From assembly GCF_006345805.1 (NCBI RefSeq), contig NW_021833855.1, positions 1-53,073 of the forward strand: a stretch of DNA of 53,073 nt, read 5' to 3'. The translations under genes and the position numbers were made by a program. Origin of the DNA: Octopus sinensis. Taxonomy: Eukaryota. Numbering within the stretch: position 1 is the stretch's first letter; every line of letters begins with the position of its first letter. This document shows positions 1 through 53,073 of the stretch, in pieces. The notes under the pieces are model-generated. The model made no database searches and was not told where the DNA came from. It worked only from the letters and a program-made list of their open reading frames with translations.

Positions 1-559
1 ACAAAATGAATTCTGTCCATCTCATGGACTTATGAATACTACGAAGCTCATACAAGCAAAAAAAACTGGCAAAAAAATATACAAAGTAACATAAATATAA
101 TAAATTTGATAGCAATGTGTAAAAATGGGACAAATACAACAACTGATGTAGTTTTTTAGTTCATATCATCTATAGAGTTGAGTCGTCGAAATATATAGAT
201 GACTTTTGGACAAGAGAAGTCCTCAATAAGCGTTTTAAAGTGTATTTCTTATTGGCATTATATTCAGAATATTGGTATTTCCAACAACAATAAACTAAAA
301 ATTCACCTATTTATTAATAAAATATTTTAAATAATTTATAAACCATTGTGGTTTTCCTTCAATTGCTTGGAATTTTTAGATTAGAATTTGGTGAGTAAAA
401 GAAATAATAAATATTGCATCTTCCATTAAAAAAATTTTAAGATTTTTAAAAATTCATTTAAGTGATTATGAATAAATATTTGAAACATTTATTTAAAAAA
501 CCAAAATGTTAGCTAAAATAATCAATTGGAATTTTTTGCGTGATCATTGTTCCATATTT

Positions 560-1420
560 TTTTTACATTTTTATTATGTCGCGAGCCGTGAGTGAAATTG
601 AGCTCAGACTGAAACCATGACAGCTGTCATAAATGCCAATCTTTATCAAAACTATAATAATCAAATATTTTTCAAGGAAACATTAACTAATTATTTTTAA
701 GTATCTTTTTAAGGCGTTTAAAATGCACTTTCCTCACTAATCATCACTTCTTTAACATTGATAAAATTGATGGAAAATCTTTCAACAATAGTGGCAGAAT
801 CTCTATATGGATGTTCAAACCTTTGCAGAGATAGTGAGGAATTAGTTCCATAGTCCTTCTGAATAAAAGTTTTTATGTAACTATAAATTAGATACATTAT
901 CTTTGATATTAAATTCATATTTCGATCGATAGACGGCCATCTTTTTATTCATCCTTTTATAATAAGCAGAATTCAGGACTACCCGAAGAAAATCAAATTT
1001 GTAATCGCCTTTAGTAAAATTATAAAGATAACACCTACGGAAAAATAAAAGCACAAATTTACCTGTGGATGAGTGAGGCGTTTGATTATATAAAACACAG
1101 CCTTTCGAATGTGCTTTATCCATTCTTTCTTGTCAGCCAAAGCCATGACAGCTGTCAGTGATATCGTTTTCTGGATATGTATCATTTTCTGGATACGTAA
1201 AGTGTAAAAATTCTTCTTTTTATGAGATCTGAGATCTTGAATTGATCTTTAATTTATTCCAAATACTTTTAAATGGTCTACCTTAGTAGGCTCTTCTATG
1301 CTTTTTTCCTATTTGCCATGCTGAAAACATTTGATATTGTATCCACTGACACTTTTTTCAAGATACGCAAGCTATCCGTGTGGCCGGAGGTTAACACTTG
1401 AACTCTTTAATAGTGTTTAA
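560..1420 (-). CDS. Unidentified spliced protein-coding gene or remnant; boundaries approximate
   Basis: Minus-strand micro-intron CAG|gtaaat...ccgtag|GT at 1035-1062 (28 nt), overlapping short ORFs, and a DSCHGF-encoding segment that occurs twice (~620, ~1150). The frame and product could not be resolved. Confidence 0.3.
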
Positions 1421-2254
1421 TTGCTAAAAAAGATAACTAAATAAGACTTTGTTTTTTAGCGTTAATTTTTTATTTGCTTCACTATAAAATACACCAATTT
1501 CGTCAGCATTATAAACATTTTCAAAGTAACATACATTTATTTTTAAAAAAAATAAATTTTTAAGCTCCGATTTCTTCTTTGATCTTATCCGGAATAATTC
1601 CCAATTCAACATGAAAAATTCTTAATTTTAAATTATGCCTTTTTAGGACTTTTCAAGCTATCTTTATTGGATTTGAATTCAGAGAGACAGTTTAAAGCAG
1701 TAAATTCAGTTTCTTTCGATAAAATTATTTTACAATTGAAACAAACACCAATAGACTAATCTATCCAGGTAATTATTTCAAATTTATTTGATGAATATCA
1801 AAGTATCGAAAAACGATAACTTCTACAATAAATTGGATTAATTCCAAGAATCTTCTATTTGTTTAATTTAAGATTGTTAATTGCAAACCTCGAAATTGAT
1901 TTTTTACAAACGCGACGAAAACATAGAGAAGAGTTATCAACAAAATAATGAACAATTTCAACTTTTTAAACACAAGATAATCTGCAGAATTTCGTCTTAC
2001 AAAAAAGATATGCAATATGAATATTTGAAAACCATTTTTAAACATGGCAAGTGAGAAAATTTGGGCAAGAAAAAGAATTTTTTACGTAAAAATGCCATTT
2101 TTTACCAAAAAAGGAGAATTATAGAAACGGCGAGCAATCGATGATAAATTTAATTCAAATTTCATTATGAGACACGGTCACTACAGTCCTGAATTTAGTG
2201 GTAAAAAAAAGAAAGAAAATTAAATTTAAATCTCAAAAGCATGTTCATATAATC

Positions 2255-2889
2255 ATCTATTACCTCCGGGATACTGAGGATTATTTGGAGTAGAATTAAC
2301 CGTAAAATTATACTAAAAATTGTCCCAAATCACTTCCACCTGAGAAGGATTCATTGCCATTCTTTTTGATGGAGTCGATTCGTTAGTTGAAGAGTACCCT
2401 GCCTGGTTGGGCATTCCATGAGGCTGGCCAATCAGGTTGTGGATTGCGTATGGATTGCTTGCAAGGGATTGTTCTGATGTCATCACCACAGGCATCAAAA
2501 TTGAGTTGGCAGGACCCCGGATTGGTGCAGTTGAAGCTATTTAAATATTTAAAATAAATATTTATAATATAATTTAATATATAATACAATTATTTGAAAA
2601 TGTTGCCTGAGCTTGTAGTTGATAGTATTGGTTGAGGTAATGCCGACGCTCACGTGTGTGGCCTGTCACTGCCTTTGATGCCCCAAGTTTAGCCCGCCAT
2701 GACTATAAGCGGGAAATAAATGAGAATTTATGCCTGATCGAGTTCAACAAGGATCTGTTCGTCAAGACCTTCGTTGATGAAGAGATCTTTGACATTTGTG
2801 AGGACATTGCTAATTACTGATTGGTAGAAGTGAAGCTATATAAAAGAAAGAAAAAAAGAGCAACATACAACTGGATTAGAGCCTGACAT
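2255..2889 (-). CDS. GTF2A1: TFIIA large subunit (GTF2A1/TOA1-like), N-terminal alpha region only
   Basis: Spliced translation MSGSNPV|LHFYQSVISNVLTNVKDLFINEGLDEQILVELDQ|SWRAKLGASKAVTG matches the conserved TFIIA-L N-terminus (LYRSVIEDVINDVRDIFLDDGVDEQVLMELKTLWENKL). Introns at 2836-2868, 2703-2733 (GC-AG) and ~2537-2587. A low-complexity P/N/Q/S tail follows; the stop position is uncertain (2313, ~2255 or ~2181). Confidence 0.8.
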
Positions 2890-3235
2890 CGCAATTCACT
2901 GCTTATATAACAACGATCGAAATTAATAAAATCTATTTAATAGGTTAACCAGACTATAAACTAAATATATATTAATAAATTACACAATTGTTAATATAAA
3001 TAAACAAATGAGAAAGAACCCAAATAAGATAAATTAATAAATTTTTTTTTGCGATAGAAAATATATGCCTACAGATTTACTATATAATCTATGAGCCGAA
3101 AGAAAATAAATAAAAAGAAATATAATTTTATTTAAAAATAATATATTAATTAAATATATTAATTAGAATAAATAATAAAATTTATTACTTACCTGCGTTG
3201 TGGTTAATTTCTTTTGTGATTAAATCTTTTCGAAA

Positions 3236-4017
3236 ATGCATTTGGATGATCTGCCAGATTATATGTCCGACGATATATTCATTAAATGGTTAATTAAATC
3301 AAACATAATTTCTTAGCGACAACATAAAGCCAGGATTACTAACAAGATCAGGCCGTATAAAGCTAGAAATATATCAAAAAACAGAACTATCTAACCAAAA
3401 CAACCAGAAAATCCATCAATCCAAACGTTCACTACAAGATCAAAGACTAAATGAAGGACTAAACAAACCCCTACCACCAGAAAACGTGGGATTCAAACTC
3501 CTTTGCAAAATGGGGTACCAACCTGGGAAGGGACTTGGCCTAACAAAGGGAATTGTGGAGCCACTGCCAGTAGAAATCCCCCAAGGCAAGTCTGGCGTGG
3601 GATTTGCCACAGAAAATAAATTAAAATTAAAAATAAACTCAAAAATAAGTTTATAAACAACCAAGAATTAAAAATGAATTTCAAATCATCAAAAACAGCG
3701 AAATTTTCAATCAATTTATTAAAACGTTTTTTAAGTGCGCAAAAAAGCTGTGAAAATCTTGATCTGTCGGCGGGGGTTGAGAGGCCTGTTTGGGACTATT
3801 TCTGGCCGGGTTGTCTGCCTCAGGATAATGAGGAGTTGGAGGTCGGCTGGGGGAGATTGTGGGGTATCTCCGGTCGACTTATTTGTATTGTTTTTTGTGT
3901 GGAATTAGCTTTAATGGTGGGTTATTAATTTTTATTTTTTTGTAGATTTTGATGATGATGGAGAATTGTCCAGGCGATGTTGATAACATACTGATTGGGA
4001 TTGATTTATATTTTTAA
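3236..4017 (+). CDS. GPATCH11: G-patch domain-containing protein 11 (CCDC75-like), with apparent frameshifts
   Basis: N-terminus DYMSDDIF, G-patch ENVGFKLLCKMGYQPGKGLGLTKGIVEPLPV..GKSGVG, SAQKSCENLD, and C-terminal YLRSTYLYCFLCGISF..ENCPG. Micro-introns at ~3289-3316 and ~3917-3945. About three indels are needed to restore the frame. Confidence 0.8.
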
Positions 4018-4163
4018 TATATTTTTTAATATATTTTTGTCATTATTTGTAGTTTTTATTAGTTTTTTACTTACATAGAGTGGCCAAAAATATGGTCCCA
4101 CATCGAGGTAGTATATAATCAAAGAATTTATTGTTATTTTAATAATTAAATAATATTAATAAA

Positions 4164-5905
4164 TTAATTATTTATATTATATTTAAAATAATGGAAATGT
4201 GCGTCAATAGTCTCGAATATTGTGAGAGCATCTTGTTCTCCGTTAACCCAAACCTCAACTTGTTTATAATAATTCTACAAAATATATTTAATCATACTTT
4301 TAAATCATTTTCATTATTTCTATAATTTAAAATTTTTTTATTTATTTCATTTTTTGAATTTTTGGGATTATAAATCAATCTTTTTGAAATTTTTACAGAT
4401 TCAGGTTGATGTGTGGACAAATTATAATTCTTCCCAGTGACCGGATCTGTCCTCTTTGATGTCCCCCTCTCCATCACCGTCTCATCGGTAACTTCAAAGA
4501 AGAAAACCCTTTGATCCCCTCAATCAAACATCCTTACTTATACGGATTTATACTCGAATCATTAAGCAAACGCGCCTCATTTTCTGTTTCAGGAAAATTA
4601 TAAATAATCCATCCTTTCATCAAACAGTCACGTTTATTCAAACGATCCACAAGACAACGAACCTTCAAAGAAGAGGGGACTTGACTGCTTTACACACAAT
4701 TTACTTGGAGTCCCATCTTGGTAGTACTCACTCATGAGTTCTCCAAGGCGGTCTTCCTTTGATCTCTTGTAAAATCAATAAATTTACAGAAACTATTAAA
4801 ATGATTTAAAAATAAAAATTACTTTTTACAAGTCCATATCGTTTAGATAGCATGTCCCCGATTGTTGATTTCCGACTGCATGTGGGTCCGATAAGGACAA
4901 TTTTTGTACACGGGGAGCAGGGCTTAGTTGTTGCCAATTTATATAGCAAAATACTAAAAAGTTTAGAAGGTTGATTGCCTTCTTGGAGGACATCTTGGAA
5001 GGGTTGGTTGGAGTTTATCCTTTTAAGAGACCGACAGGATGATTCGAATTGAGTTTTATTACGGTGATATTCGACTAGGGAGTTCAGTAGTTCCTCATTT
5101 TTATATTTTAAAGGATGTTCAAGTCCTTCAATGTCCTCAAGTGGAGGGTCGTACAACAAGTTATATGTTTCTAAAAATTTTATATAAAAATAAATATAAT
5201 TAAAATATAGTATTTAAAAAATTAATTAATTAAACTTCCTGTCGAATTGTCATATCTAGTATTCTCAGCACGTGTAATAAGAAATCCATCCTCTTGTGTA
5301 GTAAGGTGGACTATAAATTAAATTCAAGTCAATTTTTACCGACATGAGTAGGAAAGACTCCAATTGACTGAATGTTCTGAAGGACTGTCTTGCAGTCAAG
5401 GACCCCATCAATGACCCACCCACGAATTCTGCAATCAAATTGGTCAGTTCGGTCAGAAATCATTTTTGCTATCAATTCTAATGGCACAGACTAAAAATAA
5501 TAAAATCTAACCAAACCTCATTATTAGTCACGTACTTGCTGATTATTTCTCTTGTTTTGTAATTAGCGTCATCTATGAGGGACTTGTCGGTGATTAAAAC
5601 TAAATTTAGTTCCTCATGAAGTCTTTGGGCTACTGAGGACTTTCCAGATGCCGGGGGACCAAATAAAACGACGCGGAGAGCTTTGGGTTAAGACAGTGAT
5701 TACTATCAGGTTTAATGTAGTCGATTTGATTGAGTAAAAAGTCAACTGGATTGTCTGGTTTGTTTATTATTAAGCTCTGCATCATTGCCTGGGTGTATTT
5801 AATGGTTATATAAACTTCAAAAAAGTCAAATAATTTGTTTTTTTCTGCATATTCTATAAATTCTTTTGGTATTTGTAATGGTCGAGAACATTGATCCATA
5901 GACAT
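4164..5905 (-). CDS. AK8: Adenylate kinase 8 (ciliary; Dpy-30-like docking domain plus two AK domains), multi-exon
   Basis: IPKEFIEYAEKNKLFDFFE|AMMQSLIINKPDNPVDFL; first P-loop VVLFGPPASGKS; GWVIDG; second P-loop IVLIGPTCSRKST; lid RTDPVTGKNYNL. Many ~25-35 nt GT-AG introns. Confidence 0.85.
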
Positions 5906-5915
5906 TAATTTTTTA

Positions 5916-5928
5916 GTCTCTTAGCAAT
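5916..5928. promoter_or_regulatory. X-box-like (RFX) motif upstream of AK8
   Basis: GTCTCTTAGCAAT, one mismatch from the 13-bp X-box variant GTCTCTTAGCAAC, 10 nt upstream of the AK8 ATG. Confidence 0.45.
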
Positions 5929-6372
5929 ATTATTCTATTAATATTAATTTTTTATCATTAGTAAAATATGATTAAAAAGTTGATTTTTGAATCTTTCTAC
6001 AAACAAAACATCCTAATAAATCTAACTTTCTATCTCTAGGGTCACTGAAGTATTTAACAATACAAATAAGTCTTTGTTTGAATTCATAAAACATGCTTTC
6101 TAATTTATTGATAAGATAAACTTAACTATATATGCTGCTTAAACAAATTTATTGCATTCTACCAAATCTATTAAACGTGATTATTTTCATATTGAACTTG
6201 AAATAACATTTTTGAAAATTTACAGCAAATTTGATATACGGTGACATATGCCGATACAACCAGTAATATTTGCTAAAACTATTGTTAATTAAGATTGTTT
6301 TCTGATATTATAAATACTTTTTAATTATTTGTTGTGTTGGCTATTTATGATTAGGTTTTTGAATAAATATTA

Positions 6373-6386
6373 GTTTCCATAGTATC
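6373..6386. promoter_or_regulatory. X-box-like (RFX) motif upstream of IFT20
   Basis: GTTTCCATAGTATC, one mismatch from GTHNYYATRRNAAC, 11 nt upstream of the IFT20 ATG. Confidence 0.5.
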
Positions 6387-6397
6387 AATAAGCAAAC

Positions 6398-6892
6398 ATG
6401 ATTTCACAAATTACAAAAGATTTGATGGAAAAAACAGGACTCAACTTTGATGAATTCGGTCAAATTCGAGTAATAGATTCTCAACTAACCACTAATTCCG
6501 AAGATCTAAAAAACTTGTGTTCTGAATTCACTGATGGTATGTTTCTGTATATCAATTCTGTAGCAGTAAAAGATTTTAAAGTGAGCGCAGTAGAATATAT
6601 TGAATTATTTCAAAAACTTTCGAAAGCAATAGATAAAACTAAATCTAAGGTTTGGGACAAATATTAATGGACATTAAAGGTAAATGAAAAAAAGAATATT
6701 TTAAAATCTTTTGAAAAAAATAAAAAAATTCGAGCTCAAAAATACATTGAGAAAATTGAAGAGCAAAAAACAATTCTTGATCGGTGACTATCAATTTTTA
6801 TATATTTCAGACTTAAACTTGAAATGAATTATCTCAACAAATTAGAAGATACACAAAATGATTTTTTAAATGAACTACTTAAACATTATTAA
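6398..6892 (+). CDS. IFT20: Intraflagellar transport protein 20
   Basis: GLNFDEFGQIRVID matches IFT20 GLHFDELNKLRVLD. Removing introns 6537-6563 (27 nt), 6650-6679 (30 nt) and 6784-6810 (27 nt) gives an open coiled-coil ORF ending EDTQNDFLNELLKHY*. Confidence 0.9.
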
Positions 6893-7744
6893 TAAAAAAT
6901 TTATTTTTTGTTCGTTAATAGAGAGATGAGAAAAAGGAGAAATAGATGGATCTTGCGAAGAATATCTTACCATTGTAAGAGCAATTTCTGACTGTAGTTA
7001 AAATAAAGATTTACTTAATAAAAATAATTTTTATTCAAAAATTAACTCACAAAATAGCTAGTTTGTATATTGATGCTCACCAATCCAGTCTTTCTAACAT
7101 TTACTCAGAAGTGATGCTAGATGATATCTTGTGGAAGTCTACAAAGCCATAGAAGTAAAAGAAGCTATATAGAGTGCCCTATTTTGTTTACTCCAAAAGT
7201 TTGATAATTTAAAAATTTAATAGTTTATTAGTTTAATTATTTAATATGAAGCAATAATTGAACTTAGTCTGTGCATAGTTGTCTGAGACTCATCATTTTT
7301 AACAGACTGCTTGTACTTGTGTGCCAAAATTAGTTCAATTAAAGAACAGCCAATAGTATTTTTAAGCCAATAGTATTGCTGAACTTCAACGGATTCATTC
7401 GCAAGAAAAAAATTTTGGAGTGATTGGTCTTGGGGCGAATATTTTTGATTTATAGATTAGAATAATACAAAAAATGGGGGTTACAATTCCTTCGGTTTAC
7501 TTACTCGATGACTAAAATTTAAAAGAAAATATTAATACAATCAAGATGGGAAGATTACTGAAAATTCGTATAATAAAGCAATGATATATATTAACTGCAT
7601 CTTATTCCTAAATTAATGATGTATAACTTTATAATTTTGTACTTATTAAATCTAGAAACGCAAGATCCAAATGATCTTAAAAAACTAAAAACGTAATTAA
7701 AAAATAAGATGTTTATTTATAATTTGGTGCCAAATTAAAGATAA

Positions 7745-7960
7745 GAAAATTGCAAAGTATGCTTTCTTGGTGGAGACTTGTTGCTTGGACTCCTGGCTTT
7801 TGAAAGCAGCGGGGTAATTGGTCAAATAGCTCTAAAATTCCTCTCAGAGATTGCTTTAATTATCTCAAAAAGGGGTCACAACAGTCACGGAAAGGTCTGG
7901 CATTTTCAAACGGATATCGTTCGAGATATTACGTGGAAATTGCCTGTCTATCCGCCGGGC
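7745..7960 (+). mobile_element. Degenerate 3' end (RLE domain) of a CRE-like retrotransposon
   Basis: KIAKY..LAFESSGVIGQIALKFLSEIA resembles the C-terminal RLE motif of the CRE copies elsewhere in the window. Related pieces lie at ~13847-13910 (+) and ~18895-18950 (-). Confidence 0.5.
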
Positions 7961-8099
7961 GTGAAATTCAAATTAAACTTTTCTCTTCTTCATTAATCTA
8001 TATAATAAAACACTAAGTTGTGTGTCTGTCTGTCTGTCTGTCCGTGTACACTTATATATCTAAAAAAGGAAATGTGTAAGATAAAGAAGATGAATTCAA

Positions 8100-9380
8100 A
8101 CTCTTCAAAGAGATCGGTCCCTTAGGAACATGAAATCAATAAAGAGCTTAAAAAAGATATTCATGAGATAATGAAGGTGATTTGACCTCATGATGAGGTC
8201 CCCCAAAACCTTCAAGCCAAAAAATTAAAAAAAATTATTTTCTGCGTTTTTGTTAAAATGAACAACAAGAAAGTCCTCGACTCACATGATGAGGTCCCCC
8301 AAAACCTTCAAGCCAAAAAATTAAAAAAAATTATTTTCAGGTGATTCGACCTCTTCACGAGATCGGTCCCTTAGGAACATTAAATCAATAAAGAGCTTAA
8401 ATAGGATATTCATGAGATAATGAAGGTGATTCGACCTCTTCACGAGATCGGTCCCTTAGGAACATTAAATCAATAAAAAGCTTAAATAGGATATTCATGA
8501 GATAATGAAGGTGATTCGACCTCTTCACGAGATCGGTCCCTTAGGAACATTAAATCAATAAAGAGCTTAAATAGGATATTTCATGAGATAATGAAGGTGA
8601 TTCGACCTCTTCACGAGATCGGTCCCTTAGGAACATTAAATCAATAAAGAGCTTAAATAGGATATTTCATGAGATAATGAAGGTGATTCGACCTCATGAT
8701 GAGGTCCCCCAAAACCTTCAAGTCAAAAAATTAAAAAAATTTATTTTCTGCGTTTTTGTTAAAATGAACAACAAGAAAGTCCTCGACTCACATGATGAGG
8801 TCCCCCAAAACCTTCAAGCCAAAAAATTAAAAAAAATTATTTTCAGGTGATTCGACCTCTTCACGAGATCGGTCCCTTAGGAACATTAAATCAATAAAGA
8901 GCTTAAATAGGATATTCATGAGATAATGAAGGTGATTCGACCTCTTCACGAGATCGGTCCCTTAGGAACATGAAATCAATAAAGAGCTTAAAAAAGATAT
9001 TCATGAGATAATGAAGGTGATTTGACCTCATGATGAGGTCCCCCAAAACCTTCAAGCCAAAAAATTAAAAAAAATTATTTTCAGGTGATTCGACCTTTCC
9101 ACGAGATTGGTCCCTTAGGAACATTAAATCAATAAAAAGCTTAAATAGGATATTCATGAGATAATGAAGGTGATTCGACCTTTCCACGAGATCGGTCCCT
9201 TAGGAACATTAAATCAATAAAGAGCTTAAATAGGATATTCATGAGATAATGAAGGTGATTCGACCTCTTCACGAGATCGGTCCCTTAGAAAATTATAATT
9301 TTTAAAAAGTCAAAAAGATACTCATAATAATAATAATGTAAATGATTCGACCTTTTCGTTAGATCGGTTCCCTTAAGAAA
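8100..9380. repeat. Higher-order tandem repeat inside the Helitron
   Basis: ~85-bp unit GAAGGTGATTCGACCTCTTCACGAGATCGGTCCCTTAGGAACATTAAATCAATAAAGAGC... interleaved with a ~60-bp unit GACCTCATGATGAGGTCCCCCAAAACCTTCAAG... and a ~50-bp unit. Confidence 0.9.
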
Positions 9381-10604
9381 TCAAAATTTAAAAAGGAAAT
9401 TCGTGATTGATTTTTAATGTTTTAAATTAGGAAGTTATTCACCGAACCTAATCTTTCCAAAATTAGAAAGTTTCACGTATAAATATCAATCTGAAATAAA
9501 ATCCTACTTCCAGGCTAACTATTTTCATTGCTATCTGTGCGCGCATGCAAAATTAAGTAATGGTAATTAGTTAACAATTGTGCAAATTTGAATTTTCAAC
9601 ATTACTCATTATAGATATCCACAAAAATAAATACCTCTCCCCCTTAACAGAACTTCAAACGATCAAAATTTAACAATAACTAACGTTTTTGTCAATAAAT
9701 TACTTTTTAACAATATTTCATTATTGAGGATGCTATCAGAGGATTAACTCTATTTCCCTTGAGATATAGAAGATATTAGTTGTTAATTATAGATTGTTTC
9801 ATTTGTAAGATGTTTAAATCAAAAGTGTTTGTAGAATCTGCCAACAACATCGCAAGTCGAAACTACAGTCACCAATTCACTTTGAAATTGTTATTAATCT
9901 TAATAAATTAAATGGATATACGGTCGTATTTATGTGAATTCTCAATCATCTATATAATTATGAAATAAATAGATTATAAATTTGAAGTAGATAGTTTCAA
10001 TTAAGGTTTTTCCAGGTTTAGAATTAAAAACTTCCAATTTTAGAAAATTTGATAAATATCTAAATTAAGATGTTTCCATTTTAGGAAATTTTATTTGTAT
10101 TAATATAAAAAGATCCGTAAAAATAGTATAATATAGTTTGTTACATAGAAAATAAACATTTCAATAGCAATAGTATAATATAGATAAGAATGTCTGAATT
10201 GAGAACACAATAAATTCAGAAATACAAAAACAAAAGACAAGAAATCGGAAGAAAGAGAGTTTGGGGGGAGAGGAATAATCAAAAAAATTGGTATCTAATA
10301 GTGAGGATTTGGAAATTATAAATGAGCATAAAATAACTAATACTAGCTTACTAAATTTTGCAATATGCGCTAATAGTATGGAATTAGAAAGCTTGCACCA
10401 AAGCCATAAAAACAAATATCAAAAATTTCTGAGAACAGGAATGAAAATAGTGATTTAACAAAAATTGATAAAGTAAATCACAACTTGACAAAGTAATAAA
10501 AATTTTAATCTATTTTAATAGATATTTGAACAAAGAAAAGAAATAAACAAAAGACAAATGCAGAAAAAAGGAAAAACGAATCTATACAAACAAAAATTAT
10601 TCGA

Positions 10605-10950
10605 AAAGAAAACAACAGACAAAGGAAGACGATTGCAAGAAGTCAAGAAACAGAAGAAGAAAAATTAACAGAAAAGAAAACGACAGACAAAGGAGGACGA
10701 TTGCAAGAAGTCAAGAAACAGAAGAAAGAAAAATTAACAGAAAAGAAAACGACAGACAAAGGAGGACGATTGCAAGAAGTCAAGAAACAGAAGAAAGAAA
10801 AATTAACAGAAAAGAAAACGACAGACAAAGGAGGACGATTGCAAGAAGTCAAGAAACAGAAGAAAGAAAAATTAACAGAAAAGAAAACGACAGACAAAGG
10901 AGGACGATTGCAATCAAGAAACAGAAGAAAGAAAAATTAACAGAAAAGAA
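10605..10950 (+). repeat. 69-bp coding repeat (~5 units) giving 23-aa STPR-like repeats at the RepHel N-terminus
   Basis: The unit translates as ETEERKINRKENDRQRRTIARSQ in the frame consistent with Helitron ET.E.R repeats. Confidence 0.75.
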
Positions 10951-10974
10951 ACAAACAGAATAAGAAACGTTACA

Positions 10975-13840
10975 ATGAGAAGCCAAAAAAATCAAGAAGA
11001 TCGTTATAAAGAATATCAAGAAATTATATCACGGAGGAATACGAAATTATATAATTCTAAATTATTGGGAAATCTAGGATTTAATTATAATGCAGTTAAT
11101 GATTTTAAATATTTGGGGAATATCGGCACTATGTCCGATATATGTAAATTTTGTTCGGCCCTAAAATTTAAAGGGGAAACAGCAGGCATGTGTTGCAATC
11201 TTGGTAAGGTAAATTTGCCTTCCTTATCGATTCCACCAAAACCACTATTGACGCTATTAAGAAATGAATCGCCGATCTCTAAGCATTTTCTTGAAAATAT
11301 TCGAAAGTATAATAATTGTTTTCAGATGACATCGTTTGGAACAACAGGTAATTTTATTTATACGGGTTATATGCCCACATATAAGGTTCTTGGTCAAGTT
11401 TATCATAGGATGGGGTCACTACTCCCAAATGCAGGTGAGCAACATAGCTTTTTACAAATATATTTTTTGGAAAATTTTGAGGATCAGTCAACAAGAAGAT
11501 TAGAAACAGAACCAAAATTACGTCAATCTATAATTAACATGTTACAAAACATGTTACAAGAACATAATTCATATATTTTATCTTTTAGGACTGTTATGCG
11601 GACTACAAGAGAAAAGGACTATAAAGTAATTATTCATGCAGATAGGACACCTACGGGAGCACATGAAGGACGGTACAACATACCAAGTTCTAATCAGGTT
11701 GGGGTTTTGATAGTAGGGCAACAATATGATAAACGAGATATTATCGTTAATCATAAAGACAGTGGACTACGAAGAATTTCAGAAACACATCGTTCATATG
11801 ATGCTCTACAGTACCCTCTGATATTTTCAAGAGGGGCAGATGGATATAATTTTAAGGTTATGCAGCAAAATCCACTGACAGGACAAAATACAAATAAAAA
11901 ATTAGCTGTATGGCATTTTACTCCTATAGATTCATGCTAAGAAAAGAAGAATTTAATACTATTCATCGAACAGGACAATTGTTTAATCAATATTTTAGTT
12001 GACATGTATGCGAAGATTGAATCTGAGAGACTATTATACTTTCGTTTAAATCAACGAAAACTTAGAGCAGAAGAATATATACATCTCAGAGATGCGATTA
12101 TTAATGATGGTAATGTTTCTGATGTAGGTCAAATGATCATATTACCCTCATCATCATTACAGGAGGACCAAGATATATGCATGAACGAACACAAGATGCA
12201 ATGACATACGTAAGAAATTACGGTACTCCAGATTTATTCATTACGATTACGTGTAATCCTAAATGGCCAGAAATTATTGATAACTTATTCATAGGTCAAA
12301 AGTCCGAGAATAGACATGATATAATTGCAAGAGTTTTTAGACAGAAAATTATTAAACTGATGGACCTAATAACGAAGAGTCATATATATGGGAAGACACG
12401 ATGCCATATGTATACAGTTGAATGGCAGAAAAGAGGACTTCCACATTCACACATTTTGATATGGTTAGTTAACAAAATTAGGCCCACTGAAATAGACGAC
12501 TGCATATCCGCTGAAATTCCAAATCCAGAAGAGGATCTGGAATTATATGAGACCATCAGGAAAAATATGATACATGGTCCATGTGGAATTCTTAATAGGT
12601 CTTCACCATGTATGAAGAACGGTAAGTGTAGTAAAGGGTATCCAAAAGAATTTCTTTTCAATACTCAAACAGGAGAAAATGGGTATCCTCTTTACCGTAG
12701 GAGAAGGCCAAATGATGGGGGACATACAGTGACTATCAACGAAGGCAAGGAAAATGAAATAACAGTGGATAACAGGTGGGTAGTGCCTTATAGTCCACTG
12801 TTATGTAAAATTTTTAATGCTCATATAAATGTAGAATTCTGCAACTCAATTAAATCAATTAATATGTCTGCAAATACATCAACAAGGGGTCAGATCAGGC
12901 AGTTTTTACTATTGAAGGACGGGATGAGGTGACTCAATACATGCATGGGAGATATATTTGCAGCAGTGAGGCTGCGTGGAAAATATTTGGATTTCCCATA
13001 CATGATAGATATCCTTTGGTAATGCATTTAGAGGTACATTTGGAAAATGGACAAAGAGTTTACTTCAATGAAGAAAATGTACAAGACCAAATACAAACCC
13101 AAGGAATTCTACACTAATGGCTTTTTTTGAACTTTGTACATTAGACACATTTGCAAAAACATTATTATATTGTGAAATTCCAAGATACTACAGGTGGGAA
13201 ACTACCGGTAAGAAATTCAAACGAAGGATAAGAGGAGAACCAGTGAATGGACATCCAGGAATTGTAAGTAGTGATGCATTGGGCAGGGTGTACACAGTTC
13301 ACCCTAATAATGCCGAATGTTATTGTGTTAGGTTACTTCTGCATAACATCCGAGGACCGACATTTTTTACCGATTTAAAGACAGTTGATGGAGTAATCTG
13401 CGCAACATTTAGAGAAGCCTGTTTAAATTGGGACTTTTAGAGGATGATAAAAGCTGGGACGACGCATTGACCGAAGCTGGGATTTTCAATATGCCATCAA
13501 AGATTAGATATTTATTTACATTGATGTTGGCATATTGTAATATATCAAATCCTCTACAACTGTGGGAGAAGCATAAGAAATAATGTGTGAAGATATATTA
13601 AAGAGGGATGCAAAATCAGGTTTTGACGAGGACATTTTTAATGAAGGATTACTAATTATTAATAGATCACTCGAATCAGTCATTGGGAAAAATATATGTG
13701 AGTACGGGTTTAGCGTTAACAGTCAAAATATTACAAATAATTTGGAATATGACAAATATAATTTAGAAGAACTACAAAAAATACTTAATGAAAGGGAACC
13801 GAATTTATTGGAAGGTCAATTAAGAATCTACAATGAAATT
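10975..13840 (+). pseudogene. Helitron RepHel protein, frameshifted and truncated
   Basis: CKFCSALKF..E...CC..GK, IRKYN..F.MTSFG, YDALQYPL, PDLFITITCNPKW, VEWQKRGLPHSHIL (HUH motif), MIHGPCG, DNRWVVPY, AHINVE, RLLLH.IRGP. Confidence 0.9.
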
Positions 13841-14019
13841 GATTCGGAAAATTGTCTCAAGCAATTGCTTCTTTGGTGGAAACTTGTTGCTTTTGAAAGC
13901 AGCGGGGTAATAAAATGGAACTTAAATACCTATTCTATACTAATTGATCGGGTTACATCTAAATTACCCAAAAATTGTCCTCCTTCCTATAAAAATTCTC
14001 TTAATCGAACAAACTGGGA

Positions 14020-14660
14020 GGAAATTGCTTTTGATAATGTCGACTCAAAATGTCGAAATCAGAGTTGACACGTCAATTATAACTGAAAAGAAAGTTCAAT
14101 TTAATTAGATAATTTAAAATTTGAAATATTAGTAAATATATTATTCAATATAACAAGCCGGACATTTTTCTATACGACAAAAAATTAAACCAGATATGGC
14201 TAATAGAGATTGGAGTGACGTGTGTGAATAATTTTTGGTTATTACGTGGGAAGGAATAACATCCAGATTCTATAAACACTACCAAAATTCCCTACAAGTC
14301 CAGTCCCTTCAGACAATCGTAATCAAGAAAACATTGAAGAGCATGCTTGAGGAAAACAAGAATTCTGCGGGTCATTAATGCAAAGAAAACACATATGGCC
14401 ACTATCGCAGAATTTTTATTTGAAAATACAATAAAAAGTTGAAAAAATTAAAAAACGATTCAGTCCAATCTGTTACTACCAATGAATTTGTGAAAATCCG
14501 AGTCGATACAAACCTCCTGACTAATAATGCTATCCCAAATAAGGAGGCAGACATATTTGTTTATGACAAATCGAGCAACACAATTACTTTTATCGAGGTG
14601 GGGATCACTTCACAAAATTGTCTCAAGCTGGTCAATGTGGAAAAGTTCCATTGTAAATAA
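14020..14660 (+). mobile_element. Two degenerate R4/Dong-like non-LTR RLE fragments
   Basis: IRVDT..NKPDIFLYDK..LIEIGVT..TWEGI, and KIRVDTNL..ADIFVYDK..FIEVGITSQ. Confidence 0.6.
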
Positions 14661-16714
14661 ATTGACAATATCGAATATGATAAAAATCAACGTGAATATT
14701 TACGAACACATCAAAAAAGTAAATAAAATAATATAAAAATCAAGGACAATAGAACATTTGAATAAATATGAAAAGCAAAATATAAATTAGTAATTTCAAA
14801 ATTAAAAAATTTCGAAACTAATAATGATATTTATCAAATGAATATCGTTTAGGAAATATAATACAAATATACAAAAAATAACGACTATTTTGTTTTATTA
14901 TTAACACATATAGCGTGGCTTGTGCATTTTCTTTTATATTAAAATAAAAGTCCTAATTTGTAAATTAAGAATTCCTAAAAGACTATTTAGGAAATACTTA
15001 GTACCTAGGAAATATGAAAATACTTAGGAAATGGGAATAGGAAATAGTGAATATAACTTATTGATTCAGATAATTAATAGTGAATAAGATTAATAATGTT
15101 GAATATTCGCAAAAAACTAGCTTTATTGCACCATTCGTAATAAAAATTGATTATGAGGTAGAAAATATCAACTCAATAACAGAAAGAGTAATTGAAAATT
15201 ATATAGTTATAAGTACTATCAAGAATATTGAAAAAAATGCGCAATCTTTACTGATTATTAAAGAGTAAATAAAGTTAAAAAAAATAATAAGTAAAGCAAC
15301 CAAATCCTAGAGAATGCTATTTTTGCATCATTGCTAAATGTGTTTTTTATTCTTGTTACTTTATAGGTGCAAGGTCAGGAACACAGATCTTTACAGATTT
15401 CGTGTTACTTATACAGATTTTTCGTGACATTGATGGAAATTTTTTTGTTCAAATTTTTCAATTGTTATCGGCCATTATGAGAAATTTGCTGTTGATACAC
15501 ATTGTAATACGGTCAGCATCTATAAAGAAAAGGAATTTTAGATCTTTTTATATTTAGATAACATGGAATTGTTGTTAGGTACGAGATGTTCTTCCCAAAT
15601 GCGTATATTAATTGGTCAATTAAGCTACAATGCCATTTATGGAAGCAAATATTTCTCTTTATAAGATAAGGAAATATTATCTTAATTTTCTCTAAAATTA
15701 GGTATAGAAAGAGAGTGCTGATTTTGTGCTTAGAGTTGTTCAGGGATTTATAATCGGCATTTTTCTTGATTAGAATAGAACAGAGAGTTACATAGATGTT
15801 TTAAAATACCGAGAGAAAAGGCAATTAAAATAAAATCCTTATTGTGATTTGGTTTTAATTCAAATTCACTTTAATGTCTACACTATTCAAGCTATTCTGG
15901 ATTTCAGATTGCCAAGAACTAGTATGAAGATACAATTTCTTAGACAAAACGACATGTTCTAACATGCTATTCATATTTAGTTAGCTAAGTTAGTTATTAA
16001 ATATTCTAAGACAACTGGCATTCTTTACAGGGTTTTACTTATCACAGCACGATAAATGTACGCCAAGTTAATAATTTACTTTGAGTTTTTGGATGGTGCT
16101 TATGAAAGTTACTTACAATAACATTCCAAGTTAGCACCAAAAATAACAATTAACATTTAAATAGAGAAATTTTATTAGATATTAAATTGAAAATCCAAAA
16201 AATGTAAGGATCTGCCGACAACCGTTAACCAAATTGTGCATTCACGTATTTTCACTAGGAAATAAACAAATATTTAATTTAATTTTATTATATTATTAAT
16301 TGATTATTTTTTGAGGCCTACCTAAATAAACTTTTGGTACGTTTATAAACGCTTTTGTTCTTATTGTTTGTGGTGTTTTTTTACTAATTTTATTTTTATT
16401 TTGAATTTGATTTTGAAGGAATAAAACATTATAAGCTTTCATTTAATGATTTTATTATTGAAATTTTCTGAATTTTATCATTTATTTTGTTTTTATTCCT
16501 TTTAAAATCCATTTTCCTTTTGAAATTATTCTTTTGCAATTTAATTTGAAATTTTTAAGATATTTTTCTATAATTTACTTTTAATCTTTTTAATGAAATT
16601 ATTATAATTTGACTAATCTATCTTTTTTGTTTTTATCAGCATGGCAATTGCAAATTCTTTCTTCTGGCCTTTTTGTTCTTTCAGGCTTATGACTTGCACT
16701 GTCTGAAGTGTCAG

Positions 16715-16815
16715 CTAGGACAGCACGTTTTAATGTAGACCTGTCAGGACGTTTTCCGTTTCCACGGTCTAGCCCTACTGGCTCCAGTACTGAAGGGAAT
16801 TCAACAAAAGTCAAA
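16715..16815 (-). mobile_element. Short CRE-like RLE fragment
   Basis: FPSVLEPVGLDRGNGKRPD. Confidence 0.65.
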
Positions 16816-17779
16816 ATCAAATGGATTATAAACCATAATGACTCTTATTTAAAATCATAAAAAAGAAAATCAACTTTCGAATTGATTGGACCAGGAGTCG
16901 GTAAATACTTTTGGGGAAGAGCGAATTTTAGACATTTTTGGAAATTCCGATAAATTGAAGATCTATCTTTTACCATTTGTCCAAATCAAAAATTATGAAT
17001 TCATTATTATAGAGAGTTTAATAACAGACAAGGCTGAAGTTGTCTATAAAAAACATCTTCGATCTTTATTTTGCATTGCATTACCATTTTTATTGCAGTA
17101 AGTAAATTTCGTATGTGCACACTACAATGTGGTTGAAAGGATCCTAGTTTTATGTGAGCAATTAAGCTAAAAACATCATCTGCACGTATAAAGATAATAT
17201 TTTTTGTCGAAAGTGATGAGACTGGCTGAGAAGAGTATGTGACGAATAGCATCCGGTAGATTTCTTGGAGCAGTTGAATTATCAGACAAATAATTGATTT
17301 GAACAACGTTTTCCGGGCTTATCTACGGTGTGGGAAATTAGGTCCTCGGCCATCCATTGGAGTCTGAGCAGTATTTCCGAGCCATGAAGGAGTGGATGTT
17401 TTTCTTCATTTAGGTGGCTAAAGATGTCTCAATCAGATTTCATGGAGGCACTGAGAGCCTAGGGAGTAAATCTCAGAAGACGGATCCAGTCCTGTTCGTC
17501 CTTAGACAAGTTCGCAGCGTCGATGCATGTTGATAGAGCATCGGCCGTAGTAGCTCGTCCTACCTTGGAGATCTTTACATATGTTGCGAGATTTGCGCCT
17601 ATCCATATGAGCTTCAGCATGGAAATAGGGTCGGACGGCACCCGGTTGCAAATGTTACAAAAGTTCACACATAAAGCACCAATTCGCGTAGCCCTTCATA
17701 GTGTAATTATAATTCACATATTCTTGATAATATTGACATAACGTCCAAAACAACTTTTTTATTCACTAGTGATGAAATC

Positions 17780-18300
17780 CAACCTTTTACACTCTTGTTA
17801 ACTTAAAATTTATACAGAAAACACCTTTCTATTTTTCCCTGTACCAAGGGCCTTGTGGTCCTGCAAATATGTGTCAAAAATTATACTTCCGTATATTTTC
17901 CATTTTGGATTTCTTAAATTCTTTTCCGTTCGATGATAGGTGGTCCAAAAAAATAAATAATCCGTTTTAAGCTAGAAGCCACTTCATCTGCAGATTTCGT
18001 TCTAATAACCTCAACCACGGCATATTTTGAAAAAGAATTTATCACATGTAATACCTAACTACTTATTAATATTATAAAACCCATGAATATGAGTCGTTTG
18101 TCTTCGAATAACGTCGTAAATTGACTAAGTCTGCAATATATCGACACGTGGTGTGATCTCTGCTTTGGTGTTCACTGATCATTAACGAGAATGTAAGAAA
18201 TTTCATTCTTAAAGACAATTGACCTGGCTATTCTGTCAAGCCGCATTCGCTAGGACTTGCTATTGCTATCGAAAACACTCAAATCCTCTTCATTTAACTT
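17780..18300 (-). pseudogene. Degenerate rve integrase (KRAB-A2/SCAND3/Ginger-like)
   Basis: RYIADLVNLRRYSKTNDSYSW..LHVINSFSKYAVVEVIRTKSADEVASSLKRIIYFFGPP, interrupted by stops. Confidence 0.6.
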
Positions 18301-19339
18301 TTATTCTTTGATAATTTCCAATTCTTCCTGAGATAGTGTTCTAAATTTAATTATTTTATCAGTTTTAATAGAAATTTATACATAAATAAACGACTTTTTC
18401 CTGAAAATTATTTTTTTTATTTTTTTAATTTGACTAATCTATTTTGTTTGTTTTTATCAACAAAACAAGAAACAAAGGTAATCAGGTACAAGCTGTATAA
18501 AGAATTGAGAAACTGTTTCTTTTAAGAACAGCTGCTGAGAAACCCTGTTAAGACCAAAGGTCTTCAGCTGGCACAGAAGCTGAGTACCTCGAGCAGACGT
18601 TTTACAATGCTATTGAGCTTCACTTGCCTGGGATCCTTCCAAGGCTTTTAAGTCTATTGACTTTTATTGATTTCTTATCTGTGGCTTTTTTTTGGCCTGG
18701 GAGTTTTAAAAATGAAATTAGATCTGAATTATAAAAAATAGAATTTTAGCCATCTGATGGGGAATTTCCAAGCAGGCGTTTCACGATGCGACTAATCTCC
18801 ACGTTCATAAGGAATCTTCCAGGGATTTTCCGTCTATCTTTTTATATTTTTTAGAGAGCTTTTTGTACAATTACCCAACTGGTTTTGAAATTAGCCCAGG
18901 GACAAAGCAATAAGTGTCCACCAAAGAAGTAGATTTTGCGATTTTCGTTCCAGTCGGTAAATACTTTTGGCAAAAAGCCAATTTTTCACATTCTTGGAAA
19001 TTCAGACAAATTGAGGAGCCATCCTCTTCTTAGTAGCATCAACATGAGAGATCCAAGTGGATTCAGAGCCGTCGACATAACTGATGATAACTACCAATAA
19101 GTGGAGGTTTGTTGGCATCTTTCTAACTCCATCAATAGGAGTAATCACGAAATTTTCCGTAAATTTCGTACACCCCGACAGAAAAATTTCCTGCTTCCTC
19201 GAGACTCGTACTGTTATTTTCTGCAGGGGCGCCCATATGATTAACCTTCCATAAAAAGCAAAATTTACAACTAAAATTTAATAATATTTAAGAATTCATT
19301 AAAAAATAAAATTGATTTGTCTCATTACCAAATATTTTA

Positions 19340-20274
19340 TAACAATAAGCAGGGTGGCATTATAACGCGACCCCGCTAAAATTAATTAAACACAAATTTA
19401 TTAAAAAACTCCATAATCGTTGACTGTCTATAACTATTTCATCCATTGAAAAACATATACGTTGACATCCATCTCATCATTAATATTCAATGTTGAATCA
19501 GTTGACTCAATTGATTTTGATCAACAATTTTTTCTCGAATTTTTAGCCGTAGTTTTCGGTAATGTGCCTTAAAACTATGTATCATTCCGGAATCCAATGG
19601 TTGTAAGTGACTTGTTGTTAGAGGCAAAAAGTGCACTTCAATATTCGATAACGTCGGAATAATGTGACATGGACAGTCGTCCATAATTAGAAGTATTTTT
19701 CCCCCACATCTCATTTGATTATCCAACCCATTTATCTAATCTTGAAATATCATTGATGTCATTTATGATTTAGTATTAAATCTGTAATCCGAATATAAAT
19801 GATAATTGAAGCCTTTGAAACAAAGCGGATTATTAGATTTCCAATCACAAGTGGACAGAGTTCTTTGCTCCCATCTGAATTACAACAGAAAACAATTGTA
19901 ATTCTTTCTTTATATTTTTTAACATTTTCAAAATATGGTTGGTTTATTAAAATTATCTTTAGTTTTATCCGGAGTTGTTAATGATTTTGACGGAATCATT
20001 TTATAGCAAAGACAAGTCTTATCTATATAAAAATATCATTTCCATTATATTTGGCACAAATTTAGTTTGATTTTTCAATCCTTTATAAACTGTCTCAGGA
20101 TCCACTTAAAAATAATAATTTAAAAACTTTAATGGCGTTATATCGGATAAGGCACATAATTTGGCGTGGCAATAACTGAGTGGCGGGGTTTGGCATTATA
20201 AAGAGAAATTTAAAGAACCAAAAAACGGGGCAATAAGCGGGGTTGCATTATAAGATAGAGGGGTTTAAGTGTAT
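19340..20274 (-). mobile_element. pogo/Tigger (DDE_1) transposon remnant
   Basis: KILLIMDDCPCH..VHFLP.TTSHLQPLDSGMIHSFKAHYRK; recurring subterminal motif ATAAGCRGGGT.GCATTATAA near both ends. Confidence 0.7.
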
Positions 20275-20511
20275 TAGAATAACAAAAAAGACATTAGAAA
20301 GCATGCGTCCGGAATACAAAATCTCAGCTACTGCGGCAAATAAGTATTTTAATGGATGCCAATACTTATTGTCGTACGTGCCATCCAGATATTATCTTCT
20401 CTAGGATCTCAGGAAGGCCTTTGAGAAACAATTCTTAGGCGTCCGAGAGCTGCTTTCGCCATCTTAAGCCATGTGCTAGGTAGTAGGATTTGTTAGTAAA
20501 TCACTAAAAAC

Positions 20512-20584
20512 GCCTCGGTGGTGTAGCGGTTATCACGCTCGCCTAACACGCGAGAGGTTCTGGGTTCAACTCCCAGTCGAGGTA
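20512..20584 (+). tRNA. tRNA-Val(AAC)
   Basis: 73-nt cloverleaf: acceptor GCCTCGG/TCGAGGT, anticodon arm CTCGC-CTAACAC-GCGAG, T arm CTGGG-TTCAACT-CCCAG, followed by T-runs. Confidence 0.93.
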
Positions 20585-20929
20585 ATTTGATTTTATTTTT
20601 TTCAAATTTATTTTTAATAGATACAAATTAGACTTATCTTTTGTCATTTAAAATATTTTTAAACCACCTTTTTACAATTTAAATAAATTTTAGCATTTAA
20701 AACCATTGAAGAAATTAAAATAGTAAATTCCCCGGAAATTAATTTTCTCTATTCACTACAGGACCAACCTTGTGATAGAAATTACAATTTATTTATTTTA
20801 CTAGTTAGGAAGACAGGAAAAACTAGCCATTATTGACGACGGGAAATTTTAAAAAGAATCAGGCACCGGAGTGTCTCTACTGAGCAGCATATTTCCCTGA
20901 TGGACACTTTAGATATCCGACGTCCACTA

Positions 20930-21200
20930 CAAAAACAACCGCGCCTTCTCCAGGATTCATATGAGTTATCTAATTTTTCTTTGAGATCGAGACCGTAGGC
21001 CAACTTAATGGCGTAACGCCTCTTTTTCTCAAGTTTGTTGATTAGACAAACCCTCTCACCTGTATCATACCAGCCCTCAAACCCGTAGGTGAAAATCGGT
21101 TGTACACATGTCCTGTATATGTAGATGTGTATGTTCTGGACTCAGATGAAATTGATCAAGCTTCGTAGGATTTTAACGGCTCTCTTTCTTTGGGTATTAG
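20930..21200 (-). mobile_element. Degenerate Jockey/I-like LINE, region downstream of RT
   Basis: IYIYRTCVQPIFTYGFEGW...RRYAIKLAYGL. Confidence 0.4.
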
Positions 21201-21539
21201 AAAATGAAACGATGGCTTATATTTAGTTAGTCGTGCAGCAGAATGCTCTGGGGAGGAATAAAAGTCGACAAAAACCATCCATTTCTACGCAAAAACAAAC
21301 TTTAAAGAGCTACAACTAGAGAATAATTTTGATCTTCCTTGAGGATTAATAACTGAATACAAGTGCATATTCTTTCTGTTTTAGATGGTCCTAAGAGAAG
21401 AAGACTAGCCAGAAAATCGACAGATAAATCTTAAAAATGTATTAGTTATTCAAAACAATAATCTAAAATAATTCTTGTGAGTTTTTCTTAATAAGACAAG
21501 TGATGTCATCCGTCTATATTATTAAAAGAGTAATATGAT

Positions 21540-21720
21540 TGTTCATACACATATAGCAAAGTCCATGGCATTCGTGTGATGGGATGGACTGGTCACCAAA
21601 TACCACATGCGGTACTTAAGACAGTTGGGTGTAGATAAGTCTCTACAGGCTTATATACAGTCAATGTTCTTAAGAGGACTCTGGAGAATGTCTCGTTTGG
21701 TGCTTCCCGATCCAGCCTTT
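21540..21720 (+). mobile_element. R4/Dong-like LINE C-terminal fragment
   Basis: WDGLVTKYHMRYLRQLGVDKSLQAYIQS..LKRTLE. Confidence 0.55.
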
Positions 21721-21945
21721 CTTGACCAGAGAAAAGGAGGAAGAAGGGGAGGAGGTGCGTGGAGTGCCATCCTCTGCTCACTTTGAAGGCTCTGGATTTT
21801 GAAAAATTACTTAGTTAATTAGTTTCCTTTTATTAATAAAGTTCTCAAACACTTGTATTCTATTAATAAATATAAGAACCCTCTAAACATAGAAAATAGG
21901 CGAAATATCAAATTTAGAAGTACAGAATCTAGTAAACAAATTCAT

Positions 21946-22736
21946 TAAATGATTAGTAGATTATTTAGAGATATTATATTAAACATCTTTGGGATATTAG
22001 CAAATATTCCAAGACTCTAGATATCATTGAATTAAAATCGATAACTGTTAGAATGCAAATCAGAACTGCTCCAATGATTAAATAAATTTTATATTTCGTT
22101 AATAAAGCGTCAAATCGTGCCACGCATCCCTAAAAATATATTCATTATTAAATTACAGTGCTATATGTAATCGCGTTTTTTGAATAACAACTTTGAGGTG
22201 GGACAATCAACGCAAATAATCGGCTGTGGAGTCTGCACCACAACATTTAAAGTGTTTTGAATAAAATCAAGATTTTTCGTATTAGAATTGAAATTTTTAA
22301 TTTCTCGCAGCAGTTCTTTCCGTATCAAGTTTATTATCTACAGTTAAGACTATAGTCTTTAACTTGTGGTTTTTTCACACAATAAATAATTGTTGCGGCC
22401 AAGACAAGCGAAAATATGCACAATAGACAAATCGAGAACTAGTTGTTATATTTATTTTCAATTTTTTACAAAAATACTGCAGCATCGATTATTTTTAAAA
22501 GAATAACAAATTCCAGACAACATTCCTATAAATCCAAATATTCCTGCAAAGAGAATTATAATTCCAGGTGTTTGTAAATAACTATTATTTAGCATGTTTC
22601 TCTGAATAGTATCTTTTAATATCACTACTCCCGCATAGCTGCCCAGTCCTCCAATGACCTGTTTTTATAATTATTAGAAATCTACCCCCAATAGGACTAT
22701 ATTTATTATGATCAGAAATTTAGTACAAAACGCCAT
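21946..22736 (-). CDS. Tetraspanin paralog 1 (indels in the large loop; possible pseudogene)
   Basis: Same 6-exon, four-TM structure as copies 2-4, with CCG and GC motifs and ~26-30 nt introns. The frame breaks near 22190-22250. Confidence 0.7.
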
Positions 22737-24528
22737 AACTTCTGTAATTTGAACGCTATTTTTATTTTTTAATCATTTAAATCATTGATGCGTATTTTGA
22801 CCACATTTTAATAACCTGAAATATATATCCTGAATTAAGTCTTTTATTTATTTACTGAGTACAGTAAAACCTCTCAAACTCTCTGATTTCAATATCCGCA
22901 GCTTCTCAAACCCGATTGTTTTAATCAAAAATTTAAACTTTCTTATGGATAATTCTCAAATCTGTTTGTTTTTCGAATCCGCTTTTCAAGTACAGTCTAA
23001 CCTTATTTGGAATAGTTTTCGGTATGGAACACTTTGTACGATCTCTGCCTAGAATTAATAATTTCTTTTAAATTTGAAACTCGTTTTGGAGAAAAATTTT
23101 TTATTATTTTTTATTTCTAGTCATTAAACAAATTAATTAATTAGGAATAAAAAAACTCGACGCTTAATCACTATGAGTCATATTACGAGAAAAAAAGTTG
23201 AAAGTGCTCGACAACTAAAAAGTCATTCACACAGAATACTTTTTTGTAAATATGAAATCAGCATTGGTATAATTGATGTAATAAAAAACGAAATATTAAT
23301 TTTTTGACAGAACCTCGGTTTTTGGAACTCTTAGTGTTCCAATTTAAGGTCGTACTATATTATGGAAAAGTATTCTTATATAATTGTATGTTAAATTCTC
23401 ATTACATTCTAAAATGTGTTTTTCTGTGATGTCTCGTTGTGTTAGACTTTTTATCAACCAAAAAATTTTATACTACGCTATAATTATGAAAACCAATTTG
23501 CTTAGGCACTTCAAATTTCTAGGATTTCCTCTTTACGATTTAAAAAGAAACTTTCCTCGAGAACTATAAACGATCTCAAATCAAATTCGGATCCTTTGAA
23601 TATGACCGATATCAAAAATTAAACATAACGAAAATTACAAAACTCAAATTCAGTGAACTTGATGAGCGATTAAACATGTATTGACTTAATGAAATCTAGT
23701 AAAGCAATTCAATCAGATTCGATGTTAATTGTAAAAGCTCTTAAATTTTGAAAAAATAATCCAGAATTAAGAAATGGTTTCAAGTTAAGAAATTTTTAGG
23801 AGACAGTGGATCTGTAAATCATGATAAAAAAACTTATTGCTAATTATAATGACACAATCAGTTTAAAAATTGATCAATATGGATTGGAAAATGTTTATAA
23901 TGTAGATTAACCCGTTTTTTTACAAGGCGATTACTTGTAATATCCGGTTCTGGAAAAAAAGGCCCATAACGATGGGAAGATTTAAAACTCAAAGGTGTTG
24001 TTAAAAATTTTAACATTATGTTATCTACACCATTCCAATAAGCATGAAAAATTTCAACATTTGAAATTATGTTATCCACACCCATTCTAATAAAGCATAA
24101 ATGAACCGTTAAATTTTTAATAAATGGCTCAGTGATTGTGAACTTGTAAAGAAAAAAAAAAAAAAAATTTAGTTGCAATAGATCGATGCTCATCTCATCA
24201 AATTACTTTTACGTTAAACTCTATTAAAATTTTCTTATTGCCTTCAAGAACTTCCTCGGTCTTGCAACGAATGGATCAAGGAATTATAAAATCCTTTAAA
24301 GCCAATTTGAAAATAAATGATATGATCAAAAAGATCGAGGCGGGGAAAATTGTTAGAATGAAAATAATGCAATTACGCTTAAAGCTGTTGCCACATTAAC
24401 ATTCTTTGGTTAGAATAAAGTAACTCCTGAGTCATCAAAACTTGCTTTCGTCATGCTCAATTGATAAAATGTGAGAAAATTATAATTAACAGTGAATCTA
24501 AGAACTACGAAAATAATTATGAAGAAAT

Positions 24529-26726
24529 TAACATTGGGGATTTATTAGAATAAGAAATCAATTAATCTAATGTACATGTATGTAAAGAAGAACTGATGGC
24601 GATCCTGTTTCCCCTCACTATTGCTTGGGACACGTTCTGGAGCCCGAGGCATTCAGCTCTCAACGACGTTATAAGAAGAGGTCTCGATTCAATCGGATTC
24701 CCATCAGTGCTGGAACCACCTGGATTGGACCGAGGAGATGGAAAACGCCCAGACGGGATGACTATCTTTCCGTTTTTGGAAGGAAAGCCTCTCGTATGGG
24801 ATTCAACATGTTCCGACTCCTTGTCCAAGACAAACATGTTGGAAAATGCCTTCAATGCCGGCACAGCTGCGGATAAAGCAGAGGACATCAAGAAGAAGAA
24901 ATATAATGTCACAGTCGGATAAATGGACACGCGAATAAATGGACACTTTCAAAATTTCCACATCCAAAAAATGATGATTGTTTTGCATATTCAGATTTAA
25001 AAAAATTTACTCTTTATTTCCTAGAATCACCTTTCTAGAAACGCCTATCATAAATTGATTTGTATAGATTTTTTGTTAAAAAAATTTGGCAAGTGGAAAT
25101 TTCAGAAATACAATCTCCTTGCAAATTAATTGTCGATTCTCTATGAAACAGAAATAAATATTGTTATCGCAGTCTTTATTTCAGATATCTGGACCATCAT
25201 TGAGATATCCCCTCTGGTATTTACACTGTTTATAAGCTACTAGGTAGAATTGTGTTTTAATTAAAATTATCTTAATTTTTAGTTACCCAATTATTAATAG
25301 AAAACATAATAAATTGTGGCACGTGTGAGCACTCTTTTGACATACCTTGTTGTCCTGTTGCATTATTTGGTCAATCTTTATTTTTTTATTTAATTGGATT
25401 AGAAGGAATATTTTGCGATGTAGTTTCTTTTAATTAATAAATTATCTGAAATTTCATCATTTTGTAATATTTGCGAGTTTATTCTTTCAATCTGTTTATA
25501 TTGCTTATTTGAAATCTTCTCATTTATCTTTATTCATCGAATTTCACCTTATTTTTTGATAGAAAGTTCTATTCTTTATATTCTTATGGCAAACTTTTAT
25601 TTATTTGTTCCCGGATTTGGCGATCTTTTATTTTAGCGCCCTAAAATCTAAAATGATCAATTTCTACCAAATTTTAATCATTATTGGAATGATACTTTTT
25701 GGATTACTCAACAAAATTTCGGAATGATACTTTTTTATTATATAAATTTTTTCCCTTCAGAACTTGCAAAATTCGGGGGTGATCGAGAGGACTAATATTT
25801 GTTATAAACGAGAGGATAGTATTAGCTCTCGGGACCATAGTTTTGACACGATTCTTAACGATCGCAAATTCTTCAGTTGTCAAATGGGGGTGAAAACGCA
25901 TCCTTTTCCTCAGTCGCATCAAAATCTCGTCGTAAATTGATTTTGGCCTGGCGTGTCTCTTCAGCCCGGTCCATGGACCTCTTGAAGATCTTCAGTGCGT
26001 AGACTCCCTTGTTCATTACGTTTTTGGCTTCGTTACTGTGTGTCGGCGTGTACACACGTTGCGCAACCTCATTTATTCGGGCTTTGGAAGCAGTTGGCGA
26101 CTTGGATAGGAGGTTAAATCTCTTGCTTTCCAAGTGCCGGGTTTTCGATACTCAGAGAATATGTGAGGCTTGAGCTGTTAGGCTCAGTTGTCGTCTGATG
26201 GGATTGGGTCTCACTGTGTTTTTGAAGCACAGTAGGGTTCGGAAGTTCGGTGGGATATTTAGCTTTGATGGGTTCGCAAAAGGGCTGGGGCTTTACCGCT
26301 GTTCGTCTAATGTGTTTTCTTCTTGGTTTTCTTTGATTTTTTTGATTTTTTCAATAATTTCTTTGCTGAACTTCACAATACGCATAGTTCCACGCTTTTT
26401 TTATAAATTAAAAAGTAGAATATTTCTCTAAAATATTTAACTAATTGTTAATATTGATGTATAAAATAACTATTTATATATTTTTTAAATATTTTTAAGC
26501 CAGGTGTTTATTTATTCGCTTGTCCATTTATCCGACTGTGACATATAATGGGCTCACCGATCGTTACGTTTTCCGGCCGGTTGCTGTCGAAACCCTGGGA
26601 TCGATTGGGAAGGAGTCGTTGTGCTTCCTCAAGTGTATTGGACGTCTCAAGACCTTGAGAACACACAATCCTCTGGAGACGAGATGGCTCCTCCAGAACG
26701 TGTCCCAAGCAATAGTGGGGGGAAAC
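24529..26726. mobile_element. 5'-truncated, internally inverted CRE-like retrotransposon with 13-bp TSD
   Basis: The 3' end is on the minus strand (24529-24643). The RLE body is on the plus strand (24644-24907 and 26543-26726: RHSALND..LEPPGLDRGDGKRPDG..WDSTC..FRPVAVETLG). ATTATGAAGAAAT flanks it at 24516-24528 and 26727-26739. Confidence 0.8.
24908..26542. mobile_element. Non-autonomous TIR DNA element of unclear superfamily, nested in the CRE fragment
   Basis: TIR GTCACAGTCGGATAAATGGACA.GCGAATAAAT at both ends; 7-8 bp TSD ATATAAT(G). Removing it restores the frame KKKKYNGLTDRYVF. Confidence 0.85.
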
Positions 26727-27212
26727 ATTATGAAGAAATAATTAAGAAATTTCACAAAATCTATGCTTCTCAGGAAAATGAAAATATAGGTGATCGCTAA
26801 AATATTATGAAAATGTTAGGAAAGTCAGATAAAAAACATAAATTTTTTTATTTTTATAAATATTTTATGTTTTCAGTCATTTTTGTATAAAAAATATTTA
26901 ATCTATATTGTGAGTTCATGTTTCAACTATAAAATATTATTCAAATTGCCTTTCGCATCCGCAGATTTTTTGATCAAAATCGGCGGATTTGAAAGGTTTT
27001 ATTGTATTTAGTCTTATTTAATTTGTGACGACAATTAAAGATCCTTTTTTATCTGTTCTCTCAGTGCAGGCTGTACCCCTGTCAAAAATAAACAATATTG
27101 GACATTGAGTATTTTGTATAAAAATTAATTACTTTTTTAACTTAAGTTTGGTTAGTATTTTTGTTGTTAGAGTATTTTAAGAGAATCCAAATTGAATTGT
27201 TATAATCTAGAT

Positions 27213-29263
27213 CAGTGATTCTCAGCTTTTTTGCTCAGAAGCCGCAAATTAAAAAAAAAAATTTACAGGGGCCGCAAATATTTTTAAGAATTATTTATTA
27301 ACCCAATAATCAAAATTAGGTTTAATTCTACTTGTTGAAGTACGTAACAAATCACTCAGATGAGTATCAGTCAATCTGCTGCGAAACTTTGTTTTAATTC
27401 GAACGAGTTTACTAAATGTCGATTCGCAGACATATGTTGATCCAACATTGCTAAATTTTTCTTTGCATTATTGACTAAATTCGGAAATCGGTTCTCTGGA
27501 ATTCTCGAATAAAAGTCAATTATTGAAATGTTGTTGAACAAACTTTTCAGTTCAACATCATTTTGCAAATCAATCAATTCCAGTTGGTAAATCCCGGAAA
27601 CCTCCTCACTTTTCATATTAATGGAGATGCAAATAATCTCATTGAATTTGCACCTTCTTTAAAGCTCTGTCAGCTTAAATTAAATACTAAAAACCTGAAA
27701 TCTTGCATCAAATTGCAAATTTAAATCTTCAATTATTTTTAAATATTTATCAGTTGAGCCACTTTCGGAATTTTCTGACAAATAAGGAAAATGTGTGTAA
27801 TCATTATTTGATATCTGCGCTTTCCATAAAATTAATTTCTTAACGAAGGCATTTATATATCCATAAATTTGATAATTTAGCTTATTTTCCCCTTGTAGTT
27901 CGACATTAGGGCAGACAGATGCACCGATAGATCCACATAAAATGCTAAATCTGCTACCCATCTATTGTCTTTCAATAATGCATTGTCCACTTTATTTTCA
28001 GTGAATAAAATAATTTCAGGGAGAAGTTGATAAAATCTAAATATAAAATAAAAGAATTAACCTTTTGAGACAAGAGCTACGGCTTAACCATCTTACTACT
28101 GAGAAAAGAAGGACATCGCCATAATCCGAATCGGTTTCAGTTAAAAATGTTTTAAATTTTCGGTGATTCAAGGCGTTCGCCCGAATCCAATTGACAATTT
28201 TTATCACTACTTCAGAAACATTTTCCATTTTAATATTTTGGAAATTAGGTTTTCCTGATGAATAATGCAATGATGCCATAATACTGGAGTCCAGTTATTA
28301 TCACACCTCCATTTATTCATACGTCCACGAAAACCAGTTTTACTGCCAATCATATAAGGGGCTCCATCAGTTGAAATTGAAACTAATTTTTTTGGATCCA
28401 GTTGATAATCTTCAATTAATTTCACAATTGGAGAAAAAATCTGTGTTCCTTTAGTTTCTCCGTGAAGTGAATTCAATGAAAAAAATTCTTCGTATACTCG
28501 AAAGTCAGATGTTACTCCCCTTATAAACACTACTAATTGTTCGATATCTGAAATATCTTTGGAACAATCAAGCGCAAAAGAATAATATTGAAAATCTTTA
28601 CAAATTCTAAAAATTACAAAACAATTTGCATACAGTAAAAGTTCGTTAATCAGATTATCAGATATATCACTGACTCTTCTAGTAACAGTATCGTTACTTA
28701 GAGGTAACTTGTGTGCAATATCGAAAACAGCGGGCGAACAACATTCCGATGCAAATATTTCGATTGCCGTTTTATATAATTCGCCATCAGAATAAGGCTT
28801 CATATTTTAGCCAATAGGTAACTAATTTTGTATGATGCCAGGTTAATATTAGACGAATATGTGCCACTTTTGAAAGTAAATGATCGTTTTAAATAATCTT
28901 CTTTCATTTGTTTTAGTTTTTCGTCCGAGACACACCAGTGAATGTGTCATAAAGAATAGAGTGGAAACGGTAGTGCCGCTCGATTGTATACGTTTTTAGA
29001 GTTGCAATAATAGAATGGCATATTAGGCAAAGAGCCTTTCCATTGATCTCAATAATGAAATATTTTTCTTCCAGATGTGTTGAAAAATCCTATTTTCCTC
29101 GGAAAGTTTTCGACAACGTTTAGAATCAGACATCACAACAACAAATAAAAAACGTGACATTTTTTTATTCATAAAATTTAAAAATATTAAATTAAAAAAT
29201 AAAACATTTATAAAACCTAGGGGCCGCAAATTAAATCCTAGGGGCCGCACTTGAGAATCACTG
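27213..29263 (-). mobile_element. Full-length hAT (Buster/SPIN, GTF2IRD2-like) element with intron-containing, frameshifted transposase
   Basis: TIR CAGTGATTCTCA, perfect 8-bp TSD ATCTAGAT (27205-27212, 29264-29271); motifs KPYSDGE, LSNDTVTRR, ALD, STDGAP, HCIIHQ, VRWLSR, ELIDLQ. Confidence 0.93.
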
Positions 29264-29379
29264 ATCTAGATTCTTAAGTCAAAATTCTTTAACAAATAAC
29301 GAAAACGGAAACTGAATAACTATTAATTATAATCCATTAATATATACGAATCTAGATTCCTAACGAAATAAAAATTGTC

Positions 29380-30335
29380 TGTCGTTATGACCTGGGACAA
29401 AATTGTGTCAAAATTCTTAATGAACCATCTGAAGGTGCTCGAAAGGGTGAAGGCATATATTCAGATACTGTGTTGCGAAAAATCTTAGAGAGTTTGCAAG
29501 CCGAGACGAAGCACGGATTATCGATGCCTGTTGAGTGCGTACCCCTGAATTTAGACTGCGCGTCGACATGTATCTGCCCATCCGTGCTGTAAACGTAGGT
29601 CTTAAGAGGACGACGTTGATGTAAAAAATTGACCTGGCCGACTGAACCACTAATGGTTCCCAAAAAAATTTTAGTGGACCCAGGAATTTTGAAAAAATAA
29701 AAATATATATAAGTTAAAACTAATTGTATAATTAATTATAATACAATAGACATTAAAATTAGTCTGATTTGATTAGCGTGGTTTATTATTCTACTTATTA
29801 TTAACAAGAATTGTCGTCTTTGGTCGGATTGTTACGTTGAATTTGGATTCACCAAATTTATTGCCTCAAATAATGAAATAAATAGAAAATACAAAAGTTT
29901 CCATAGAATTATGGGAAACAATCCACTGAACCCCTCTAACATAGGAGTCAAAAAGAGTCTGAACACTCAGAAAATTGTTGCTCACATGAATTTTTTAAAG
30001 TCATAAGAACGAAATTTGATTCGCAGCCAAAGCTTGGATTCATATAATAAATCTCAAGATAAACCGAGGTTAGAAGCATCATATGTTGTAATTTTAACCT
30101 AAAACAAATAGATCTCTAATTTTTATTCTGTTTGGAGATGGATACACTTGTGGAGAGGAAATCCTCAATATTTTTGACACTTCTATGAAGACAAATAATT
30201 AATTATGCTTGCGGGTTGTTAACCCATGGAAACAATTCCCCCGACTGAAGCAAGCCTGTCACTACTGCAAGACCGAAATTTGTTTTTCAATAACGGAGAG
30301 ATTAAATGCAGCCACTGCAACTTGGCAAGTCAAAT
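29380..30335 (+). mobile_element. Degenerate R4/Dong-like LINE fragments
   Basis: MTWDKIVSKF..KAYIQ..LRKILES at ~29385-29500, and EASLSLLQDRNLFF..KCSHC at ~30245-30320. Confidence 0.5.
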
Positions 30336-32599
30336 CGACAGTGAGAAAACTTGATTATCAAAGACCGATCCCTAAACTGGAGTCTCTGCTCCGCGTATGG
30401 GCATATGAATGTCTAATTAATAGACTTTTAAAGTCTTTTTTGCTTATTCCTGCTCGGATTATTTTGGCTGGCAATTCTGATATCACTTTTGTTAAATTAA
30501 TTGTGTGACATTCACTTTTAGGGGATAGAACTCTACATACTTAAAAAGGAAATATAAAAATAAGATCAATTAAACAAACAAACAAAGTGTACACGACTGT
30601 ATCCCCTTTATTTGAATTATATTTCAAAAATTGTCCAGACTAGGAATGAATGTAACGGGAAATTCGCGGTATGCAAAAGAGTTCATCAAACAAAACTCTT
30701 AAAATGAAAAGAAAAAAAATTTAAAAATAATCTAAGGATAATTTAGCGGACATCTGTGCTTGTAAAGTCCGACTATTGCATGGTCCAAATCAAGGTCTTC
30801 TGATTGTAGCAAAGCAAACCCGGATTGTTTTGGTAAGAAAGATATTTAAGATCCTTTTGGTTTATCGTGTTTACGCAAGAGACACCAAAAAAATATTGGA
30901 AACAAGTTAAATTTATTTAAATTTGTACTCCTCTTCTACAATGCCTAAAACAGGTTTCTATCACTAAGCGAATTTCTTCTATTGTTAATCTTCATTGGAT
31001 GGAAAATTATTCCGCAAATTATGTAATTTCCATTTTGCTCTGCCAGAAAGTTAATTTTTTGTTCATTTCGTAATTATAAATAATATAAAAGCAAAAAATT
31101 TATAAACTATCTGAGATATCAAATTTACAATCCAATTTGCTGAAGGAGAGACGGGATTGTATTAAAGAAAAAGGCTCATCATCATTTAGACTAATAGAAT
31201 CCTTGAAGGATCGATGTATCCAATATGCACCAGGATTGACGACTGACGCCGTTATTAGTGTTATCGCTGCGGAATCGGATGTCTTAATCGCCACACAACA
31301 AAAAAAATGGGGAGGGGTAACAAGATGAAGCAGAAGAGACACATGACTTTATTTTGATTAGTTAGTTCCTTGGTAACGTGTTCTCTTTCTGTCTTGTTCT
31401 TTTTATAAAAAAAGTGTGCCCGGCCTGGGCGACATGTCAATATTCGCGGAAGGGATATTACGATTTTTACGCAACTCCTTGCCGGATTAACTATTTTTTT
31501 AAGACAAGTGAAATTCTTTTGCATGTATTCGTTGGAAGAAGATGAACAGAGAGGATATTTGTTGTAAATGTTCACTTTGAAAATGGACATCTTTTTCTTT
31601 ATAGGTTTCTTCTCTTTTAAAGAATTTAGTTTATGAATCTTGCAGAGATGAAGTTATGATTGTGCTCAGGTCTTGTCCACAATGTCTTGCTAGACGACTT
31701 AGGAAACTCGATCGAGTATAACACCAATAGAGCATATACAGTGAGAGAAAGATAGTAAGTATGTATTCTAATATCAGATATCTTTTTGATTGAGTTAATG
31801 TACGCCAATATTCAAATTCCAATGGCAACCAAATATGCACTTCTCCTACGAATTCATTGATGTTCAATTTTGTACTACATTAAAGAATCTGCCGAATATC
31901 GATGTGGGACCTGAACGGGAGCAAACAAACCAGCCCAAGCCCAATATTTGTCGACAAATAAACCAATTATTGGGTTGTGACACCCGAATGAATTTTGACA
32001 GTAGTGTCAGAAAGTATGACACCATCTAAAATCCTAGCCTCGTCATTACCCGACTATCGTCTTCCGTGATGATACAGTATAAAGTATATCCTGAGTATAA
32101 AGTAACAATCCAGGTTGTGTGACATTCAATTAATAAGTTTTAAATTAACGACTTTAAATTTATTTATTAAACTGAAAGCGTTTTTTATTTTTTAAACAAG
32201 CGTTCGACTTTATCTTTTTATATTTGCATCACCAATACATTATGAATAAAAAATCACACTTTTACCGGTCCTCCAGTACGAAAATCTTCGTTAGTGGCGT
32301 GTCTGATAGTTGTCCGGGAGTGGTCTATTTGCTTATAATCACGGAATACGTCAAGCGCAAATATACATTTCATGAAACTGGAAATCTTTTTTTGAACATG
32401 CTGAGAGAATTGCAGAAGAACTTTATGATTGAGCAAATAAAAAACAAACAATTGCATGCAACTCTCTCAGATTTTTTAAATGATCTAAGCGTCGATGTTG
32501 CTAATTTTCCAGTTGATTATTGCATAGAAAAAACTTACCGAAAACAGTGAAGGCTCTCTGTTTCATACAGAAAAGTATTCTATTTTTTATAATGCTAGA

Positions 32600-32960
32600 A
32601 TAATGTGCAGTCACCGTAACTCAGCCAAGAAGACGGTTGATCACTTGGCGACAAGGTGTGATTGAATGCTAGTGACTATTTACAAAGACACAGTGAACTA
32701 TGTTGTGCAGGTAGTATAGAATTACGAAATCGAAGGTTGAAAATCTATTCTTTTTAGTCGAAGAGTGCGAATTACTCTGTGAAGATTCGTATCGATGCAA
32801 CAATAAATACAAATACGAAAGTCCAGAGTAACGAGGCGGACATGAGAAGCACAATCTGCTTATAGAGATTGTGATGATCTCTCAAAAAGACCTGATCGAT
32901 CAAAAAGTGCAGATTGTAGGAATTTTTGAGTAACCAGCCCATCCCATGTTAATACAATAG
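32600..32960 (+). mobile_element. R4/Dong-like LINE zinc knuckle/RLE fragment
   Basis: CSH.NSAKKTVDHLATRCD.ML..VKIRIDATI..LLIEI..SQ. Confidence 0.6.
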
Positions 32961-33727
32961 GTACATGAACCACATGTCTGACTCTGCAGTTCCTTGCGTA
33001 ATTCGCAGAATTACTGTGGAAATGTTGTAATTAGAATATGGTTTATTTTTTTATTAATTATTGTTTAATTATCCTAATTTTTAATGGTAAACCTAATAAA
33101 TTATTCCACGTGTGAGCACGCAGTTGATTCACCTTGTGGTGATGTTTATATAATTAACCCTTTTCTTAATTTTTTATATAATTTGATTTAGTGGGAAAAT
33201 TTCGAGATGCAGTTTCTTTTAATGATTAAATTATTTGAAATTTCATCATTTTGTGATATTTTTCGAATTTATTCCTATAATTTGTTTCTTTTACTCATTT
33301 TGAAATTTCTGTAACGCTAATATTTTTTGAAATATTTATTTATTCAATTTTTAATCATTTTTTGGTACTTTTTCATATACTTATCTTTTTCCCACGACCA
33401 GTTAAGTTTTTTATATACAGTATAAACTCCATTTGGGGCATCAATTTTGTAAAATTGCCTGAATTTTTTTTCATTTTTATAAACATAACATTTTTTAAGT
33501 ACTAAAAATTTTTATTCTATTGACGAGTTTTTCGTTATCATTTGTTCATTTGTAACGGTGAGTCATGTAATATGTGACATGGGCCAAATGATACTTATCC
33601 GATGCGCGTTACACTGACCTTCAATTAATGTTAATCTGTCAATTTTTTTTTATTTTTCAAATATTTCTCAATATAAGAACAAAATAAATTTTTAATTAGT
33701 AACATATTGAAATAAGTTAGTCAATGA

Positions 33728-35005
33728 TTAAAAGGCACTTGCGGTTGCACGCATGATGGAGTGTGCATTGCCGCGAACGACAGCTATTCCAATTTGTTGG
33801 AATAACCATGACACTTCTCGAGGCTCCCCACGTCGCCTAGCAACTTTTCCTCCGACTTCTCTGATGAAAGAAGTCGTAAGAGGGCCGGTTACCCCAGAAG
33901 TCTCCACAGCGATAGGTACGAAGCGGTACCGTTGTCCAAGATTTGCGTATTTGGCAATTTTTCTTTGCTCTGCAGCATCTGCTGCAGAACCTGGAGAAAC
34001 AGCAGAAGAGATCATATTAGTTTTGGAATGGGTGTCAACACACGTTGAATCCCAAACCAACGATTTTCTACAGGAGTAGGGAAAAGTGGTCATTCCATCG
34101 GGTCTTTTCCCATCTCCACGATCTTTGGAACAACCATTGCTTCTCCCGAGGCTCTCTCCGTCTCCTCGAGATCAGATTCCCGATTTTCCCGACGAGTTCG
34201 AACGATTTTTGGCTCATGACCCCGGTGGTTTCTACGGATATTGGGGAGAAGATGAAGTTGTCCAACAGGTTGGAATATTTCTGAACTTTATGTACCTCAG
34301 CCTTCTCAGCGGCTGAGCCTGGACTGATCGCGGAGTCAACTATATTGGTCTTTGAGAAGGTGTCTGTGCACGTGGAGTCCCACGCGAGGCATTTCCCATT
34401 ACTCCACGGGAAAATGGTGACTACATCTGGGCGTTTACCGTCTCCGCGGTCAAGCCCAACGGGTTCCAGTTCTGTCGGGAATCCAGCTGCTTGTAACGCA
34501 GCCGAAATAGTCTCGTTGATAGCGGAGTGTCTGGGAGCACGGCCAGCACTCCTTCTGCATGACAGGGGATGTAGTCCTTTGTTATCGACTTTACTACCAC
34601 ATCGGCATTGGCTCCCCGAACAGACATTAAGTCCCAAGCGTATTGCTACGCCAATCCTCACACAGTCATTATCGAGAAGGGTTCCAGATTGGGAGCAAGG
34701 GAGGGCATTAAGCCACGCCCCACTTTCAGGTCTGGCAGCGGCACCGAGACAAGCGAGGTGATGCTGATCCAATGTAGGTCTGATTGCTTCCATTTTAGCT
34801 TTGCTGGAGATATCATCCCATTGGCGTGAAATGTTAGATGGAATGGCCAATCCAGATCCCTTCCAGAATTCGCAAGCTCCAGAGAAAACCCGGTCCTCCC
34901 CAATCCGCGAGAGTTACGCAGGATTTGGGTGATGAGGGCTTGGGAGCTCGCACGTGGGAAGAGGAATGCAGGAAGAGCCATGTCCAGAGGTGAACGGAGT
35001 CCAAT
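33728..35005 (-). mobile_element. Two fused CRE-like 3' regions (CCHC and RLE)
   Basis: IGLRSP..ESGAWLNALP..CRCG..HPLSC..RHSAINE..KRPD..WDSTC..ISVETTG..WLFQR, joined to a second DRGDGKRPDG..FVPIAVETSG..AVVRGNA*. Confidence 0.88.
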
Positions 35006-35029
35006 TTTTCAAATTGAAAGAAAAAAGAG

Positions 35030-36110
35030 AGAATTAAATAGTTATTAACTAACTAAATTCCCGGCCTCGTAAATGGAAACACAGTTTCTACGTACTATAG
35101 CCAAGGAAAACAATTCGTCGAATGCGTTGTCCAAATGGCTCACTTGCCTTCTCCATAAAAATTCTACAAATTAAATCTGAATATTTAATACCTGCAAAGT
35201 ATTCACCCATATAGTGGCGTGCGGTTCCTCTTTCTCTCTTATTGCGCCATTTTGCGTTCCCCCACATTCTATATTTTTGTATATAATTTTTGCTACACGA
35301 ACCTCTCAACAGTCTGGGTATGTGCACCGGTCTTCGGGTCTACAAAATTTCGTTTGCAAATTTATAAATGAATTATAATAAACTTGTGATTAACTGTAAG
35401 GTGCACATAAGCAAGAGCATTTAGATCTGGAGTTGAATAACCTATTAACAAGGATAAAGTAATTACAATTACCCTTTCATTTGTCAGAGTGTATCACTGA
35501 ACCCGGTGCGATATTTCGATGTATCGCTGCGATTAACGTTCTTTTGGAGCGATCTGGTACCATCTCCAGGAAACAGTCTTTTGTTCCACGACAAATTCCC
35601 CCAAACACCCATTGTTGAGGGAGGATCCGTCCCGCATTATTTTTTTTTCGAAAACATACTTTCATCAACTTCTACGACATTTTCAATTCCACCTATGCAA
35701 TCTAATAATGTAATATAATACCAATCAGTGTGTTCGGACGATTTGCTAAATATGCAGCACATACCTCCCGCAGCGAGTGAGACCAGTTACATATCGTTTG
35801 GCCACTTCATTCCAGTTGACGCCGACACCATAAAATTCCCCCGCCACTGTCTGTCGAAGCTCCACATATAAATAAAACGAATACAAGATTCTAAGGACAC
35901 TGTTGTGCCTTCGAGCCACGTACCTAAAAATAAAGTACTCTCTTATTACACCGTTTCGGACAGAACTTGAAATTCGACACTCGCTTTTATCGCACACCCA
36001 AGTTGTACCATCTCGCTTTAGGGTCATTAGATGTCTTTTGGCGCATTTCTTTTCGGTTGGAATGATTCCAACCTCCTGAAGGAAGGCTACGGACTCCATC
36101 TCAGAGAGAG
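35030..36110 (-). mobile_element. Merlin (ISXO2/IS1595-like) transposase remnant with micro-introns; no TIRs seen
   Basis: FLQEVGIIP..C..H..W.C, SVRN|GTWLEG, VEVDES, QWVFGGICR, VPDRS..TL, IHSD, HTQTVER|MW. Confidence 0.85.
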
Positions 36111-36112
36111 GG

Positions 36113-37330
36113 AATCTGCGCGAATCTGCGTTGCTGATACGCTAGATTTTTCCCAAAAAGGAGATTCGAGGAACGCGCATAAGATAGACGGACAATTGGG
36201 TGGAGTGCCGGGCAGCGGGTGTGCACAACTTCCAGGATGTGGTCTCTGCGAACACTGTTAAAAGCGTTGCGCACGTCCAGCTTAACAAGATATGGAATTT
36301 TTGGATTGCCATTGATGACCAACTCTCTCACCCTATGGGCGGAAGCCTCACAAGCACCGCGAACACCGACACCGAACTGATGTGGCAGCAGCTGAGAGCT
36401 CAAATCAGGGAGGACAACACTGAGGATAATTTTTGCAGAGAGCCTCCTGAATGTGTTTCCCACAGCGATGGGTCTGATGCCCTTATCACTTTTGTTAAGT
36501 GCAGTCATGTTGGCCGAGAACAGTAAATCGCGTGCAAAAGATGGAATATTTCCAGAGACAATTCTGCTGCACAAGGATGCAATCGAGGACAGGAGGCGTG
36601 CACCAGATTCCTCTGTTATGGGCGCGACAAGATCCTTTAGGTGTATCGGCTTTAGGCCATCTACCCGCCACTGCTCGGTGGAAATGATCCAAGGCAGGCT
36701 AACATGTCACTATCTCTCTTATCCTTCTTCTCTATCCCTCTCTTTCCCTTTTCTTTTTCTTTTTTTCCTTTTTCTTTTTTCCTTTTATCCTTTCATTCTT
36801 GTCTATCCCATTTCCCCATTTTTATTCTCTTTTCCTCTATTCTATTGGACTCTTCTGTAGCTATCCCCATGTCATTTTGTTTATCTTGTAAATCTGTTAA
36901 TTCTCGCAAACCGGGTCGCTCCTGCGCCTTTTGCAGTCAGTTTTTCCACCTCTCGTGTGTTAAACTCACTATACGTGATTCGGCGTCAATCCTTTCTTGG
37001 AAGTGCCCCTCATGCCTCCCACACACGTGGATCCCTAAGCCTTCTCCCCACCCGGCGCCCATCCCGCCCGACAAGTTCTTGTTGCTTCTTTCCGAATCCC
37101 GAAGCTTCCGCGTAATCCCTGCAAGAATTCCCAAATCTGCGCTAATCTGCGTTGCTGATACGCTATCCGACATAATCGATCAGTCCCTTAAAAGCAATCT
37201 TCCAGAAACTTGGTGCAAACTATTTTCGTTTCCTTCTGTTTGTCTGGGCGCTGCCCCTCATAAAACGGAGTCAGTAAATAGGAAATCGGCCGCTCAGCAG
37301 ATTAAAGACCGCTGCAGTTCATTTTTTTTT
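36113..37330. mobile_element. Rearranged CRE-like element: RT segment (-) and 5' PHD segment (+)
   Basis: Minus strand 36145-36695: IRPIAVGNTFRRL, QFGVG, KLDVRNAFNSVRRD. Plus strand 36869-37330: PHD finger CLSC..CAFC..FHLSC..WKCPSC and RIPKSA, preceded by a pyrimidine-rich tract. Confidence 0.85.
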
Positions 37331-37359
37331 TAATTTTTTCTCTAATATTCAAATAAATT

Positions 37360-37730
37360 TTCATTAATTAATTTGGTGCCTATTTTCGTGATTCATGAAA
37401 TAGAAAAGTACCAGGAAATCCTTTCGAGAAGCCACTTGGACTCGCAAATGGTTTTCCTTTTTTGCGATCTCGTGGCTTATCAAAAAATTGGTAATATTTG
37501 CAGTCCTGGCATTGTGATACCAATATTTAAAAGCGGAATTCTCAATCTGATTATTCTTTGCAAGTTCTTCTACAGCTGTAGAATCTACAGCTTTGTTTCG
37601 CAAATCACCAATTGGATATTTTTTTGCTTTTTTATTCTTTCAATCTTGAAATATGTACGTCAGTTACAATGTTCCCTTTATCGTCTTCTAGAACATACAA
37701 ATCTCCATTAACGGTTCTGACATAATAAAG
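37360..37730 (-). mobile_element. hAT transposase N-terminal fragment
   Basis: NFLISHEIAKK..PF-type motif. Confidence 0.4.
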
Positions 37731-37759
37731 TGTAGTATCTAGTCCATATGTTTTCACGA

Positions 37760-40700
37760 GAAATTTCTCGCGGCGCAAATGCTAATAAAAAATAATCTCG
37801 CGGCACATAATAAAAAATCAAAACATAATAATAAAATTCGAAATTCAAAATTTATTATTTTTACATAGTTTTTCTATGCCTGGCTCAATATTTGATAAGG
37901 CCAGTCCCATTTCTGAATCCAAATCCAGTAGATTTTCTCGCTTATTTGTTTTAATGTTTTGTAATGCAGAAAATCCCTTTTCACAAAAATAAGTTGTTGC
38001 AAATTGTAGAATTATCCGCATTGCTTTATCTGTTATGTTTGGAAATCTAGAACGAATTTTGATCCAAAATTCGCCAATATTTAATTCCGTATGTGATAAT
38101 TTTAAGGTACGATCATTAAATAGTTCAATAAGCTCCATATTTTCGAACGGTGATAACTCATTACTATGACTAACCAAAAATGGATTCCGTATCTAAAACT
38201 AATTATTTAAAATAAATACCCAATCATATTTTCCAATGTCTATGTCTATTAATTATATTTTTCAATTGTACGAGGTTTCATTTTTTAATTCTTTAAAATA
38301 ATCAATTGAATAATCTTTATATTCCGGGTGCTTAGATGAAAAATGTCTACGAAGTTTAGATGGAACCATTGATTCATTCGACAACACCTCCATGCAAATC
38401 AGGCACTGTGGTAAACTATTTCCAGTGCCACAACAGTCAAAACCCATAGATAAAAAAGATGATTTGTAATGACGAATACTCCGATACACAAACATAACAA
38501 ATAGCAACGTGATTATAATTTATTATAATCGTCCCCTCTGTCCAATCCAACTGGTTCAAGCACGTTGGGGAAGCCAGCAGCGTTGAGAGCTCTTGAGATT
38601 ACGTCGTTGATTGCTCCATGGCGAGGCGAGCGGCCTGCGCTCCGGCGGCAGGAAAGGGGGTGAAGGCCTTTCACGTCCACCGTACCTCCGCATCGACAGG
38701 GATGAGAGGCGCAGACATCGAGCCCCAGCCGAAGAGCGACCCCGATACGCAGTGTTTCGTTGTCCAATAGGGAACCCGTCGATGACGTTGGGTAAGCGTC
38801 GAGCCAGGATCCACTATGCGCGTGTGCTGCCGAAAGCAGGCACGCTAGCCGGTGTTGGTCTAGCTCTGGTTTCATCTTCGAAAACGAGTCGGCGGCCCAT
38901 ATTTCATCCCATTCCCGTTGCACAGACATGTCGAACGGGAGAGGTAGGTTAGCGTCAGTCCAGAATTCCAGAAGGTCGGCAGTCGGCAACTCCAGAGAGA
39001 GTTCGTTGAAGGGGAGTAGAACCTCTCGGACAAGTTGCCGGCTTCTGGAAATTGAAGAGAAGTGTGCATGTGGAGCCAGATCTTTTGGCGAGCGAAGACC
39101 GATCCCACCGAACCTGACGGGAAGTTTCGCTTGAGTCCAACCGATTTCGTCAAAAGAAATGTTCAGAACTGCTTCCGTGCAAGATTTCAGTGATTTTTCC
39201 AAGTAAGTCAGAGTGTCTGGATGCGAGTAGCATGGCAGGCAGCGGAGCGTGTAAAGAAGTTTCGGCATGTGTATACTGTTTTTCATAAGGAAGAAAGCGA
39301 TGTGTGAGTCTAACTCCAAGAGACTGCTTGTGAGGTTACGGAATTCAGAGTCCTTCTTCGCCAGATGGGCCTTTAGGCCAGATGGGCTTAAAGGGCATCC
39401 AAGGAAGGTTGCTTCTGATGGCTGGATTGTTTGTGCACCAGCGATGAAGCCTTGAATTATCATGTTGACATTCGGAAAATCCGCCTCAGGGTAGTTGAGG
39501 TTTAGGATTTCCGATTTATCCACGTTAACGTCTAGTCCAAGGTTGCGCAGAGAAGGGATTAGGCGGGATAGGTCCTCGGTGATGGATTCCACTGAGCCGC
39601 CAATGGTGGCGTCGTCCAGGTACCATAAATTGAATGGTGAGAGGATTGATCGTACAGCCTCGTCGATTGCTAAGGCGAATAGTAATGGTCCAAGAGGGTC
39701 GCCTTGTTGGACTCCTGTTCGAGAACGGATGACTTTATCCCCAAAGATAAGTGAGGTGTCTTCCCCGTACGAGAGGAAGAAAAGCTGGGAAATCTCCGGA
39801 GCTCGACGCATACCTCCATTATACGGTCCCTCCTGACGCTGTTGAAGGCATTACGCAGATCGAGTTTGACAGCCACGTGACGATGGAGTAGGGCGTCCTT
39901 TGAAAGAAAGAGAGTTCGGGCCGCGTATACGGCAGCTTCACAGCCGTTTGGGATCCCGACTTCCAGTTGAAGTGGAGCTAGTTCGGTGCTGAGGCGTAGA
40001 CTGACGTGTCGTGCGGCAGCTTTAGCGGCAAGCCGGCGGAACAAGTTGCCAACAGCGATCGGACGAATACCTCCGTCCTTTTTTCTGAATGCCAGTAGAT
40101 GAGACGAGAAGAGTAGCTTCGTAGCAAAATTCGGGATGTTCCCGCTCAGCAACCGGTTTATAAGTGTGGTGATGGCAGTGAGTAGAGTTTGGCCTGCCTC
40201 GGCTGTCGTTTGGGAAATGAGGTCTTTTAGGTGCCCTGGACGTAGTCCGTCTAGGCCCCCACAGGTGCTTTTCCCGAAAGATTGAATTGAGCGTTTGACT
40301 TCCTCGTTCGTCAGAGTTAGGACTGGAGTGTCTCTTGGGCGTTCGAGGGGTCGGAGGTCGACGGGAGGGTCTGGATGTTTGGTTTTCAGTTTGTCGAGAA
40401 CGTCGGAAGTTGGAAGTAAGACCGTGTCATCGTTCATGACAGTGCGGATAGCAGCTCGGATGTCGCCTTCGGCCAGCTTGCTACTGACACGTTCACTCAA
40501 GTTCCGCCCGGAGTTGTAGTCCGGGTTAGGGTGCTTGTTGTCATTTTTCGTGGGTTGTGTGAAGGACAAGTTTGCGGGAGAAGTCTTTGGTAGAGAGAAA
40601 ATTTTGCTAAAGTTCTGTTTGATTCGTGAGGAGAGAGGTTGTGGATTTTTTTCAGTGCGAATCTGAGTCCCGAGGGTCAGAGGGGCAAAGCTGATGAAGC

Positions 40701-41690
40701 AGGTCCATGCTTCCCAAGTATTCAACAGAAGCGTATCGTTGATAACAGTTGACAGGCACATGGCTGTTTGTATGCGTGCAGATTTAGGAATTCGGAGAGG
40801 GATTTTTAGAGACCGGCGGAAGCACGATAATTCGACGAGGAAGGAGTCCACGTTTTCAAATGAGTTACTGGCCGTTGTGGGCATGGTCTGGTGGTTAGTG
40901 AGTATAGGCCCAGAACCGTGGGAAGAAAGCAGACAGGAAGAGCAAAGCCATCTGGTGATTGTCAAGGCGGCTTTCTTGCTGATTTTGAGGCAGTAGAGAT
41001 GGAAATAGCCATTGCAAAGGGAGCAGCGAACCCCATTTTTGCCAGGGCAAGAAGAAAAACAGACACCGCATGATGAAGTCTCGCGGAGGAAAGTGTAAAC
41101 TGGTTTGGTTTCTTTAACACAGCTGCTATTTTTTCCAAGTTTCTTGGTCACCATCTTCTCAGGGTTCATCTTCTTTATCTACTTTATCTTCTTCTTTGTC
41201 TTCTTTATCAGAACGGCTTCCCATTCCGGAATGGCAATTGCCTGATCTGGGACGCCACGTGCGCAGACACTGTCTACTGTCATCTGCTTCTTCTTCCGGC
41301 TCGGAAGCCCGCAAAGTAGAAAAGTACAAGAATCTTGCCACTCGGCATTCCGTCGTGCCTGTGGCTTTTGAGACATCAGGCGCTTCCGGTCCGCAGACCA
41401 CATGCTTTTTAAAAGACCTCGGTATCCTCATCGCTCGGAAGAAGATGGATGCTCGCGAGTCTTCTTGGTTGTGGCAGAGGATCTCGCAATCGTGCGCGGG
41501 AACGCGCAAGCAATCCGTTCGGCTGGGTTAATTTAGTTAACTGACAATTGTTTTGTTATTTACTAGTGGATTTATTATAATTGTTTCATAATAAATAATT
41601 TTTAAGTTAAAAATTAAACAAAAAATAAGTAAATATAGATCTTCACGCGGCACATTTTATATGGTCCCGCGGCACATTTTTGTGCATGTT
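37760..41690 (-). mobile_element. Internally deleted hAT (Buster/ZBED5-like) element hosting the CRE insertion
   Basis: BED finger PQCLICMEVLSNESMVPSKLRRHF..KH; C-terminal YDW|IRNPF..FATTYFCEKGFS; subterminal CGCGGCACA motifs near both ends. Confidence 0.8.
38530..41569. mobile_element. Near full-length CRE-like retrotransposon (PHD-RT-CCHC-RLE) with inverted 5' portion and 12-bp TSD
   Basis: Minus strand 38530-41210: PHD, IRPIAVG, LDLRNAFN, GVQQGDPLGP, WYLDD, CRCG..HPLSC, ending at GLDRGD. Plus strand ~41212-41535 resumes at FPFRNG.CLIWDATC..VPVAFETSG. ATTTATTATAAT flanks it at 38518-38529 and 41570-41581. Confidence 0.9.
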
Positions 41691-41791
41691 GATAAGCTAG
41701 AAATGGTTACTAAGAAGCATCAAGAAAGACCAAAATACATAATTTAGATGACTGGATTATTAAAAAAATCTTGCTTCGAAATATTTTTAAT

Positions 41792-43013
41792 TAGGCTTAC
41801 CATCTGTCCTGGATAAAGGAACCTTGTCCCAGATTATCATATTTATTATTATTTAGTAATATGGGATTGTGGCTAACTATACAATTATAAAAATAATATT
41901 GAATTTTTGAAATTTAATATTGCACGTTCTTTAAGAATTGTGATGCCTTTCCCGTCAAAAAGAAAAAAATATTTTTAATTTGAACAGCAGCTCAAAATAC
42001 TTACATTTAACCGTTTCTTAAGAGTAAAAGAGTAAAAACTATCTACTTACTGCAAAAGAAGCAGTCTTTGCATATCACACTGCGCTTCATATTTCCGACT
42101 GTTCTTCAACATTAATATCTATTTTATTCAACCCATTTTCACTTCAGCTAGAACGAAAACGGAAGATGTAATATGTAATGCAATTTTTCCATTGGCCAAA
42201 GAAGAATTGGTAACTAAATTAATGACGGTCCGTTTTCTATTTATACAATTGGCATGTCAAATAGAAAAGATATTGAACTTATGCCAATTGTTTTCGGATA
42301 TTTTTTACCATAGGTAAAAGCGATAGTTATTGCTCCTGTGTATCTTATTTGGAATTGTGAGAAAAAATTATAGAGGAGGGGAATACTTTTTTTGAATACA
42401 CAAAAATGATATTGAATGGGTTGATGTAGAAGCATTGGCAGAAAAAATTCATAAAGCAATTAGATTCAAAGATATAAATGTTGATTTTTTGATGAATTTG
42501 TTAATGTAAAATCGTTCTGGTCAAAAAAATAAGGAAAGGAAAACTAATCAGGATAACTACGAATCAAATCGGATGCATGTTTGTAAATATTTTAATGAGA
42601 TAAGCATTCAAGTTTCAAATTTTATTAAAATTATCGAATATGTTCTTTGCTTACCTGGCACTACCGCTCCTGTAGACAGAATATTTTAAATTATAAATTC
42701 CACTTGGTCAAATGAAAGAAGTCGAATGAAAGAAGTCGAATGAAAGAAGTCGAATGAAAGAAGAAACCTTCAAATCACAATTGAGTTGTAAATTGAACAT
42801 TGACATGACGTGCACTGATATTTTAAAAAAAATCAAAAATTTATAGATAAAGTTCATTCAGTTAAAAAACATAATCGAATTTCTTGACTAATTTTAACTA
42901 AACATATTTTCTTGTTTTTCTGTAAAAATTTTTTTTTCCCAGAAAGTCCCAAATTTTTATTGTCGAAATCGATAAACGTCCCGGATTTCCAGAATAATAA
43001 AGTTGTAAGTCTA
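41792..43013 (+). mobile_element. Degenerate hAT-like element
   Basis: Imperfect TIR TAGGCTTACCA / TTGTAAGTCTA flanked by (T)TTTTAAT; dimerisation-domain remnant VLCLPGTTAPVDRIF..WSNERSRM; 14-bp tandem repeat at ~42714-42762. Confidence 0.6.
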
Positions 43014-44399
43014 TTTTAATGAATTCTATTAACGCAATTTTCTAATAACCGTTATATGTTTGAAGAAGTGTAATTGTGGAGCCAGACAATCGAGTGACTG
43101 TAAGATAAGGCGCTTCAATGCAGTTATCCTGGAGTTAATTTTGTCACTGATATCCAAAAAGAATCCTCAATATTTCGCAGAATGCAGCTATCACGAATCC
43201 TGGATTTTTAAACGTATGTGAAGTGAATAAGATAAGACAGGTTTATTTTCGCAAAGAGATACCGGACATAAAGTTAAGGGCCAGTAGGAGGCCTTATTCA
43301 TAAAGTCGTCTATGGCTATTTCCTTCTCTTCTCTAGAAATTTTCCTCAGAGGGATGATAACGTGCTCACATGGTTTTTGTAGTCAAAGTAAGCCTAACAT
43401 TGACTTTAAAATAATGATTCTGATACTCTACGTCAAACTTTATCATTTCATCTGACTATAAGCAGTCAAATACTTAATGAAATACAGAAATACAACATAC
43501 TATGCTCAATTCCAACTGCTCTAAAGGCAAGAATTTCACGCAAAATGAATGGCTCATTTATACTCGAGTTCAAATTTCATCCGGAGGCTAAAATAACTTC
43601 CAAATGGAGCTTGATTAGCTGAAACATTTTGGCTCGGATTTCCATTAAATATGTGAAGTGAATCTTGTATTTTAACGTGCTCGGAAATCACATTTCAGTG
43701 ATATATGAAAGAGACCAATAATTTTTGTCTTCGTTTTCTTTTTTACATTAAAATAAAGTTATATAATTTCCAAATAGAAAATGGATAAAATCAAACGATT
43801 TAAAAAAAACAATTAAAATACACAAAATTTCCATTAACAAAATTAAATTGCAAAAAAAAATTTTTAAATAGCAGATTAAAAAGAATAAAATCAAAAAATT
43901 TCAAAAAAGTGAAAGAAGCAGATTAGAGGAATAAAATCAAAAAATCCAAAAATGATGAAATTTCAGATAACTTAATCACTTAAGAAAAATTGCATCACGA
44001 AATATTCCTTCTGAACCCAATTAAACAAAAAAATTAATATAAAGTAGAATCAAAACACAACAAAATAAAAATAACACGTGTGAGAGTTTATCAGGCTTTT
44101 ATTAAAAATTCATCTAAATAAACAATTCTGAATTAAAATTTATTTATATTTAAAAAGACAAACTAAAAGTTTACCAATGGGCTATAATTGAATCTTAGAG
44201 GTCACCAATGGCCTCGAGAATCACTGATTTAGAGTAAACTAATAGTTACAATGACCCAATCACAACTCTATTAATTGATTTCCTATTATTTCAGTAAATA
44301 AAATCACAGTAAAGTCTCTCGAATCTGCCAATTATAACTAATAATAAATTTTTTTCAAAAAATATAACGTACAAATTTCTCTTATGATGATATTTGAAA

Positions 44400-44526
44400 T
44401 AAGAGAGGAAAGAGAGTATTCTTGGCTCCTGGAACGTCTGTCGATTGCTGTGATCCGAGGGAACGGCTTCGCCATTCGCGAGGCTGGCCGGGTGTCTCGT
44501 GAGGCCAGTAATTAGCTTAGCTATCT
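44400..44526 (+). mobile_element. Short CRE-like 3' end
   Basis: EYSWLLERLSIAVIRGNGFAIR; near-identical to 45083-45175. Confidence 0.7.
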
Positions 44527-44589
44527 CTTCACTTCCATTCGCTATAATCAATATTGTTAAAAAAAAGAGAGGAAATGTGTTGAATAACT

Positions 44590-45065
44590 TAAGGTCTGAC
44601 ATTTCTTGTAAAAAATTTTAAGATTTAGTGAAATCGATAATGATACGATTTCTTAGATTAATTTAATGGATGCTAAAAGAGCCATTCTGAACGATGAAAT
44701 ATTACTAAAAAATCCAATATATTTGCTTCGAAACGAAGATCGGATCCTCAAAATTGGCGGATTTGAGGAACTTTACTGAATTATCTTTCAATTTAAGTAT
44801 TTTATCTCAGGTGAAGTCATAAATTAGAATAATCTATTGTATCATGTTTCATCAATGAATTTACTACAAGGAGAGAAAAATTTAAACATTTGAAGGCTTT
44901 GTTGAAGCAATTAAAAGCTATAAAAAACAAAATTTCAGAATAACCGCAGCCGACTGCAAATAAGAACGGAAAAATACTATATCAAACCTGACACCATATT
45001 TTTTAAAATTAAATATATTCTCCTTTTAAATCTAAAATATTATACAATCGTAAAACATGACTTTT
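44590..45065. repeat. Duplicated block downstream of tetraspanin copies (paralogous to ~49420-49900)
   Basis: Colinear similarity from TCTGACATTTCTTGTAAA to ATACAATCGTAAAACATG. Confidence 0.85.
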
Positions 45066-45082
45066 TAAATGACTTTTAAAAT

Positions 45083-45216
45083 CGTCTGTCGATTGCTGTG
45101 ATCCGAGGGAACGTCTTCGCCATTCGCGCGGCTGGTCGGGTGTCTCGTGAGGCCTTTAACTAACTTAGCTATCTGTAATTTTTGTCTTGTTTAAAAAAAA
45201 AAAAAATCTGTCAAAT

Positions 45217-45244
<28 letters not shown>
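45083..45244 (+). mobile_element. Very short 5'-truncated CRE-like copy with poly(A) tail
   Basis: RLSIAVIRGN.. followed by a 3' UTR and a long A-run; absent from the paralogous site at ~49895. Confidence 0.8.
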
Positions 45245-45247
<3 letters not shown>

Positions 45248-45266
45248 TTAATAGATTAGATTTATT

Positions 45267-46491
45267 GGTACATATGTAGTAGTTGGCGGCCACTTTTTAG
45301 CGAATTTTAAAAAAACTATATTTTTTTTGGTGAATAATTACCTTTTTTAAATAATATTACTATAAAAAAATTAATTATTTTTATACAAAATTATTAATTA
45401 TTTTTTTTATTTTAGTTTTGATTCTGGGGGACAATATAAGGCAATGCACTCCATGATTGTTTCAAATTCTTTCTTTTTGGCTGTCTGTCGCCAAATGAAC
45501 TCCGTAAAATAACTATTAAGGTGTTGTCTGACTGTTCCCCTTTGTTTTCTATTACGCCATTTGGCGCTACTCCACATTCTAAGGAATAATTATATAATTG
45601 GAAACCTTTCAATATGTTGGGTGTGTGCACCCGTAGTTGGATCAACAAAACAATATCTGTGATTCACTTGCAGGTGCTGATATCCTGCATCCTGAAGATC
45701 TTTTGTTGAATAACCCTTCCAGCAGTCTGATATGAGAATGGTGCCTTCTTCTACATTCTCAAGAATAGCCTTCGTAAGGGTCTTCATTGTTCTGTCAGGT
45801 ATTGCTTCTAAGAAGCATTGGTTCGTTTCTCTGCAGATTCCGCCGAAAACCCATTGCTCAGGCAACATTCTGCCTCTGTTGTATTTCCTTTTTGAAAAAT
45901 GACTTTCGTCAATTTCCACAATCATTCCTTCACCGCCTATTATATTATAAATTTACGCACACCTATTTTGGATCTCTGACGAGATGTCAATGATAGCATG
46001 CAAATTTCACGCATGTACATTGACCAGTCCACGGTTGTATGTGAAGCCCAACCAAGATTTTCCATGCATATCTCCATAGAAGATATATTTTTTGCCCACA
46101 GGTAGACAAACCGGATTATATCTTCGAATGGTACTTTGGTTCCTGCTAACCACGTTCCTGTTGAGTTTTAATGATATAAATACCAGTTTTTAGACTCGAT
46201 TTACTTCGACAGCCCCTTCTGTAGCAATTCCAAGCCGGAGAGCTGCCAATGTTTAAAGTCATTTGGTGTCCGTTGCGACACACTTTTTTTTGGGATGATT
46301 CCTCTGGATTGCATGAAATTGATAGCTTCTGACATATTTGTGGGTAGATTGAATAGATTGACCTCACTTCTCATTTAAATTAAAGTAGCGTGGGATTTTA
46401 TTATTTTTATATTGTATTATTTTTAATTATATATTTTTTTAACTAAAAAAAATATAGTTTTTTTAAAATTCGCTAAAAAGTGGCCTAACCC
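45267..46491 (-). mobile_element. Merlin DNA transposon with intron-containing transposase
   Basis: Inverted repeat GGCCACTTTTTAGCGAATTTTAAAAAAACTATA at 45288 and 46485; motifs IVEIDES..KRKYNRGR..WVFGGI, ISDCWKGY, VNH..FVDP.TGAHTQHIER|MW; empty site at ~49915. Confidence 0.9.
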
Positions 46492-46506
46492 TAGTTATTA
46501 TATTAA

Positions 46507-47271
46507 TCAATCGTATTTTCGATATTTAGCAAATATCCCGAGACCCTAGAATTATTAAAATAAATTAAATTACTGTTAGAATACAAATCAGAACTGCTCC
46601 AATGATTAAATAAATTTTATATTTCGTTAATAAATCATCAAGTCTTGCGGCACATCCCTAAAAATATATTCATTATTAAATTACAGTGGTGTATATAATC
46701 TTGTATTTTGAAAAACAACTTGATGGAGGGCTCATACTTCTTGAAACATAATCAAATGCGGAGTCTGCACCACAACATTCGAACGTTTTTTGAATAAAAT
46801 CAAGGTTATATTTATTAAAATTGAAATTTTTTATTTCTCTCAGCAATTCTATCCGTATCAAACTTATCATCTATTGATAGAACTATAATCATTAACTTGT
46901 GGTTTCTTCAGACAATAAAAAACTGTAGCAGCCAAAATCAGAGAAAATATGCAAAATAGACATATCGAGAACTATTTGTTAAATTGATTTTTAATTCTTA
47001 CAAAAATACTGCAACATTGACTATTTGTTTTACAACAATAACAAATTCCGGACAGCATTCCTATAAATGCAAATATTCCTGCAAAGAGGATTATAATTCC
47101 AGGTGTTTGTAAATAAATATTATTAAGTGCATATATCTGAATAGTATCATTTAATATCACTACTCCGGCATAGCTGCCCAGTCCTCCAATGACCTGTTGT
47201 TCTGATTATTAGAAATTTACCCCCAATAGAATTATATTTACTGTAATCAGTAAGCTCGTACAAAACGCCAT
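46507..47271 (-). CDS. Tetraspanin paralog 2
   Basis: Six exons with ~26-30 nt introns; four hydrophobic helices; loop motifs DFIQKTFECCG, PSSC and GC. Confidence 0.85.
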
Positions 47272-47432
47272 TTCTTTTGCAATTTAACGCTACTTTTAAT
47301 TTTTATTTGGCGCAAATATCAAAGCCAATATTGACGCCAGAATTGAATTATATTTACAGTAATCAGTAAGCTCGTACAAAACGTTATTTCTCTTGCAATT
47401 TAACGCTATTTTTAATTATTAAACATTTAAAT

Positions 47433-49417
47433 CAGCGGGGTCCTGGCACCCCCAGGGAGTGCGAGCAAAAATTTAGGGGGTGAGAGATTTTTAAGATTTA
47501 TAGTTAATTTTTTTCAACACTTGACCGAATTCTTTTTTCGTAATAAACAAATCACTTGAAAAAATTTTTTTAAAGAGCAAATATTTTTAAAATCTGAAAT
47601 CTATTATTTTTTAGATTATACCTAATTATTTTTTAAAAAATATATTATTTTATCTATGTTTTTTATCTTAAATTATCACGTTTATCCTTTGTTGTTATTA
47701 AAAAGAGAAAGTGGAATCATGATTAAGTCCGTTTTGGATTTACATATTCTAAAATCGATGATCTTCAAAGGCCCAAATATTTTTGATATGAGGCTATATT
47801 CTTTAACCAGAATATGAAACTTCCAAACTGGAACAGCACTTTCTAAATAAACATGGTGGGATTAATAGTAGCGGGAATGATTTCCAATCTCTAAATATCA
47901 TGAGAGCTAGATATGCTTCGCAAGTGACTCTTCCTAACTTAAGATTTGTATATCTTGATAAACCGAATTTGCTTGCCTCTTAAAAAGTGACCTATAACAT
48001 CGCAAAGTCTAAAAATCCACATACAGCCGGAGAAGATTTTATTAAACCATGTGCATTGGAAATGGTCTCATTAATACTCGGAACAGAGTCGAGACAAAAG
48101 ATTGAATCAGTCCCGCTATCCAATAATATAATTCACAGTCGAATATGTGAGTTAAGCAATCCAAAATTATTACAGAAATCAAATCAAGTCATTTCCTTAT
48201 ATTTCTTCAGTTGGACGAATCAACTGATGTCTCTAATTGTAGTCAACTTATTTCACTAGTGAGGTATTTTCATGATGGTTCATTGAAAGAAGATTTATTT
48301 GTAAAGAATTAAAAATAACCACGAAAGGAATAGATGTTTCTAACATTGTTAAAAATTTTTTATGAAACATGATTTGGATATCCAGACAATAGTGTCTATT
48401 TGTACAGACAGTGCTCCAGCAATGCTGGAAAATATGTCCGGGTTTGCTGGGCTATTAAAGAATGAAATCGCGAACATAAGGATTACGCATTGTTTTCTTC
48501 ACCGCTATGTATTAGCTGTTAAAACTCTCCCCCCATTGTTGATAAAAATACTTGACACACCGTAAAAATTATTAACTGGATAAGAGGTCGTGCTATGAAC
48601 CATCGATTTTCAACGAATTTATCCAGACGCTGGATTATTTGACCGACATTTTTACTCACATGAATAATTTGAGTTTATCTCTTCAAGGTACAGACGTTAA
48701 CATACTCAAATGTCACGAAAAAATGACTGCATTCAAAAACAAATTATTTCTTTGGTATCGGCGAATAAAACATACAATCCCACGAATTTCCAAATTTTAG
48801 AAAAGGTGGTCGACAATTCAATGAATCCTATTTTTCGTAAAGAAATTATATCTCATTTAGAAGTATTGTCCACATATTGTGAGGGATATTTCAGAACGGA
48901 TCTAAATATTACAGATGAATGGATTTTGAGTACATTTTCGTATAATTCGAAAATTATGTCAGATGATCATGAACTCAATGAAGATCTGATTGATCTTCAA
49001 ACAAACAAAGCATGTAAAATAGAGTTTCACAATTGTACATTGGAGCGGTTTCGTAGTTCAGTTGTGAAAATGTACCCAAAATTATCTCAAAAGGCTTTGT
49101 ATGAAATTATTCGATTTGCAACGACATACTTATGCGAGTCAGGATTCAGCTCTCTTTTGGCAATTAAAACTAAAAACAGAAATCGCCTGAATCCTGAACA
49201 TGAAATTCGTATTGCGATTTACAAAATAGTGCCAAGATTTGACACAATCATTGAAAATAAACAAGAACAAAGAAGCCCTTTATTATTTACTTTTTTTCTT
49301 TTGTTACTGGTCAGATTGTATTTAGCACTGTATAATTTTGTTAATTTTAAATTTATTGTGGCGAGAGTTTGTAAAAAAATATTTAGGGGTGCGAGTTCTA
49401 AAAAATGGGAACTTCTG
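47433..49417 (+). mobile_element. Degenerate hAT (Buster, ZBED5/8-like) element
   Basis: IAKSKNPHTAGEDFIKPC, VPLSNN, LDESTD, CTDSAPAM, THCFLHR, FATTYLCESGFS; CAG..CTG ends with GGGGTGCGAG subterminal motifs; no matching TSD. Confidence 0.85.
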
Positions 49418-49929
49418 ACATAAGATCTGACATTTCTTGTAAAGAATATTTAAAGTTTAATGAAATCTATAATGATGCGATATTTTAAATTAATCCAATG
49501 GATGCTAAAGAAGCCACTTTGAACAATGAAATTATTATCGGTAAACCTAAAATATTTGCTTCGAAACGAAGATAGGATCTTCGAAATTGGCGGATTTAAG
49601 GGACTTACTGAATTATCTTTCAATTTAAGTATTTTATCTCAAGTGACATTATAAATTAGAATAATCTATTGTATCATGTTTCATCAATGAATTTACTAAA
49701 ACGAGAGACACTTTTAAACATTTGTAGGCTTTGTTGAGGCAATTAGAAGCTATGAAAAAACAAAATTTCAGAATAATTGCACCCGACTGCAAATAAAAAT
49801 AAAAAATACTATATCAAACCTGACACGATATTTATTAAATTAAATATATTCTCCTTTTAAATCTAAAATATTATACAATCGTAAAACATGATTTTTAAAA
49901 TGGTTAATAGATTAGAGTTATTATATTAA

Positions 49930-50693
49930 TCAATCGTTTTTTCGATATTTAGCAAATATCCCGAGACCCTAGAATTATTAAAATAAATTAAATTACTGTT
50001 AGAATACAAATCAGAACTGCTCCAATGATTAAATAAATTTTATATTTCGTTAATAAATCATCAAATCTTGCGACACATCCCTAAAATATATTCATTATTA
50101 AATTACAGTGGTATATATAATTGTGGATTTTGAATAACAACTTTGTGGAGGGAGGATAGTCCTTGGAACATAATCAGCTGCGGAGTCTGCACCACAACAT
50201 TCAAACGTTTTTTGAATAAAATCAAGGTTTTTTGAATTAAACTTGAAATTTTCGATTTCTCTCAGCAGTTCTTTCCGTATCAAACTTATCATCTATAGAT
50301 AGGACTATAATCATTAACTTGTGGTTTCTTCAAACAATAAAAAATTGTTGCAGCCAGGGTCAGAGAAAATATGCAAAATAGACAAATCGAGAACTATTTG
50401 TTACATTTATTTTTAATTCTTACAAAAATACTGCAACATTGACTATTTGTTTTACAACAATAACAAATTCCGGACAGCATTCCTATAAATGCAAATATTC
50501 CTGCAAAGAGGATTATAATTCCAGGTGTTTGTAAATAAATATTATTAAGTCCATCTATCGGAATAGTATCTTTTAATATCACTACTCCGGCATAGCTGCC
50601 CAGTCCTCCAATGACCTGTTGTTCTGATTATAAGAGATTTACCCCCAATAGGATTATATTTATAGTAATCAGTAAGCTTGTACAAAACGCCAT
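49930..50693 (-). CDS. Tetraspanin paralog 3
   Basis: Same exon structure; FECCGADS..PPQSC..GC. Confidence 0.85.
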
Positions 50694-50997
50694 TTCTTCT
50701 GCAATTTAACGCTACTTTTAATTTTTAAACATTTACACGATTGCTGCGGTTTTAAGCCACATAAATTTTCAAATAATCGTCAAATTCTGACTTTTCTTTG
50801 AATAATTTCCTAATTTATCAGCTCAAAATTTAGGTCAGAATGATAGGTGGTCAAAGTTGGTTCACTTTCTGGGTACTTTGAAATAAATATAAAGTATTTG
50901 TTTTTTTTGGTGAAAAGAATGGCCGGATATAGTTTTTTATTTTAAAATTTAATACATTTAATTATATATAAATTAAATTTTAAAAAAATTGATGTTT

Positions 50998-51625
50998 GGA
51001 GTTTGTCTGCGCCTCGGTCTCGGTCTACGCGTCTATGAAAAACACCAATGCCGGTGCGGCGTGTGGACTGACGAGTTTGGATATCACTCCCTCTCATGTC
51101 GAAATGGAATTGGACGTTCCTCACGGCATTCCGAACTGAACCAGATTATCTGTCGATCTCTTCGAACTGCTGGATTCCACACACAATTGGAACCTGCAGG
51201 GATTTTCGTAGAGGACGACAGAAGACCCGATGGGATGACCACATTTCCATTTCAGAGGGGAAAGTGTCTGGTTTGGGACGTCACGTATGTGAACTCCTTT
51301 TCCAATCAGAACATCAAATTATGCATCGAGAATCCTGGAGCCCCGTCTGAACTGGCAGAGAAGAGAAAAGCTGAGAAATACGCTGGAATTGGGAATGGGA
51401 GATTGTTTGTCCCCTTGGCTGTTGAGACGTCAGGAATACAGGGGCCTTCTACTCAAACCCTACTCCAGCGCATTGCCTCATTAATCGAAAGGGTTACCGG
51501 CGACCCGTGTGAGCACCGGTATTTAATCGAAAGAATATCTATAGCCATAGTCAGAGGCAATACTCTGGCTATCTGCCAATGACGATTTCTCTTTTGATTT
51601 GAAATAAATAAAATTATAAAAAAAT
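50998..51625 (+). mobile_element. 5'-truncated CRE-like copy (CCHC and RLE)
   Basis: LRLG..CRCG..HSLSC..RHSELN..RRPDG..WDVT..FVPLAVETSG..AIVRGN*. Confidence 0.88.
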
Positions 51626-51691
51626 AATAATAATATACAATCGTAGAACATGACTTCTAAAATGGTTAATAGATTAGTTAAAGTTATTATA

Positions 51692-52457
51692 TTAATCATT
51701 ATATCTGCGATACATAGAAAATATCCCGAGACCCTAGGATTATTAAAATAAAATTGATTACTGTTAGAATACAAATCAGAACTGCTCCAATGATTAAATA
51801 AATTTTATATTTCGTCAATAATTCATCAAGTCTTGCGACACATCCCTAAAAATATATTCATTATTAAATTACAGTGGTATATATAATTGTGGATTTTGTA
51901 AAACAACTTGGTGGAGGGAGAATAATCCATGGAATATAATCAGCTGCGGAGTCTGCACCACAACATTCAAACGTTTTTTGAATAAAATTAAGGTTTTTTG
52001 AATTAGAATTGAAATTTCTGATTTCTCTCAGCAGTTCTTTGCGTATCAAACTTATCATCTATAGATAGGACTATAATCATTAACTTGTGGTTTTTTCAAA
52101 CAATAAAAAACTGTAGCAGCCAAGGTCAGAGAAATATGCAAAATAACATATCGAGAACTAGTTGTTATATTTATTTTCAATTCTTACTAAAATACTGTAG
52201 TATCGATCATTGTTTTTAAAATAATAAAAAATTCCGGACAGCATTCCTATAAGTGCAAATATTCCTGCAAAGAGAATTATAATTCCAGGTGTTTTTAAAT
52301 AACTATTATTTAGCATGTGTTTCTGAATAGTATCTTTTAATATCACTACTCCCGCATAGCTTCCCAATACTCCAATGACCTGTTTTTATAATTATTAGAA
52401 ATCTACCCCCAATAGGACTATATTTGCTATGATCAGATAGTTAGTAAAAACCGCCAT
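51692..52457 (-). CDS. Tetraspanin paralog 4
   Basis: Same exon structure; FECCGADS..PPPSC..GC; one A-run near 52132 is a base shorter than in the paralogs (possible assembly error). Confidence 0.8.
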
Positions 52458-53073
52458 TTTTTCAGCAATTTAACGCTACATTTAATTTTTAAACATTTAA
52501 ACAATTGCTGAAGTTTCAAGCTACATAAAACCTCAAATAATTGTTTGAAACTGACTTTTCTTTGAATAATTTTTTGAATTTATTAGCTCAAAATTTAGGT
52601 CGGGATGATAGGTGGTCAAAGTTTGTTCACTTTCTTGGGTACTTTGAAATAAATAGAAAGTATTTGTTTTTTTAAGGTGAAAAGAATGGCCGGATATAGT
52701 TTTTATTTTAAAATTTAATTATATTTAAATTAAAATTTTAAATAAATTGATGTTTAGTTGTTGGTCGTTGATTTGTCGCCGACTATACAGTAATTCTCGA
52801 ATAAAGTAAAATATTTTTAATATATTTTGTTTAAATTCCTCATATTTCTTATCGAAAAATAAAGAAATGATTTTATCATGTCACCCAGAAGCCACATTCC
52901 CCTACGAACAGTCAGAGGTATTCTCTCTAAATGACCCACATTAGCCTTTACCAGAAAATTTCGAGGATCTTAAGCTTGTTGTTATATAAATCTCATCAAT
53001 TAGAACGAAAATGATTTAAAAGTACAAATTCATCCAAAATCACTTCTTCGGCAAACATCAAAGCCAATTTTGG

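Follow-up and report, generated by a model that had tools for sequence, protein, structure and literature searches.

How non-LTR retrotransposon integration times the cut of the second strand, and what is primed from that cut, is the half of the process that is understood least. For L1, the original model of twin priming is reportedly that of Ostertag and Kazazian in 2001. Inverted copies make up 18-31% of L1 insertions (PMC2912911 and PMC12016303, partial texts), and 28 of 605 inverted L1 copies (4.6%) lacked microhomology with the target (PMC2912911, partial text). The breaks of these inversions show small gaps or overlaps (PMC12016303, partial text). L1 in human cells was the only source of 5' inversions in cell assays, apart from a single Nimb insert, and these inversions were linked to duplications of 10-20 bp (PMC4245944, partial text). 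In the model for R2Bm, cleavage of the top strand follows reverse transcription and release of the RNA (PMC6895275, partial text), and this order leaves no room for twin priming.

We found no report of twin priming for any element with an RLE endonuclease in the open literature searched. The first-pass annotation of the locus remarked that internal priming on the second strand is not known as a described routine feature of the CRE clade. The partial texts of PMC7367193, PMC13580325, and 10.1101/2024.12.14.628481 make no mention of it for the RLE class, nor do the accounts of MoTeR or FoTeR in the parts available, and in PMC2718515, PMC6007223, and PMC5389967 the term occurs in the reference lists only.

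Anatomy, target site, and class of the inverted copy

The window (the whole stretch of 53,073 nt from Octopus sinensis that was analyzed) holds a G+C-rich retrotransposon that lies in two orientations between 12-bp duplications. A colinear copy from the same genome, L002 (contig G000:C133), served as the reference, and reference numbers are L002 positions minus 1149. Searching the octopus's own genome with the element gave 76 matches from the best 40 of 281 candidates. The features of the locus are these:

37848-38189: hAT dimerization domain near the target (Pfam E 4.5e-7)
38265-38516, minus strand: zinc-finger coding remnant in the hAT-derived target (Pfam zf-C2H2_12 E 2.5e-5, zf-BED E 0.004, both under the cut-off)
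38285-38529, minus strand: left part of the host target, a hAT-derived element (98% to empty copies)
38518-38529, plus strand: left target-site duplication, ATTTATTATAAT, present once in 11 empty sites; its 3' end is the putative second primer
38530-41217, minus strand: inverted front, about 2.7 kb, equal to reference 2783 to 93 (96.5% to colinear L002)
38531-38698, minus strand: first half of the RLE endonuclease, with CCHC knuckle, RH, and E, to GLDRGD (ORF translation; motif spacing from L002)
39392-40086, minus strand: reverse transcriptase, split into two frames where 4 nt are deleted near 39801 (Pfam RVT_1, E 9.9e-9 in one frame, 0.0015 in the other)
40933-41070, minus strand: N-terminal PHD finger (Pfam PHD E 2.2e-6, above the cut-off)
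41217: inversion junction, with 1-nt microhomology (C); reference 2784-2808 (25 nt) is absent
41217-41562, plus strand: forward 3' end, from FPFRNG..WD to the 3' UTR, equal to reference 2809-3187, with private deletions of 13, 15, and 4 nt
41563-41569, plus strand: 7 nt unlike other copies, at the position of the poly(A)
41570-41581, plus strand: right target-site duplication, the same 12-mer, present once in 11 empty sites
41570-41676, minus strand: right part of the host target, a hAT-derived element (97% to one empty copy)

In other copies the two parts stand colinear and 25 nt apart. Alignment to L002 bore out the earlier description of a reverse complement that runs up to GLDRGD and is followed by the forward FPFRNG..WD end, and it confirmed that the internal break lies at the outer junction, where reference 2783 abuts the left duplication directly, without a sense stub. 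Two details were corrected. The forward part had been said to resume about 7 codons later; it does resume after a short gap, of 25 nt or about 8 codons. The 5' end had been placed at the inversion junction; the 5' side does lie there, and the first 40 nt or so, counted from the 5' end that L002, L003, L055, and L056 define, are missing. The 25 nt lost at the break fall in GKRPDGMTT and include the catalytic PD, so this copy was likely dead on arrival. A poly(A) tail is absent from it, and its target junction has 0 nt of microhomology.

Of the four deletions of at least 4 nt in the window copy, three sit in the forward half, which is 379 nt long (binomial p 0.007, tested post hoc). These private deletions cluster within 41271-41484, and the inverted 2.7 kb has one, of 4 nt. 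The cluster perhaps reflects error-prone fill-in or later decay.

The insertion target is a multicopy, short, hAT-derived element. Within the whole window, on both strands, ATTTATTATAAT occurs only at the two places listed above. Among 18 non-self loci fetched, the anchor was located in 11, and in all 11 of these anchor-bearing copies the 12-mer is single and the sequence continues like that of the window past 41581. Therefore, the 12-mers are a true target-site duplication, as the first-pass annotation had maintained. Elsewhere in the window, the ORF at 10876-14068 is presumably Helitron Rep/helicase-like, and we take that at 45590-45952 to be Merlin/IS1595-type transposase-like.

Dispersed CRE-like families exist in animals (Repbase). 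The element is a PHD-RT-RLE retrotransposon with a single ORF, plausibly of the CRE clade, and we filed it as CRE-like. RVT_1 was present in all 12 aligned relatives, and sister copies held 13 intact ORFs of 884-1051 aa, the ORF being broken in the window copy; Pfam scans of the window and relatives gave no APE family. The endonuclease motif in L002 is CX1CX9HX3CX8RHGX19EX10RPDX15D, which has the same residue order as the SLACS/CRE pattern (PMC12857005, partial text), with three spacers off by one and RHG for RHD/N. The named homologues came from the protein annotations of an octopus, a barnacle, moths, and a tardigrade and included no curated reference sequence; the barnacle protein (40% identical) carries the automatic name SLACS protein. 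The best solved relatives are R2 proteins (PDB 9nl2, 9nl3, 9dou, 8gh6; profile E 7e-17 to 6e-9).

With the CRE clade (CRE1/2, SLACS, CZAR, MoTeR, Cnl1, and FoTeR; features after the partial text of PMC12278014) the element shares a reverse transcriptase and an RLE motif whose spacing is close to that of the clade. Many octopus copies, across the CRE-like families, also end in poly(A) and are flanked by duplications, as in that clade; of these two features the window copy has only the duplication. In contrast to that clade, the octopus copies are dispersed in A+T-rich DNA and not in spliced-leader genes or telomeres, have a PHD finger, and carry the RHG variant. No spliced-leader RNA gene was found as their target; the flanks vary among copies and that of the window copy is a hAT-derived element, so the element is not a CRE of the trypanosomatid type. 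With R2 it has in common the single ORF, the reverse transcriptase, the C-terminal CCHC and RLE, and the snap-back inversions seen in engineered R2 insertions (PMC11371274, partial text). It differs from R2 (R2Bm, avian, turtle) in that it is not specific for 28S rDNA, bears an N-terminal PHD finger, and makes a staggered cut that gives duplications.

Origin of the two halves and soundness of the assembly

Over the 500 nt next to the break, the inverted half is 1.5-3.4% away from young copies and 11-15% away from copies of an older subfamily. The 3' half is about 3-5% away from those young copies, and overall the two halves are equally close to them (2-4%). Private substitutions amount to 20 of 2674 nt (0.75%) in the inverted half and 2 of 324 nt (0.62%) in the forward half. 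Judged by these divergences, both halves are from one young family and of equal age. An origin of the halves from different subfamilies, which the first-pass annotation had named as a possible refutation, is ruled out at the family level by the shared young relatives and the equal private divergence. The 3' half is closest to L039 and L044, short copies that do not extend into the inverted half, and the family is a mosaic, so a single source element for both halves is putative. Three copies (L020, L028, and L046) diverge from the young family by 7-12% over the 500 nt that precede the break position and by 3-4% over the last 380 nt, which suggests recombination or template switching between subfamilies.

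A second contig (G000:C12971, locus L327) aligns with about 7.5 kb of the window at 97-99.7% identity and has flanks that are about 2% different. The outer junction is identical in it base for base, with 100% identity over 38300-39086. This contig ends at window position 39086, short of the inversion junction. None of the assembled read contigs spanned 41217 or the inverted joint; four runs hold parts of the stretch, and the gap there weighs neither way. Misassembly had been raised earlier as another possible refutation of the twin-priming reading; the second contig makes it unlikely for the outer junction, and the inversion junction is bridged by no read contig. As a separate observation, G000:C12971 has about 450 bp in place of the 3.8-kb block at 33651-37444, which contains fragments of CRE-like elements and a piece resembling a DNA transposon.

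Recurrence of inverted copies

The first-pass annotation had proposed to count inverted against colinear insertions, and the count was made on two samples. For the family of the window copy (family A; loci L001-L066), 45 copies with a 3' end were reduced to 40 by automatic flank de-duplication and to 38 by removal of L018, the same copy as L007, and of one of L050/L051; they are the best-scoring part of 143-281 candidates per search. Two of the 38 were inverted, the window copy and L007. The latter has a 15-bp duplication, a poly(A) tail, and a 7-nt gap at the break, and at its target junction the duplication ends in 4 bases that match the RNA where the break lies (6 bases match when the final 7 are compared). 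The inversions end at reference 93 in the window copy and 97 in L007. Both inverted copies with a 3' end thus reach the first 100 nt of the element, versus 2 of 36 colinear ones (Fisher p 0.009), so the break is tied to the 5' end of the RNA. Another family A locus (L066/L119) has a 290-nt inversion and has lost its 3' end. At L008-L010/L064, elements are joined tail to tail.

For the other families, a protein search with the PHD region was scored for the best 150 of 679 candidates, and 147 loci were examined with a profile of the 13 natural ORFs; only copies that keep the PHD region were selected, and short inversions escape such a survey. It held 76 complete colinear elements (69 distinct by flank) versus three complete inverted ones (L134, L141, and L202), that is, 3 of 72. 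The inverted share was thus about 4-5% of the sampled copies. In L134, a 13-bp duplication and poly(A) go together with a 125-nt overlap, a 40-nt filler, and a target-junction match of about 2 nt. L141 has an 8-bp duplication, a 4-nt match (TACA) at the target junction, and an inversion that runs to the exact 5' end. L202 also reaches the exact 5' end and contains a templated filler; no target-site duplication was found at this locus. A truncated copy, L194, was found by chance in a flank and has a 62-nt inversion, a duplication of about 12 bp, and a 1-nt match.

Altogether, five duplication-flanked inverted events came from four families, and in each the inverted part meets the edge of the duplication to within 0-2 nt. 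The target-junction matches were 0 nt in the window copy, 4 in L007, about 2 in L134, 4 in L141, and 1 in L194. A match of at least 4 nt therefore occurs in two of the five, and its chance at a random site is 0.006 for L007 and 0.002 for L141. The break falls at a different position in each copy and leaves a small gap or overlap, as in L1. Four more inverted copies lack a duplication that could be assessed: L202, L066/L119, L231, and a copy of a second CRE-like family at 36113-37323 of the window. L231 is inverted and has lost its 3' end, which was not found within 10 kb. In the second window copy, the front 612 nt are inverted and stop about 65 nt before the 5' end, with a 287-nt gap and a 32-nt inverted piece on the other side; its 3' end is lost as well.

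Several candidates were rejected. In L206, L209, L226, L229, and L200, the pieces belong to different families or are not adjacent, and in L196, L128, L140, L130, L161, L153, L225, and L167, no inverted self-match links the two pieces. Metagenome loci showed pieces on both strands in 0 of 80 cases, these being the best 80 of 548, mostly single collapsed contigs and biased to colinear copies.

Probable twin priming and its alternatives

The window copy is probably a twin-primed insertion, in which both nicked target strands primed on one RNA. The RLE endonuclease would have nicked the bottom strand, and copying would have started at the 3' end of the RNA. The top strand would have been cut 12 nt away before this first copying had passed about 400 nt, and its freed 3' end would have primed inside the RNA, at the endonuclease codons, and been extended almost to the 5' end. 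The first cDNA would then have halted 25 nt short of the second priming site, and host repair would have joined the two cDNA ends with a loss of about 40 nt. We infer all of these steps from the scar; its geometry, the duplication, the deletion, the single family, and the recurrence are observed.

The first-pass annotation had arrived at the same reading, which is supported by a geometry equal to that of 5'-inverted L1 (PMC2912911, partial text), by the true duplication, and by the recurrence in five events. The evidence in its favor includes this duplication and recurrence together with an inverted part that abuts the duplication without a sense stub; against it, the window copy has neither microhomology at the target junction nor poly(A). 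The microhomology that had been predicted at the priming site of the window copy was thus not found (0 nt), and 4-nt matches appeared only in the sister events L007 and L141. A longer original duplication followed by a small deletion could hide a 4-nt match at the outer junction; this is a post hoc account and was not counted.

The CRE-like copies resemble inverted L1 in the duplication, the inverted front starting from an internal break, the forward 3' part, the small gap or overlap, and the microhomology in some copies. Their duplications measure 8-15 bp, close to the 10-20 bp that have been proposed as a requirement (PMC4245944, partial text). In contrast to L1, the octopus element has an RLE and not an APE endonuclease and a single ORF without ORF1, and about 4-5% of its copies are inverted versus 18-31%. 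Most CRE-like inversions also run nearly to the 5' end, a near-full-length bias that is partly built into the PHD-based survey, since short inversions exist (L066 and L194); the lack of microhomology and poly(A) in the window copy is a further difference.

Snap-back followed by repair is the strongest alternative and, in our judgment, an unlikely one. A near-full first cDNA would fold back on itself, and the long hairpin would be joined to the target and lose one arm, with a single priming on the RNA. R2 proteins in human cells do produce such junctions, in which antisense sequence is attached to the target on its upstream side, frequently once a full-length cDNA has been made (PMC11371274, partial text). 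In the octopus genome, L207 (G000:C10278; 3228-3430) has this form: a 12-bp duplication, a 133-nt inverted interior piece that is 99% identical to its own downstream sequence, a templated filler, and a near-full forward copy; a short, displaced second cDNA would make this locus compatible with twin priming as well. Snap-back would account both for inversions that end near the 5' end and for the missing priming microhomology in the window copy, and L202 and L134 contain templated fillers, a sign of repair synthesis. However, it needs a second step that trims the forward arm to within 5-125 nt of the end of the inverted arm in every case, and no long palindromic copies were found among the 147 survey loci, in which adjacent head-to-head pairs were checked (L196 and L128 are pairs of different families).

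Somewhat less probable still is that a near-full colinear copy was inserted first and its front was inverted later by repair of DNA breaks. Such an event is present in this genome: L183 is a duplicate of the L147/L208 locus in which the first 500 bp were inverted later, and it has the same inner geometry and no duplication. Because of L183, inverted copies without a duplication were not counted as proof of twin priming. The tail-to-tail joins at L008-L010/L064 are likewise DNA-level rearrangements of these elements, and the three private deletions in the 3' half of the window copy and its lack of microhomology would suit this course of events. Nevertheless, a later inversion would have had to place one break exactly at the edge of the duplication and remove the first 40 nt while leaving the duplication unharmed, whereas L183 lost about 2.7 kb of flank in its inversion. 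The exact edge (0-2 nt) is shared by all five duplication-flanked events. Moreover, no colinear allele with these flanks was seen, and G000:C12971 carries the outer junction of the inverted front too. Snap-back and later DNA inversions both occur in this genome, so for the window copy we can only infer the mechanism.

An assembly error that fused two repeat copies is very improbable. In its favor, no read contig bridged 41217 (four runs, then four runs), the family is a repeated one, and indel noise is seen in several copies. Against it, a second contig with diverged sequence has the same outer junction, the two outer ends taken together exactly recreate a single empty site, and the fillers and microhomologies in sister events are not what an assembler would produce.

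Thus, the pattern is real and recurrent; the mechanism is one already known, and its probable extension to the RLE branch is the gain. If twin priming took place at this locus, the top strand was cut while copying was still under way, contrary to the R2Bm model. For a more general proposal, we hold the chances to be evenly balanced: dispersed CRE-like RLE elements would cut the second strand while the RNA is mostly uncopied, and the overhang of 8-15 nt would prime a highly processive second copying to the 5' end. Twin priming would then be ancestral to target-primed reverse transcription and set by the stagger of the cuts, not an L1 speciality, and the R2Bm order would not be general to RLE elements. 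The natural inverted copies in four RLE families provide evidence for an earlier cut, and the intact ORFs of the same families provide the material to test it. RLE proteins, those of CRE elements included, are being screened for gene insertion (PMC13580325, partial text), for which inverted products are an unwanted outcome.

Two side observations concern these elements in general. Only 1 of the best 150 PHD-bearing matches lay on a chromosome-size contig (C1, 213 Mb), and the other fetched ones were on element-dense contigs of at most 1.3 Mb; these contigs could be repeat-rich DNA that was never placed, or DNA of another organism assembled along with the octopus. In full-length copies from several families (L002, L055, L111, L130, L140, L225, and L244), the 5' start reads ACGT, CACGT, or GCGCGTG, followed by GTT-rich and pyrimidine-rich sequence.
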